A DNA stretch of 64,000 nt from an uncultured Actinomycetes bacterium (GCA_963790695.1 CAWBPX010000013.1:130121-194120); one strand, 5' to 3'; shown: positions 1 through 64,000, numbered from the stretch's first letter. A program made the numbers and translations. Notes: generated by a model from the letters alone, not told the origin.

Positions 1-61
1 CCGAGAGCGCTTGGAGCATCCGTCCCGATTGCCCCGGTCGGCTCCGTACAGCGAAGCCCTA

Positions 62-95
62 AAACAAAGAGACCGGCTAGGCCGGTCTCTTGTTT
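62..95. terminator. Bidirectional intrinsic-terminator-like hairpin
   Basis: 10-bp perfect stem AGAGACCGGC/GCCGGTCTCT (68-77/81-90) with a 3-nt loop, extendable with one bulge to 62-95. The 5' flank is A-rich and the 3' flank T-rich, so it could terminate in either direction. Confidence 0.6.
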
Positions 96-212
96 CCAGT
101 ATGCGGTCAAAGTTGCTATCCGCATGAGGATGGGGGAGGTGGGTGAATGCGGTATCGGCCTCCCAGGGCGGTCGGCGATCCCTCGTTCGGGGGTTCCTGA
201 GATGCTTCCCGC

Positions 213-365
213 ATGACCATCCTCTGGTTCCTGATCTGGTTCGTCTCCGACCTCGTCGGAGACCGCGAGGTGATCACCTTCGACCCGGTGAACTGGTGGG
301 CCGGCTTCCTCCTCCTGGCGGCCGCGCTCGACCTGAACAAGTCGTACGTCGTCAAGGGCCGTTAA
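213..365 (+). CDS. Small hypothetical membrane protein (50 aa)
   Basis: ATG 213 to TAA 363-365, below the ORF-track size cutoff. Translation is MTILWFLIWFVSDLVGDREVITFDPVNWWAGFLLLAAALDLNKSYVVKGR, with two hydrophobic segments and strong G/C third-position bias. No SD and no family recognised. Confidence 0.45.
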   Translation: MTILWFLIWFVSDLVGDREVITFDPVNWWAGFLLLAAALDLNKSYVVKGR

Positions 366-366
366 C

Positions 367-424
367 AGGGACAGTCCCTCGCAACGCTCGCTACAAGGGA
401 CTGTCCCTATGAGGGACTGTCCCT
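367..424. repeat. Three copies of a 13-nt palindrome AGGGAC(A/T)GTCCCT
   Basis: Copies at 367-379, 396-408 and 412-424. Each is a 6-1-6 palindrome, and copy 1 is the exact reverse complement of copies 2 and 3. They lie between convergent stop codons at 365 and 429. Confidence 0.8.
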
Positions 425-428
425 CGCG

Positions 429-1034
429 TCAGAACTCGTAGCGCTCCTCTTTCCAGTAGTCCGCGTCGTTGTGGTAGCCGTAGCGCTCCCAGAAGCCGGG
501 CTTGTCGGACGCCACGAGCTCGATCCCGCGCAGCCACTTCGCGCTCTTCCAGAAGTACCGGCTCGGGATCACGAGGCGGAGCGGCCAGCCGTGCTCCGGC
601 GTCAGCGGTTCCCCGTCGGCCTCGTAGGCGATCAACGCGCCCTCGTCCTCGAGCGCCGCGATCGGCACGTTCGACGTGAAGTCCTGCTCTGCGTGCGCGA
701 CGACGTAGCGCGCGCTCGGCTTCGGCTTCACGAGGTCGGCGAGCGTCGCCCAGCTCACCCCGCGGAAGCCCGTGTCGAAGCGGCTCCAGCGCGTGACGCA
801 GTGGATGTCGATCCTGACCTCGGTCGCGGGCAACGCCTGCAGCTCGTCCCAGCTGAGCGTGATCGGGCTCTCGACCTCTCCGAAGACCTTGAAGTCCCAG
901 GTCGCGAGGTCGGTCTCGGGCACGCTGCCTGCGTGCAGCACGGGCCACTTCTCGGTCAGGTACTGGCCCGGAGGGAGCCGTGCCGGATCGAAGCCGGCGT
1001 CTGCGACCTTCTGCTCCGCTTTCGACCTGAACAC
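429..1034 (-). CDS. Molybdopterin-dependent oxidoreductase, sulfite oxidase / YedY(MsrP)-like catalytic domain
   Basis: ORF 429..1067 carries IHCVTRWS and PSRYFWKSAKW motifs typical of the Oxidored_molyb domain. I prefer the internal GTG at 1034, because 1067 would overlap the divergent ygfZ start. Start is uncertain. Confidence 0.75.
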   Translation of the reverse strand: MFRSKAEQKVADAGFDPARLPPGQYLTEKWPVLHAGSVPETDLATWDFKVFGEVESPITLSWDELQALPATEVRIDIHCVTRWSRFDTGFRGVSWATLADLVKPKPSARYVVAHAEQDFTSNVPIAALEDEGALIAYEADGEPLTPEHGWPLRLVIPSRYFWKSAKWLRGIELVASDKPGFWERYGYHNDADYWKEERYEF

Positions 1035-1040
1035 GGTTCC

Positions 1041-1047
1041 TACACTA
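1041..1047. promoter_or_regulatory. Overlapping face-to-face -10 boxes (TACACT on +, TAGTGT on -)
   Basis: AT-rich palindrome ACACTAGTGT (1042-1051). TACACT ends 7 nt before ATG 1054. On the other strand TAGTGT ends 7 nt before GTG 1034. Confidence 0.45.
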
Positions 1048-1053
1048 GTGAGG

Positions 1054-1809
1054 ATGGCAACCGTCACGCGCAGAGTTGCAGCGCGCCCGCGCGACTACGT
1101 GCGGGTCGCCGGTCCCGACGCGGCCGACTTCCTGCAGCGCATGCTCTCGAACGACGTCGAACAGGCGCCGTGCCGGGCGATGCTCCTGACGCCGAAGGCC
1201 CGGCTGATCGCGCCACTCGTCGTCGTGCGCCGCGCCGACGACGACTTCCTGCTGCTCACCGAGCCCGGGCTCGGCGATGCGGTGAGCTCCGCTCTCCTGC
1301 GCGCCAAGTTCGCTGCAAAGGTCGAGATCGCGCCCGAGGAGCACGTCTCGGTGATCGCGCTCGGCGAGGAGGGCGGGATTCCGAACGACGAGCTGGGCGA
1401 GCCGGGAGCGGAGCTCCTCGACAGCGACGCGGAGCCGACGCTCTCGGAAAGCGAGTCGGAGCGCCTGCGCATCGAGGGAGCGCGGCCCGCCTGGGGCAAG
1501 GAGCTCGACGACTCGATCCTTCCGGCCGAAGCAGGTCTCGACGAGACGCACGTCTCGTTCACCAAGGGCTGCTATCCGGGCCAGGAGCCGATCGCGCGCC
1601 TTCGGTACCGCGGGAAGGTCAACCGCGGCCTGCGGGTGCTGGAGGTCGAAGGCGCCGCGCCCGGTGACGAGATCCGCTACGGCGACAAGGTCGTCGGGCG
1701 CGTGACGAGCGCCGTCGGCGACCGCGCTCTCGGCTATGTCCGCGTCGAAGTCCCTGCTGAGGCGGAGGTCTCCGTAGGCGGGAAAACCGGACGCACGCTC
1801 TCCCCGTAA
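1054..1809 (+). CDS. ygfZ: YgfZ/GcvT-like folate-binding protein (Fe-S cluster repair / tRNA modification family)
   Basis: Internal ATG (residue 95) of ORF 772..1809. Has the family signature KGCYPGQE and an aminomethyltransferase-like fold pattern. Confidence 0.8.
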   Translation: MATVTRRVAARPRDYVRVAGPDAADFLQRMLSNDVEQAPCRAMLLTPKARLIAPLVVVRRADDDFLLLTEPGLGDAVSSALLRAKFAAKVEIAPEEHVSVIALGEEGGIPNDELGEPGAELLDSDAEPTLSESESERLRIEGARPAWGKELDDSILPAEAGLDETHVSFTKGCYPGQEPIARLRYRGKVNRGLRVLEVEGAAPGDEIRYGDKVVGRVTSAVGDRALGYVRVEVPAEAEVSVGGKTGRTLSP

Positions 1810-1817
1810 CACCTCCC

Positions 1818-2297
1818 ATGAGACGAATCAGAGGGGTAGTGGTGATCGCCGCCGCGCTCTCTCTGTTCGCGGTCGCCGGGTGCGGCGGTTACGGCGGGGG
1901 GAGCAAGGACAGCACGAAGAAGGCGCCGCGACGACGATCGCCGGCATGGCGACCGAGAGTCACGGGACGAAGGACGTCTCCGACGAGAGCGGCAAGGTCG
2001 AGATCGAGCTCTACGACAACTACTTCGAGCCGACGGTGCTGAAGGGCAAGCCGGGCCAGAAGGTCGAGCTCGAGCTGAAGAACGAGGGCAACGCCGCCGC
2101 ACACGTTCACGATCTCCAAGCAGAGCGTGGACAAGGAGATCCAGCCCGGTGACGAGACCGAGACCGAGGTCACGTTCCCGCAGTCCGGCCAGCTCGAGTT
2201 CGTGTGCAAGTTCCACCAGAGCAGCGGGATGGTGGGCCTGCTCGAGACGTCTGGCTCATCGTCGGCGTCGACCTCGACGGAGTCCTCGAAGTACTGA
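1818..2297 (+). pseudogene. Cupredoxin-domain lipoprotein, reading frame interrupted twice
   Basis: Lipobox signal MRRIRGVVVIAAALSLFAVAGC in ORF 1818. The protein continues in ORF 1880 (EIELYDNYFEPTVLKGKPGQKVELELKNEGN). It then returns to the first frame (HTFTISKQSVDKEIQPGDETETEVTFPQSGQLEFVCKFHQSSGMVG) with TGA at 2295-2297. Shifts are near 1915 and 2095. Confidence 0.7.
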
Positions 2298-2422
2298 GCC
2301 GTCGTTTGGTGTCGCGCCGAACGGCGCCGGCCTGACTCGCGCGCGCCGCGCCTTGCACGATCCCCTGGTTTCCCCGCGGCGTCATGCCGGGGACCAGTAG
2401 GGAAACGGCCGAAAGGAGCCAG

Positions 2423-2863
2423 ATGGGTGCAAAAGTTGGCGATGTGATGACTGGTCGACCTCGCGCTGTGACCCCGGAGACGCCTCTGACAGAGGTCGCC
2501 CAGATGATGGAGACGGAGGACGTCGGGTCGATTCCCGTCGTCGACAACGACCGCCTCGTGGGCATCGTCACGGACCGAGACATCGTGGTGCGCGCAATCG
2601 CGAAGGGCAAGGATCCAAAAGGAATGCCTGCATCCGCAGTCTCGACGCGCGAGCTCGTGACCGTCAGGCCCGAGGACGATCTCTCGGACGCGCTCGAGCT
2701 CATGGTGCGTCATCAGGTCCGGCGCCTGGCGGTGATGGGCGAGGACGAGCGCCTCGTGGGCATGGTTTCGCAGGCGGACGTCGCCCGGGAGGCGAAGGAG
2801 AAGGACACGGGCGAGGTCGTTCAGGGCATCTCGCGCGAGCCGCAAGGTCCGCGCACGCACTGA
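2423..2863 (+). CDS. CBS domain-containing protein
   Basis: ORF 2384..2863. Start taken at ATG 2423, preceded by GAAAGGAG. Tandem CBS pattern (VMTGRPRAV...IPVVDNDRLVGIVTDRDIV...VRRLAVMGEDERLVGMVSQADV). Confidence 0.85.
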   Translation: MGAKVGDVMTGRPRAVTPETPLTEVAQMMETEDVGSIPVVDNDRLVGIVTDRDIVVRAIAKGKDPKGMPASAVSTRELVTVRPEDDLSDALELMVRHQVRRLAVMGEDERLVGMVSQADVAREAKEKDTGEVVQGISREPQGPRTH

Positions 2864-2898
2864 TCTAGCTGCGTCCAGGACATCCGGGTATCCAGCGG

Positions 2899-2915
2899 GG
2901 CACCTACCGGGTGCC
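2899..2915. terminator. Short hairpin between convergent genes
   Basis: GGCACC-taccg-GGTGCC between the CBS stop (2863) and the peptidase E-like stop (2939). Short stem, no U-tract. Confidence 0.3.
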
Positions 2916-2938
2916 TCGCTGCTTCTCGGACGACGAGC

Positions 2939-3616
2939 TCAAGAGTCGGGGGAGAACAGCCTCCAGTGCCCTTCGGAGACGACCTCGACGGTTCCGTCGG
3001 CCACTTTGATGGCGGTCTCGTCGTCGATCGCATAGCCGGGGCCCGCCAAGCTGAGGGCCCACTTTTCTGCCTCGGCCATGGAATTGCCCGCCAGCTCCTC
3101 GTGATCGAGATGCGGAAAGATCGAGAAATCGACCACGCCCAGCGCTCTGTCGCTACCGGTGGGCGGCGTCCAGCGGACGAAGTCCTCCCCGATGCTGGGG
3201 GTCATCACCATGCTTCCGCCGCTCAGTCCCACCCAGACGGTCTCGTGCAGCGACGGCAACATGTCCGCAAGTCCGGACTGCTGCATCCAGTAGCAGAGAT
3301 ACAGGGAATCGCCGCCGTTCACCAGCAGGACGTCGGTCTCCTCGACCATTGGGACCCAATGCTCTTCATCGATACTGGGCAGCGCGGTCAGCTCCAGCAC
3401 TCCCAACGACTTCCAGCCCAGCTCGCACATCGGACAGCGAGGCTCTTGTCCACTGATGAACCGCCATGCCGCGCCCGGACCGGCATTGGGGTGCCCGTAC
3501 GTCGCGGTGGGAATGCAGAGCGCGCTCGATTCGGCAATCGGTTTACCCAGGAGGTCGAGCAGCGCCTCGTGGATGCTCGGGTTCTTGATGCCGGCGGAAG
3601 TGAGAAGAAACCTCAT
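2939..3616 (-). CDS. Peptidase E-like (S51) / class I glutamine amidotransferase-like protein
   Basis: ORF 2939..3634. MRFLLTSAG...LLVNGGDSLYL...GLSGGSMV pattern of family S51. ATG at 3616 is preceded by GGGAGG. Confidence 0.7.
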   Translation of the reverse strand: MRFLLTSAGIKNPSIHEALLDLLGKPIAESSALCIPTATYGHPNAGPGAAWRFISGQEPRCPMCELGWKSLGVLELTALPSIDEEHWVPMVEETDVLLVNGGDSLYLCYWMQQSGLADMLPSLHETVWVGLSGGSMVMTPSIGEDFVRWTPPTGSDRALGVVDFSIFPHLDHEELAGNSMAEAEKWALSLAGPGYAIDDETAIKVADGTVEVVSEGHWRLFSPDS

Positions 3617-3716
3617 GCTGCCTCCCAGGGTCATGACTGCAGGCCAGAACGTCCCAGCGCTTACGGATCCGTACGCCGTAGAGACCGGCCGACCATCGAA
3701 AACTCATCGGCTTCCG

Positions 3717-4322
3717 CTACTGGCGGCGCAGCCCCGAGTCGTCGAGCACGGCCGCGATCAGCCCGTCGTACCGCTCTGCTTCGAGATCACCGAGTGGATC
3801 GCGGGTGTGGCGCAGAAGCGTCTCGTAGGGAAGCGCGAAGGCCGCCCGCATGGCGATGAGCCGGCGCCGCTCCGGGCTCGCCTGGTCGTCCAGCACCTGC
3901 GACGCAGCGGTCAACCGGCGCACCAGCGCGAGCCGCGGAGGCAGGTACCAGGCCAGGACCATCGCCGCCGGGAGCGCGAAGACGAGCAGGCCGAGCAGGT
4001 CGGCCAACCTGTGGATGCTGTCGACGCCCTCTTGGCCGAGCGACTCGACGCGCCCGCCGGAACCCTCGCCTGCGCTCTCGAACGCGTCGGAGAGCTCGCC
4101 GCCGACGATCGGCACGTCACCAACCGCGTCCCCGGCGTCGTGGAAGCCCGACTGGACCGCGCTCCCGGTCTCCCGTACCCCCTGCGGCACGACGACGAGG
4201 CTGTTGACAGTGTCCCGAACTTTCAGCCCGAGCAGGGCGAGCAGGACGATCGCGAGGACGACCAGGACGTCCGAGACGACACGATTTGCGAAGCGCTGAG
4301 GAGTTCCGGGATAGAAGCGCAT
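3717..4322 (-). CDS. Hypothetical membrane protein (two predicted TM segments)
   Basis: Full ORF with good GC3 bias. Hydrophobic segments VLVVLAIVLLALLGL and LLGLLVFALPAAMVLAWYL. No family recognised. Confidence 0.6.
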   Translation of the reverse strand: MRFYPGTPQRFANRVVSDVLVVLAIVLLALLGLKVRDTVNSLVVVPQGVRETGSAVQSGFHDAGDAVGDVPIVGGELSDAFESAGEGSGGRVESLGQEGVDSIHRLADLLGLLVFALPAAMVLAWYLPPRLALVRRLTAASQVLDDQASPERRRLIAMRAAFALPYETLLRHTRDPLGDLEAERYDGLIAAVLDDSGLRRQ

Positions 4323-4393
4323 GTCGCGCTCTTACCCGCGGGCCGGGAAGCTAGCCGGAGCCGGAACCGAGCGCGCGGCGCAAACCCTGGCCC

Positions 4394-4892
4394 GTGGCGA
4401 TGTTGAGGACGACGGAATATTCGCTCGAACGGACGCAGGTCGTCCCCGTCCCGCTCGATCAGGCGTTCGCGTTCTTCGCCGACGCCCGCAACCTCGAGCG
4501 GATCACGCCGCCCTGGCTCCGCTTCCGGATCGTCGAGGCGCCGGACGAGCTCGCAGTCGGCGCTCGGCTCCGCTACCGACTCAGCCTCTTCGGGATCCCG
4601 ATCCGGTGGCGCACCGAGATCGTCGCCTGGAACCCGCCGCGCGGCTTCGTCGACGTGCAGCGTCGCGGCCCTTTCCTGCTCTGGGAGCACTCGCACCGCC
4701 TGGCGCCGGTCGACGGGCGGCACCGAGATCTACGACCACGTGCGCTACCGGCTCTTCCTCGGCCCGATCGGCGCGCTCGTGCAGCGGCTGCTGGTGCGCG
4801 GCTGGGTCGAGGGGATCTTCGACTACCGGGCCGGCGAGGTGCCCGCGCTGCTCACGCGAGCGCCCGCCGCGCCGCCTCGTCGAACGGCGTGA
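4394..4892 (+). pseudogene. SRPBCC (polyketide cyclase/dehydrase-like) family protein, one frameshift
   Basis: ORF 4394 reads well to ...WEHSHRLAPVDG. The next frame continues TEIYDHVRYRLFLGPIGALVQRLLVRGWVEGIFDYRAG to TGA 4890-4892. An extra base in GACGGGCGGC near 4717 explains the break. Confidence 0.7.
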
Positions 4893-5712
4893 GCTCGAGC
4901 GGCAGCAGCTTCCGGATCCGCTCCTCGCGCGCGATCGTCGGATTGCGCAGTCCTTCGACGAGCGGCCGCGCGACCGACGCGCTCACCGGCGTGACGAGGT
5001 TGAGCCAGAGCGAGGAGAGGTACGGCGTCAGCACCGGGACCTCGACGATTGCCGGCTTCCGGCCGAGCAGCGCGGCGATCCGCTCGATCATCTGCCGGTA
5101 GGTCATCACTTCCGGCCCGCCCGTGTCGTAGCCCTCGCCGTACGTGGCCTCGTTGCCGCAGACGCCTGCCAGGTAGCGGGCGACGTCGTCGAGCGCGATC
5201 GGCTGCGTCGGCGTCGAGACCCAGCTCGGCGTCACCATGACCGGCAGCCGCTTGACCAGGCTGAGGATCGTCTCGAAGGCGGCGCTCCCCTTGCCGACGA
5301 TCATGGCCGCGCGCAGGGTCGTCACCGGAACGCCCGCGGAGGCGAGCCTCTCTCCGGTCTCGCGGCGGCTGCGCAGGTGCGGCGACGCGCCGGGATCGTC
5401 GGCGCCGAGCCCGCCGAGGTAGACGATCTGCCGCACGCCTGCGTTCGCCGCCTCGCGCGCGACCGTCTCCGCCGCCGCGCGATCCTGCTCCTCGAAGTCG
5501 CGCGCGCCGAGCGAGTGGACGAGGTAGTAGACGACGTCCGCACCTTCCAGGGCCGCGGCGACGCCGTCGCCGCTCGCCGCATCGGCAACCACCCAGCGGG
5601 CGCCGGGCTCTTCGCGCGCGGTGCGCGAGACCGCGGTCAGCTCGTGCTCGGCCAGCAGGGGCACGAGCGCCCGGCCGACGACGCCGGTTGCGCCGAAGAC
5701 GGTGACGTTCAC
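4852..5712 (-). CDS. NAD(P)H-binding SDR/NmrA-like oxidoreductase
   Basis: ORF 4852..5805. Rossmann motif VTVFGATGVVGRAL. GTG 5712 has GGAG 9 nt upstream and forms a GTGA overlap with the upstream stop. Confidence 0.75.
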   Translation of the reverse strand: MNVTVFGATGVVGRALVPLLAEHELTAVSRTAREEPGARWVVADAASGDGVAAALEGADVVYYLVHSLGARDFEEQDRAAAETVAREAANAGVRQIVYLGGLGADDPGASPHLRSRRETGERLASAGVPVTTLRAAMIVGKGSAAFETILSLVKRLPVMVTPSWVSTPTQPIALDDVARYLAGVCGNEATYGEGYDTGGPEVMTYRQMIERIAALLGRKPAIVEVPVLTPYLSSLWLNLVTPVSASVARPLVEGLRNPTIAREERIRKLLPLELTPFDEAARRALA

Positions 5713-6224
5713 GAGCCCCGGCTCCGCAGCAGGAGCTCGAAGTAGCGGCGGCTGACCGCGGCATGGAAGGGGCTCTGCCCTTTCGCGTAGAGCATCCCGG
5801 TCCACGGCGGCGCGCCCCCGTGGGCGGCGAGCCGAGGCAGGTAGCCCTCGACCGTGACGCTCAGCTCCTGCTGATCGCCCTCGGGTCGCTGTTCGAGCGT
5901 GACAGAGCCGCCGGCCTGGAGCGCGAGCAGCCCACCCTCGATGGCGTGCCGGCAGCTGACGAGCCCGCCGTCGAACGAGAGCTCCGGCGGCCCGAAGGTG
6001 AGCAGCGTCACACCGCCGAGCAGCTTGAGCTTGCCTCCGCCGCCCCTCCAGCTCGCGCGGACGCCGCCGCGGGTGAAGCCGTCGACCGCCTGCCAGTAGG
6101 TGACGCCGAGCGTGCGGGCGCCGGCCTCCGACGCCTCGACCACGGGCTCCGCCACGAGCACCCGCTGACGCGACTCGAACCCGCCGGACTCGAGCACGCG
6201 CTCCGATGTCTCCCAGCCGGTCAT
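5709..6224 (-). CDS. Hypothetical protein, translationally coupled to the SDR gene
   Basis: Complete ORF with coding-like composition. Its stop overlaps the GTG of the downstream gene. No family recognised with confidence. Confidence 0.55.
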   Translation of the reverse strand: MTGWETSERVLESGGFESRQRVLVAEPVVEASEAGARTLGVTYWQAVDGFTRGGVRASWRGGGGKLKLLGGVTLLTFGPPELSFDGGLVSCRHAIEGGLLALQAGGSVTLEQRPEGDQQELSVTVEGYLPRLAAHGGAPPWTGMLYAKGQSPFHAAVSRRYFELLLRSRGS

Positions 6225-6230
6225 GCCGCG

Positions 6231-6923
6231 CTAGGAAGGCATCTCGTCTTCCGGATGTTCGTCGTCCGACACTCCCCGAAGAAACAGCGTTGAGTGACTA
6301 GAGCCGGTTCCCTCGCGGGCATCGGGCCACAGAACTTCTGACGACTTGCTCGCGTCGATGATCAGGTCCGCGTCGACCTCCTTCATCGAGAGCTCGATCC
6401 CTTTCGACGGCCACTCGATTGCAAACGTCAAGGTCCCTGGCGGCGGCAGCGGCCAGATCCAGTACCGCTGATTCCACTCGCGGTCGTCTCCGCCGCCGCT
6501 CTCGGGGGAAAGGATCGGGCCCGGGGGGTTCTCACCAGTGCGCCACGGCGTCTGTGCGCCGAGCGTCGTCGCCTTCCTTCCATCCGCGAACTGAACACCG
6601 AAGCGGCAAAGCTCCGGCGGAATCTCCCTGCCCAGCGGCCGCTGCATCGCCAGGCGGCCGAATGGGAATTCCATCTCTCGGTAGAAGTCTTCCCCGCTAC
6701 GGGGGCGTCGCCAACGAAAGCCCAACATCAGAGAGAAGCCAGTCGTGTAGGCGGCCAGACCGACGACCGCCACGGCGACCTGGTCCGTTTGCGCGAGCAC
6801 TACCCGAAGCGGCACCGGCGCGCCGAGCTCGTTGCTGGGTGCGCTCCACCAGGGCTCGGGCTCAGGGATCTCCAGCGGCGGCTCGGGCCGCTCGGGTGGA
6901 GGCGGAGGCTCGAAGAAGCTCAC
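6231..6923 (-). CDS. Hypothetical protein (Pro/Glu-rich N-terminus)
   Basis: ORF 6231..7079. Start placed at GTG 6923 so that it does not overlap the upstream gene, which ends at 6967. No family recognised. Confidence 0.5.
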   Translation of the reverse strand: MSFFEPPPPPERPEPPLEIPEPEPWWSAPSNELGAPVPLRVVLAQTDQVAVAVVGLAAYTTGFSLMLGFRWRRPRSGEDFYREMEFPFGRLAMQRPLGREIPPELCRFGVQFADGRKATTLGAQTPWRTGENPPGPILSPESGGGDDREWNQRYWIWPLPPPGTLTFAIEWPSKGIELSMKEVDADLIIDASKSSEVLWPDAREGTGSSHSTLFLRGVSDDEHPEDEMPS

Positions 6924-6966
6924 GGGAGCAGTCTGCCGCCTCGGGCTGGTCTTTGTCTGCGGGTAA

Positions 6967-7488
6967 CTAGCCGGCGTTGACGGCCAACTCCTGGTAGGCA
7001 GGGAGAAGCTCGTCCCACCGCGCCTTCGCGTCACCGCGCGGCTCACGCCCGGCGATGTGGGCTGCGAGATCTTCGACATGGATCTGCACCCCGGCCCCGT
7101 AGGCGGCGAGCAGGTCCAGAGGCATGCCGCGCTCCTCCCAGACCAGGATCGTCTGGTCGCCGTCGGCGGCCAGCGTGGCCTCGATGACGTCGGCGTCCGG
7201 CTGGTCGAGGTCCATCGTCAGCAGCAGACGCCGCGGGGGCTCGCACGCTTCAATGCGCCCGGTGCCTTCCGATCCGCTGGCAAAGAAGTTGTAGCGGTAC
7301 TCACCGCCGAGGCGGAGGTCGCCTTCTACCTCGCCGATCCAGCGGGCGAGACGGCCGGGATCGGTGAGCGCCGACCACAGGTCGTCCAGATCGGTGTCGA
7401 ACCGGTCCTCCATGCGCACGATGCCCTTGCCGTCTTCTGCGCGCAGACTGCCCAGGATGCGACCGCCTGCATCTGCGTTGCTCGTCAT
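6967..7488 (-). CDS. SRPBCC / AHSA1 (activator of Hsp90 ATPase homolog 1-like) family protein
   Basis: ORF 6967..7542. ATG 7488 follows AGAAGGAG. Pattern RFDTDLDDLWSALTDPGRLARWIG is typical of AHSA1/START-like proteins. Confidence 0.7.
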   Translation of the reverse strand: MTSNADAGGRILGSLRAEDGKGIVRMEDRFDTDLDDLWSALTDPGRLARWIGEVEGDLRLGGEYRYNFFASGSEGTGRIEACEPPRRLLLTMDLDQPDADVIEATLAADGDQTILVWEERGMPLDLLAAYGAGVQIHVEDLAAHIAGREPRGDAKARWDELLPAYQELAVNAG

Positions 7489-7607
7489 CTCGTGCTCCTT
7501 CTGGGAGTAGTGACTTTCCTCAGAGACTGAGCAGGGACGCATACATCATCGGTCGCTGCGTTCGTCGTTCTCCGTGGAGAGGGCGTCGCGCTGGAAGATC
7601 GAGAGGA

Positions 7608-7680
7608 TGCGCCCGGCATGATTCGAACATGCGACCTCTGCCTCCGCAGGGCAGCGCTCTATCCCCTGAGCTACGGGCGC
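7608..7680 (-). tRNA. tRNA-Arg, anticodon GCG as read
   Basis: 73-nt cloverleaf: acceptor GCGCCCG/CGGGCGC, D arm GCTC-AGGGGATA-GAGC, anticodon arm CTGCC-CTGCGGA-GGCAG, T arm GCATG-TTCGAAT-CATGC. CCA is not encoded. Confidence 0.9.
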
Positions 7681-7850
7681 AGGGGCACGCAGTGTAGCGA
7701 CGGCCGGGAGGGAATCTGGCCGCGCTCCGGCGAAAGTCCTGCCGTGGCCGACACGCCCGCAGTTCCTGACCCTGAAGGCGAACCGCGACCGCCCCGAGCG
7801 GGTCGAGCTGCTCCTCCGCCGGCTGTTCTTCCTCGCTCGTCTTCCTGATC

Positions 7851-8268
7851 GTGCTCGCCGGCCTGCTGAACGTCTTCGGCCAGCGGCCGACGAACACGCT
7901 CGCCGCGTCCTCTGCCGCCGACCTGCATGTCTTCGCCCCCGAGCGCCTGCGCGGCGGCCTCTACTACGAGGGCCGCATCACGATCGACGCGAAGCAGGAG
8001 ATCGAGAAGGCGACGCTCGTGCTCGATTCCGGCTGGACCGAGCAGATGCAGATCAACACCATCGAGCCGGCGCCCGGTCGGCGAGTCGAGCCGCGACGGA
8101 AAGCTCACCCTCGAGTTCGGCCACGTCCCCGCCGGACAGAAGCTCGTCGCCTGGATGCAGTTCCAGGTCAACCCGACGAACGTCGGCCGCCGCTCTCAGG
8201 ACGTTGCCCTCTACGACGACACGACCCTCCTCGCCCAGGCAGATCGCACCGTGACCATCTTTCCCGTG
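7851..8268 (+). pseudogene. Hypothetical exported/membrane-anchored protein, frame interrupted; both ends unresolved
   Basis: ORF 7851 (LAGLLNVFGQRP...GRITIDAKQEIEKATLVLDSGWTEQMQINTIEPAP) continues in the ORF 7927 frame (VGESSRDGKLTLEFGHVPAGQKLVAWMQFQVNPTN...TVTIFP) after a shift near 8070. The hydrophobic N-terminus seems to start upstream in another frame. There is no in-frame stop before the next gene. Confidence 0.45.
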
Positions 8269-8715
8269 ATGGACATCGTCATCCGAGCAGTCGTCGCGTT
8301 CACTCTTCGTCTTCCTCCTGACGAGGCTCATCGGGCGCCGAGAGCTGAGCTCGCTCCAGCCCTTCGACCTGATGCTCCTGATCGTGATCGGCGACCTCAT
8401 CCAGCAAGGCGTCACGCAGAACGACCTCTCGGTCACGGGCATCGTGCTCACGATCGGCGTCTTCGGGCTGATGACGCTCGCTGCGTCCTACATGGGCTTG
8501 CGCTTTCCCCGCATCCGCCCGATCCTCGAGCCGGAGCCGCTGATCCTGGTGGAGGACGGCAACGTCATCGAGCGGAACCTGAAGAAGGAGCGCATGACCC
8601 GGAGGAGCTCGCGGCCGAGGCGCGCATCCAGCAGATCGACTCGCTGGACAAGGTGAAGTGGGCCGTCCTCGAGTCGGGCGGTCAGATCAGCTTCATCCCG
8701 AAGTCCGGGTCGTAG
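8269..8715 (+). pseudogene. DUF421 (YetF-like) membrane protein, two frameshifts
   Basis: MDIVIRAVVAFTL (frame of ORF 7927). Then FVFLLTRLIGRRELSSLQPFDLMLLIVIGDLIQQGV...VEDGNVIERNLKKERMT (ORF 8372). Then [34 protein letters not shown] (ORF 7927 frame). Shifts are near 8310 and 8600. Confidence 0.7.
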
Positions 8716-9656
8716 ACTCGACGGTTCTGCCTCTCTACCTGACAGAGCGCGAGATCGAGAAGCTGCTCACGCCTGCTGACGCCGTGCGGGCGGTCGAGGC
8801 GAGCTTCGAGCGCCTCGCTCGCGGGGAGGTGGCGAACCGGCCGCGGACGCGCACGCCCGCAGGTGAGGGCGGGATGGCCGTCATGTGGGCCGTCGACGAG
8901 GAGCTCGGCTTCGCCGGCCTCAAGTCGTACGTCTTCCAGGCGGGCGGGACGCCCTTCGTGGTCGTGCTCTTCGACCTCGCGAAGGCTCAGCTCGCCGCTG
9001 TGATCGAGGCCGACAAGCTCGGCCAGCTGCGGACCGGCGCGGCCAGCGGTGTGGCCGCGAAGTACCTGGCCAAGCCGGACGCGAGAACGCTCGGCGTGAT
9101 CGGCTGCGGCTGGCAGGCCGAGAGCCAGGTCGCGTGCATCCGCGAGGCGCTGCCGGGGATCGAAGAGGTCGTCGCCTACTGCCGCACCGAGGAGAAGCTC
9201 GCCGCGTTCTGCAAGAAGCTCGACGCCGAGCCCGGGGAGAGCCACCGCGACCCGGCCGAGCAGGACATCGTCGTCACGGCCACCACCTCGAAGGACCCGG
9301 TGCTCCGCGGCGAGTGGCTGGCCCCGGGAGCTCTCGTCTGCGCGGTCGGAGCCAACCGGCCGGGCGCCCGCGAGCTGGACAACGTCGTCCTCGAGCGGGC
9401 GGTCTTCGTCTGCTGCGACTCGATCGAGCAGGCGAAGCTCGAATCGGGAGACCTGACCGAGCCCGTCGAGCGCGGCGTCCTGGACTGGCTCGAGGTGCAC
9501 GAGCTGCAGGAGGTCGTCGCCGGAGAGCTCGCGGGCCGCGGGTCTCCGGACGACATCGTCGTCTTCAAGTCGAACGGCCTGGCCGCGTGGGACGTGGCGA
9601 TCGGAGCGACCGCGCTCGAGCTGGCGCGCAAGCAGAAGGTGGGGACGAAGGTCTAG
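8658..9656 (+). CDS. Ornithine cyclodeaminase / mu-crystallin family protein
   Basis: ORF 8658..9656. Has [13 protein letters not shown] (NAD-binding) and family-typical layout. The GTG at 8658 overlaps the upstream gene by 58 nt. Homologs usually start near [12 protein letters not shown], where only a CTG (8727) is available. Start is uncertain. Confidence 0.75.
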
Positions 9657-9898
9657 ACGGGCTCGGCGCGCTTCGCGACGTCGTCGCCGAGAGCGCGGAT
9701 CAGCTCGGGCCGCTCGAGCACGCGGTCGATCTCGTTCGGCGTGACGCGGTTCTTGACGTAGGGGTCGTCGAGGATCTCGGAGAGCGACCGCCCGCGCTCG
9801 TGCTCGCGGATCAGGTAGGCGGCGACCCGGTCTTCCTGGCTCGAGGTCGTGAACAGAAACGAAAACGGGTTGCGAAAAAGAGCCGCCAGCCTGCTCAT
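9653..9898 (-). CDS. Small hypothetical protein (81 aa)
   Basis: Complete ORF with coding-like composition. It shares a palindromic CTAG stop overlap with the convergent gene. TACAAT lies 7 nt upstream of its ATG. Confidence 0.55.
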   Translation of the reverse strand: MSRLAALFRNPFSFLFTTSSQEDRVAAYLIREHERGRSLSEILDDPYVKNRVTPNEIDRVLERPELIRALGDDVAKRAEPV

Positions 9899-9905
9899 CG
9901 GGGCG

Positions 9906-9915
9906 ATTGTATCCT
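9906..9915. promoter_or_regulatory. Overlapping -10 boxes for divergent leaderless genes (TACAAT on -, TATCCT on +)
   Basis: ATTGTATCCT. The minus-strand TACAAT ends 7 nt before ATG 9898, and the plus-strand TATCCT ends 6 nt before ATG 9922. Confidence 0.5.
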
Positions 9916-9921
9916 GGCCAC

Positions 9922-10266
9922 ATGCGCAAGCAGTCGACCGCGTCGCGCTTTGCAGAACGTGAGCTCCACGGGTTCGACGACGCGGGGAGCGAGGAGCGCA
10001 TCGTCGTCTGGATCGAGCGCATGCAGGGCGGGACGTGGGCCGTCGGGCGAGCCGTGAACCCGCAGTACCGGCCGAGCGACGAGCCGCGCCGCGACGACTA
10101 CGTCTTCGAGGGGCACGAGCTCGAGGACGTGCTCGAGCAGGCGAACGGGATCCTCGACGACGACGCGCGCGTCTCGGAGGACGACGGGCGTCCGGAGCAC
10201 ATCCGGCCCTTCACACGCAAGGAGCTCCTCGGCCCGCTCGAGCGCTGGTTCTTCGGTCACAGGTAG
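9922..10266 (+). CDS. Hypothetical acidic protein
   Basis: ORF 9907..10266. ATG 9922 is preferred over TTG 9907. No family recognised. Confidence 0.5.
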   Translation: MRKQSTASRFAERELHGFDDAGSEERIVVWIERMQGGTWAVGRAVNPQYRPSDEPRRDDYVFEGHELEDVLEQANGILDDDARVSEDDGRPEHIRPFTRKELLGPLERWFFGHR

Positions 10267-10278
10267 GCTCGCGCCGCT

Positions 10279-11106
10279 TTGTTGATTCGCCTCGGCCATA
10301 GCCCCGACCCCGACGACGCGTTCATGTTCTGGGGCCTCGCCTCGGGCGAGGTCGACCCGCGCGGGTTCGAGTTCGAGCACGTGCTGAAGGACATCCAGAC
10401 GCTGAACGAGTGGGCGCTCGAGGGCCGGCTCGAGGTGACCGCGATCTCGCTCCACGCGTACCCGCACGTGCAGGACAAGTACGTCCTGCTTCCGCACGGG
10501 GCGAGCATGGGCTCCGGCTACGGGCCGATCGTCGTCGCGCGCGAGGAGCTGAGCGAGGACGACCTGCGCCGGGTCGAGATCGCCGTGCCCGGGCGGATGA
10601 CGACGGCGTTCCTGACGCTGAAGCTGAAGCTCGGGGACTACTCGTTCCGGGAGGTTCCGTTCGACGAGATCATGGACGAGGTCTCGTCGGGGAAGGCGGA
10701 CGCGGGGCTGCTCATCCACGAGGGCCAGCTCACGTACGCCACCGCCGGGCTGAAGAAGATCGTCGATCTCGGCGAGTGGTGGCTCGGCGAGACCGGCCTG
10801 CCGTTGCCGCTCGGCGCGAACGTCGCGCGGCGCGACCTCGGGCAGGACGTGCTCCGAGAGCTCTCCGACGTGCTCGCCCAGTCGATCCGCGCCGGGCTCG
10901 AGAACCGCGAGCGCGCGCTCGAGTACGCGCTCCAGTTCGGGCGGGGCCTCGACGACGAGCTGGCCGACCGGTTCGTGGGGATGTACGTGAACGAGCTGAC
11001 CGAGGACTACGGCGAAGACGGCCGTCGCGCGGTCCGCGAGCTGCTTCGGCGCGGCGAGGAGATCGGGGCGTTCACCGAACCAGTTCGCGTCGAGTTCGTC
11101 TCATAG
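10279..11106 (+). CDS. mqnD: 1,4-dihydroxy-6-naphthoate synthase-like protein (MqnD family, futalosine pathway)
   Basis: TTG start. IRLGHSPDPDDAFMFWGL...VTAISLHAYPHV...LLPHGASMGSGYGPIVVAR matches the MqnA/MqnD (VitK2_biosynth) fold, with the MqnD-type SPxPxD motif. Confidence 0.7.
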   Translation: MLIRLGHSPDPDDAFMFWGLASGEVDPRGFEFEHVLKDIQTLNEWALEGRLEVTAISLHAYPHVQDKYVLLPHGASMGSGYGPIVVAREELSEDDLRRVEIAVPGRMTTAFLTLKLKLGDYSFREVPFDEIMDEVSSGKADAGLLIHEGQLTYATAGLKKIVDLGEWWLGETGLPLPLGANVARRDLGQDVLRELSDVLAQSIRAGLENRERALEYALQFGRGLDDELADRFVGMYVNELTEDYGEDGRRAVRELLRRGEEIGAFTEPVRVEFVS

Positions 11107-11110
11107 AGAA

Positions 11111-12335
11111 ATGCTGACGTTGCTCGCGCTCCTCGCGGGCGCGGCTCCCGCACCTCACGCGACGCTCTCGGCTCCGCCGCGGCCGTTGATCTCCGGCCGC
11201 GCCTGGAACGCCACGCTCGTCGTCAAGCCCGCGCCGCGCACGCGTCCGAAGGTGGTCGCGCGACCTCCGTCGGGCCGGAGCCTCGTCTTCAGCACGAGGC
11301 GCGTGGGACGCGGGCGCTACAAGGTCCGGCTCGTCCTTCCGCGGGTCGGACGCTGGACCGTCTCCGCCCGCATCGGCGGTCGTCTCGAGTGCTTCGCAAG
11401 GTCACTGTCAGCGCCGTTGCCGCCGCCGACCTCGCCGCTGCCCGGAGGCACGGCCTACCGCGTGTGCGGAGGAGCCCGCGAGCCCTTCCTCCAGTACGGG
11501 CTGACGATCGGGTACGGCTCGGCCTGGGTCGCCTGCCGCGAGCAGCGTGCGGTGCAGCGCATCGATCTCGCTACGGGCCGCGTCCTGCGCCACGATCGAC
11601 GTGACCGAGCCGGTCGTGGGCGGTCACGGCCGGAGAAGGCTCCGTGTGGACGATCGCGCTTCGAGGCTCGGCCGTCCACCGCATCGATCCCGGGACGAAC
11701 AGAGTCACGGCGTCGATCCCGCTCGGTGGCGTCGTGCCGTACGCCTGGGCGGGAGGCGGCGCCTTGTGGGCGGCCGACGACGAGGGGCAGGCCATGATCC
11801 GGATCGATCCGGCTTCGGGCGCCCAGGTGGCTCGCGTGCCGGTCGGAAACGGCCCCGCCGGGTTCGCGTTCGACGGCTCCTTCGTCTGGATCCTCAATCA
11901 CCGCGAGAACACCCTCGACCGGATCGACCCGGTGACGAACAGGTCGTCCGCATGGCGACGATCCCCGGCGGCGAGCAGGTCGCGGCCGAGCGCATCGCCG
12001 TCTTCGACGGGCTGCTCTGGATCACCGGCCGCGGGCTCGATCTCCTGCGCGTCTCGCCGGCGAACGGATCCGTGGTCGGCTCGACCGAGATCGGCACCGG
12101 CGGAATCGACGTCGTCACCGACGGGACCAACCTGTGGGTCGTCGCCTACCGGCCCGAAGGCGATGCGCGCGGCGAGCCGCTCGTCGAGTCGGTGCACCGG
12201 ATCGACGCGGCGGGCGGAATCGCAGCCACCGTCTCGCCGACGCGCGCGCTCCACGCCGACGGGGTCGCGGCCGCGAACGGGCAGCTCTGGCTCTTCGACG
12301 CGGCCGCTGGGCTCGTCGTTCGGCTTCCGGCCTGA
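11111..12335 (+). pseudogene. Secreted beta-propeller repeat protein, three frameshifts
   Basis: Signal-like MLTLLALLAGAAPAPHA. Repeated xRIDPxTxxV units are spread over ORFs 11111, 11547 and 11644, then back to the 11547 frame. Shifts are near 11590, 11625 and 11945. Confidence 0.6.
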
Positions 12336-12365
12336 GGCGCCTGCCGTCGAATAACCTGGGCTCCG

Positions 12366-13539
12366 ATGTCGCGCGCGGTCGTGCTCTCCGCGGTCCGAAC
12401 TCCCGTCGGTCGGTACGGAGGCGCCCTCGCGGGCGAGCGGCCGGACGACCTCGCGGCGCTCGTGATCAAGGAGGCCGTCGAGCGCGCGGGCGTGGACGCG
12501 AACGAGATCGAGGACGTCTACTTCGGCGCCGCGAACCAGGCGGGCGAGGACAACCGCAACGTCGCGCGCATGGCAGCGCTGCTCGCCGGGCTGCCCGAGT
12601 CGGTCGCGGGCGTGACCGTCAACAGGCTCTGCGCCTCCGGGCTCTCCGCGGTCGTCTCCGCGTGCCATGCGGTCGCGGCCGGAGACGGCGACCTCTTCGT
12701 CGCGGGCGGCGTCGAGTCGATGAGCCGCGCCCCGCTCGTCATGGCCAAGCCCGACGCGGCCTGGCCGCGGGGGAACCAGACCGCCTGGGACACGACCCTC
12801 GGCTGGCGGTTCCCGAATCCGAAGATGGAGGCGATGTTCCCGCTCGAGTCGATGGGCGAGACGGGGGAGAACGTCGCCGAGCGGTACGAGGTGTCGCGCG
12901 AGGAGCAGGACGCGTTCGCGCTGCGGTCGCAGCAGCGCTGGCTGAAGGCCGCGGACGAAGGCCGCTTCGACGACGAGCTCGTCCCGGTCGGGGACTTCGC
13001 GCGCGACGAGCATCCGCGGCCGGAGACCGGCCCGGACAAGCTCGCCAACCTCAAGCCCGCGTTCCGCCAGGGCGGCACCGTGACGGCGGGCAACTCGAGC
13101 GGCATCAACGACGGCGCGGCGGCGCTCGTGATCGCGAGCGAGGAGCGCGCGCGAGGAGCTCGGGGCGGAGCCGCTCGGCGCGTTCGTCGGCAGCGCCGTC
13201 GCGGGAGTCGACCCGCGCGTGATGGGCATCGGCCCGGTGCCCGCGGTGCGCAAGCTCCTCGAGCGAGCCGGCGTCGGCGTGGACGACCTCGACCTCGTCG
13301 AGCTGAACGAGGCGTTCGCGTCCCAGAGCCTCGTCGTGATCCGCGAGCTCGGCCTCGACCCGGAGCGCGTGAACGTCAACGGCGGCGCGATCGCGATCGG
13401 TCACCCGCTGGGCATGAGCGGCGCCCGCCTCGTCACGACGCTCCTCCACGAGCTGAAGCGACGTGAGGGCCGCTACGGCCTGGCGACGCTCTGCGTGGGC
13501 GTCGGGCAGGGGCAGGCCGCCCTCTTCGAGCGCTCGTGA
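12366..13539 (+). pseudogene. Acetyl-CoA C-acetyl/acyltransferase (thiolase), one frameshift
   Basis: Active-site context NRLCASGL in ORF 12366. The C-terminal [17 protein letters not shown] and CVGVGQG are in ORF 13219. Shift near 13150. Confidence 0.85.
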
Positions 13540-14680
13540 GCGAGACAGCCGAGGAGTACCTCCGGCTCGCGCTCCGCCTCGGGAAGCATCTCGACAACCT
13601 CGTCGACTCCTACTACGGCCCGCCGGAGATCGCCGAGCAGGTGGAAGCCGAGGAGCCCCGCGATCCGGCGGCGCTGGCCGAGGACGCGGCGCGAATCCGC
13701 GAGGGCGCGGACAGCCCGTGGCTCGCGGCCCAGCTGACCGCGCTCGAGACGGCCGCGCGCAAGCTGGCCGGCGAGGAGATCTCCTACCAGGACGAGATCG
13801 AGCGCTACTACGGCATCCCGGCCGAGTGGGTCCCCGAGGAGCGGTTCGAGGAAGCGCACCGCAAGCTCGACGAAGCTCTCCCCGGAGACGGCTCGCTCGT
13901 CGAGCGCTACCAGGCCTGGCGCGAGGGCGACACTCCTGTCCGGCGAGCCGCTCGCCCGCGTCGTGGAGAGCCTCGCCGCGGAGGTCCGCCGCCGGACGGC
14001 CGAGCGCTTCGGGCTACCGCCGCGAGAGTCGGTCGACTGGGAGTTCGTGACCGATGAGCCCTGGGCTGCCTACAACCACTACCTCGGAGGCCTGCGGAGC
14101 AGGGTCGAGGTCAATACCGACACGCCGTTCAACCCCACGTTCCTGGTGCACGTCGTCGCGCACGAGACGTATCCGGGCCATCACACGGAGCACGCGTGGA
14201 AGGAGCAGCTCCTCGTCCGCGAGCAGGGCCGCATCGAGGAGACGCTCGCCCTGAACGGCGTCACCGCAGTCGCTGGTCGCGGAGGGAATCGCCGAGCTCG
14301 CCGTCGAGATGGCCCTCGGCGACGAGGAGTTCGCGGTGACCGCCGAGCACATGGCCGGAACCGGCACGACTTACGACCCGGACGTGTCCCGCGCGGTGAA
14401 GGAGGCGACGGAGGACCTCCACGTCGCGGGAAACGTCGCGTGGATGGTGCACGCGGACGGCCGGCCGCTCGACGAGGCCCGCGACTACCTGATGCGCTGG
14501 GCGCTGACGTCCGAGAAGCGAGCCGAGCAGTCGATGCGCTTCATCTCCGATCCTCTGTGGCGCTCGTACTCGGTCACGTACATCGAGGGCTACCGTCTCT
14601 GCAAGGCCTTCGTGGCAGGCGATCCCGAGCGCTTCAAGCGCCTCCTCACCGAGCAGCTCACGACCGCGGACCTCCGCTAG
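13536..14680 (+). pseudogene. DUF885-like putative metallopeptidase-fold protein, two frameshifts
   Basis: GTGA overlap with the thiolase stop. The sequence runs through ORF 13536, then the ORF 13963 frame (HVVAHETYPGHHTEH), then ORF 14309. Shifts near 13935 and 14265. Confidence 0.6.
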
Positions 14681-14691
14681 GGTCTCGCCCG

Positions 14692-16164
14692 ATGGCCGTC
14701 GCGACCGAGCGCGAGTACCTGCTCTTCATCAACGGAGAGCCGTCGGAGGCTTCCGGCGGCGAGCCGAAGGAGCTGTCGGAGCCGGCAACCGGAGAGCCGC
14801 TGGCGAAAGTGGCCATGGGCACCGAGGCCGATATCGACCGTGCCGTGGACGCCGCTCGCGCCGCGCTCGACGGCGACTGGGGCCGCACGCCTCCGACCGA
14901 GCGCTCGCGCCTGCTGCACGCGCTCGCGGACGCGCTCGTCGCCAACCGCAAGGAGCTCGCCGAGCTCGAGGTGCGCAACGTGGGCAAGGCGCTCTCGTCG
15001 GTCAAGGCGGAGCTCAACCAGGGCATCGAGAACTTCCGCTTCTACGCCTCAGCGATCGCCTCGATCGCCGGCCGCTCGAACCCGATCGGCGGCTCGCTCC
15101 TCTTCTACTCGCTGAAGGAGCCGGTCGGAGTCGCGGGCCAGATCGTCCCCTGGAACTACCCGCTGATGATGACGACCTGGAAGCTCGCGCCGGCCCTGGC
15201 CGCGGGCTGCTCGGTCGTCCTCAAGCCGGACTCGCAGACGCCTCTGAGCGCGCTCCGCATGGCCGAGCTCGCGACCGAGGTCGGCTTCCCGCCCGGCTCG
15301 ATCAACGTCGTCCCGGGGCCGGGCACGACCGTCGGCTCGTACCTCGTCAAGCATCCCGGCGTCGACAAGATCGCGTTCACCGGCTCGACCGAGACGGGGT
15401 CGCAGATCATGCGAGACGCCTCCGACGGCATCAAGCGCCTCACGCTCGAGCTCGGAGGCAAGAGCCCGAACATCGTCTTCGCCGACGCCGATTTCGCCGA
15501 CGCGATCCCCAGCTCCGCCTGGTCGATCTACTACTCGGCCGGCCAGAGCTGCGAGGCGCGCTCGCGGATCCTCGTCGAGCACTCCGCGTACGACGACTTC
15601 GTCGCGAAGTTCAGCGAGGCGGCGAACAGCCTCAAGCTCGGCGATCCGCTCGAGGCCGAGACGCAGATCGGCTCGCTCATCTCGCCCGAGCACCGCGACC
15701 GTGTGCACGGCTATGTCCAGACCGGGCGCGAGGAAGGCGCCGAGGTCGTCGCCGGCGGCGAGGCGCCCGACGGGAAGGGCGCGTTCTACCCGCCGACGGT
15801 GCTCGCGGGCGTCAACCAGGAGATGACCGTCGCCCAGGAGGAGATCTTCGGCCCGGTGGTCACGATCTCGCCGTTCGACGACGAGAAGGACGCGATCAGG
15901 CAGGCGAACGCGGTGCGCTACGGGCTGATGGCGACGGTCTGGACGGGCGACCCGTCCCGTGGGCATCGCATCGCGCGGCGGATCAAGGCGGGCACGGTCG
16001 GGATCAACATGCCGTACACCGCGTTCCCCGGGATCCCGTTCGGCGGGTACAAGCACTCCGGCTTCGGCCGTGAGCTCGGGATGGAGACGCTCGAGCTCTA
16101 CCTCGAGACGAAGAGCGTGATCGTCTCGACGAGCCCGAAGCCCTTCAATCCCTTCGGGCTATAG
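14692..16164 (+). CDS. NAD(P)-dependent aldehyde dehydrogenase
   Basis: ATG 14692 inside ORF 13963..16164. Motifs FTGSTETG, ELGGKSP and GQSCEARSR. 490 aa, intact. Confidence 0.9.
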   Translation: MAVATEREYLLFINGEPSEASGGEPKELSEPATGEPLAKVAMGTEADIDRAVDAARAALDGDWGRTPPTERSRLLHALADALVANRKELAELEVRNVGKALSSVKAELNQGIENFRFYASAIASIAGRSNPIGGSLLFYSLKEPVGVAGQIVPWNYPLMMTTWKLAPALAAGCSVVLKPDSQTPLSALRMAELATEVGFPPGSINVVPGPGTTVGSYLVKHPGVDKIAFTGSTETGSQIMRDASDGIKRLTLELGGKSPNIVFADADFADAIPSSAWSIYYSAGQSCEARSRILVEHSAYDDFVAKFSEAANSLKLGDPLEAETQIGSLISPEHRDRVHGYVQTGREEGAEVVAGGEAPDGKGAFYPPTVLAGVNQEMTVAQEEIFGPVVTISPFDDEKDAIRQANAVRYGLMATVWTGDPSRGHRIARRIKAGTVGINMPYTAFPGIPFGGYKHSGFGRELGMETLELYLETKSVIVSTSPKPFNPFGL

Positions 16165-16181
16165 ACCGCCGCTACCGATGG

Positions 16182-17597
16182 GTGGTGCTTGCGGCCGGGA
16201 CGACGGCGCAGGCGGCCTTCTCCGCGCTCCTGATCGGGCTGCCGGTGCTCGCGCCGGCGCTTCGGGACCGCTACGACCTGTCGCTGTCGCAGGTCGGGCT
16301 CGCGCTCTCGACCGTCTGGATCGGGCCGATCCTGACGCTGCTCCCGTGGGGGCTGCTCGCGGACCGGATCGGCGAGCGGCTCGTGCTCGCGAGCGGGCTC
16401 GCCGGCTGCGGAGTGCTCGCCGCTGCGGCGGGGTGGGCGGGCTCGTTCGAGCAGCTCGTCGTGCTGCTCACGCTCGCGGGGGCGCTGGGCGCGAGCGTCA
16501 ACGCGGCGAGCGGCCGGGCGGTGATGCAGTGGTTCTCGGTCTCCCAGCGCGGGCTCGCGCTCGGCGTGCGGCAGACGGCGATCCCGCTCGGCGGAGCGTT
16601 GGCCGCGCTCGCGCTGCCCGTCGTGAATCACGCCGGTGGGCTGAAGGCGTCCTTCGTGTTCCTGGGCGCGGTCTGCGTGGTCGCGGCCGTGATCGCGGTC
16701 GTCGCCGTGCGCGAGGCGACGCGCCCCGAGATCGAGCTCGAGGCCGAGGACGTCGAGTGGACGCTCCGGGACACGCGCCTCTGGCTCCTCTCCTTCGGCA
16801 GCGGGCTCTACCTCTTCGCGCAGATCGCCCTGACCTCGTTCTTCGTCCTCTTCCTGCACGACGAGCACGGCGTGAGCGCTGGAGCGGCGGCCGGCGCGCT
16901 CGCGGTCATGCAGGTCGGAGCCGTGATCACGCGGATCTCGGCGGGCCGGATCTCGGACGCGCTCCACGCTCGGATCAGGCCGCTGCGCTGGATCGGGCTC
17001 GCGAGCTGCGCCGGCGTTCTCCTCACAGCCGTGCTGACGAACGCCCCGGTCGCGGTCGTCATGCCCGTGATGATCGTCGCCGGCGCGATCTCGATGGCCT
17101 GGAACGGCCTCTCCGTGACGGCGGCCGCAGAGCTCGCGGGGCTGCGCCGCAGCGGAGCGGCGATCGGCTTTCAGCAGACGACGCTGTCCGTGACCGGCGT
17201 GATCGTCCCGGCGGCGTTCGCCTACGTGGTGGACACGACGTCGTGGGAGGCCGGGTTCGCCCTCGCCTCGGTCGGGCCGTTCGTCGGCTGGTACCTCCTC
17301 GGCCGCCTGCCGGAGCTTCAGCCACCTAGACCGGGAGCGCGGCTAGGCGTCGAGCTCGCGGCGGAGCACCGAGGCGACCGCCGTCAGCGCGAGCCGCGTC
17401 TCGTCGATCGTCGGCTCGCGGGTCGTCAGGCGCTGCAGCGCGAGGCCCGGGTACAGGAAAGCGCGCGCCATCGGCATCGTCGAGCCCTGGACGACGCGCC
17501 ACAGCTCCATCGTCAGGCCGAGCGAGAGCACGGCCAGCACGACGGGGGTCCAGAGCGCGGGCGCGAACGGCCACAGGCGGTCGGCGACGCAGCGTGA
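16182..17597 (+). CDS. MFS transporter; true stop probably lost near 17330
   Basis: About 12 hydrophobic segments end at ...VGWYLLGRLPE (about 17320). The remaining 270 nt are Arg-rich and antisense to the convergent DUF1385 gene. TAG triplets lie in the other frames at about 17327 and 17344. Confidence 0.65.
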   Translation: MVLAAGTTAQAAFSALLIGLPVLAPALRDRYDLSLSQVGLALSTVWIGPILTLLPWGLLADRIGERLVLASGLAGCGVLAAAAGWAGSFEQLVVLLTLAGALGASVNAASGRAVMQWFSVSQRGLALGVRQTAIPLGGALAALALPVVNHAGGLKASFVFLGAVCVVAAVIAVVAVREATRPEIELEAEDVEWTLRDTRLWLLSFGSGLYLFAQIALTSFFVLFLHDEHGVSAGAAAGALAVMQVGAVITRISAGRISDALHARIRPLRWIGLASCAGVLLTAVLTNAPVAVVMPVMIVAGAISMAWNGLSVTAAAELAGLRRSGAAIGFQQTTLSVTGVIVPAAFAYVVDTTSWEAGFALASVGPFVGWYLLGRLPELQPPRPGARLGVELAAEHRGDRRQREPRLVDRRLAGRQALQREARVQESARHRHRRALDDAPQLHRQAEREHGQHDGGPERGRERPQAVGDAA

Positions 17598-18129
17598 TCG
17601 GCAAGACGAGCGCGACGAAGTTCGTCCCGCAGCGCAGCGAGAAGCGCGACGGCTGGACCTCGTCCGCCCAGGTCGCGCCCAGCTTTCCCTCCTCGGCTGC
17701 GGCGATCGCGCGGTGCTCGGCGCCGTGCAGGTAGAGCGTCCGTCCGCGCATGATCCACGCGAGCAGCCCGACGCTCATCAGGATCCCGGCGACGAGCGAC
17801 ACGGTCCCGGAGAGGAAGACGAAGGCGATCGGCGCGAGGAAGACCGCGAGCAGCACGAGGCGCTCGCCCTGGCCCGCGACGCCGTCGCGCCGAAGGAGCG
17901 GCGACACGGACATCCCGAGCCGCGCCAGACCGCGTGCGAGCGGGATGCGCCGGAGGTAGGAAGGAAGCGTCGGCATCTCGCCCTCGAGGATCGATCCGTC
18001 GCGGTTCGCGAACGCGAAATAGCGCTCGCTCGCGATGACGACGCCGTCCGGCCGGGCCATTCCGCCGAGGGCCGGCAAAGGCGTCGAATCCGCCCGCTTG
18101 AAGAGCGCGGCGAGGCTAGCCCCCTGCAC
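17343..18129 (-). pseudogene. DUF1385 family membrane protein, one frameshift; start uncertain
   Basis: ORF 17326..18165 carries LYLHGAEHRAIAA and SRFSLRCGTNF. The C-terminus (LSLGLTMELWRVV...QRLTTREPT) is in ORF 17343..17540. Shift near 17590. TTG 18165 lies in a hairpin loop, so GTG 18129 or ATG 18060 is more likely. Confidence 0.65.
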
Positions 18130-18152
18130 CCTCCTAAGCTGCCTGAACGCAC

Positions 18153-18178
18153 GGCCGCCCGGCAAGGGCCGGGCGGCC
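18153..18178. terminator. 11-bp perfect GC-rich hairpin
   Basis: GGCCGCCCGGC-aagg-GCCGGGCGGCC, 30 nt downstream of the micro-ORF stop on the minus strand. No U-tract on that strand. Confidence 0.5.
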
Positions 18179-18207
18179 TATTAACGCGTGCTTAAGGTCC
18201 TAGTGGC

Positions 18208-18285
18208 CTACCAGCGTCCACGGCTGAAGAAGCCGAGAACGAGGAGGACGAGCACGACGATCAGGATGATCCAGAGAAGACTCAC
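18208..18285 (-). CDS. 25-aa hydrophobic micro-protein
   Basis: GTG preceded by GGGAGGTGA at 7-nt spacing. Translation VSLLWIILIVVLVLLVLGFFSRGRW then TAG, followed by the 18153-18178 hairpin. Not in the ORF track because of its size. Confidence 0.55.
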   Translation of the reverse strand: MSLLWIILIVVLVLLVLGFFSRGRW

Positions 18286-18388
18286 GCGCGGGTCACCTCC
18301 CTTGTAGTGGCTGGAGCATCTGATTCCACGCGCGCGCGCATCTCAAACAGAGCGATAGGCTCGCCGGGTCACCGACGGAGGAGGGGGA

Positions 18389-18667
18389 ATGGTCAGAGCG
18401 TTCGTCCTGTACGAGTCCGAGCCCGACGCGGCTCGCTACGAGCAGCACGCCGAGCTTTGCCGCAAGGTGCCCGGATCGACGTTCCGGCACGGGCGCGTCT
18501 TCGGTGCGCCGATGGGCGAGCCGAAGTTCAAGTACTACGCCGAGTGGGAGTTCGCGGACATGGACGCCTTCAAGGCGGCGGCCCGCACGGACGAGTTCAT
18601 GGCCACGGGCAAGGACGCGATGGAGATGGGCGTCCCCTTCCACGTCCACTTCGCCGACGTTGACTGA
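18389..18667 (+). CDS. EthD family reductase
   Basis: Complete ORF with SD GGAGGAGGGGG. FVLYESEPD...YEQHAELCRKVPG...EWEFADMDAF pattern of the EthD domain. Confidence 0.75.
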   Translation: MVRAFVLYESEPDAARYEQHAELCRKVPGSTFRHGRVFGAPMGEPKFKYYAEWEFADMDAFKAAARTDEFMATGKDAMEMGVPFHVHFADVD

Positions 18668-19475
18668 GCCGACCTACCCGTCGCCGTCGTCGCCCGACGA
18701 GCTCGGCTTCGAGAAGATCGTCTACGAGAAGGCTCCGCCGCGGGCGACGATCACGCTCAACCGCCCGGAGATCCTGAACGCGTTCGACTTCCAGATGCTC
18801 CGGGAGCTCGCTCGCGCCTGCGAGGACGCGTCGTGGGACGACGAGATCCGAGTCGTCGTGCTCACCGGCGCGGGGCGGGCGTTCTGCGTCGGCGCCGATC
18901 TCAGCTCCTGGGCGGAGGACTACCTCGACAAGCCGACCGAGTACTGGAAGTGGTTCGGCGCGTTCAAGGACGCGCACGACCGGCTGCGCGAGATCGGGAA
19001 GCCGACGGTCGCGCGCATCAACGGGATCGCGGTCGGCGGCGGCAACGAGCTGCAGATGGCGTGCGACCTCGCGGTCATGGTCGACGACGCGTTCATCCGG
19101 CACGTGGGGCCCGAGCACGGCTCGGTGCCGGCGGGAGGCGCGACGCAGTGGCTGACGATCATGGTCGGCGACCGGCGCGCGCGCGAGATCGTCCTCATGT
19201 GCGAGGAGATCCCGGCCGCGAAGGCCGAGGAGTGGGGCCTCGTGAACCGGGTCGTGCCCGCAGCCGACCTCGACGCGGAGGTCGACCGGATGGTCGAGAA
19301 CCTCGCCCGGAAGCTGCCGCAGACGACCCGCTACGCGAAGCAGCACCTGAACTTCTGGCGCGACCTCGCCTGGCACGAGACGATCAACCACGCCCGCGAC
19401 TGGCTCGCGCTGTCGATGGCGACCGAGGAGCCGCAGGCCGCGATCAAGCGCTTCCTCGAGCGGAAGAGTGAGTGA
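18660..19475 (+). CDS. Enoyl-CoA hydratase/isomerase (crotonase) family protein
   Basis: TTG 18660 in the frame of ORF 18504..19475. Motifs VVLTGAGRAFCVGADL and GIAVGGGNELQMACD. Confidence 0.8.
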   Translation: MTEPTYPSPSSPDELGFEKIVYEKAPPRATITLNRPEILNAFDFQMLRELARACEDASWDDEIRVVVLTGAGRAFCVGADLSSWAEDYLDKPTEYWKWFGAFKDAHDRLREIGKPTVARINGIAVGGGNELQMACDLAVMVDDAFIRHVGPEHGSVPAGGATQWLTIMVGDRRAREIVLMCEEIPAAKAEEWGLVNRVVPAADLDAEVDRMVENLARKLPQTTRYAKQHLNFWRDLAWHETINHARDWLALSMATEEPQAAIKRFLERKSE

Positions 19476-20238
19476 CCTCGTCCTCACCGAGCGCGACGGC
19501 CCGGTCGCCGTCGTCACGCTCAACCGGCCCGACGCGCTGAACGCGCTCTCGGACGAGCTCATGGAGCAGCTCGTCTCGACGCTGCAGGGCTTCGACCGCG
19601 ACGACGAGGTGCGCTGCATCGTGCTCGGCGGGAGCGACAAGGCGTTCGCCGCGGGCGCGGACATCGGTGAGCTCGCGCGCTCGTCGGCGATCGATCTCTA
19701 CTACCAGCGGCGGATCGAGCGCTGGGACGCGATCCGCGGGCTCTGGACGCCGCTCGTCGCGGCGGTCTCGGGGTACTGCCTCGGCGGCGGCTGCGAGCTG
19801 GCGCTGGCGTGCGACCTGATCGTCGCGTCGGAGTCGGCGAAGTTCGGCCAGCCGGAGACCGGCGTCGGCGTGATCCCAGGCGCGGGCGGGACGCAGCGGC
19901 TGACGCGGGCGGTCGGCAAGGCGCTCGCGATGGACGTGATCCTCAGCGGGCGGTTCCTCTCGGCGGAGGAAGCGCTGGCCGCGGGCCTGGTCGCCCGGGT
20001 CGTCCCGGACGGCGAATGGCTCGACGAGGCGAAGCGGGTCGCCCAGGAGATCGCGTCGAAGGCGCCGATCGCGACGCGGCTGGCGAAGGAGGGCGTCGAC
20101 CGGGCGTACGAGGGGCCGCTCCAGCTCGGGCTCGAGTACGAGCGGCGGCTGCTCTACCTGGCGTTCGCCTCGGAGGACACGAAGGAAGGCCTGACCGCGT
20201 TCATGGAAAAGCGCAAGCCCGAGTGGAAGAACCGCTGA
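19468..20238 (+). CDS. Enoyl-CoA hydratase (PaaF/short-chain type)
   Basis: Complete ORF. Motifs VTLNRPDALNAL, GGSDKAFAAGADI and GYCLGGGCELALACD. Confidence 0.85.
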   Translation: MSDLVLTERDGPVAVVTLNRPDALNALSDELMEQLVSTLQGFDRDDEVRCIVLGGSDKAFAAGADIGELARSSAIDLYYQRRIERWDAIRGLWTPLVAAVSGYCLGGGCELALACDLIVASESAKFGQPETGVGVIPGAGGTQRLTRAVGKALAMDVILSGRFLSAEEALAAGLVARVVPDGEWLDEAKRVAQEIASKAPIATRLAKEGVDRAYEGPLQLGLEYERRLLYLAFASEDTKEGLTAFMEKRKPEWKNR

Positions 20239-21010
20239 TGGCCGAGGTCGAGACCCAGCGCGACGGCGCGGTCCTCACGATCACGCTCAACCGCCCGGAC
20301 GTCCTGAACGCGTTCAACGCCGCGATGCACCAGGCGCTAGGCGCGGCGCTGCGAGGAGGCTGAAGACGCGTCGGTGCGCGCGGTCGTGCTCACCGGAGCC
20401 GGACGCGGCTTTTGCGTCGGCCAGGACCTGACCGAGTTCCGCGAGTCGCCCGGCGACATCGGCGACCGGTTGCGGAGCAACTACCACCCGAACGTGCTCG
20501 CGATCCGGCGGCTCGAGAAGCCGGTGATCGCGGCGGTCAACGGCGCCGCGGCCGGCGCGGGCCTCTCGTTCGCCTGCGCATGCGATCTGCGCATCGCGGC
20601 GGACTCGGCGAGCTTCGTCCCGGCCTTCATCAACATCGGGCTCGTCCCGGACTCGGGCGGCACGTACTTCATCGCCCATCTCCTCGGCTACCCGCGTGCG
20701 TTCGGGTGGATGACCTCCGGGCACAGGCTCACGGCGGCCGAGGCTCACGCGTGGGGGCTCGTCTCGGAGGTGGTCGAGGCAGATGCGCTTGCCGGCCGCG
20801 CCGCTGCGGTCGCCGCCGAGTACGCGGCGCGCCCGACGCGAGGCGTCGGAATGACGAAGCGCCTCTTCTCGCAGGCCTTCGAGAACACGCTGGAGGAGCA
20901 GCTCGAGGCCGAAGCGGAGCTCCAGACCGCCGCGACTCGAGACGAACGACTTCAAGGAGGGCGTGGCCGCCTTCCTCGAGAAGCGCGACCCGAAGTTCAC
21001 GGGCGCCTAG
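20238..21010 (+). pseudogene. paaG: PaaG-like 1,2-epoxyphenylacetyl-CoA isomerase / enoyl-CoA hydratase, two frameshifts
   Basis: ATG 20238 overlaps the preceding TGA. MAEVETQRDGAVLTITLNRPDVLNAFN. Then ORF 20374 (VVLTGAGRGFCVGQDL...). Then a third frame (FKEGVAAFLEKRDPKFTGA) to TAG 21008-21010. Shifts near 20350 and 20940. Confidence 0.75.
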
Positions 21011-21921
21011 GCCGCGCCGCAGGCCCCGCAGTGCGACGCGCCGACGCGGCGCGGCTGGTCGCAGCGTGCGCAGGGGGCGAGCACGTCACGGCCGCACCCC
21101 TCGCAGTGTGGGTTGTCGCGAACCGGGTAGCCGCAGAACGGGCACTCGCGCCTCCGCACGCGGCGTCCGGGAAGCCGTTTGGCGAGGTATCGCTGCAGTG
21201 CGACGAAGGCGAGCAGCGTGAGCACGATCCCGGCGATCGAGAGCACGAATGGCCCGAGGTCGAGCGGGTCGAAGTAGTCCGTCAGGTAATCCGTCGCCAT
21301 CACGAACGCGAGGACGGCCGCGTATCCGACGAACGCGATCCCGACCGGGTAGTAGCGGGAGCCCCGCCTTCTCAGCCGGGCGAGCAGCCAGTACCCGAAG
21401 AGCAGGTTCGCGAGCACCCACGCGAGCCGGAGCGCGAATGCGAGCAGCTCGCGCTTGTGGACGCGGCCGGATTGGACCTGGGCGATGTGACGCTCGGCGC
21501 TGGTTGCCGCAGGCTGTGCCCGGGCGACGTCGGTCTTCGCCTCGACCACGTTCTGCCGCGCCCGCGCGTACCGCTTCCGTGCGCTGTCGTACGCCACGCC
21601 GAGCCGGGTCGCCTCGGCCCGGTGCGCTTCGAGCGCCGTGCGGTACGCCTCGCGCTTCAGCTCGAGATTGTCTCGGGCATTGGCAGCGGCGACCTGAGCT
21701 CGGGAGAGCTGACCCTGGGCGGATCGCAGCTCGTTGACGGCAGCCTGCTCGGCGGGGGTTCCCCGGTACGAGATGTCGGGCGGCGAGGTCGTCTTGACGG
21801 CGTCGCCGATCTTCACGTACACCCAGATCCCGCCGATCAGGAGGAAGAGCGCGAGGACGAGCGACAGCAGCTTCTCGCCGTTGGTCGTCTGAATCTCCTC
21901 GACGTCGACGCGCGTGCTCAT
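21007..21921 (-). CDS. Membrane protein with long coiled-coil segment and C-terminal double zinc ribbon
   Basis: ATG 21921 (residue 96 of ORF 21007..22206). One TM (LLSLVLALFLLIGGIWVYV), an Ala/Arg-rich helical stretch of about 110 aa, three more TM segments, then CPFCGYPV-x5-CEGCG-x8-CARC-x10-CGACG. Confidence 0.65.
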   Translation of the reverse strand: MSTRVDVEEIQTTNGEKLLSLVLALFLLIGGIWVYVKIGDAVKTTSPPDISYRGTPAEQAAVNELRSAQGQLSRAQVAAANARDNLELKREAYRTALEAHRAEATRLGVAYDSARKRYARARQNVVEAKTDVARAQPAATSAERHIAQVQSGRVHKRELLAFALRLAWVLANLLFGYWLLARLRRRGSRYYPVGIAFVGYAAVLAFVMATDYLTDYFDPLDLGPFVLSIAGIVLTLLAFVALQRYLAKRLPGRRVRRRECPFCGYPVRDNPHCEGCGRDVLAPCARCDQPRRVGASHCGACGAA

Positions 21922-22206
21922 TCGGCCTCCCTCTTCGTGCGCGGTCGGAGCTCCACGATCAGCTCGCAGTCGAGCGCTTCGGCGATGCGGAGCAAGCGTG
22001 TCGATCCGCGGCGGCCGGCCGCCCGACTCGAGGCGCGCGATCGCCGACTGCGTCGTGCCGGTCAGCTCGGCGAGCTCCTTCTGCGACAGGCCGAGTGCCT
22101 TGCGCTGCGAAGTGACCTGGTCGGCCACGCGCGCGAAGAACCACCCCTGGTCGGGGTCGACGTGGGCGAGTCGCTCGCGAAGCTTCTCGAAGGTGTCAGG
22201 GCTCAT
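21918..22206 (-). pseudogene. XRE-family helix-turn-helix regulator, one frameshift
   Basis: QRKALGLSQKELAELTGTTQSAIARLESGGRPP. After a 1-nt shift near 21990 the expected tail IDTLLRIAEALDCELIVELRPRTKREAE ends at a TGA that forms an ATGA overlap with the next gene. Confidence 0.75.
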
Positions 22207-22278
22207 ATCGCAGCGACTGCGATAATAGCAAAGACGCTATTGACGATGCTATCTCACGTCTGCTATGGATAGCAAAGA
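22206..22278. promoter_or_regulatory. XRE promoter/operator region
   Basis: AT-rich island. 8-3-8 palindrome TATCGCAG-cga-CTGCGATA (22206-22224) abuts the XRE start codon. Direct repeats ATAGCAAAGA at 22225-22234 and 22269-22278. TTGACG (22240-22245), N18, TATGGA (22264-22269) on the + strand. TATTAT on the - strand. Confidence 0.55.
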
Positions 22279-22391
22279 TGAGATACCGCAGCCCTCGGCT
22301 CGAACAGCATGTTCGGCGCAGCGCTCGATTGCGAGCCCCGTTCCTCATTGGCGACGCTGCTACGGCGCGTTGACGCGCATGCGGATCGTGC

Positions 22392-22580
22392 TTGTCTGCG
22401 CTGCCCGGACTCGCCATCGCAACCGTCTACTGGGTCGCCGTCGGCTGGAGCGGCGATGACTACGACATCGGCCGGACGGGTCTCGTCCTCTTGACGGCGT
22501 TCTTCGGCGTCGCGTTCGTTTCGCTCTGGGTCGTCGGATCGGTGGTCGGCCGGCTGTTCCGATTGGGACTCGAGCGGTGA
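22392..22580 (+). CDS. Small hypothetical membrane protein (62 aa)
   Basis: ORF with TTG start and two hydrophobic segments (LAIATVYWVAVGW, LVLLTAFFGVAFVSLWVVGSVVG). It may be the tail of a longer frameshifted gene starting near 22265. Confidence 0.4.
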   Translation: MSALPGLAIATVYWVAVGWSGDDYDIGRTGLVLLTAFFGVAFVSLWVVGSVVGRLFRLGLER

Positions 22581-23043
22581 GTCGCCTCAGATTCCTCGAC
22601 GATTGCCGTTCTGCTCGTCGTCGTGGGCGCACCGCGTATGAGGCCGCGGTCGCGCTCGAGTGGATCCAGTCGGGACCGAGCCCGGTGAAAGCGCCCGGTT
22701 CGAGGGCTTCGTGATGTCGTTGGCGTCATCGCGCTCGCTGCGGGCTTCGTCGCTCGCTCGCCCTTGCGGCGCGGAATCGCCGGAGCCGCCCGGGCAGCAC
22801 TGTTCGCGCCAGCTGCTGCCGCGCTGATGGTCGCACGCTACTACACGTTCGACACCTACTACCTGCCGACATGACTCGATACTCGGAGGGCGTGATCTCG
22901 TCGACCTGGGTCTACGGACTTGCGCTCGCCAGCGCTCTCGCCGCGCTCTCGAGTTCGCGATGCCCAGATTCGGCTTTGTGATCGCGGCGGTGGTGATCTT
23001 CGTCTGCCTCGTCACGACGATCGCCTTCGGCATCGGCAAGTAG
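22577..23043 (+). pseudogene. Degraded multi-TM membrane protein gene (at least three frame breaks)
   Basis: Hydrophobic coding-like pieces occur in all three + frames (IAVLLVVVGA; DVVGVIALAAGFVA...AALMVARYYTFDTYYLPT; STWVYGLALASALAAL; FAMPRFGFVIAAVVIFVCLVTTIAFGIGK then TAG 23041-23043). Confidence 0.3.
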
Positions 23044-23281
23044 CGTCGGCTTCGACTGAAGCTAGCCGAGTAGCGCGCAGAATCTCCGCGGCGTCCGGAA
23101 ATCGGCCCTGCTCCTGCTTCGAGAAGAGCACCTTCCCGTCGGCGAGCACGTCGTACTGGCCCTTCGACCCTTCCTCGATCGTGGCGTCGTGCCCCGCCTG
23201 GTTCAACTCGGCCGCGAGACTCGCAGCCCGCACGTCATACGACTCTCAGACGGGGCAGTACTGGATCAGAACCTTGGCCAC
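23012..23281 (-). CDS. SelW-like / Rdx-family redox protein with in-frame TGA (putative selenocysteine, CPVU motif)
   Basis: The ORF track starts at GTG 23233. Reading on upstream in frame gives GTG(23281) AKVLIQYCPV-TGA(23246-23248)-ESYD joined to VRAASLAAELNQAG...EGSKGQYDVLADGKVLFSKQEQGRFPDAAEIL. That is the Rdx/SelW pattern IEYCxx(C/U)...RAxWxxxEL...GxFEVxVDGxLxFSKxxxGRFPE. The C-terminal end may be shifted: a TAG at about 23056 lies in another frame. Confidence 0.65.
23210..23228 (-). other. SECIS-like hairpin downstream of the in-frame UGA
   Basis: mRNA GGCUGCGA-GUC-UCGCGGCC: 8 bp including one G-U pair, with a GUC apical loop. It starts 17 nt after the UGA. The apex GCGAGUCUCGC resembles the E. 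coli fdhF SECIS apex GCAGGUCUGC as I recall it. Confidence 0.5.
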
Positions 23282-23332
23282 GAGAGAAACCTACATTGAC
23301 GCGCGACGCCCGACGGCGGATCATCGGAGCCG

Positions 23333-23713
23333 GTGAGCAGTAGCGCCGAGATCGTCGCCTGGACGTGCTTCGTGGTCGGGATCGTCCTCCTGGTCGCGGG
23401 GGTCGTGATCGGGCTGGCTCTGACCTTCCGGAAGGCGACGAAGCAGGTCGAGCACAAGATGCGGCAGGTGCGGCACAAGGTCGACGAGCTCAAGGACACC
23501 GCTGTCAGCGGGTCGATGAGCGCACGGGCCGACGATCATGCCGCCGCGACTGCCGAGGCGAAGGCGGGCGAGGTGAAGAGCGCCCTCGACGAGGTCAGCG
23601 GGATCGTCGCCGCGCTCCCGGAGAACCTGCGCTTCGCGGGGCTCCTCATTCTCGTCGGAGCAGCCCTGATGAGCGTCGCGACCGTCCAGTTCGGCGGCCA
23701 CTCGATCTTCTAG
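23333..23713 (+). CDS. Hypothetical membrane protein (N- and C-terminal TM segments)
   Basis: Complete ORF with GTG start. TTGACG (23296-23301), N17, GATCAT (23319-23324) lie directly upstream. Confidence 0.55.
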   Translation: MSSSAEIVAWTCFVVGIVLLVAGVVIGLALTFRKATKQVEHKMRQVRHKVDELKDTAVSGSMSARADDHAAATAEAKAGEVKSALDEVSGIVAALPENLRFAGLLILVGAALMSVATVQFGGHSIF

Positions 23714-23724
23714 CGTCGCGTGCG

Positions 23725-24210
23725 CTAGATCGTCTTGAACTGCTCGAACGGCTGGCGGCAGCTCTCGCAGTAGCGCACCGAGCGGCACGGCGTCGGGCCG
23801 AAGATGTTCTCCAGCCGCGTCTCCGTCGAGCCGCAGTACGGGCACTTGAACGACTTGCTCTGCAGCTGGACGAGCTGCGGCGCGCCCGCCTCGCGCGGAG
23901 CCGGCGGGGCGAAGCCGGCGGCGCGGAGCTTCTCGCGGCCCTCGGGCGTGATCCGGTCCGTCGACCACGAGTCGTCGAGGATCACCTCGACCTCGGGCTC
24001 GGCGCCGAGCTCGCGGATCCGGTCGGCCATCTGGTCGCGCATCACCTCGAGCGCGGGGCAGCCGAGGAAGGTCGGCGTGAACTCCACGTGAACCGTCCCG
24101 TTCTCGACCGCGACGCTGCGCACGACTCCGAGGTCGACGATCGAGATCGGCGGGATCTCCGGGTCCGGGATCTCGGCCAGCGCCTCCCAGACGCGTTCCT
24201 CGGTTACCAC
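23725..24210 (-). CDS. paaD: Phenylacetate-CoA oxygenase subunit PaaD (PaaJ in some nomenclature)
   Basis: GTG 24210 (residue 190 of fused ORF 23725..24777). EIPDPEIPPISIVDLGVV (MIP18/SUF-B-like) plus the C-terminal CPYCGS...CESC zinc ribbon. Confidence 0.85.
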   Translation of the reverse strand: MVTEERVWEALAEIPDPEIPPISIVDLGVVRSVAVENGTVHVEFTPTFLGCPALEVMRDQMADRIRELGAEPEVEVILDDSWSTDRITPEGREKLRAAGFAPPAPREAGAPQLVQLQSKSFKCPYCGSTETRLENIFGPTPCRSVRYCESCRQPFEQFKTI

Positions 24211-24777
24211 GTCGCTCCCGCGACCGAGCGGCGCACCTCGGTCATCTCGTTCCAGAGCTGCTCGAACTCGGGCACGTGCTCCTCGCCGGTGGTCGACGAG
24301 CGGCCTCAGCTCCTCGAGCGCCTCCTGGAAGCGCGGCTCGTCCTGGAGGCGGTCGAACCACATCTTCGCGTGCATCCGGTGGTACGCCTCCTCGCGGTCG
24401 ATCTTCGCGGCGAGGCCCGCGACCTCCGCGTCGTCGGACTCCATCAGCTCCTTGATCCGCCGCTCGTCCGCGTCCTCGTAGAGGCAGTGGCGCGCGATCG
24501 TCCTCGCCCAGTCGGGGACGAGCCGGAGCTCGACGAAGTGCGAGCAGCGGTACTCCTCGGGCTTGCGGTCGAACGCGAGCTCGTCGGCCGTCGTCCCGAG
24601 CTCGTCCGCGACGAGCTGGTAGAGCGCCCGGGCGTGGCCGATCTCGTTCTGCGCGATGGACGAGAAGGCCACGTCCTCCTCGAGGAACGGCGCGATGCCC
24701 GTCCACTCGGAGTTCCGCCAGCCGAGGATCAGCTCGTCGTCAGCGATCGGCAGGAGCAGCTGTTCCCGCTCGCTCAC
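24204..24777 (-). pseudogene. paaC: Phenylacetate-CoA oxygenase subunit PaaC, one frameshift
   Basis: GTG 24777 follows AAGGAGG. LILGWRNSEWTGIAP...NEIGHARALY. After a shift near 24291 the tail TGEEHVPEFEQLWNEMTEVRRSVAGATW ends at TAA 24204-24206, overlapping the paaD GTG. Confidence 0.8.
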
Positions 24778-25027
24778 GTGCCTCCTTCAGCTTCTCCTTG
24801 AGCGGATAGCCGTCGACGCGGTGGTAGTTCCGCTCCAGCTCGTCGACGAACTCGTCGATCTCGTGCACGGCCGAGCGCGGGACGACCCAGAGCGCGACCG
24901 ACTCGCCTCGCCGGCCGAACTGCTCGCGGGCGTACCACTCGCCGTACTCGTCGTTCGGGGCCTCGACCGAGCCCGCGTGCGTGAAGGGCTGGCCCTTGCG
25001 CTCCTGCCTGAAGACTTCGTAGATCAC
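24740..25027 (-). CDS. paaB: Phenylacetate-CoA oxygenase subunit PaaB
   Basis: GTG 25027 (GTGA overlap with the paaA stop). IYEVFRQERKGQPFTHAGSVEAPNDEYGEWYAREQFGRRGESVALWVV. It overlaps the paaC start by 38 nt. Confidence 0.8.
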   Translation of the reverse strand: MIYEVFRQERKGQPFTHAGSVEAPNDEYGEWYAREQFGRRGESVALWVVPRSAVHEIDEFVDELERNYHRVDGYPLKEKLKEARERAGTAAPADR

Positions 25028-25925
25028 GCCGCTTCGGCGAGCACCGCGCGCCGGACCCACTCGGTCTCGTCGCGCGTCGTGCGGCGAAGGTCGAGCCGCT
25101 CTTCGGTCTTCGGGCCGTGGCCGGTGACGACGTGCTTGAGCTCGTCCCAGTCGGGCTCGCGAGAACTCCCAGACGCCGTCGTCGTTCTTCCGCAGGTTCG
25201 GGTCCGGAACCGTCAGCCCGAGCTCCCAGATCTGCGGCACGTAGCCGTCGAGGAACTGCTGGCGCGCCTCGCCGTTGCCCTGGCTCTTGATCCGCCAGAT
25301 GAACATCGGGTCGTCTTCCTTCGGGATCGGGTTCCCGTGGAACTGCATCAGCGGGCCCCACCAGCGGTCGAGCGCCTCCTGGACGAGCTCTCGCTGCTCG
25401 TCGGTGCCGTTCATCATCGTCAGGATCACGTCGCGCCCGTGGAGGATGTGGAACGACTCCTCCCAGCAGATCTTCTTCATGATCCGCGCGTACGGCGCGT
25501 ACGAGCACTTGAGGAGCGCCTTCTGGCTGATGATCGCGGCCGCGTCGACGAGCCACGCGATCACGCCGACGTCGCCCCAGGTCTTCGTCGGGTAGTGGAA
25601 GACGTTGTGGAACTTCGCCTTGCCGGAGATCAGGTCCTCGAGGCAGTGCTCGCGCGGCTTGCCGAGGTCCTCGACGACGCGGTAGATGAGCTGCGAGTGG
25701 CCGACCTCGTCCTGCACCTTCGCGGTGAGGGCGAGCTTGCGCTGGAGGGTCGGCGCGCGGAGGATCCACTCGCGCTCGGGAAGGACGCCCATCAGCTCCG
25801 AGTTGCCGTGCATCTCGATGAACTTGATGAGCTTCGCGCGGTAGTCGTCGGGCATCCAGTCCGAGGTCTCGACCTGGCCGCCGGACTGGACGTACTCGAG
25901 GAATTGTCTGCTCGCGCGCTTCCAT
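25024..25925 (-). pseudogene. paaA: Phenylacetate-CoA oxygenase catalytic subunit PaaA, two frameshifts
   Basis: ATG 25925 (MEAREQT). Shift near 25903 into FLEYVQSGGQVETSDWMPDDYRAKLIKFIEMHGNSELMG...(di-iron EVGH, WEESFH). Shift near 25162 into EPDWDELKHVVTGHGPKTEERL...AVLAEAA, then TGA. Confidence 0.85.
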
Positions 25926-25926
25926 A

Positions 25927-25940
25927 CGAACGATCGTTAG
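25927..25940. promoter_or_regulatory. PaaR-type operator palindrome CGAACGATCGTTAG
   Basis: Perfect palindrome AACGATCGTT in the 27-bp gap between divergent paaA (25925) and paaR (25953). It fits the CNAACGNNCGTTNG consensus reported for Thermus PaaR, as I recall it. Confidence 0.55.
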
Positions 25941-25952
25941 GGTAATCCTACT

Positions 25953-26596
25953 ATGTCCGCTCGCCGGTCGCAGCTAACGCGCGAGGCGGCCCGGCTCTTC
26001 GCCGAGAAGGGCTATCACGGGACCTCGATCGGCGATCTCGCGAAGTCGATGGGCGTGCAGAAGGGCTCGCTCTACGCGCACATCTCGTCCAAGCAGGACC
26101 TGCTCTACGAGACGATGCGGGACGGGGCCGAGGCATTCCACGGCGTGCTCGACGCGATTCCGGACGAGCTGCCTCGCGACGGAGAAGATCCGCCTCGCCC
26201 TGCGCGGGCATCTGCGCGTCGTGGCCGAGCAGCTCGACGTGGCGACGGTGTTCGTGCGCGAGTGGCGCTACCTCGAGGGCGAGCGCCGCGACGAGATCCT
26301 CGCCGAGCGGCGGCGCTACGAGGATCGCGTCCGGGCGCTCTTCGCGCGAGGGGCGCGAGCTGGGTGAGCTGCGCACCGACCTCGACGACTCGACCGCCGC
26401 GCTGCTCACGCTCTCGGCGGCGAACTGGGCGTACACGTGGCTGAAGCCGGGGCGCGACACGGACGAGCTCGCGGACCGCTTCTACGCGCTGCTGATCGAC
26501 GGCATGCGCGGCTACGCGACACCTGACGTGAGCCGTCCGACCGCTGTCGCTGCTCGTCAGCCGCTGGGGCGCCGCGGATCGTCTCCTCCGCGGTAG
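25953..26596 (+). pseudogene. paaR: TetR-family regulator (PaaR-like), two frameshifts
   Basis: HTH REAARLFAEKGYHGTSIGDLAKSMGVQKGSLYAHI. Shifts near 26170 and 26350 restore EKIRLALRGHLRVVAEQLDVATVFVREWRYL... and ELGELRTDLDDSTAALLTLSAANWAYTWLKPG. TAG at 26594-26596. Confidence 0.75.
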
Positions 26597-26914
26597 GTGA
26601 TCGCTTCGATCGTGCGTCCGTCCGGGTCGGTGAAGAAGAGGCCGACCGCGATGCCGTGGTCGCGCTCCTCCGACTCGATGCCCGCCTCGTCGAGGCGCTC
26701 GTTTGATCTCGGCTCGTTCCTCCTCCGACACGCGAACCGCGGTGTGCGGGCCGACCGCGTTCCGCTCGTGCAGCGCGAGGCCCGTGTTGCCGAGGTACGC
26801 CATCACCGGGTGGCCTTCCGCCTTCACGATCCGCGCTCCGAGGATGCGCTCGTAGAACGCCGCCAGGCCGTCCGGATCGTCGGTCGTGAAGGCCACGTGA
26901 TCGATCCGTGCCAT
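26557..26914 (-). pseudogene. VOC (glyoxalase/bleomycin resistance/dioxygenase) family protein, one frameshift
   Basis: MARIDHVAFTTDDPDGLAAFYERILGA. A shift near 26705 restores LDEAGIESEERDHGIAVGLFFTDPDGRTIEAITY. CATAAT lies 7 nt upstream of ATG 26914. Confidence 0.7.
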
Positions 26915-26924
26915 GCTCGGGATT

Positions 26925-27788
26925 ATGCGGCTCCTCATCGTCAACCCCTTCGCGAGCGGGGTCTCGGACGACCGCGTGGCCGAGGTGCGCGACGTCCTCG
27001 GCGACGTGGAAGTCCGCGAGACCGAGCATCCGGGCCACGCGACCGAGCTCGCGCGGGAGGCGAACGCCGAGGCGGTCTACGTCTTCTCGGGGGACGGCGG
27101 GTTCAACGAGGTCCTGAACGGGATCGGGCCCGACACGCCGGTGGGCTTCGTCCCCGGGGGAGGGGCGAACGTGCTGCCGCGCGCGCTCGGGCTGCCGCGC
27201 GACCCGGTCGAGGCCGCTCGGCGACTCGTCTCGGCGAGCACGCGGCGGATCACGCTCGGGAAGGTCAACGGGCGGCGGTTCGCGTTCGCGGCCGGGATCG
27301 GGATCGACGCCGAGGCCGTGCGCCGCCTCGACGTGCTCGGCCGGACGGTCGAGGACGGGCGCGCCGGGAACATCCTGTTCGCCTGGGAGCTGGCCCGCCT
27401 GCTGGCCGAGCGGCGCGGACGCTTCAACCCGTCGCTCGAGGTCCTCGGCCAGGGCCGGGCCGCGTTCGCGCTCGTGGCGAACTGCGATCCGTACACGTAC
27501 GCGGGGCCGGTGCCGATCCGGATCGCGCCCGAGGCCCGCTTCGAGCTCGGGATCGACCTCGTCGCGCCGCGAGCCGTCTCGCCGTTCGCTCTGCCGCGGC
27601 TGCTCGGCTACGCGGTGCTCGGCCGGGGACAGGCGTCTGCGGGCGACATCCTGTACGGCCACGACCTCGACCGGATCGAGATCGTCTGCGACGGCCCGAT
27701 GCCGCTGCAGGTGGACGGGGAGGACCTCGGCGACGTCACCTCGGCCGTTTTCGAGGCCGAACGCAGCGCAGTGACCGTCCTGAACTAG
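26925..27788 (+). CDS. Diacylglycerol/lipid kinase family protein (YegS/DagK-like)
   Basis: ORF 26913..27788. MRLLIVNPFASG and VFSGDGGFNEV motifs. ATG 26925 is preferred; ATG 26913 is the alternative. Confidence 0.8.
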   Translation: MRLLIVNPFASGVSDDRVAEVRDVLGDVEVRETEHPGHATELAREANAEAVYVFSGDGGFNEVLNGIGPDTPVGFVPGGGANVLPRALGLPRDPVEAARRLVSASTRRITLGKVNGRRFAFAAGIGIDAEAVRRLDVLGRTVEDGRAGNILFAWELARLLAERRGRFNPSLEVLGQGRAAFALVANCDPYTYAGPVPIRIAPEARFELGIDLVAPRAVSPFALPRLLGYAVLGRGQASAGDILYGHDLDRIEIVCDGPMPLQVDGEDLGDVTSAVFEAERSAVTVLN

Positions 27789-27797
27789 ATTTCGGTC

Positions 27798-28674
27798 ATG
27801 ACAACGCGGTCCTGGCGCGGAGTAGCGGCGGTCGCGGGGCTTCTCGGCCTGCTCGCGCTCGTCGCGTTCGCCGCCGCCGGCCATGCGCCCGGAGGCGGAT
27901 CGAGCCGGCCGAGCGCGTCCACGCCGTCCGTCCTCAAGGACTACCTCGCGACGATCGCCCTGCTCATGCTCCCTGTCGGGCGCGTTCCTGATCTTCTGGG
28001 CGGCCTTCCTCAAGCGCGCCTACAAGGACGTGCCGCTGATGAAGAGCCCGGCCTACCCGCTCTCAGGTCGCGCCGAGGCCGTTCGCGTACATCACGGTGT
28101 TCGTCATCGTGCTGGCGATCGCGGCTCCACTGGGGCCACCGGCGCAACAGCGGCGGTGGGCGGTCGGCGAGCCTCGCCCGGCGGTCTCGGCGACCGCCAA
28201 GGCAGCGCGAAGGGCCAGCAAGCCGTACGACCCGCACTTCCAGTGGCTGCCGATGCCGTCCTCGGATCGATCGTGATCGTGGGCATCGTCGGCTCGATGA
28301 TGCTCCTCACCTACCGGCGCCGGCGCGAAGAGGACGACCCCGAGGTGATGCGCGTGACCGTCGCCCAGGTGCTGAGCGAGACGCTCGACGATCTCGTCCG
28401 CGAGCCCGATCCCCGCAAGGCCGTGATCGGGGCCTACGCGAGGATGGAGCGCACGCTCGCCGCCAGGGGCTTCCCGCGCGAGGAGTCCGAGGCGCCCGAC
28501 GAGTATCTCGCGCGGATCCTCGCGGTGGTCGGCGCGAGCGGCCATTCGGTGCGGCGCCTGACGAGGCTGTTCGAGCGCGCGCGCTTCAGCGAGCACGAGA
28601 TCGACTCGGGGATGAAGGAGGACGCGATCGACTCGCTGAGCGGCCTCCGCGCCGAGCTGCTGGTGGCGACGTGA
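27798..28674 (+). pseudogene. DUF4129-type membrane protein, three frameshifts
   Basis: Signal/TM in ORF 27798. FLIFWAAFLKRAYKD in ORF 27883. FAYITVFVIVLAIAAPL in the third frame. The conserved tail EAPDEYLARIL...LTRLFERARFSEHEI is in ORF 27883. Shifts near 27975, 28065 and 28258. Confidence 0.6.
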
Positions 28675-29188
28675 GGCAGGCGGTCGTCCGCTGGATCGGG
28701 TTCGCCGTCCTGGCGACCATCGCGCTGCTCGCGGCGCGGATGATCTGGCCGGGCCGACAGGAGCTGGAGCTCGACGTCTTCGTCCTCGTGCTCGGGACGT
28801 TCGGGCTGATCGTGCTTGCGTCGGAAGTCAGGCGCATCGCGCCGGATCGCCGGACGAGTCGCTGCTCGAGGAGGCGCTCGAGCCGGAGCCGCCCGAGGTA
28901 CAGCCGATCGCGGAGCTGCACCGCCTCGACCGCGAGCTGACGATGGGCTCGACGCGGTCGTTCGACCTCCACTACCGGCTGCGCCCGGTGCTGCGCGAGA
29001 TCGCCGCCGCGCGGCTCGAGCGCCGCGGCATGAGCCTCGACTCCGGCACTCCGGCGGTGCGCGAGGCGCTCGGGGAGAGCCTCTGGGAGGTGACCGACCC
29101 GGACCGGGAGCCGCCGCACGACCGGCTCGCCCCGGGCCTGGCCCTCGAGGAGCTCGAGCGAACCATCGCGCGTCTGGAGCGTCTCTAG
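28671..29188 (+). pseudogene. Hypothetical two-TM protein upstream of MoxR, one frameshift
   Basis: GTGA overlap start. VRQAVVRWIGFAVLATIALLAA...LVLGTFGLIVLA. A shift near 28845 leads into ORF 28943 (SFDLHYRLRPVLREIAAARLERRG...). Confidence 0.5.
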
Positions 29189-30157
<969 letters not shown>

Positions 30158-30161
<4 letters not shown>

Positions 30162-31429
30162 CGCGCACGGCGACCGGGAAGCTCCGCGTCTATCTCGTCC
30201 TTGCCGGGCTCGGCTTGCTCGGGTCGCTGGCGCTCGGTCGGCCGGAGCTGGCGGCGCTCGCCGCCCCGTTCGCGTTCTTCGTCGCGGTCGGGCTCACGGT
30301 CGGGCGCAAGGTGGAGGTTCGGGCCGCGTCCGAGCTCGACCACGAGCGCCAGCTCGAGGGGCGGCTCGTCACCCTGCAGCTGGAGGTCTCCGCCACGGAG
30401 CCCGTCGAGCGGCTGGAGCTCCTGCTCGACCTCGGCGACGGGCTCGAGTCGGAGGCGCCGAACCCGGTTCTGATGCGGCTCGGCCACGGGGAGCGGCGGG
30501 AGCTCGAGTTTCCCGTCCGCTGCGCGCGCTGGGGGACGTACGAGGTCGGGAACGTCGTCTGGCGCGCCCGGGACGGCTTCGGCCTGCTCGTGTCCGAGGG
30601 GCGGACGTCCGGCGGCCACCGGCTCAAGGTCTATCCGCACGGCGAGACCGTCCAGCGGCTCCTGCGCCCGCTCGAGACGCAGGCCTTCGCCGGGAACCAG
30701 GTCGCGCGCAGCCGCGGCGAGGGGATCGAGTTCGCCGACCTGAGGCCGTTCACGACCGGCGATCGCGTCCGGCGAGTGAACTGGCGCGCGACGGCTCGGC
30801 GCGGCGAGCCCTGGGTGAACGAGACGCATCCGGAGCGGAACTCGGACATCGTGCTCTTCCTGGACACGTTCTCCGAGGCCAGGCGGGACGACCTCGGGAC
30901 GCTCGACCTCGCGGTGCGGGCCGCCGCCTCGCTGTCCGCGCTCTATCTCCAGGAGAAGGACCGGGTGGGGCTCGTCTCCTTCGGCGGAGTCCTGAACTGG
31001 CTGACCGCGACCTCGGGCATGACGCAGCTCTACCGGATCGTCGACTCGCTGCTCGACGCGGAGATCGCGCTCAGCTACGCGTGGAAGGACCTGGACGTGA
31101 TCCCGCCGCGGACGCTGCCGCCGCGCGCGCTCGTCCTCGCGCTCAGCCCGCTGCTCGACGAGCGTGCCGTCGGTGCGCTGATCGATCTTCGGGCCCGCGG
31201 GTTCGACCTGGCCGTGATCGAGCTGTCGCCGTACTCGTTCGTGCCCGAGGGCGAGAGCGAGACCGAGCAGCTCGCGTACCGGCTCTGGCGGCTCAGGCGC
31301 GACGCGTTGCGGACGAGATATGCCTCGCTCGGAGTCCCGATCGTCGAGTGGCGTGAAGGGGTTCCGATGGAAGCGGTCGTGGAGGAGGTGAGGGCATTCA
31401 GGCGCCACGCCCGAGTGCTGCGCGCCTAG
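30158..31429 (+). CDS. DUF58 domain protein (MoxR-associated, vWA-like)
   Basis: GTG 30158 (GTGA overlap), in the frame of ORF 29189..31429. [28 protein letters not shown] motif. Intact. Confidence 0.85.
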
Positions 31430-31446
31430 CGACGGGCGCGGTCGCC

Positions 31447-31950
31447 GTGCTGGCCGCCGTTGGCCTCGCCGCGTATCCGGCTGCGCAGGACATCCGGCTG
31501 CAGCCGCTGGCGCTCGCGCTGGCGGCGATCGGCGTCGTCGCGCTCGTGCTCGGCCTGCTGGCGAGATGGCCCGCTGCGATCGGGCTCGCCCTGGTGTCGC
31601 TCGGCGGGACCTACGCGGTGCTGTTCGAGGCCGAAGGCTCGCGCCTGGACCGGCTCGCGCCTGCGTACGCGGCCGGGCTGCTGCTCGTCGCCGAGCTCGC
31701 GTTCTGGTCGATCGAGAGCCGCGTGCCGGCCTGGAGCGACCCGGAGCTCGTGATCTGGAGGCTGGCGCGCCTCGCGCTCGCATGCGCCGGAGCGGCCGTG
31801 CTCGGAGCGGTGGTCATCGCAGACGCTTCGGCGGCCAGCGGCGGAGGCGGGCTGTTCCTGGAGACGCTCGGTGTCGCCGCTGCGATCGGAGCCGTCGTCC
31901 TCGTCGTCGTGCTCCTGCGTCGGAGCGCCTTCGAGTCCGGAGCAGACTAG
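31447..31950 (+). CDS. Hypothetical polytopic membrane protein
   Basis: Complete ORF with four to five hydrophobic segments. Last gene of the MoxR cluster. Confidence 0.55.
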   Translation: MLAAVGLAAYPAAQDIRLQPLALALAAIGVVALVLGLLARWPAAIGLALVSLGGTYAVLFEAEGSRLDRLAPAYAAGLLLVAELAFWSIESRVPAWSDPELVIWRLARLALACAGAAVLGAVVIADASAASGGGGLFLETLGVAAAIGAVVLVVVLLRRSAFESGAD

Positions 31951-31974
31951 TCCGCTACGGACTATAATCCGGGC

Positions 31975-32530
31975 GTGCCCACGGCGCAGGCCAGCCGAAC
32001 CGGACTCTCGACCACGGAGCTCTCGGTGCTCGGCCTGCTTTCTGTGTTCGGCGAGCGCTCGGGATACGACCTGAAGAAGCACGCCGAGGTGGGTGTCGGC
32101 TACGTCTGGACGGGTGCGAAGAGCCACATCTACGCGGTGCTCCCCCGGCTCGTCGCAGTCCGGATTCGCGACCGTTCGACACGTCGAGCAGGGCCGTCGG
32201 CCCGACAAGCAGGTCTACAAGATCACGAGGGAGGGTCGAAAGGCCTTCCGGGCCTGGCTCGAGGAGCCGGTGGAGGAGCGGCCCGGCTCGCGGAGCACCT
32301 TCCTGCTGAAGGTCTTCTTCGGCGGCGACATGAGCCGCGAGGCGCTGGTCGCCCACATCGAGCGCAAGCGCGAGGAAGCGACCCGCGAGGTCGCCGAGTA
32401 CCGCGAGATCGAGGAGCGGATCCGAGACGAGGAGTCCTCCTACTTCGGGTACGTGACCCTGCGCTGGGGGATCGCCCAGGCCGAGGCGTGGATCGAGTGG
32501 GCGGACGAGATCCTCGGGGAGCTCGCGTGA
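31975..32530 (+). pseudogene. PadR-family transcriptional regulator, one frameshift
   Basis: LSVLGLLSVFGERSGYDLKK...SHIYAVLPRL. A shift near 32155 leads into ORF 32093 (GRRPDKQVYKITREGRKAFRAWL...). Confidence 0.75.
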
Positions 32531-33961
32531 GAGTCGCGCTCGCGGTCCTCATCGGCCGCGCTCGTCGCCGTGCCGGCTGCGGGCGGCTACCGGAACCCGA
32601 CGCCCGGCAAGGCCGTGGTCCTGCAGAAGCCGGGCATGCACCGCGCCAAGGTCCGCCGGAACGTCGTCTATCAGCGCTCGCCGCGCCTGAGGATGGACGT
32701 CTACCGCCCGCGGAAGCGTTCGCGGCCGCCTGCCGGCGGTCCTCGCTCGGCGGGCCGCCGGGCTCCGGGAGGACCAGCGGTCAGAAGGTCGGCTGGGCGC
32801 AGCTGATCGCAGCATCGGGGCTGAGCGCCGTCGCGTTCGACATCCGCTCCGACGGGCGTCTCCGGTCGCCGCGCAACCCGGCGCTGGACGTCCAGTCCGC
32901 GATCGCGTACGTCCGCTCGCACGCGAAGCGACTCGGCATCGATCCGAGCCGGCTCTGCACACTCGGCTTCTCGGCTCCCTGGCATCTCTGGGCGACGATG
33001 CGCGATCCCCGTCCGTGGCTTCGCTGCAACGTCGTCTACTACGAGCCCCTCGACTTCCAGAGCGCCGCGCTCGGCGATGAGTTCTCCGCCCTGACCTACC
33101 TGCGCCGGTCGCCGGGCTCCATCCCGCCGATGCTGGTCGTGAAGGCGGGACGCGACGCGACGGCCGGGATCAACGAGTCGATCGACCGCTTCCAGGCCGC
33201 GGCGAGCGCGCTGCACGCCGACGTTCGCGTCGCCACCTACCCGGAAGGCGCGCACGGGTTCGACGTCGGGCCGAGGACGAGCGGCGCGAAGGCGGTCGTC
33301 CGCCAGACGCTGCGCTACCTGCAGGCGAGGCTGGCGCCGCCGCTTCGGATCTTCGAGGCGTGCGCGACCCCTGCGGAGCGCGCGTCCACGCTGCGCTTCT
33401 TCGCCTCCGACGACACGCCGCTCGCGGGCGTCGTCCTCGGGAGCGGCCCGCGCGGGCTCGTGCTGGCCCACGGGCAGGGCGGCGACGTGTGCGAGTGGCT
33501 CCCCTATGCGCGGGACTTTGCCGACGAGCGGCTACCGGGTGCTCGTGTACGACGCGCGCTCGGGGCTCCGGGTCGACCTCGACCAGGCGGCGGCGGTCGA
33601 GGCGCTCCGCCGCACGGGATCCGAGCACGTGATCGCGATGGGCTCGTCCATGGGCGCCATCGCCAGCCTCATCGGGAGCGCTTCGCTGCCGTCGGCGCCC
33701 GCAGCCGTGGTCAGCCTCTCCGCGCCTGCCGGGTTCGGGCCGCTCCACGCCCTGCCGGCCGTGGCGCGGCTGCAGGCGCCGACCTTCTTCGGCGCATCGG
33801 AGCAGGACGATCCGTTCGTGGGCGACGCTCGCGCGCTCTACGCAGCTTCGGTCTCGTCCGACAAGCGGCTCGACATCCTGCCCGGCGCGGCGCACGGCTC
33901 GGCGATGCTCCAGGACTCCGCGTTTCGCGCTCGGGTCGAGGCTTTCATCGCCTCCCACTAG
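32527..33961 (+). pseudogene. Tandem alpha/beta-hydrolase protein (two hydrolase-like halves), about three frameshifts
   Basis: GTGA overlap start with a signal-like N-terminus. First half VAFDIRSDG...LCTLGFSAP...GAHGFD. Second half LVLAHGQGGD...AMGSSMGA...PGAAHGS (ORF 33506). Shifts near 32555, 32720 and 33525. No in-frame stop between the halves. Confidence 0.5.
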
Positions 33962-33977
33962 ATAGATTCCGTCCGGT

Positions 33978-35045
33978 ATGGCGCAGGTGCTTCCGGCCGA
34001 GCGTGACCTTCGGCGTGTGATCGGCGACGGCGACGCGGTGCCCGACGGGGAGGTCGAAGGGCTCACCGACCACGACCTCGTCGAGCTCTACCGCAGCCTC
34101 GTCCTCCTGCGCACGTACGACGAGCGCTCGGTCGTCTACCACCGCCAGGGCCGGATCGGGACGTACGCGATCTACTGGAACCACGAGGCGATGCAGGCCG
34201 GCTCCGTGTACGCGCTCGACGAGGACGACTGGATCTTCCCGAGCTACCGCGAGTCGGCGATCGGGCTCCTGCGCGGGATGCCCGTCTCCACGGTGCTCTC
34301 CTGGTGGCGCGGCCATCCGGCGGGCTGGTGGAACCCGGCCGACTACAACGTCGCCTCGATCTGCGTGCCGATCGGGACGCACGTCCCGCACGCGGCGGGC
34401 CTCGCCTGGGGCAAGCGGCTGCGCGGCGAGAACGCGTGCGCGATCGCGTACTTCGGGGACGGCGCCACGTCCGAGGGCGCGTTCCACGAGGGCGCCAACT
34501 TCGCCGCCGTCATGCGCGCGCCGCTCGTCCTCTTCTGCAACAACAACGGCTGGGCGATCTCGACGCCGGTCGAGGCGCAGACCCGGGCCGAGACGCTGGC
34601 CGACAAGGCGATCGGCTACGGCATGCCGGCGGCGCGGGTGGACGGGCTCGACATCCTCGCGGTGTACGAGGCGACGCGCGAAGCCGTTGCGCGCGCCCGT
34701 GCGGGCGACGGCCCGACGTTCATCGAGGCGGTCAGCTACCGCGCCGCGCCGCACGCGACGGCGGACGACCCGAAGGCGTACATCGACCTGGAGCGGGTCG
34801 AGGAGGAGCGCAAGCGCGAGTGCGTCGGCCGGTACGAGGGCTATCTGCGCCGCGCCGGGATCCTCACCGACGAGATGGCCGAGTCGATCCGCGGCGAGGC
34901 CGAGCAGGCGATGCGCGACGGGATCGCGGCCGCGGAGGCCGAGGCGCCTGCGGATCCGGGTCTCCTCTTCGAGCACGCGCTGGCCGATCCGCCGGCGTCG
35001 TTCGACACCGACCTCGCAGAGCTGCGGAGGGTCCTCGGTGGCTGA
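33978..35045 (+). CDS. 2-oxoacid (pyruvate/branched-chain) dehydrogenase E1 alpha subunit, TPP-dependent
   Basis: Complete ORF. YFGDGATSEGAFHEGANFAAV...FCNNNGWAIS. Confidence 0.9.
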   Translation: MAQVLPAERDLRRVIGDGDAVPDGEVEGLTDHDLVELYRSLVLLRTYDERSVVYHRQGRIGTYAIYWNHEAMQAGSVYALDEDDWIFPSYRESAIGLLRGMPVSTVLSWWRGHPAGWWNPADYNVASICVPIGTHVPHAAGLAWGKRLRGENACAIAYFGDGATSEGAFHEGANFAAVMRAPLVLFCNNNGWAISTPVEAQTRAETLADKAIGYGMPAARVDGLDILAVYEATREAVARARAGDGPTFIEAVSYRAAPHATADDPKAYIDLERVEEERKRECVGRYEGYLRRAGILTDEMAESIRGEAEQAMRDGIAAAEAEAPADPGLLFEHALADPPASFDTDLAELRRVLGG

Positions 35046-36012
35046 GCTGACGCTCGTGGAGGCGATCAACGACTGCTTCCACGTCGAGCTGGAACGTGAC
35101 GAGAACGTGCTCGTCATGGGCGAGGACGTCGGCCGCGCCGGCGGCGTCTTCCGCGCCACGGCGGGGCTGCGCGACAAGTACGGCCCGGAGCGCTGCATCG
35201 ACACGCCGCTCGCCGAGGCCGGGATCATGGGGACCGCGATCGGGCTCTGTATGGCCGGCTGGCGGCCGGTCTGCGAGATGCAGTACGACGCGTTCAGCTA
35301 TCCGGCGCTCGACCAGCTGATCACGCACGTCGGGCGCTACCGCTGGCGCACCGGCGGGAAGATGGAGTTCCCGATCACGGTGCGCATGCCCTACGGCGGC
35401 GGTGTCCGCGCGCCGGAGCTGCACGACGACTCGCCGGAGGCCTACTACGTGCACACCCCGGGCGTGAAGGTCGCGATCCCGTCGACTCCGAGCGACGCAA
35501 AAGGCCTGCTCGCGGCGGCAATTCGCGATCCCGATCCCGTCATCATCTTCGAGCCCAAGCTCCACTACCGGACGCTCCGCGGCGAGGTGCCCGAGGGCGA
35601 TCACGTCGTCCCGCTCGGGCAGGCGCGCACGGTTCGCGAGGGAGAGGACGTGACGCTCGTGGCGTACGGGTCGATGGTGCCGCTCGCGGAGCAGGCCGCG
35701 GACGCGTTCGCCGACCGCGCCTCGGCGGAGATCCTCGACATCCGTTCGCTGAAGCCGCTCGACGAGGACGCGCTGCTCGCGGCGGCGGCCAAGACGGGAC
35801 GCGTCGTGATCATCCAGGAAGCGCCGCGGACGGCCGGCTACGGCGCCGAGCTCGCCGCGATCCTGGCGGAGAAGGCGATGCTCGATCTGCGCGGCCCGGT
35901 CCTTCGCGTGACCGGCTACGACGTGCCGTACCCGTACTGGCAGATCGAGGACGCGTACATGCCGTCGGTCGAGCGGGTCGTGGACGCGGTCGAGAAGCTC
36001 CTGGAGTATTAG
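35038..36012 (+). CDS. 2-oxoacid dehydrogenase E1 beta subunit
   Basis: GTG 35038 in ORF 34687..36012. MGEDVGRAGGVFRAT, IDTPLAEAGI, MQYDAFSYPA. Confidence 0.9.
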   Translation: MAELTLVEAINDCFHVELERDENVLVMGEDVGRAGGVFRATAGLRDKYGPERCIDTPLAEAGIMGTAIGLCMAGWRPVCEMQYDAFSYPALDQLITHVGRYRWRTGGKMEFPITVRMPYGGGVRAPELHDDSPEAYYVHTPGVKVAIPSTPSDAKGLLAAAIRDPDPVIIFEPKLHYRTLRGEVPEGDHVVPLGQARTVREGEDVTLVAYGSMVPLAEQAADAFADRASAEILDIRSLKPLDEDALLAAAAKTGRVVIIQEAPRTAGYGAELAAILAEKAMLDLRGPVLRVTGYDVPYPYWQIEDAYMPSVERVVDAVEKLLEY

Positions 36013-36874
36013 TGGCGACGCACGAGCTTCCGCTCGAGCAGCGATACCTGCACGGGCACTTCTCGAGGACCTCGAGCCGGCGATCGAGATCGACCCCGGC
36101 GACTCCGTCAAGTTCTTCACGCCCAATCACGCGTGGGACATCGCCCGCGACGAGCGCTTCGCCCCGCGGAGCCCCGAGCTGGACGAGGGCCACGCGCTCG
36201 CCGGCCCGATCTTCGTTCGCGGCGCGAAGGCCGGCCAGACGCTCGTCGTCCAGATCGAGGCGGTCGACCCCGCTCCCTGGGGCGTCGTGCACGGAGGCCG
36301 TGACCATGCGATTCATTGGGAGCTGGCGAACGGCATCGGCCGGTCCGAGCGCTTCGAGATCAAGCTCGCGCCCTTTCTCGGCGTGATGGGCATGCCGCCG
36401 CCCGAGCCGGGCGTGCACTCGACCGGTCCGCCGAGGCGCTGGGGCGGGAACATGGACTGCAAGGAGCTCGTGGCCGGAACGACGCTCTATCTCCCGATCC
36501 CGGTCGACGGCGCGCTCTTCTCCGCCGGAGACGGGCACGCGGTGCAGGGCGACGGCGAGGTGTCGGGAACCGCGATCGAGGCGCCGACGAGCGCGCAGGT
36601 GACGCTGGACGTGGCGGAGGAGCCGGTGCTCGAGTGGCCGATCGCGCGGATCGACGGCGGCTGGATCGCGCTCGGCTTCGCGGAGACTCTCGAGGAAGCG
36701 GGAACGCGCGCCATGGCAGGGATGCTCGCGTTGATCGAGCGCGAGCTCGGCGTGAGCGGGGCGGATGCGATGGCGCTCGCCAGCCTCGGCGTCGACCTCC
36801 GCATCACCCAGATCGTGAACGGCTCCGTCGGCGTGCATGCCGTGCTGCGCGACGACGCTTTCCGGTCCGCGTAG
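36012..36874 (+). pseudogene. Acetamidase/formamidase family protein, one frameshift
   Basis: The start overlaps the E1 beta TAG. A shift near 36068 leads into the ORF 36287 frame. GGNMDCKELVAGTTLYLPI...SAGDGHAVQGDGEVSGTAIE. Confidence 0.75.
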
Positions 36875-36883
36875 ATTGAGCGC

Positions 36884-37258
36884 ATGGCAGCCGGCACGGA
36901 AGCGCTTCGGCGCGCCTGGGAGCACGACAGCGCAGGCCGTGAGCAGGAGGCGATCGTCGAGTACCGCGCTGCGCTCGAGGCCGGGGTCCCCGACGAGGAC
37001 CTCCTCGGGGCGATGCTCGGCTTCGGAAGCACGCTGAGGAATGTCGGCGAGCTGGAGGAGTCCGAACGCGTGCTGCGCGAGGCGGTGACCCGCTTCCCGG
37101 ATCACGCGGCCCTGCGGTTCTTTCTCGCGCTCACGCGCTGGGAGCGCGACGACAAGGGCGGAGCCTGGCGCGAGCTGGTCGAGGCGCTCTTCCGCGCCGA
37201 CGCGCCGGGCATGGCTCGGTACGAGCGGGCGATCCGCGGCTACTCGGCCGAGCTCTGA
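36884..37258 (+). CDS. Tetratricopeptide-repeat protein
   Basis: Complete ORF of 124 aa with TPR-like helical repeats (AIVEYRAALEAG, ESERVLREAVTRFPD). Confidence 0.6.
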   Translation: MAAGTEALRRAWEHDSAGREQEAIVEYRAALEAGVPDEDLLGAMLGFGSTLRNVGELEESERVLREAVTRFPDHAALRFFLALTRWERDDKGGAWRELVEALFRADAPGMARYERAIRGYSAEL

Positions 37259-37305
37259 GCGACCGTCTGCGTCTGCTGCTCGAGCGAGCGGGCTCGGGGT
37301 TTCGG

Positions 37306-37642
37306 TTGCGAGACGCGGCGACCGGCGAGGTCGTGCGCTGGGAGGACGAGCGTGTGCGAGTGGTGCCCGTGGCGGGCGTCTCCTTCCGGCCCGAGGCGCA
37401 CGAAGATCCGTCGTTCGATCCCGGCCTGTCGGTCGCGCTCGTCCCCGAGCCGGACAACGAGCACGATCCGAACGCGGTCGGCATCTGGAACGAGCAGCGG
37501 ACGCTCCAGGCCGGCTACGTCCCGCGTGAGGTGGCGCCCGAGCTCGACCGGCGACGAGCAGGCCGTGTCGCTCTGGCGCGTCGAGGGCGGGCTCCGCGTG
37601 CTGATCGCGCCCGCCGATGCCTGGATCGGGCGCCCGCGATAG
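37306..37642 (+). pseudogene. Stand-alone HIRAN-domain protein, one frameshift
   Basis: VAGVSFRPEAH...VALVPEPDNEHDPNAVGIWNE...AGYVPREVA. A shift near 37548 leads into ORF 37352, which ends at 37642. TTG start. Confidence 0.65.
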
Positions 37643-37654
37643 ATTTCCGGCGCT

Positions 37655-38768
37655 GTGGCGTACGAGTTCAAGCTCCCCGATCTCGGCGAAGGCCTGACCG
37701 AAGGCGAGGTCGCCCGCTGGCTCGTCGCCGAGTCGGCGACGAGGTGACCGAGGACCAGCCGCTCGTCGAGATCCAGACCGACAAGACGACCGTCGAGATT
37801 CCGTCGCCCGCCGCGGGGAAAGTCGCCCAGATCCTCGTCGAGGAGGGCAAGGTCGTCCCGGTCGGGACGATCCTCGTCGTCATCGGAGAGGACGGAGCCG
37901 CACCGGCCGTCGAGGAGCAGCCGAGAGCGGAGCCGGCGCCTTCGGCCAGGCCCCGGGGACAGGCACCGAGACGTGCCGCCGGATGGACGAGTGCGCGCGA
38001 CGCCGCTCGTCCGGCGGCTCGCTCAGGAGCTCGAGGTCGACCTCGAAGGCGCTCACGGGCACAGGGCCGCAAGGACGGGTGACCGAGAAGGACGTGCGCG
38101 AAGCGGCCACGTCTGAGCGTCTGACACCGGGACCGGGCTCGGAGGGACGGCGCGAGCCGCTGCGCGGGGTGCGGAGGCTGATCGCCGAGCACATGGCGCG
38201 TGCGCACAAGGAGGTGCCGGCGGTCACCTGGGTCGAGGAGTGCGACTTCTCCGGGGTCGACCTCAAGCTCCTCGTGCCGACGGTGCTCAAGGCCGCCGCC
38301 GAGACGCTGAAGGAGTTCCCCGAGCTGAACGCGCGCCTCGACGGAGACGAGATCGTCTACCTCGACCGCTACGACCTGGGCGTCGCTGTCCAGACCGACG
38401 ACGGCCTCGTCGTCCCGGTCGTCCGCAACTGCGACTCGGCCTCGATCGAGGATCTCGCCGCCGAGGTTCAGCGCATGGCCGAAGCCGCCCGCGCGGGCGG
38501 GCTCAAGCCCGAGGAGCTCCGCGGCTCCACGTTCACGGTCACGAGCGCCGGCAAGCTGGCCGGCCTCTTCCAGACCCCGATCGTGAATCACCCGGAGGTG
38601 GCGATCCTGAGCATCGGCCGCGTGGCGGAACGCCCGGTCGTCCGTGACGGCGAGCTTGCGGTCGCGCCGACGGGCTATCTCTCCGTCACGTTCGACCACC
38701 GCGTCGTCGACGGCGCGCGCGCCGCGGAGTTCGGTCTCGCGGTGATCCGCCGCCTCGCGGCCTCGTAA
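37655..38768 (+). pseudogene. Dihydrolipoamide acyltransferase (E2) component, three frameshifts
   Basis: Lipoyl domain FKLPDLGEGLTEGEV...EIQTDKTTVEIPSP. Subunit-binding RATPLVRRLAQELEVDL. Catalytic domain DHRVVDGA in ORF 37983. Shifts near 37735, 37975 and 38050. Confidence 0.85.
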
Positions 38769-38774
38769 ACCGAA

Positions 38775-38798
38775 GAGCCCGGCACGAAGGCCGGGCTC
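38775..38798. terminator. Bidirectional terminator hairpin
   Basis: GAGCCCGGC-acgaag-GCCGGGCTC between convergent E2 (stop 38768) and the CHRD gene (stop 38820). Confidence 0.6.
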
Positions 38799-38819
38799 TC
38801 CAGCAGACGAGGTGCGCGG

Positions 38820-39378
38820 CTAGTGGTGCCCGCGGCCCCCGTGGTCGTGGCCGTGGCCGCGCCGGATCTGGCCGCGGATCAGACCTGCGGGGTTGAGCGT
38901 CGTGTGGACGTTCGCGTACGTGTAGCCCTTGCGCATCGCGGTGAGGACCTCGTCCATCTCACCGGGTGCGATGCCCTGGCCGTTCGGGCCGACGATGTCG
39001 GCTGCGATCGATGTCGCCCTCGATCGTGCCCGAGCCGGGCGGTGCACGCCGGCTTGTCGCCGCCGCCGCACAGGAACGCGGCCACGCCGCCGGCCACGCC
39101 GGGCTGTCCGAAGTGGATGTGCGAGAAGAGCGTGTCGCCCTCGGCCGCTTCGAAGCCCGAGTAGTGCAGCCGTAGTGGATCGTGTCTCCGCTCACGGTCG
39201 CCCTGAAGGTGCCGTGACCGGGCGTCGACTCCGACGGCGTCTCCTCGAACCCGACGAGCTTGGCCGAGAACCGATTGCCGCCGTTCCCTCCGTGCCCCCT
39301 GTTGGCGAGCGCTGCGGCGGCCACGACTGTCAGGCCCGCGATCGCCAGCACTGAGATTGCGAGTGCAAGCTTGCGCAT
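38820..39378 (-). pseudogene. CHRD domain-containing secreted protein, about three frameshifts
   Basis: ATG 39378 follows GGGGAGG. Signal MRKLALAISVLAIAGLTVVAAAA. Pieces lie in ORFs 38959, 38879 and 38820 (SHIHFGQPGVAGGV..., YANVHTTLNPAGLIRGQI). His-rich tail. Confidence 0.65.
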
Positions 39379-39413
39379 GCTTAGCCTCCCCGATCTTCGG
39401 TTGCGATTGGTCA

Positions 39414-39749
39414 TTACGGCTGCTCGCGTGGGGCGGATTTCGCGCCGTCGTCGAGATGCTGCTCGACGAGCTGCTCGATCTCGGCCGCGTTCGCCTTGCC
39501 TTCGATCCGGCCGACCGCGCGCTTGCCCTTGATGAGGATCAGCGTCGGGACGCTATGCACCTTGAATCGCTCCGCGAGCTCGGGCTGCGCTTCGACGTCC
39601 ACGTTCGTGACGCTCAGGCGATGCCGCTCCTTGCGCGCGAGCTGCGCCAGGAGGCTCTCCATGCGTCGGGCAGGCCCCGACCGCCATGTGGAAAAGAAGA
39701 CGAGGAGGCCCCGGCGGCTGCGGCCGGACCCCCCGGATCGGCCGGTCAT
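39414..39749 (-). CDS. Thioredoxin-fold family protein
   Basis: ATG 39749 inside ORF 39414..40634. LLVFFSTWRSGPARRMESLLAQLARKE...VPTLILIKGKRAVGRIEG. Confidence 0.65.
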   Translation of the reverse strand: MTGRSGGSGRSRRGLLVFFSTWRSGPARRMESLLAQLARKERHRLSVTNVDVEAQPELAERFKVHSVPTLILIKGKRAVGRIEGKANAAEIEQLVEQHLDDGAKSAPREQP

Positions 39750-39808
39750 TCCCTCGTTTTCCCCTGGCTTTGCGGCGGCGAAACGCCCTCCCTCTAGACT
39801 GGACCGCG

Positions 39809-40226
39809 ATGGGGGACTGGTATTCGATCGGGGTGTTCGCCGGCCTCGGCGTGGCCCTCGGGATCGCGGCTGCAGGAGCGTTCGGCGGTCGCCGGTTCGC
39901 GCTCGTCGCGCCCTTCCTCGCCGGTGCGGTCGGAGTCGCGCTCGGCATCGTGCTGGCTGACGCGGAGGAGGCGGCGGCCGCGGGCGTGGGCGGAGTTCTG
40001 GGCGCGGTCGGAGCGCTCGAGCTCGTCCGCGGAGCGCTCGGCCGCGGCGGGACACGCCTCGGCAACCGCTCTGCTCGTCCTGCTCGGCGCCGTGGCGGTC
40101 GCGGCGCTCGCGTTCGTCCCCGTTCTCGGCTACGTCGAGGCGGTCGCCCTGCCCGCGCTCGGAATGCGGCTCCGCAGGCGCTCGGGACAGCGCTACGCCG
40201 GCCTGCGCTCGCTCGCCCGGGACTAG
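39809..40226 (+). pseudogene. Hypothetical Gly/Ala-rich membrane protein, one frameshift
   Basis: ATG 39809 in ORF 39686. A shift near 40055 leads into ORF 39924 (ALLVLLGAVAVAALAFVPVLGYVEAVALPALGMRL...). Confidence 0.45.
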
Positions 40227-40232
40227 CGCGCC

Positions 40233-41579
40233 GTGAAGAAGGTCGTCCTGATCGTCATCGACGGCCTGACGCCGGCCATGCTCGAACGTGCGGTCGAGAC
40301 GGACGACGTGCCCGCCCTGCGCTTCCTGATGAACGAGGGCGAGTACCGGCGCGCGGTCACGACGTTCCCCTCGCTGACGCCGGTCTGCCTGTCGTCGATC
40401 GCGACCGGAGCCCACCCGGACGTGCACGAGATCCCACACCTCGTCTGGTACCACCGCGGCGAGGAGCGGGTGGTCGAGTACGGCTCCTCGTTCGGGGCGA
40501 TCCGCGCGGCCGGGACGACGCGCGCGATCCGCGACGTCGATCTTCAACCTGAACGAGGAGCATCTCTCGCGCAACGCCGTCACGGTCTTCGAGGCGCTCG
40601 AGTCGGCCGGCCTCGTGAGCGCGGCCGTGAACATGGTCTGCTACCGGGGCCCGGCGCGGCACGCCCCGCTCGTTCCCTGGCTCAACCGGCCCGCCTACGG
40701 GCCGAGCCGGTTCTTCTACTTCAACCTCTTCGAGTCGGACGTGACCGGGGCGCCCTCTGGCCGTTCGCACACGCGCGCGTGGCTCCGTGGACGACTACGC
40801 GCGCATGGTCGGGCGCTGGCTCGTCACGCGCGACGGCTTCGACTTCCTCGTCTTCTACCTCCCGGACTACGACTTCGCCTCGCACGCCGCGGGGCCCGAA
40901 GCCGCGCACGCCGCACTCGCCCACGCGGACCGCGGCGATCGTGACGCTCCTCGAGGCCGCCGGCGGGCCGGACGAGTTCCTCGACCGCTACGACGTGCTG
41001 CTCTGCTCCGACCACGGCCAGACGAGCGTCGAGCGCGGGGAGCGCCTCCAGGACGCCTTCGCCGACCTGACGCTCTTCCACCGCGGGAACGGCCGTCCGG
41101 CGCAGCTCGCGGTCACGGCGTCGAACCGCGCGGGCATGGCCTACCGGCTTCCCGGTTGCCCCGAGACCGCGGAAGAGCTGGCGGCTCGGCTCGACGGGAG
41201 GGGTCACGTCGTCCTGTTCCGGGAAGAGGACCAGGCGGTGGCGCGACTGGACGGCATCGAGCTTCGGTTCGCCCCGTCCGAGGGGGGCTGGGAGTCGACC
41301 GGGGACGAGACGGTCCTGTCGCAGCCGGACGCGCTCGAGCGCGCGTGGGCCGCGCTCGCCAACCCGAACGCGGGCGACCTGATCGTCTCGGCCGCGCCCG
41401 GAGCCGAGTTCGCCGACCTCGGCGGGCGCCACCACGCGGGCGGGGGGAGCCACGGCTCGCTCGAGCAGGGCGACTCGGAAGTCCCGATGATCTCCGTCGG
41501 CGCCGGCCCGCCTCCCGCGAGGACGATCGACGTCGCGCCTCGCGTCCTCGAGAAGCTCGGCGTGCCCGATGGCCGTTGA
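40233..41579 (+). pseudogene. Alkaline phosphatase-superfamily protein (type I phosphodiesterase / nucleotide pyrophosphatase-like), three frameshifts
   Basis: VVLIVIDGLTPAML...FPSLTPVCLSSIATG. The middle part is in ORFs 40615 and 40787. The reading then returns to the first frame (LLCSDHGQT...GGSHGSL). Shifts near 40535, 40755 and 40930. Confidence 0.7.
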
Positions 41580-42208
41580 AGCCCGCCAGCGGATGGTCGA
41601 CGACCAGCTTCGGGGCCGGGACATCGTCGACCAGCGCGTGCTGGACGCGATGGAGCGCGTTCCCCGCGAGCTCTTCGTCCCGCAGGGCGAGCGCCACCGC
41701 GCGTACGCGGACGCCGCGCTGCCGATCGGGCACGGGCAGACGATCTCCCAGCCGTACATGGTCGCGCGCATCGCCGAGGTGCTCAGCCTGACCGGTCGGC
41801 GAGAAGGTGCTCGACGTCGGCAGCGGGTCCGGCTACCAGGCGGCGGTGCTCGCCGAGCTCGCAGACGAGGTGCACACGATCGAGCGCATCCCCGAGCTCG
41901 CCGCCCAGGCGCGGGAGAACCTCGCCGCGGCCGGCTACGAGAACGTGCACGTCCACGTGGGCGACGGCACGCTCGGCCTGCCGGACGAGGCTCCGTTCAC
42001 CGCGATCGCCGTCGCGGCGGCCGCACCGGAGATGCCGGAGCGGCTCTACGACCAGCTCGAGCCGCGGGGAAGGCTCGTGGTCCCGCTCGGCGGCCGGTGG
42101 GGGCAGCGGCTGGAGGTGATCGTCCGCAGCCCGGAAGGCCCGGCGGTCATCCACTCGGTCCCGTGCCGGTTCGTCCCGCTCGTCGGAGAGCAGGGCTTCG
42201 ACGAGTGA
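41569..42208 (+). pseudogene. pcm: Protein-L-isoaspartate O-methyltransferase, one frameshift
   Basis: [13 protein letters not shown], then after a shift near 41795 [16 protein letters not shown] (ORF 41807, which ends at 42208). Confidence 0.85.
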
Positions 42209-42470
42209 AGCGGGCGCACGTGGTGGTCAGCGGGATGGTCCAGGGCGTCTTCTTCCGGGCCGAGACGCGCGACCGCGCGAGGTCGCTCGGGACTCGGCGG
42301 CTGGGTGCACAACAGATCGGACGGAGCCGTGGAGGCGGTGTTCGAGGGCGACGACGAGCGGGTGGACTCGATGGTCGACTGGTGCCGCCGTGGGCCTTCG
42401 GGAGCCCAGGTCGAGGAGGTCGACACCAAGCTGGGCGGCTCCAGAAGGGGAAACCGGCTTCTCGATCCGG
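42205..42470 (+). pseudogene. acyP: Acylphosphatase, two frameshifts
   Basis: GTGA overlap. [24 protein letters not shown], then [33 protein letters not shown] (ORF 42305), then [11 protein letters not shown] and TAG 42468-42470. Shifts near 42295 and 42438. Confidence 0.75.
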
Positions 42471-42504
42471 TAGCAGCGTTTCCACGTCCTTGGCTACGGG
42501 CACA

Positions 42505-42777
42505 ATGGTGGCTCTGATGCGAGGAGTCGAGGCACTCAACAAGCGGGTCATGACGAGCGGCATCGAGCTGGGCCGCGTCGTCGACGTGATCCTCGACGAG
42601 GCCGGAGAACGCCCCGTCGGCTTCGACGTCCTCTGCGGCGACGGGAGCCATCGGTTCCTTCCGTTCCCGACGGCGCGGCTCGAAGGCGAGCACGTGGAGG
42701 TCGACTCCTCGCTGATGCTGCTCGAGCGCGAGCAGCTCGACTTCTACCGCAAGCACGGACGGCCTCTTCGCGCCTGA
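42505..42777 (+). CDS. PRC-barrel-like small protein
   Basis: ATG 42505 in the tail of ORF 41569..42777. [33 protein letters not shown]. Confidence 0.5.
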
Positions 42778-42801
42778 AGTCGCTGCTACGCTCGCCCGCT
42801 G

Positions 42802-43242
42802 ATGGCTAACGGCGCGTCCAGCATCGCTGCGGCACGTGCGCGTGCGACCAGCGCGCTCCGCCGGCCGCACAACTGGGTGCAGCTGGCCAAGTTCTGCACC
42901 GTCGGCGCGGTCGGCTACGTCGTCAACCTCGCGGTCTACACGTGGCTCGTCCGGACGGGCCTGCACTACAACGTCGCGGCGGCGTTCTCGTTCCTCGTCG
43001 CGGTCACGAACAACTACACGTTGAACCGCCTCTGGACCTTCCGCGGGGAGCGCGGCCACGTCGGCTACCAGGGCCTGCGCTTCCTCGTCGTCTCGCTGCT
43101 CGCGCTCGCGGCCAACGAGGTCCTGCTGACGATGTTCGTCGCGGCCGGGGCCGGCAAGGTCGTCGCCCAGGCGATCGCGATCGTGCTCGTCACGCCCATC
43201 AACTTCGTGGGCAACAAGCTCTGGTCGTTCAGGCGACGCTGA
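42802..43242 (+). CDS. GtrA family protein
   Basis: Complete ORF. LAKFCTVGAVGYVVNLAVY...NNYTLNRLWTF...PINFVGNKLWSF. Confidence 0.85.
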   Translation: MANGASSIAAARARATSALRRPHNWVQLAKFCTVGAVGYVVNLAVYTWLVRTGLHYNVAAAFSFLVAVTNNYTLNRLWTFRGERGHVGYQGLRFLVVSLLALAANEVLLTMFVAAGAGKVVAQAIAIVLVTPINFVGNKLWSFRRR

Positions 43243-43249
43243 GGGGCTG

Positions 43250-45030
43250 ATGCGGCGAGTCGTCCTCGCCCTCGTGGCGGTCGCGGTCGTGACGCCTGCG
43301 GCGCACGCGGCGACCACGACGACGGGGCCCGTCTACGACTCGAAGGGGCGACTGGTGCAGGCGCCGTTCGCGCCGACGGTCGCGCCCGCGAAGCTGAACG
43401 AGAAGCGCGCGACCGCGATCTTCCTGCGGAACCACAAGGTCGCGGACTGGCTCGACCGCTACCCCACGCGCGACCGCGTCACCGACGCGACGTACGACAA
43501 GAAGCTGGACGACTGGAAGGTCGGGGTCTGGTGGGGCTCGGCCGGGCAAATCGCAAGCGGTCGCGTCGACGATCAGACCGGCCTCGTCACGGAGGCGTGG
43601 ACCGGCCCGCAGGTCGCCTGGAAGATGGCGCGCGGCTCGCCTGGAGCCTTCGGCGGCCGGCAGATCAACTCGTGGCCGATCTGGCTCGGCTTCTGTGTCC
43701 TGTTCTTCGTCGGGCTCGCGGACCTTCGCCGGCCGCTCTCGGTGCGGAACCTCGACCTGCTCGTCCTGCTGTCGTTCTCCGTGTCGCTCTGGTTCTTCAA
43801 CCGAGGCGACATCTTCACGGCCGTCCCGCTCGCGTACCCGCCGATGGCGTACCTGCTCGGGCGCATGGTGTGGGTCACCTGGCGCGGCGGCCCCGAGCGG
43901 TCGCGCGCCGTGTGGCCCGTGTGGCTGCTCGCGGCCGGGGCCGTCTTCCTCACGGGCTTTCGGGTCGGCCTCAACCTCAGGGACTCGAACGTGATCGACG
44001 TCGGCTACTCGGGCGTGATCGGCGCGGAGCGGATCGTGCACGGCGAGATGCCGTACGGGCACATGCCGAAGGAGGGGGCGCTGAAGCCGTGCGGGCCCTC
44101 CGACGCCGACGGCGAGATCCGCGAGCGCATCCAGACGAACGGCCGCTGTGAGTCGGCGAACGAGCGCGGCGACACCTACGGCCCGGCCGCGTACGAGGCG
44201 TACATCCCCGGGTACGCGGTCTTCGGCTGGAGCGGGAAGTGGGACCGCCTGCCCGCGGCGCACGCGACCTCGGTTCTCTTCGACCTGCTCGCCCTGCTCG
44301 GGCTGGCGCTCGTCGGCCGGCGCTTCGGAGGAGCGCGACTGAGCGCGGCTCTTCCGTTCGCCTGGGCCGCCTATCCGTTCACGCAGTACGCGTCGAGCTC
44401 GAACACGAACGACGCGATCATGCCCGTATTCCTGATCTTCGGCTTCTGGCTCGTCACGTCCGCCTTCGCGCGTGGGGCGTTCGTCGCGCTCGCGGGGTGG
44501 ACGAAGTTCGCGGCGCTCCTGCTCGTCGCCCCTCTGGGCGTCCGTATCCGGAGTCGCGTCGGTTCTCAGGAAAAGGCTTATTTGCAGGAGGATTTGCCGT
44601 CGCTACGGCCGCCGCGTTCTCGATCCTCCTCCTGGAGCCGAGCCCGGCCCACGCCGCCCGCGTCTTCTGGGACCGCACGTTCGGCTGGCAGGTCGGACGC
44701 GATTCGCCGTTCTCGATCTGGGGTTGGGGCCAGTACCACGCGGCGGGGATCCCCGACCTCGGGTTCCTGCAGCAGCCGGCCATCGGCCTGCTCGTGGCAG
44801 GGGCGATCGCCTGCTACTTCGTCCCCCGGCGCAAGACGGCGCTCCAGCTCGCCGCGCTCACGGCCGCCATCCTGATCGGCTTCGAGCTCACGCTGACCCA
44901 CTGGTTCTACCTCTACATCCCCTGGTTCTTCCCCTTCGTCGCCTTCGTCGTGCTGGCCGCCCGGCGCCGACGAGTCGAGGCGCCTCCGGCCCATGACGAC
45001 GCTGAGCGCGAGCTCGTCGCGACCGGCTGA
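43250..45030 (+). pseudogene. Large integral membrane protein, GT-C-like glycosyltransferase candidate, two frameshifts
   Basis: Signal peptide, periplasmic domain, then many TM segments. Pieces in ORF 43250, a short stretch in ORF 44472, and ORF 44239 to 45030. Shifts near 44525-44550. Confidence 0.55.
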
Positions 45031-46253
45031 CGCCGGGTACGCGGCCGCGGCGACGCTCGTCGCGGTCGTGCTCTTCCTCTTCTCCTGGGCGCTCCTGCAT
45101 CGCGGCTTCTTCGCGCACGACCCGATCGTCGACACGCCGGTCTACGAGCGCTACGGCTCGGCGATCGACTCGGGGCAGGTGCCGTATCGCGACTTCGCGC
45201 TCGAGTACCCGCCCGGCGCGCTGCCCGTCTTCGTGCTGCCTGCGCTCGGAGGCGCGCGCGGAGACTCGTACCGTCGCCGGTTCGAGGCGCTGATGGCGTT
45301 GCTCGGAGAGCTGATGCTCGTCACCGTCGCAGTCGCGCTGGCCGCGCTCGGGGCGGGCAGACGCTGGCTGCTCGCTGCGCTCGGGCTCGCCGCGGTCGCC
45401 CCGCTCCTGCTCGGGCCGGTCGTGCTCTCGCGCTTCGACCTGTGGCCGGCAGCGCTGACCGCGATCGCGCTCGCGGCGCTCGCCGGCGATCGGTTACGGC
45501 TCGGCCACCTCGCGCTGGGGGCGGCGGTCGCGGCGAAGCTCTACGCGGCCGTGCTGGTCCCGATCGCCCTCGTGTACGTCTGGCGGCGGAAGGGGAGGCG
45601 CGAGGCGCTCGTCTGCGGCGCACTGCTCCTCGGCGGTGGTAGCGATCGCGTTCGTTCCGTTCCTCCTCGTTGCGCCGCAGGGCGTCTGGGACAGCCTCTG
45701 GAACCAGGCCACTCGCCCGCTGCAGATCGAGAGCCTCGGCGCGGCGCTCATGCTCGTCTCGCACCACGTCTTCGGCACCGGCGTGACGATGGAGTCGAGC
45801 CACGGCTCGCAGAACCTCGCCGGCACGACGGCCGACGCGTTCGCCGTCGCCCAGTCGGTTCTGCAGCTCGCGACGCTCGCCGCGGTCTGGATCCTGTTCG
45901 CGCGCGGCCCGGCGACGCGGACGAGGCTCCTCTACGCGAGCGCCGCCGCCCTGGTCGCGTTCGTCGCGCTCGGCAAGGTGCTCTCGCCGCAGTTCCTGAT
46001 CTGGCTGATCCCGGTCGTGCCGCTTCTACGCGGCCGCCGAGGATTGACCGCCGCGGTGGTGCTCACGGTCGGCCTCGTCCTCACGCAGCTCTGGTTCCCG
46101 TACCGCTACTGGGACCTCGCGCTCCACTTCGGGACGCTCGAGTCGTGGCTCGTCCTGCTCAGAGACCTCGTGCTGCTCGCGCTGCTGGCGGTCGTCGTCC
46201 GCGGATTAGTCGAGCGCGACCCGGAACGCCTCACAGCTCGTAGCGCGGCCTGA
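44993..46253 (+). pseudogene. DUF2029-type (GT87-like) membrane glycosyltransferase, one frameshift
   Basis: VYERYGSAIDSGQVPYRDFALEYPPGALPVF is the DUF2029 hallmark. A shift near 45630 leads into ORF 45636. The last 48 nt overlap the convergent ymdB. Confidence 0.65.
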
Positions 46254-46985
46254 GCCGTCGCACTCGACGAGCGCGCCCTCGAGCCGGACGCCGCCCTCGG
46301 CGGTCTCGAACCGGACCGGCATCCCGGTGCGCATGCGCTGGATCGCGAGCTCGGCCTTGACGCCGATCACGGAGTCGTGCGGCCCCGTCATCCCCGCATC
46401 GGAGATCGCCGCGGTCCCGCCGGGCTGCACGCGCGCATCGTTCGTCTGCACGTGCGTGTGCGTCCCGAAGACCGCGGTCGCCTTCCCGTCCAGGTGGATC
46501 GCCAGCGCGACCTTCTCGCTCGTCGCCTCGCCGTGGAAGTCGACGAGCACGACCGGCGTCTCGCGGCGCGCCTCCTCGACGAGCTCGTCCACGATCTCGA
46601 ACGGCGCGACTGCGGGCGCCATGAACAGGTCGCCGAGCAGGTTGAGCACCGCGACCTTCGTCCCGTCGCGAGCCGGGGCCACGGTCCAGCTGCGACCGGG
46701 TGAGGCTGCGGACAGGTTCGCCGGGCGCACGATGCGATCGCTTCCCGACAGGTAGGGCGCGATCTCCTTCCTGCGCCAGACGTGGTTGCCGAGGGTGATC
46801 ACGTCGACCCCTGCGGCGAGCAGGCGGTCCGCGAGCTTGGGCGTGATCCCGACACCGTCCGCCGCGTTCTCGCCGTTCGCGACGACGAAGTCCAGGTCCA
46901 GCTCCTCACGCAGTCCGGGCAGCCGCTCCTCGACCGCGCGCATGCCCGGCCGGCCGTTCACGTCCGCGACGAAGAGGATCTTCAG
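46206..46985 (-). CDS. ymdB: YmdB-family metallophosphoesterase (TIGR00282-type), apparent CTG start
   Basis: (L)KILFVADVNGRPG, ANGENAADGVGIT, ITLGNHVW, DFHGEATSEK, GTHTHVQTND. The residue aligned with the usual Met is a CTG at 46985-46983 that overlaps the upstream TGA (CTGA). Confidence 0.8.
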   Translation of the reverse strand: MKILFVADVNGRPGMRAVEERLPGLREELDLDFVVANGENAADGVGITPKLADRLLAAGVDVITLGNHVWRRKEIAPYLSGSDRIVRPANLSAASPGRSWTVAPARDGTKVAVLNLLGDLFMAPAVAPFEIVDELVEEARRETPVVLVDFHGEATSEKVALAIHLDGKATAVFGTHTHVQTNDARVQPGGTAAISDAGMTGPHDSVIGVKAELAIQRMRTGMPVRFETAEGGVRLEGALVECDGSGRATSCEAFRVALD

Positions 46986-47762
46986 GGTGTTACTTGCGTT
47001 GCGGCGTCGTGCACTTCGACCGACGCGTGGTTCCCCGCGTCCTGCGTGTACCGGGCGAGTGCCTGCTGCTCGACGTCGGAGAAGTCGATGACCGTTCCGA
47101 TCTTCGAGATGGACGCGGCCACGGACGAGCCGACCGTCAGCGCCGGATCCGGGCGCAGGTGCGTCACGCGAACCACCAGCGCCGGCGCGCTCGTCGGCTG
47201 GATGTCGATTCGCGCCCCGTACGTCTTGCCGCGAAGCGTGAGCGGCGTGATTCCGACGATCGTCCCGTCCACCGGCGAGTAGACGTCGGTCCCGGGCGAG
47301 GCGCCGACGTCGAGCGACGGCCGTGCTCGGTCCGGTCTCACCGCCGAGCATGTAGTACGAGAGCCCGCGCTCGCCGCCGCCGAAGAGCTTGCCCGCGATT
47401 CGCTGGAAGAGCCCCTCGTTCTTCTGCCGCCCGACCGGCTCCAGGGAAAGCGCTCCGCCGCCGACGGCGTGGTAGCCGATCGCCGAGACCCGGCTCTGCG
47501 CAATCGGGAGCTGCAGGCGCAGCGATCCGCGCAGCGCGACGACCTGCGCCCGCGGCTGGCCGGCCGGCAGGAACCGGTTGGCCGACGCGGGACGCATCTG
47601 CGTGGGCTTCGACGAGCCGGGACCGAAGGCGGTGAGCAGGAACGTGACGAGAAGCGCGATCGAAAGCACGATCAGGCCGGCGATTCGCCGGGCTCTTCGT
47701 CTTGCGGAGGCTCGAGCCTTTGACGTGCGGCGCGCCTGCCCGCGGGTGCGGGGCGAGGGCAT
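46982..47762 (-). pseudogene. LytM/M23-like domain membrane-anchored protein (catalytic His residues not evident), one frameshift
   Basis: ATG 47762. Arg-rich cytoplasmic tail plus TM IAGLIVLSIALLVTFLLTAF. A shift near 47300 leads into ORF 46982..47503 (GTDVYSPVDGTIVGI...VRVTHLRPDPALTVGSSV...GNHASVEV). Confidence 0.6.
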
Positions 47763-48044
47763 GCGGGGCACCGTAACCGATGTCTCCTGGTTCTGCAAAA
47801 GCGCGCGGGATGCACGATTTTGCAGGAGCGCGAGCCGCGGCGAAGGGGGCGCTTCCTCCCAGACGAGGTCCGGCTGGAGGGCGAGCGCACCGTCGGTGGC
47901 AGCCGCCCGGCCGAGCAGTTGACCGGTGGAGGGGGTCTGCGGGAGCCGGGAGGTCTCCGCAGGGCGTCTCGTGATTTCCGCCTCGAAGGACCACTCCCAG
48001 GCCGGGGGCCTGAACGTCAGGACTTGGGCGCTACGATTGCCCTC
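47763..48044 (-). promoter_or_regulatory. Long structured 5' leader; candidate ydaO-class (c-di-AMP) riboswitch
   Basis: Minus-strand reading contains, in order: GCAAUCG, UGGGAGUGGUCC, GGCGGAAAUCAC, GCGGAGACCUCC, CCCGCAGACC, CCGGUCAACUGCUCGG. These resemble the two-fold AAUC / GGxxxACC / CCCG...AGCUAACUCCGG pattern of c-di-AMP riboswitches. Then comes the hairpin CUGCAAAA-N17-UUUUGCAG near the start. Judged by eye only. Confidence 0.35.
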
Positions 48045-49262
48045 ATGTCGGACGGGGCGCCGACGATCCAGATTCCGCGCTGGATCCAACTGGTCGGACT
48101 CCCGATTGCGGCGCTGATCGCGCTCCTGATCGTAGGGAAGGTCTTTCACGCGGTCTTCCTGTTCCTGGTCGCCGGATTGATCGCGCTCCTGCTCGACCCG
48201 CTGGTGCGCGCCCTTGAACGGCTGAAGATCCCGCGCGGCTTCTCGATTGCGATCGTCTACCTCAGCTTTGCCGCCGCGCTGGCCGTCGTCGTGCTCGCCC
48301 TCGGCGTCATCGTGATCGACCAGTCACAGTCGGCTGCCAATCGGATCGACGACTACGTTACGACCGAGAGCGGACAGCCCCCGCAGACCGGGGTGGAGCG
48401 CGACGTCGACCGTCTCCAGCTGTGGCTGGACACCCATCACCTCGAGCGGATCGACATCCGTCGGCAGGGCCAGGACTTCGCCGAGAACATCAAGGGCAAG
48501 GACGTCGAGAAGTACACGTCCGAGGCGATCGACTTCCTGCGCGGCGCGGCGATCTCGATCTTCCAGCTGATCTTCAGCGTCGTGCTCGTCCTGGTCGTCT
48601 CGATCTACATGCTCCTCGACCTCCGGCGGCTGAAGGGCGGGGTCGACCGGCGCTTCCCGCCCAAGCCGGGGCACCCGGGGCTGATCCTGAGCATGGAGCA
48701 GGCGGTCGCCGGCTACGTGCGCGGCCAGGTGCTGCTGTCGCTGATCATCGGCGCGAGCGCAGGCGTCGGCCTGTGGGTGCTGGGGACGATCGGCCTCGCT
48801 CCGGGCGCGGACCGGTACGCCGTCGTGTTCGGCTCCTGGGTCGCGTTCATGGAGCTGATCCCCTACCTCGGGCCGTGGCTCGGGGCGATCCCGCCGATCC
48901 TGTACGAGCTCGTCGTGCACCCGATCTCGGCCCTCTGGGTTGCGCTGCTCTTCCTCGGGATCCACCAGATCGAGGGCCACGTGGTCGTGCCGAACGTGAT
49001 GGGGAGCGCACTGCGCCTGCACCCGCTGCTCGTGATCTTCGGGCTGCTCGCGGGGGCCGAGCTGTACGGGCTGGCCGGGATCTTCGTCGCGCTGCCGCTC
49101 CTGGCGGTGATTCGCGCGTTGTGGGAGTTCTTCTCCGACCGGATCCGGTTCGAGGACTGGAAGGGCGGGCCGGTGCCTGTCGAGGTGGAGGTCGAAGAGA
49201 CGCGTCCCATTGCGCCTGTCCCTCCAGAGGAGGAGCCGCCGGAGGCTAAGGTGGCTCCGTGA
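48045..49262 (+). CDS. AI-2E family transporter (PerM-like permease)
   Basis: ATG 48045 (residue 76 of ORF 47820..49262). Typical 8-TM layout with [16 protein letters not shown]. Intact. Confidence 0.85.
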
Positions 49263-50221
49263 GCACGTTTCCGGCCACACGGCTGAGGCGGCTGCGGCGC
49301 ACCGGGGCGCTCCGCTCGCTCGTTCGCGAGACGCGGATCGACCCGGCCGACTTCGTCTATCCGCTCTTCGTCGGGCCGCAGAGCCGCGCGAACGAGGAGC
49401 TGCCCGCGCTGGGGCGATTCTCGGTCGACGATCTTTCGCGCGAGGCGGAGGAGCTGCTCGGGCTCGGCCTGTCCGCGGTGATCCTGTTCGGGATCCCCGA
49501 GGAGAAGGACGACGAGGGCTCCGGCGCCTACGCGGCCGACGGGATCGTCCAGCGCGCGCTTCGGTCGCTGCGCGAGCGGTACCCCGATCTCGTGCTCGTC
49601 ACGGACGTCTGCCTCTGCGAGTACACGTCACACGGGCATTGCGGCGTGATCGCGAACGGCGAGGTCGCCAACGACGCCTCGGTCGAGCTGCTCGCGCGCA
49701 CGGCCGTCAGCCATGTCGAGGCCGGCGCCGACGTCGTGGCGCCGAGCGACATGATGGACGGGCGGGTCGGGGCGATTCGGTCTGCGCTCGACGAAGCGGG
49801 GTTCGGCGACACGGCGATCGTCTCGTACGCGGCCAAGTACGCCTCCGCGTTCTACGGGCCGTTCCGCGAGGCGGCCGAGTCGGCGCCGTCGTTCGGCGAC
49901 CGCCGCGGCTACCAGCTCGATCCCGCGAACGTGCGCGAGGCGCTCCGCGAGTGCGAGCTGGACGTGGCCGAAGGGGCCGACGCGCTGATCGTGAAGCCGG
50001 CGCTTCCGAACCTCGACGTGATCCGGGCTGCCCGGGAGCGCTTCGATCTGCCCCTGGGCGCCTACAACGTCTCCGGCGAGTACGCGATGGTGAAGGCCGC
50101 GGCCGCGCGAGGCTGGCTCGACGAGCGGCAGGCGGCGATCGAGTCGCTGACCGCGATCTCGCGCGCGGGCGCCGACTTCGTCGTCACGTACTGGGCCAAG
50201 GAGCTCGCGGCCTGGCTCTGA
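49259..50221 (+). CDS. hemB: Porphobilinogen synthase (delta-aminolevulinate dehydratase)
   Basis: Complete ORF with GTGA-overlap start. [44 protein letters not shown]. Confidence 0.95.
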
Positions 50222-51489
50222 AATCGAAGTCCGACCTGGCGCGGCAGGCCGAGCGCCTGATCCCGGGCGGGGTCAACTCGCCGGTGCGGGCGATGCGGGC
50301 GGTCGGGCTCGACCATCCGCTCTTCGTCCGGCGCGGAGAGGGCGCCTACCTGGAGACGGTCGAGGGCGAGCGCTACGTCGACTGGGTGATGTCCTTCGGG
50401 CCGCTCCTCTTCGGGCATGCCGACCCGGAGACCCTGGACGCGGTGCGCCGCGCGGTCGACGACGGGACGACCTACGGCGCCTCGACCGAGCGTGAGGTCG
50501 AGCTCGCGGCGGAGATCGCCGACGCGTTCCCGTCGATCGAGCAGGTGCGGCTCGTCAGCTCCGGCACCGAGGCGGGGATGACGGCGATCCGCCTCGCGCG
50601 CGGCGCCACGAGGCGCGACCGGATCCTCAAGTTCGCCGGCTGCTACCACGGCCACGCGGACGCGCTCCTCGCCGAGGCCGGCTCCGGACCGGCGACGCTG
50701 GGTCTCCCCGCGACGGCCGGCGTGACGAGCGGTGCGACCGCCGACACGGTGATCGCGCCCTACAACGACATCGAGGCGGCGGCGCGGGCCGTCGAGCGCT
50801 ACGGCGAGGGTCTTGCCTGCGTGATCGTCGAGCCCGTGGCCGGGAACATGGGCGTCGTCCCCCCGGCGCCCGGCTTCCTCGAGGCGCTCCGCGACCTCTG
50901 CGACGCGTCGGGCGCGCTGCTCGTCTTCGACGAGGTGATCACCGGCTTCCGGATCGCCCGCGGAGGGGCGCAGGAGCGGTTCGAGATCAACGCGGACCTG
51001 ACCGTGCTCGGGAAGATCGTCGGCGGCGGACTGCCGATCGGCGCGGTCGGCGGGCGCGGGGACGTCATGGAGCACCTCGCCCCGGTCGGCGACGTCTATC
51101 AGGCGGGGACGCTCTCCGGGAACCCGCTCGCGACCGCGGCCGGGCTCTCGGTGCTTCGCCGGCTTCGCGACCCGGCCGTCTACGAGGAGCTGGAGCGAAA
51201 GGCCGCGCGGGTCGAGGCCGGCCTGGCTCCTCTGGGCCGTGTCCAGCGCGTCGGCGCAATGGCGACGCTCTTCTTCCCCGGCTCCGACCCAGGGTCAGAC
51301 CCCATTAACAACTTTGCACAGGCGTCCGCCTGCGACACGTCCAGATACGCGGCGTACTTCAGGCACATGTTCGACCGGGGCATCTACGTCCCGCCGTCGC
51401 AGTTCGAGGCCATGTTCGTCTCGCTCGCCCACGGCGACGAGGAGATCGACCGGACGGTGGAGGCCGCCGCTGACTTCGCAGGAAGCTGA
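50218..51489 (+). CDS. hemL: Glutamate-1-semialdehyde 2,1-aminomutase, apparent CTG start
   Basis: Frame of ORF 49210..51489. (L)[24 protein letters not shown]...DEVITGFR...GKIVGGG. No ATG/GTG/TTG within about 25 codons upstream. CTG 50218 overlaps the hemB TGA. Confidence 0.85.
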
Positions 51490-51985
51490 TCTCTGGCAGG
51501 AGATCGCGCTCGACGCCGAGCGCGAGGGCTCGCTCTGGAGCGATGCGCTCCGGCCGCGCGGCGCCCGCGACCGCGAGCCGGTCTTCTCGCCCCTCGCCGA
51601 CCCGCGCTTCGCGATCGCCGTCGAGACGATCTACGAGGGCTACCTCGTCCACTACGGACGGCCGCGGCTCTTCGCGCCCGGCGACGGCGACACGGTGCTC
51701 CTGCTCGGCGACTATCTGTACGCGCAGGGGCTCGTGCGGCTCTCGGCGGCCGGCTCGGTCGAGGCGGTCGCCGACATGGGAGAGCTGATCTCGCTCTGCG
51801 CCCAGCTCCGCGCCGAGCATTCGGCCGAAGACGGCCCTCCCTGGGCGGCGAGCGTTGCGCTGCTCGGCCACGGCGTGCTCAAGGAGACCGAGGATTCCGA
51901 GGAGCTTCTCGCGCGCGCACGCGAGGCGGCGGGCGAGGACGCGGTCGAGCGCTCGCTCGAGGCCCACGCCAGGCGAGTCGGTTAG
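51470..51985 (+). CDS. Hypothetical helical protein; start unresolved
   Basis: Tail of ORF 51239..51985 (LWQEIALDAEREG...IYEGYLVHYGRPRLF...LLLGDYLYAQGLVRL). The only start-like codon after the hemL coding region is CTG 51470. Confidence 0.45.
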   Translation: MTSQEADLWQEIALDAEREGSLWSDALRPRGARDREPVFSPLADPRFAIAVETIYEGYLVHYGRPRLFAPGDGDTVLLLGDYLYAQGLVRLSAAGSVEAVADMGELISLCAQLRAEHSAEDGPPWAASVALLGHGVLKETEDSEELLARAREAAGEDAVERSLEAHARRVG

Positions 51986-51995
51986 AGTCGTGTCG

Positions 51996-52154
51996 ATGCT
52001 CGGAGCCGCTCTCGTCCTGGCCGACGCCGCCACCGAAGGCAAGAAGGTCATCTTCGGGATGCTGATCACCGGTCTCGTGCTGGTGGCGCTTCCCGTCCTC
52101 GGCGAGACGTACCAGTACTTCCGGTACCACCGCCGCGGCCGCTCGGCGCACTAG
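51996..52154 (+). CDS. Small membrane protein (52 aa)
   Basis: MLGAALVLADAATEGKKVIFGMLITGLVLVALPVLGETYQYFRYHRRGRSAH. The alternative GTG is at 51990. Confidence 0.45.
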   Translation: MLGAALVLADAATEGKKVIFGMLITGLVLVALPVLGETYQYFRYHRRGRSAH

Positions 52155-52191
52155 ACGCTGCGCCTACGGGCTCTCCGTAGACTGGATCTGG

Positions 52192-53692
52192 ATGAGCTCA
52201 CCCGCCGACCTGCGTGAGTGGATCGCGCTCCTCGAGAGCGAAGGCGAGCTCGTTCGCATCCCCGCCGAGGTCGACCCGTACCTCGAGGTGACGGAGATCG
52301 TCGACCGCACGGTCAAGGCGGGCGGGCCCGCGCTGCTCTTCGAGAACCCGAAGGGCGCGAGCCAGCCGCTCCTGGTCAACCAGTTCGGCACCGAGCGGCG
52401 CATGTGCCTCGCGCTCGGCGTGGAACGGCTCGACGACGCCGCGGCGAAGCTGGGCTCGGTGCTCGAGATGCAGCCGCCCGAGGGGCTCGTCGACAAGGTG
52501 CGGGGCCTGAAGAAGCTGAAGTCGATCGCGGATTCGCGCCCGAAGACCGTTTCGCGCGCCGCGCACCACGACGTCGTCCTCGAAGGCGACGACGTCGACC
52601 TCGACCGCCTCCCCATCCAGCACTGCTGGCCCGGAGACCCGGCCCCGTTCATCACGCTCCCCGCGGTCATCACGCAGGACCCGCGCACGGGCACGCGCAA
52701 CGTCGGCATGTACCGGATGCAGAAGCTCGACCGCCGCTCGACGGCGATGCACTGGCAGCTGCACAAGGACGGGCGCATGGACTACATGGCCTCGGACGGC
52801 CGCCTCGACGTCTCCGTCGCGCTCGGCCTCGACCCCGTCGCCACGTACTCCGCGAGCGCGCCGCTCCCGAAGCACATCGACGAGTTCATGCTCGCCGGCT
52901 TCCTCAAGGGCGAGCCGGTCGAGCTCGTCAAGTGCAAGACGAACGACCTGCTCGTGCCCGCGAACGCGGAGATCGTGCTCGAGGGCTACGTGGAGCAGGG
53001 CGACGTGACGCTCGAGGGCCCGTTCGGCGACCACACGGGCTACTACTCGGCCGCGGAGCAGTTCCCGGTCTTCCACGTGACCGCGATGACGATGCGCTCC
53101 GGACGCGATCTATCCGTCGATCGTCGTCGGCAAGCCGCCGGCCGAGGACGCGTGGCTGGGCAAGGCGACCGAGCGGATCTTCCTGCCCGCGATCCGGATG
53201 AGCGTCCCGGAGATCGTCGACTACGACCTTCCCGTCGCCGGCGCGTTCCACAACTGCGTGATCGTCTCGATCCGCAAGAGCTTCCCCGGCCAGCCGCAGA
53301 AGGTGATGCACGCGATCTGGGGCCTCGGCCTGCTCAGCCTCACGAAGTCGGTCGTCGTCGTGGACGAGCACGTGGACGTCCACGACTACGAAGAGGTCTT
53401 CTTCCGCGTCACCGCGAACGTCGATCCCAAGCGCGACGTCATGCTCAGCGAGGGGCCGCTCGACCATCTCGACCATGCCCCGACGCGCCAGTTCTACGGC
53501 GGAAAGATGGGCATCGACGCGACGCACAAGGGCCCCGAGGAGGGCACCCGCGAGTGGCCCGAGGAGATCGAGATGAGCGAAGAAATCAGGGCGCTCGTCG
53601 ACCGTCGCTGGGGCGAATACGGCATCGGCGTCGACTCGGAGGAGACCAACGGCCACGGCAAGCGGCCGTTGCGTCAATTGCTACGTCGTTGA
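52192..53692 (+). pseudogene. ubiD: UbiD-family (prenyl-FMN-dependent) decarboxylase, menaquinone-associated, one frameshift
   Basis: LLFENPKG...NVGMYRMQ...GPFGDHTGYY. A shift near 53103 leads into ORF 53198 (IYPSIVVGKPPAED...), which ends at 53692. Confidence 0.85.
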
Positions 53693-54682
53693 CGGTTGAC
53701 CCCGAGGCCCGATTGAATCCTCCACGCGACGTGGATCCGCACGGCGGTCAGGGCACCCCGCACGAGCCGACGCCGACCATTTGGCCGGTCGGATTCGCGA
53801 TCGGCATCGCCTGCCTCTTCGTCGGACTGATCATCAGCACGATCGTGCTCATCGTCGGCGCGGTGCTGACCGCGATCTTCGGCTTCCTCTGGATCCGCGA
53901 CGCGACGAGCGGGCTGAGGACGGTTCCGGCACAGCCGCAGGAGGAGCCCGAGCCGGCTCCGAGCGCTCCGCCGATCCCCGCGCACAAGGGGCCGCCCGCG
54001 ATGCCCGAGCCGGGAGAGGGCGAGGTCGTCCGCTTCCCGCGCTCGAAGCTGCTCGAAGCAACGACCCTCGGGCTCGGCGGGCTGATCGGGCTCGTCGTGA
54101 CCGCGCCGGTGCTCGGCTTCACGATCCTCCCGCCGTTCATCAAGCAGGGCCACCCGGAGATCGACGTCGGCGCCGTCGACGACTTCCCGGAGAACAAGTT
54201 CGTGACGACGACCTACCTGCTCAACCCCGAGCAGGGCGAGGTCTCCCGCCGCACCGCGTACATCCGCAACAACGGCTTCCTCGGCGAACGCGCCGAGCTT
54301 CACGATCCTCTCGAACCGCTGCGTCCACCTCGGCTGCCCGGTCCAGATCAACGGGCTCCCGCTGAAGAAGTCGAGCGAGACCCGCGACGGCCTCGTCGTC
54401 GACCGGACGCCCAACGCAGCGGCGGCCGGCTTCGGCTGTCCGTGCCACGGCGGCCAGTACGACACCGAGGGCAACCGCACCGCGGGGCCGCCGGTCCGGG
54501 CGCTCGACCGCTACGAGTTCCGGATCGACGACGGCCGCCTGATCCTCGGCAAGACCTTCTCGGTCTCCGAGGTGGACGGAACCGGAGCGGACGCGCAGAT
54601 CCACAAGTACCCGCAAGCCGGGCCCGGTCAGCACGTTGACGGGATCGAGGCCTGGCTCTACCCGCTCCAGCCTCCCCGCTGA
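53689..54682 (+). pseudogene. qcrA: Rieske 2Fe-2S subunit of menaquinol:cytochrome c reductase, with extra N-terminal two-TM module, one frameshift
   Basis: TTG 53689 (alternative GTG 53731). PTIWPVGFAIGIACLFVGLII...AIFGFLWIRDA. After a shift near 54290: CVHLGCP and CPCHGGQYD. The TGA overlaps the qcrB ATG. Confidence 0.8.
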
Positions 54683-55472
54683 TGGCGAAGAAGCCGCCAG
54701 GACGCAAAGACGAGCTCCTCAAGATGCTGCTGTACCCGCTCGACTGGCTCGAGGAGCGCTCGGGCCTGGTCGGCGGGGTCACGCTACTTCCTCTTCCGCA
54801 AGGTCCCGGGCGACATCAGCTGGGGCCACACGCTCGGCTCCGCGTCGCTGACCGCGTTCATCGTCCAGGCGGTCACGGGCGTGATCCTGGCCATGTACTA
54901 CCAGCCGCACCCGGACACGGCGTACGAGTCGATCCGGCACATCACGGACGATCTGTGGGCCGGCTGGCTCGTTCGCGGGCATGCATCGCTGGGGCGCCAG
55001 CGTCTTCATCATCCTCATGTTCCTGCACATGGGGCGCGTGTTCCTGTACGGCGCCTACAAGTTCCCGCGCGAGCTGAACTGGATCATCGGCGCCCTGATC
55101 CTGGTGATGGGGATGATGGAGGGCTTCTTCGGCTACCTGCTGCCGTGGGACCAGACCGCGTACTGGGCGACGATCGTCGGCGTGAACCTGCAGGCGACGG
55201 GCCCGTTCGTCGGGCCGTTCCTCGGCCCGGTCCTGCAAGGCGGGGTGGAGATCGGGCCTGACACGCTGGCGCGGTTCTACTCGCTGCACATGCTCGTGTT
55301 ACCGGGCGCGATAGCCGGGCTCATCGGGCTCCACCTGTACCTCGTCGTACGCCTCGGCGTCGTGTCCCCGCCGTGGTCGCCCGAAGCCGCCGGGAACGAG
55401 CGTCCCGGGCCTCCGCCCGCGCCGCGCTCCGGGCTCGTCGCGCCCTCGCCGAGAGGATCGCGCCGCCGATGA
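54682..55472 (+). pseudogene. qcrB: Cytochrome b6-type subunit (QcrB), two frameshifts
   Basis: ORF 54682, then 54881 (ILAMYYQPHPDTAYESI), then 54981 (MHRWGASVFIILMFLHMGRVF...YSLHMLVLPG). Shifts near 54780 and 54985. Ends in an ATGA overlap. Confidence 0.85.
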
Positions 55473-56335
55473 ATCGCAGGCTCCAGGAGAGGCGCGCCCA
55501 GCACACGCGCTACAAGCAGGACGTCGCCCGCCGCGGGAAGCCGTTCTACCCGTACGCGATGTTCCACGACACGGTCATGAGCCTGCTCGTGGTGTGCGTG
55601 ATCGTCGCGCTCGCGTGCATCTGGAAGCTCACGACGCCCCACGAGGATCCGAGCTCCTCGGGCTGGCTGGGCAAGCTCTACGACGAGAAGGCCGACCCCG
55701 GCACGACGAACTTCGTTCCGCGGCCGGACTGGTACTTCTACTTCCTCTTCTACCTGCTTCGGATCTTCAAGTGGCCGAACTCGGTCCTCCTGGGGACCGT
55801 GATCGTGCCGACGATCGCGCTGCTGCTCCTGCTGGCGCTCCCGTTCATCGACGTCGGCAAGGAGCGGCGGCCTTTGCGCCGGCCGGTGGCGATGGTCGCC
55901 GCGATCCTCACCATCATCACGATGGGCGTGCTCACGTACAAAGGCGCGACCGCGGAGGAGTCGCTGGCGAGCGAGAACGTCGCCGCCGTTCCGTCGTGGG
56001 CGGTGAAGCAAGGCTTCGCGGACAACCCGCAGGCCGTGAGAGGAGCAAGGGTCTTCGCGCAGGCGGGCTGCATGACCTGCCACACGTATCTGAACGCGGG
56101 CTCCTCGAATCTCGGCGCCCCGGATATGTCGGATGCCGGCAAGTCGTTCAACCGCGGCGTCGACGGCTTCGCCGAGTACATCGCCGACCCGTCCAAGTTC
56201 GGCAACAACGTGATGCCGAAGTTCGGCGGGCCCTCCGGGCTCGGCGACGAGAACCTGCACGCCCTCGGCGTGTTCCTCCAGTCCTCCGGCACGTGTAAGC
56301 CGAAGACGGACACGTGCCCGGCCGCGGGCGGGTAG
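55469..56335 (+). CDS. qcrC: Subunit IV-like cytochrome b C-terminal domain fused to a mono-heme cytochrome c (QcrC, Bacillus type)
   Basis: ATG 55469 in ORF 55373..56335. PRPDWYFYFLFYLLR plus the heme-c motif CMTCH. Intact. Confidence 0.85.
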   Translation: MNRRLQERRAQHTRYKQDVARRGKPFYPYAMFHDTVMSLLVVCVIVALACIWKLTTPHEDPSSSGWLGKLYDEKADPGTTNFVPRPDWYFYFLFYLLRIFKWPNSVLLGTVIVPTIALLLLLALPFIDVGKERRPLRRPVAMVAAILTIITMGVLTYKGATAEESLASENVAAVPSWAVKQGFADNPQAVRGARVFAQAGCMTCHTYLNAGSSNLGAPDMSDAGKSFNRGVDGFAEYIADPSKFGNNVMPKFGGPSGLGDENLHALGVFLQSSGTCKPKTDTCPAAGG

Positions 56336-56337
56336 GC

Positions 56338-56928
56338 ATGCGCTTCTTCCTGGGGATCACCGGCGCCTCCGGAGCGCCGTATGCCTCGCGTCTCCTCGAT
56401 TCGCTGGCCGCGGCCGACTGCGAGGTCGGGCTGTGCGCGTCGCCGGCCGGGATCCAGGTGCTCGCGACCGAGCTGTACGGCGATCCGCGGCTCCCCCGTG
56501 ACGAGGTGCTGGCCCGGTTCACCGAGCGCGGCGGCGACGCGGTGACGGTGTTCGACCCGCACGACTACTCGGCCCCCTACGCGAGCGGCTCGGCTCCGGT
56601 GGACGGCTACGTCGTCTGTCCGTGCTCGATGGCGACCGCTGGGACGATCGCGACCGGGGGCGAGGCGAACCTGATCCACCGCGCCGCGGGCGTGGCGTTG
56701 AAGGAGGAGCGCAAGCTCGTGCTCGTTCCGCGCGAGACGCCGCTGTCGACGATCCACCTCGAGAACCTGCTCACGCTCCGGCGGGCGGGCGCGACGATCC
56801 TCTTCGCGGCCCCGGGCTTCTACCACGGAGCCGAGAGCCTCGACGACCTCGTCGACTTCATCGCGGCGCGGGCGCTCTCGCAGCTCGGGGTCGACCAGAC
56901 CCTGGTCAAGCCGTGGGGCGACGAGTGA
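56338..56928 (+). CDS. ubiX: Flavin prenyltransferase UbiX
   Basis: ATG 56338 in ORF 56314. MRFFLGITGASGAPY...VCPCSMATAG...LVLVPRETPL. Confidence 0.9.
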   Translation: MRFFLGITGASGAPYASRLLDSLAAADCEVGLCASPAGIQVLATELYGDPRLPRDEVLARFTERGGDAVTVFDPHDYSAPYASGSAPVDGYVVCPCSMATAGTIATGGEANLIHRAAGVALKEERKLVLVPRETPLSTIHLENLLTLRRAGATILFAAPGFYHGAESLDDLVDFIAARALSQLGVDQTLVKPWGDE

Positions 56929-57608
56929 GCTCGCAGACCGGCACGCTGCCGCCCGAGGGCGTGCGCTCGATGTTCGACCGGATCGCGCCCGTGTACGACG
57001 CGATGAACCGGCTGATGACAGCTGGGCTCGATCAGCGCTGGCGGCGTGCCACGGTGGACGCGGTCGTGCGGCCCGGCGACCGGGTGCTGGACGCGTGCTG
57101 CGGCACCGGCGACCTCGCCGTTGCAGCGGCCGCCGCGGGCGGCAAGGTGACGGGCGTCGACTTCTCGCGGCCGATGCTCGACCGCGCGCGACGGAAGGCG
57201 CCGGAGATCGAGTGGATCGAGGGAGATGCTCTGGCGCTTCCGTTCGAGGACGGAGCGTTCGACGCCGCGACCGTCGGCTTCGGGGTCCGCAACCTGGCCG
57301 ACCTCGAGGGGGGACTGCGAGAGCTTCGCCGCGTCCTACACCCGGGGGGCCGGCTCGCCATCCTCGAGATCACGCGCCCGCAGGGCCTCCTGGCGCCGTT
57401 CTACCGACTCTGGTTCGACGGAGTGATCCCGGTCGCCGGGAAGGTGCTCCCGGGAGGCTCGGCCTACACGTATCTGCCCGCGAGCGTGCGCCGGTTCCCG
57501 GAACCGCAGGGGCTGGCAAAGCTGATGGACGAAGCGGGCTTCGACGACATCCGCTGGCGCCTCTTCGGCGGCGGGATCGTCGCGCTGCACACGGGAGCGG
57601 CCAGGTGA
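56925..57608 (+). CDS. ubiE: Demethylmenaquinone / ubiquinone C-methyltransferase (MenG/UbiE)
   Basis: GTGA-overlap start. MFDRIAPVYDAMNRLMTAGLDQRWRR and VLDACCGTGD. Confidence 0.9.
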   Translation: MSSQTGTLPPEGVRSMFDRIAPVYDAMNRLMTAGLDQRWRRATVDAVVRPGDRVLDACCGTGDLAVAAAAAGGKVTGVDFSRPMLDRARRKAPEIEWIEGDALALPFEDGAFDAATVGFGVRNLADLEGGLRELRRVLHPGGRLAILEITRPQGLLAPFYRLWFDGVIPVAGKVLPGGSAYTYLPASVRRFPEPQGLAKLMDEAGFDDIRWRLFGGGIVALHTGAAR

Positions 57609-58514
57609 GCGCGATCGCAACCGTCCGGGCGGCACCGGGTCTCGACGCGTACCTGCGCCAGCTCGAGGAAAGCCTCGCCGGGGCCGTCGCGGCGCGGCAG
57701 GGCCTCGTCTCCGAGATCGGGGCGGAAGCGCTCGCCTCGGGCGGCAAGCGTCTTCGGCCCCTCCTCGTCTTCCTGACCGCGGACCCGCAGGAGGATCCGC
57801 TTCCCGCGGGAGTGGCGATCGAGCTCGTCCACATGGCGAGCCTCGTCCACGACGACCTGATCGACGGCGCCGAGCTGCGACGAGGCCGCGCCTCCGTCTG
57901 GTCCGCGTACGGCCCCGAAGCGGCGCGGGCCGGAGGCGTCTACCTCTTCGCGCGGGCCTTCGCCGAGCTGGCGGCGACCCGGGACGGCCGTGCCGTCTCG
58001 ATCCTGGCCGATGCGGCCGACGCGCTCGTCCGCGGTGAGGTCATGGAGCGCGGCCAGCGCCGTCGCCCCGAGACCACGGTCGACGAGTACCTCACGCGCT
58101 GCACCCTCAAGACCGCGAAGCTCTTCGAGGCCGCCTGCCTGATCTCGAGCGGTCGAGCCGCAGCTCGGCGAGTTCGGGCTGGCGCTGGGAATCGCCTTCC
58201 AGATCGTGGACGACTGCCTCGACTGCGCCGGACAGACGGTCGAGACAGGCAAGATCGCAGGCACGGACTTGCGCGAGGGAATCCCAACTCTGCCTCTCCT
58301 GCTCGCGGCGCGGGAGGACCCGGTCGTGCGCGCAGCGCTGGCCGGCGGCCCGCTCGACGGCGCGCTGCTCCGCGTCGCCGGATCGGGCGCGGTCGAAGAG
58401 GCGAGGCAGGTCGCGCGCGCGTACGTCGAGCGAGCCCGCGCGTGCCTGGAAGGGCTCGAGACGCGCGAAGAGCTCGACGCGATCGCCGACGCCGTGGTCG
58501 AGAGGACCGCGTGA
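57605..58514 (+). pseudogene. Polyprenyl diphosphate synthase, one frameshift
   Basis: GTGA-overlap start. First Asp-rich motif LVHDDLID. After a shift near 58150, QIVDDCLD (ORF 58206, which ends at 58514). Confidence 0.85.
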
Positions 58515-59626
58515 TGGCCGTCCTCGACCGCACCGCGACGCTCGACCCGATTCGCGACAAGGTGGAGGCGGGCGAGCGGCTCGACCTCGAAGACGGGCTG
58601 ACGCTGATGGAGTCCGACGACATCCTCGCGCTCGGCGAGCTCGCGGATCTCGCGCGGCGCCGGCGCGGCGGAGGCGACGAGGTCTACTTCGTCCAGAACC
58701 TGTATCTGAACCAGACGAACGTCTGCCGCGTGAAGTGCAAGTTCTGCGCCTTCGCGGTGACCCAGAAGCAGGACGGCGCGTACACGTACACGGGGGAGCA
58801 GCTCGTCGAGGACGCGCTAAAGCAGCGCGAGCTGTCCGGCTTCACGGAGATCCACATGGTCGGCGGCGAGAGCCCGCACGTCGACTTCGACTACTACGTC
58901 CAGATCGTCCGGCAGCTGCACGAGGCGATGCCGGACGTGCACCTGAAGCTCTTCACCGCGAGCGAGATCCACCACATGTCGAAGCTCGGCGGCCTGACGC
59001 ACGAGGAAGTGCTGCGTGAGCTGCGCGACGCGGGGCTCGGGTCGCTGCCGGGCGGCGGGGCCGAGGTGTTCGCGGATCGCGTGCGGCGCCTCGTCGCGCC
59101 CGGGAAGGAGCATCCGGACAACTGGTTCGACGTGCACCGGACGGCGCACCGGCTGGGGATCCCGACGCACTGCACGATGCTCTACGGGCACGTCGAGACG
59201 TACGCCGAGCGCGTCGACCACCTGCTTCGGCTGCGGGAGCTGCAGGACGAGACCGGCGGCTTCCTCGCGTTCATCCCGCTCGCGTTCCACCCGGAGAACA
59301 CGGTCTTCGAGCAGCGCGGCTGGAAGCACACGGCCGCCTCGGACGACCTGAAGCTGATCGCGGTCTCGCGGCTGCTCCTCGACAACATCCCGAACGTGAA
59401 GGCGTACTGGATCATGATGGGCCTGCCGCTGACGCAAATTGCCCTGCATTTCGGGGCAAACGACGTGCAGGGGACGGTCGTGCGGGAGGAGATCTTCCAC
59501 GCCGCGGGCGCGGTGACGGAGCGGGAGCAGAAGATCGACGAGCTCGTCCGCATCGTGCGCGAGGCGGGCCGGATCCCGGTGCAGCGCGACACGCTCTACA
59601 ACGAGCTCAGGCGGTGGGACGATTGA
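58514..59626 (+). CDS. mqnE: Aminofutalosine synthase MqnE (radical SAM)
   Basis: TGATG overlap. NQTNVCRVKCKFCAF cluster motif and YFVQNLYLN context typical of MqnE. Intact. Confidence 0.8.
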   Translation: MAVLDRTATLDPIRDKVEAGERLDLEDGLTLMESDDILALGELADLARRRRGGGDEVYFVQNLYLNQTNVCRVKCKFCAFAVTQKQDGAYTYTGEQLVEDALKQRELSGFTEIHMVGGESPHVDFDYYVQIVRQLHEAMPDVHLKLFTASEIHHMSKLGGLTHEEVLRELRDAGLGSLPGGGAEVFADRVRRLVAPGKEHPDNWFDVHRTAHRLGIPTHCTMLYGHVETYAERVDHLLRLRELQDETGGFLAFIPLAFHPENTVFEQRGWKHTAASDDLKLIAVSRLLLDNIPNVKAYWIMMGLPLTQIALHFGANDVQGTVVREEIFHAAGAVTEREQKIDELVRIVREAGRIPVQRDTLYNELRRWDD

Positions 59627-59756
59627 CACGGTTCCGGCGCGTTCGGTCACTGACACGCGCGTGGTCGCGCCGTAGCCTCAGCGGCAGGGGCGCGGTCAGT
59701 GGGGTCCCCGGTTCACGCGGGCGCGCGTGTACATCCAGAGGGTCGGAGCCGGCGCG

Positions 59757-60522
59757 GTGATCCGCCTCGGCCGCATCTCCTACGTGAACATGGCGCCGGT
59801 CTTCCACCGACTGGACGCCGAGGTGCACGAAGTCCAGGGCGTCCCCGTCGAGCTGGCGAAGAAGCTCCTCGCCGGCGAGGTCGACGTCGCGCCGATCCCG
59901 TCCATCGAGTGGGCCCGCAACGCGGATCGCCTGCGCCTCCTCCCGCGCCTGTGCGTCTCCTCCGAGGGCGCGGTCGACTCGATCCAGCTCGTCTCGCCGA
60001 AGCCGATCGACCAGATCCGGACGATCGGGATCACGCCCGAGAGCGCGACGTCGGTCGTGCTCACCCGCATCCTGTTTCCGCACGCGAGCCACGTGCCCGC
60101 TCGACGAGACGGCGGACGCGAAGCTCCTGATCGGCGACGCCGCTCTGCGGAGCGCGTTCGAGAATCCGACCCCGCACCACGACCTCGGCCGCATCTGGAC
60201 CGAGCGCACCGGCCTCCCGATGGTCTTCGCCGTCTGGGCGTGCGCCGACCCCGCGCCCGAAGGCATCGAGGAGCTCGAGGACGCGCTCGTCGCGTCCATC
60301 CGCAAGGCGCGCTCGGAGCCCGAGGTGCTCGCCCACGAGGCGATGGACCGCTACGGCTACCCGGCAGGCTTCCTCGCGCGCTACTTCGAGAAGCTCCGCT
60401 ACCGGTTCGGCCCGCGGGAGCGCGCCGCCCTCTTCACGTTCCTCGAGCTCGCGCGCGACGTCGGCGAGCTCGACCGCGTCCCGAACCTCCGCTTCGTCTA
60501 CGGCGAAGCGGTGCCGGCATGA
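59757..60522 (+). pseudogene. mqnA: Chorismate dehydratase MqnA, one frameshift
   Basis: GTG 59757 with GGAG 8 nt upstream (alternative 59727). IRLGRISYVNMAPVF. A shift near 60090 leads into ORF 60220, which ends at 60522. Confidence 0.8.
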
Positions 60523-60873
60523 ACGCTTGGCTCGTGCTCGGTGCAGGCGTCGCCGTGACGCTCGCCGGCTGCGGCGGGGGCGAGAGCCACTACACGTACG
60601 CGAACAGCAGCGACTGCTTCAAGGACATCGGAAAGACGCAGGTCATGGGAACCGAGACGAATGCGGTGCGCATCAGCGCCGACGGCGGCAAGACCTACGA
60701 CGTGCTCTTCCTGCCGAGCGGCTCCGAGGCGAAGAGCTACGTCAAGCAGCTCGACGTCAAGACGGGAGTTCTGCAAACAAAGGGGAACGCGATCGTCTAC
60801 GGCCACCAGACCGGCAAGGGGGCCCGCGGTCACCGAGGACGAGGTGAAAGAGGTCGAGAAGTGCCTGGCGTAG
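60519..60873 (+). pseudogene. Small lipoprotein embedded between mqnA and mqnC, one frameshift
   Basis: ATGA overlap. Lipobox MNAWLVLGAGVAVTLAGC. A shift near 60825 leads into ORF 60661's tail (PAVTEDEVKEVEKCLA). Confidence 0.55.
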
Positions 60874-61943
60874 CCGAGATCCTCGACAAGGCTCTCGAGG
60901 GAGAGCGCATCTCGGACGACGAGGCGCTCACGCTCCTCGAGTCCAAGGACCTCGTCCCGGTCGGCAAGGCCGCCGACGAGCTCCGCGCGCGCCGCACCGA
61001 CGGCGGCCGGATCACGTTCATCATCGACCGCAACGTCAACTACACGAACGTCTGCGTCACCGACTGCGACTTCTGCGCCTTCTACCGCCGCCCCGGAGAC
61101 CGGGCCGAGGGCTATCTGCTCCCGAAGGCGGTCATCTTCAAGAAGGTCGAGGAGACTCTCGCGATCGGCGGCACCGGCGTGCTCATGCAGGGCGGCCACC
61201 ACCCCGACCTCGGGATCGACTACTACGAGGACCTCTTCCGCTCGCTCAAGGAGCGCTACCCGATCCACCTGCACGCGCTCTCGCCGCCCGAGATCCAGCA
61301 CATCGCGCGCCGCTCGAAGCTCAGCGTCCCCGCGACGCTGACCCGGCTGCGCGACTCCGGCCTCGACTCGATTCCCGGCGGCGGCGCCGAGATCCTCGTC
61401 GACCGCGTCCGCGACATCATCGCGCCCAAGAAGACGAAGACCGCCGACTGGCTCGGAGTCATGCGCCACGCGCACCGCCTCGGCATGTCGACGACCGCGA
61501 CGATGATGTACGGCCACGTCGAGACGCTCGCCGAGCGGATCGAGCACATGCGGCGGGTCCGCGAGCTGCAGGACGAGACGCGCGGCTTCCGCGCCTTCAT
61601 CTCGTGGACGTTCCAGCCCGCCGGCACGCGCCTGGCGCCGCTCGTGACGCACCACCCGACCTCCTTCGAGTACCTGCTCACCCAGGCCGTGAGCCGCATC
61701 TACCTCGACAACGTCGACCACATCCAGTCGAGCTGGGTCACGCAGGGGATGAAGGTCGGCCAGGTCGCGCTCGAGTTCGGCGCCGACGACCTCGGCTCCG
61801 TGATGATCGAGGAGAACGTCGTCTCGGCCGCGGGCACGACCCATCGCGCGTCGACGGACGACTTCATCCACGCGATCAAGGCTCTGGGCAAGACGCCCGT
61901 GCAGCGCGACACGCTGTACCGCGACGTCCGCGTCTGGAACTGA
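60861..61943 (+). CDS. mqnC: Cyclic dehypoxanthinyl futalosine synthase MqnC (radical SAM)
   Basis: GTG 60861 in ORF 59727..61943. ILDKALEGERIS...DRNVNYTNVCVTDCDFCAFYR. Intact. Confidence 0.8.
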   Translation: MPGVAEILDKALEGERISDDEALTLLESKDLVPVGKAADELRARRTDGGRITFIIDRNVNYTNVCVTDCDFCAFYRRPGDRAEGYLLPKAVIFKKVEETLAIGGTGVLMQGGHHPDLGIDYYEDLFRSLKERYPIHLHALSPPEIQHIARRSKLSVPATLTRLRDSGLDSIPGGGAEILVDRVRDIIAPKKTKTADWLGVMRHAHRLGMSTTATMMYGHVETLAERIEHMRRVRELQDETRGFRAFISWTFQPAGTRLAPLVTHHPTSFEYLLTQAVSRIYLDNVDHIQSSWVTQGMKVGQVALEFGADDLGSVMIEENVVSAAGTTHRASTDDFIHAIKALGKTPVQRDTLYRDVRVWN

Positions 61944-62072
61944 GCTCATCCTGACGGCCTGCTCCTGGCAGCGACAGCGTTCGCTGCTCGTCGGCAAGCG
62001 CTGATTCCGGTTCGAAAGGTGTAAAGACCGAGCGGTCCCACCAGGCGTTCCGCTAGCCTCGTCGCGATTCAC

Positions 62073-63801
62073 GTGCTGCGCAGAATCGTCATCGCCGCCC
62101 TGCTTGCAGGGGTTTTCGTGCCGGGAGCCGCCGCGGCGCGCATCCCGCTGGCTCCCGGGATCACGTACGAGCGCCAGCTGCTCTTCACGCCGCACGGTCC
62201 CGAGGTGATCCACGTGATGACCGCGCCGAAGCCCGGCGGCCTCTATGCGCTCCACCCGGTGCTCTCGAACGACTCGGTCATCGGCCGCGAGCGCGTGACC
62301 TCGATGCAGAAGCGCTTGGCGTCGACGGCGACCGTCGGGGGGGTCAACGCCGATCTCTTCACCTTCAACGAGGGCCTTCCGAGCGGGATGTTCATGCAGT
62401 CGGGCGTCCTGACGACCCCGCCGCATCCGAAGCGCTCCACGGTCGGGATCACCGACGACGGCCGGCTCCTCGTGCAGCGCGTCCAGATGCTCGGCACGTG
62501 GCAGGGCATCAGTCAGCGCCGTCCGCTGAACGGCCTCAACCAGCGACCCAGGGCCCGAAGGCGTCTCGCTCTTCACGCCCGCCTGGGGCTCCGCGACGCC
62601 GGCCGCGAACGACACGGTCGAGATCACCCTCAGCGGAGTGCCGCCCGCCGTTCCGCTCACGGACTTGACCGGGACCGTCGTCTCCGTCAAGCCCGCCGGA
62701 GGCACTCCGATTCCACCCGGCGGAGCGGTGCTCGTCGGCCGCGGCACCTCGGCCGGACGTCTCGCGTCCGAGGCCCCGGTCGGCGAGACAGGTCACCTCC
62801 AGGCTCGTCCTGCGCCCTCAGTGGGCAGGCGTCGTGGACGCGGTCGGCGGCGGCCCGCTCATCGTCCAGAACGGACAGCCCGTCTTCCGCGCGCTCGAGC
62901 AGTTCTCGAGCAGCCAGCTCTCGGTTCGCAACCCCAGGACCGCGGTCGGCCAGCGCGCGGACGGACGAATCATCTTCATGACCGTCGACGGACGGCAGCC
63001 CGGCTACAGCACGGGCCTCACGAACTTCGAGCTCGCTCAGCAGATGGTCCGCCTCGGCGCGGTCACCGCGAGCTCGCTCGACGCGGGCGGATCCACGACG
63101 ATGGCCTTCGACGGCAAGCTGCTCAACCAGCCGTCCGATCCCGGAGGTGAGCGCGCAGTCGCCGACGGGCTCTTCGTCTTCTACTACGGCGTCCAGGCGC
63201 CGGCGCTGTCGGTGCAGGTGCTCTCGCCGAACGGGGACGGCGTGGACGAGGTCGAGTCGCTGAGCTTCAAGAGTCGTCCGCCCGTCGACCGTCACGGCGA
63301 GCCTGATCGGCCCGGACCGGGTTCCGCGGCAGACGATCGACCGGGCTCAAGGAGCCGGGCACCTACGAGCTGACTGGAACGGCCGCACCGCGCAAGGAGC
63401 ACCCGAGCCGGAAGGCCGCTGGCGCTGGGTGATCAATGCGGTCGACGACCGCGGTCAGGAGTCGCGCGCCGAACGAGGCCTTCTACCTCAACAGCACCCT
63501 CGGCTATCTGCGGGTCAGCCCGTCCCGCGTGGTCGTCCGCAAACGCGGCGGGTCGCTCCGAGTCTCCTTCCGGCTCGCGCATCCCGCGCAGGTCGTGCTC
63601 AAGATCCGGACCGCGAGCGGCGCGACGGTCTGGACGATCCACCGCCGGTTCCGGGCCGGCCGTGCGAGCATGCGCTGGAACGGCCGCTATGGGAGTGGGG
63701 TGCGCGCGTTCTCGGGCCCCTATGTCGCCAGCCTGCGCGCGGTCAACTCGTTCGGCCCGGCCCAGCTCGAGCGCAGGTTCGCCGTTCGCCGCGGCCGCTA
63801 G
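62073..63801 (+). pseudogene. Secreted phosphodiester glycosidase (DUF2233/NAGPA-like) protein with C-terminal Ig-like (FlgD-type) domain, about six frameshifts
   Basis: Signal peptide. GGVNADLF, GGGPLIVQNG, PRTAVGQRADGRIIFMTVDG, LDAGGSTTM. Pieces in ORFs 62073, 62638, 62834, 63429 and 63436. Shifts near 62540, 62800, 63265, 63335, 63372 and 63475. Confidence 0.65.
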
Positions 63802-63822
63802 CGGGCTTTCCCGCCCTTCTTT
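63801..63822 (+). terminator. Intrinsic terminator
   Basis: GCGGG-cttt-CCCGC followed by CCTTCTTTG, immediately after the TAG at 63799-63801. Confidence 0.55.
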
Positions 63823-63879
63823 GCAATCTGTAAAGAGTGAGGCCGCAGCGAGGCGCTTCCGCTAGCGTCCGGCCCGTCC

Positions 63880-64000
63880 GTGCTTCGCAAAGTCGTCATA
63901 ACAACCCTGCTCTTCGCGGTTTTCGCCGCTCCGGCGAGCGCGGGCCGCGTCTCGCTGATGCCGCGCGTCACGTACGAGCGTCAGGTCCAGTTCACGCCTC
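63880..64000 (+). CDS. Paralog of the 62073 gene (N-terminal fragment, runs off the window)
   Basis: GTG then LRKVVITTLLFAVFAAPASAGRVSLMPRVTYERQVQFTP. This parallels MLRRIVIAALLAGVFVPGAAAARIPLAPGITYERQLLFTP. Confidence 0.6.
   Translation, partial: MLRKVVITTLLFAVFAAPASAGRVSLMPRVTYERQVQFTP

Follow-up and report, generated by a model that had tools for sequence, protein, structure and literature searches.

Where does the small minus-strand gene that ends at position 23062 begin, and what does the TGA codon standing in its reading frame encode? In the window (the whole 64-kb stretch of DNA that was analysed) mechanical ORF calling gives a minus-strand ORF at 23012..23233, which opens at GTG 23233-23231. 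The original prediction held that this ORF is the larger part of a hidden selenoprotein gene of the SelW/Rdx family, and that the called start removes the redox motif, including the TGA. On re-reading, the ORF and its start are as claimed, and the same frame read upstream gives exactly the proposed succession: GTG 23281-23279, AKVLIQYCPV, TGA 23248-23246, ESYD and then the called ORF.

Limits and family of the gene

The gene as we read it is made of the following elements.

23288..23293, minus strand: probable -10 hexamer TAGGTT (TANNNT type), 6 nt upstream of GTG 23281
23279..23281, minus strand: start codon GTG, the first possible start after a TAG and the one for which the -10 box is placed
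23249..23278, minus strand: codons 2-11, AKVLIQYCPV, skipped by gene callers; they match Pfam Rdx positions 1-14 and bring 14 bits
23257-23255, minus strand: TGC codon for the first Cys of the CxxU motif, within AKVLIQYCPV and next to beta-strand 1
23246..23248, minus strand: in-frame TGA, predicted selenocysteine codon, residue 12, the U of CPVU; TGA in 91/91 sequences
23231..23233, minus strand: GTG taken as the start by mechanical ORF calling, really the internal codon Val17
23062..23245, minus strand: rest of the Rdx coding sequence down to the ancestral stop TAG 23064-23062, with an extra base at 23079
23012..23061, minus strand: frameshift-derived tail ...ASVEADATCRCRRRSS with stop TGA 23014-23012, which has no counterpart in relatives

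Related loci were drawn from contig look-ups and the genome collection (11 loci) and from metagenomes (80 loci). One of the metagenome loci was left unscored, its contig ending inside the gene.

Upstream of GTG 23281 the frame contains TAG 23293-23291 and then GTT TCT CTC; there is no ATG, GTG or TTG in between and GTG 23281 is thus the first possible start, as had been proposed. The TAG that the original prediction read as a stop is itself part of the box TAGGTT. A TANNNT hexamer placed 6-8 nt before the start codon is the geometry of the actinobacterial -10 box in leaderless transcripts. Of the 63 unique upstream regions, 60 contain such a hexamer with its end at this distance from the start codon, for a chance expectation of about 0.4%, examples in the relatives being TAGGTT, TAGCGT, TAGGCT and TAAGCT. 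This placement provides independent support for GTG 23281, and not GTG 23233, as the start; for the latter we found no Shine-Dalgarno-like or promoter signal. The conserved position of the box argues in addition for a leaderless mRNA, transcription most likely starting at or beside GTG 23281. The start codon lies 10-11 codons before the UGA in the relatives, except in the proteobacterial loci L009 and L010. These two have no obvious start 10-11 codons upstream, and their initiation signals thus differ from those of the actinobacterial clade.

On the other side of the promoter region two further features are found.

23296-23324, plus strand: promoter-like TTGACG-17-GATCAT, ending 8 nt before the GTG of the gene below
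23333-23713, plus strand: predicted membrane protein of 126 aa without Pfam match, divergent from the Rdx gene

Because the promoter-like site ends 8 nt before its GTG, the 126-aa gene is probably leaderless too. The promoters of the two genes stand back to back in a 51-bp spacer (23282-23332), and the pairing, with a spacer of 50-54 bp, is kept in 15 of the 66 loci that have enough upstream sequence. A functional link between the two genes was considered and rejected: the pairing occurs in the closest clade only, i.e. it reflects lineage synteny and is no evidence of function. One MAG of 96% identity, MFD10043.bin.2.35, carries the locus twice on two contigs (CAVQIS010000006.1 and CAVQIS010000007.1, loci L004 and L005). 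The two Rdx genes are one residue apart and the 126-aa neighbours are identical, which corresponds either to a recent duplication or to assembly redundancy or strain mixing.

The protein belongs to the Rdx family. Against the Pfam Rdx profile PF10262 (cutoff 22.6 bits) the extended product, U being read as C, reaches 47.4 bits and covers positions 1-71 of 74. For the truncated product the match is restricted to positions 15-71 and amounts to 33.3 bits, also above the cutoff. The added N-terminus therefore fits the profile from its first position, which is what the original prediction implied. The score on TIGR02174 (CXXU_selWTH) is 35.3 bits, above the cutoff of 34.2, and that on NF041051 (SelTWH_Campy, a Campylobacter-type NCBIfam equivalog) is 58 bits, below the cutoff of 88; judged by this score the protein is a relative of the equivalog group that falls outside it.

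The segment IQYCPV(U) aligns with the I-x-YC-x-x-C of MIEN1 (2LJK, E = 5e-5) and of 2OBK, 2OKA and 2FA8, YCPV-UGA lining up with the YCTQC and YCEPC of the solved structures. Because of this alignment the UGA is placed at the second redox Cys position of CxxC, exactly where the original prediction had put it. C9 and position 12 are invariant in the alignment of the relatives (A1). Translation from 23233 yields a product devoid of both beta1 and the CxxC/U motif, and the claim that this start removes the redox motif is thus correct. A thioredoxin-like alpha/beta fold can be predicted, from homology to the solved Rdx proteins only, and a thiol/selenol oxidoreductase (redox) function is predicted as well.

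The 3' end is less simple. The product sequence first proposed was right as far as ...AAEIL, where it stopped; the ORF as written runs past this point for 21 more residues, LRATRLASVEADATCRCRRRSS, down to 23012, through an insertion at 23079. There, alignment with L004, L005, L006, L014 and L001 reveals that the window has one base too many, the minus-strand T of ATTC[T]GCGC, which shifts the frame 7 codons before TAG 23064-23062. Removal of this base gives ...EIRALLG* with TAG 23064-23062 as the stop and matches the C-terminus of the family: relatives end in ...E(V/I)RxLLG*, about 16 codons earlier than the ORF as written. Nucleotide homology to relatives of 96% identity ends exactly at 23062. 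By this comparison the conserved gene excludes the tail 23012..23061 and its true stop is TAG 23064-23062. The corrected product has 72 residues: MAKVLIQYCPVUESYDVRAASLAAELNQAGHDATIEEGSKGQYDVLADGKVLFSKQEQGRFPDAAEIRALLG. If the frameshift at 23079 is real, it alters the C-terminal helix.

This extra base is one of about ten single-base insertions that the window displays between 20234 and 26285 relative to all or most of four relatives (89-97% nucleotide identity), at 20352, 20939, 21994, 22215, 23079, 24093, 24286, 25061/25160, 25908 and 26171. They occur about once per 500-600 bp, outside homopolymers and inside coding regions, and they frameshift or fuse PaaA and PaaB, PaaC and PaaD, the HTH gene and the convergent downstream gene. 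The patchy ORF pattern of the window results from these insertions, for which sequence or assembly error appears the most economical reading.

Beyond the Rdx stop, a variable cassette (22233-23061 in the window, 389-1420 bp among relatives) lies between the Rdx and HTH genes; at the nucleotide level the window and its closest relatives part at 23062 and match again from 22232. In the window the cassette contains a convergent plus-strand gene, about 220 aa long, which indels have distributed over three frames; L015 and L017 possess a homologue of it, with approximately 62% identity across 97 aa.

The hairpin downstream of the TGA

The original prediction also described an 8-bp hairpin with a GUC loop starting 17 nt after the UGA. 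Re-reading of 23228-23210 confirmed it.

23210..23228, minus strand: SECIS-like hairpin GGCUGCGA-GUC-UCGCGGCC, loop at 23220-23218, within codons R18-A24

The hairpin GGCUGCGA-GUC-UCGCGGCC has a perfect 8-bp stem and a 3-nt loop, and begins 17 nt past the UGA. The bSECIS model specifies an apical loop of 3-9 nt and an upper stem of 4-16 bp (PMC13188914, Fig. 2), a G within the loop's first two positions and 16-37 nt between UGA and loop (PMC13188914), and a minimum free energy (MFE) of -7.5 kcal/mol or lower (PMC13188914). With its GUC loop, 8 bp, 25 nt of spacing and -12.5 kcal/mol, the hairpin agrees with the model on all four counts. No SECIS family was detected by an Rfam scan of the whole window at the gathering threshold, the sole match being a tRNA-Arg.

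The constraints of the model are permissive: 79% of the TGA triplets of the window pass those on loop size, loop content and spacing with a stem of at least 4 bp when the MFE is not applied. A bSECIS-compliant hairpin of at least 8 bp follows 3.7% of the 1139 TGA triplets of this 70%-GC window. The folding energy of 23190-23250 is not significant relative to dinucleotide shuffles (z = 0.71). Taken alone, the hairpin is not beyond chance in a window of 70% GC. Since neither the folding of the single sequence nor the TGA background singles it out, its significance comes from comparative data only.

We analyzed the codon usage of the hairpin in 72 unique actinobacterial sequences. The Ala codons that are fully internal to the stem (8, 11 and 12 in the numbering of this analysis) have a codon entropy of 0-0.19 bits, vs 1.1-1.65 bits for Ala codons in the rest of the gene. 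Ala codon 7, in the same numbering, has 0.84 bits: GCC and GCU, which both pair with the opposite G, are used, and GCA occurs once. The Ser of the hairpin, which supplies the U of the loop, is encoded by AGT in 69 of 71 sequences. Genomes of 70% GC use AGT rarely. The Leu of the hairpin is CTC in 72/72, while the next Leu is spread over four codons.

The pairing itself was examined in a register-preserving alignment of 54 distinct segments, proteobacterial versions included. Paired cells make up 98.1% of the alignment, and four of the eight pairs show double compensatory changes; none of 500 shuffles and no slid register approaches these values. The proteobacterial hairpins read GCCUCCG-GUC-UGGAGGC and CCCUC-CGUGU-GAGGG. 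In L009, L010 and L011 the hairpin stands in the same codon register, with stem sequences entirely different from that of the window. Within the actinobacterial clade one compensatory change is found, from G-C to A-U by two synonymous substitutions (L045 and L067). The independent compensatory events are nevertheless few, because three proteobacterial sequences and one actinobacterial pair account for most of the changes. With compensatory changes and frozen synonymous sites both present, the hairpin appears to be kept by selection at the RNA level.

The apex had been likened to that of the E. coli fdhF SECIS, which follows the UGA at codon 140. Both hairpins lie inside the ORF, just 3' of the UGA, and their apices, GCA-GGUC-UGC in E. 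coli fdhF and GCGA-GUC-UCGC in the window, share a loop with G-U then C and a closing A-U pair. Disparities nevertheless appear between them: the loop of the window hairpin has 3 nt instead of 4, its 8-bp stem is perfect with no bulged U, and the loop starts at nt 29 counted from the U of the UGA, vs nt 22 in E. coli fdhF. The features of the fdhF type (GGUC tetraloop with G23/U24, bulged U, loop about 18 nt past the UGA) are not found in the window hairpin. The likeness proposed for the apex is therefore real as regards the GUC-U apex and the A-U closing pair, and does not extend to loop size, bulge and spacing. Judged on its sequence, the hairpin fits the general bSECIS model, not the fdhF subtype.

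Decoding of the in-frame TGA

To the question of what the TGA encodes we answer that, with high confidence, the small Rdx-family redox-protein gene is real and its in-frame TGA is a selenocysteine codon. Three other readings have to be weighed against this one.

The machinery of selenocysteine incorporation was searched in 92 sequences, i.e. the window and the 91 fetched loci. Neither selA, selB, selD nor a tRNA-Sec gene was found in the 64-kb window or in the approximately 305 kb of fetched related DNA: a tblastn search of the window with SelA, SelB and SelD of E. coli gave nothing better than E = 0.2, and ARAGORN detected no tRNA-Sec in the window or in any of the fetched related DNA. As regards the window, this absence is uninformative. 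A SelB match at L066:940-1263, the sole one among the 92 sequences, was rejected as it really corresponds to a TypA/BipA-type GTPase. In L066 the gene of this translational GTPase lies about 500 bp downstream of the Rdx gene.

That no sel gene was found in the window and in the 305 kb or so of related DNA speaks for a recoding of the UGA to something other than selenocysteine, by near-cognate read-through with Trp or Cys or by a lineage-specific suppressor. The hairpin might then stimulate read-through in a generic way, or serve in mRNA stability or regulation. But the UGA occupies the catalytic CxxC/CxxU site, where selenocysteine is documented for the Rdx/SelW family, the hairpin matches bacterial SECIS elements in its loop G-U, spacing and size, and the neighbouring genes use TGA as a normal stop. 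We regard such a recoding as improbable, although it is the least improbable of the three. A global reassignment of UGA was also considered, and rejected on gene calls: TGA is the normal stop of 25 of the 51 rough gene calls of the window, and of 7 of the 20 genes called independently in the relatives, including PaaD.

Could the UGA simply be a genuine stop, GTG 23281 opening an 11-residue peptide and GTG 23233 a functional Rdx domain? This is the output of every gene caller, and the truncated product, at 33.3 bits, is still above the Pfam threshold. It would however be without beta1 and without the CxxC/U motif by which the family is defined. The -10 box fits the upstream start, not 23233, for which neither an SD-like nor a promoter signal was found. 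In addition, 91 loci conserve the peptide encoded in this frame by the 11 codons upstream of the UGA. Thus V-8, I-6, Y-4, C-3, P-2 and V-1 (numbered from the UGA) are 97-100% conserved, while the third positions of these codons vary (GTC/GTT/GTG, ATC/ATT, TAC/TAT, CCC/CCG). With the protein conserved and the changes synonymous, these 11 codons behave as coding sequence. We consider a genuine stop very improbable, still more so than recoding to another amino acid.

The agreement between gene callers extends to the databases. The close database proteins form 36 clusters (P0001-P0036) in a collection of 5.8 billion proteins. They measure 48-64 aa, mostly 56-57 aa, and cover just the C-terminal 58% of the query: 34 of the 36 start from the internal Val/Met codon that follows the UGA, and two entries of 48 aa start further in. 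The misannotation of these genes as fragments is systematic across sources. JGI nonetheless gives several of the 36 short clusters the name "predicted Rdx family selenoprotein".

The codon is TGA in all 91 sequences scored (the window and 90 related loci), and TGC or TGT in none; the relatives that carry it include MAGs labelled Gaiellaceae (66-68% identity) and proteobacterial MAGs (42-49% identity). A nonsense mutation, a sequencing error hiding a real TGC or TGT, or a pseudogene is effectively refuted by this comparison: about ten single-base insertions do occur in 6 kb of the window, one of them in the Rdx gene, but these errors are insertions, not substitutions, and the 91/91 TGA codons come from sequences assembled independently from many metagenomes and MAGs. 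The proteobacterial loci L009, L010 and L011 (42-49% identity) keep the TGA within motifs CGRU and CGAU.

The reading of the UGA as selenocysteine thus stands well ahead. The Pfam score, the alignment with the Cys residues of solved structures, the TGA present in every scored sequence, the hairpin and the -10 box all bear out the hidden SelW/Rdx selenoprotein of the original prediction. They support that the called start at 23233 is wrong and that the gene is a member of the SelW/Rdx family with a UGA encoding selenocysteine. The active-site end would have been cut off by automatic gene callers because the in-frame TGA encodes this residue.

Proposed mechanism and comparison with known systems

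On this reading, transcription from the TAGGTT box (23293-23288) would begin at GTG 23281 or beside it and give a leaderless mRNA. The ribosome would make MAKVLIQYCPV and meet the UGA at codon 12. The hairpin located 17 nt downstream would act, by analogy with known systems, as a bacterial SECIS and recruit SelB-GTP-Sec-tRNA(Sec), so that selenocysteine would be inserted at the UGA instead of termination taking place. Within a thioredoxin-like fold, strand beta1 would thereby end in a CPVU redox motif. Both the insertion of selenocysteine and the binding of SelB to the hairpin are inferred.

If the mRNA is leaderless, the distance from its 5' end is just 34 nt for the selenocysteine UGA and 54-72 nt for the SECIS hairpin. 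A soil actinobacterial clade would then make a selenoprotein from a leaderless mRNA, by SelB-dependent recoding on a 70S-initiated transcript, a dozen codons after initiation; we hold the arguments for and against this scenario to be evenly balanced. No treatment of leaderless bacterial selenoprotein mRNAs was found in the literature searched. The near-invariance of the SECIS across the clade suggests an unusually strict match between SelB and its RNA.

The value of these observations is mainly for annotation: the gene and its 36 close clusters are recorded as fragments of about 57 aa without CxxU. Because the entries lack the catalytic motif, proteomes and functional inferences for abundant soil actinobacteria would miss the selenoprotein. 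If selenocysteine is confirmed, soil actinobacterial lineages will be shown to use it, and the gene, with its compact conserved SECIS and its probably leaderless mRNA, would lend itself to studies of selenocysteine recoding in high-GC Gram-positive bacteria.

The solved Cys-form Rdx proteins (2OBK, 2OKA, 2FA8, 2OJL, 3DEX and 2P0G) and human MIEN1/C17orf37 (2LJK) can be aligned with the window protein end to end (E = 5e-5 to 0.03), and share with it the motifs G-x-F-E/D-V ... FSK ... G-FP. The Cys-form proteins measure about 100-117 aa and carry a Cys at the second redox position, in contrast to the window protein, in which this residue is predicted to be selenocysteine.

The bacterial SelW-like selenoproteins are close to the window protein as well. 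SelW-like CxxU proteins outnumbered every other selenoprotein family in the Sargasso Sea data (48 Sec vs 7 Cys forms; PMC1088965), and they are also on record from complete genomes, where they have few Cys homologues (PMC1794560); a 2022 review lists them under pfam10262 with the motif CxxU (PMC9312934). The window gene resembles this family by its size (about 70-100 aa), its N-terminal CxxU right after beta1, its UGA at the second redox position and a SECIS directly downstream within the ORF. The scarcity or absence of close Cys forms in the family (PMC1794560) is also found here, the 91 scored sequences being all TGA forms. Differences concern the hosts, i.e. soil-type high-GC actinobacterial MAGs labelled Actinomycetes or Gaiellaceae, whereas the original SelW-like sources were marine, deltaproteobacterial and clostridial. 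Specific to the window clade are the CPVU motif, the near-invariant SECIS and the apparently leaderless gene. In every feature tested the gene fits the established bacterial SelW-like family, and it represents neither a new mechanism nor a new family.
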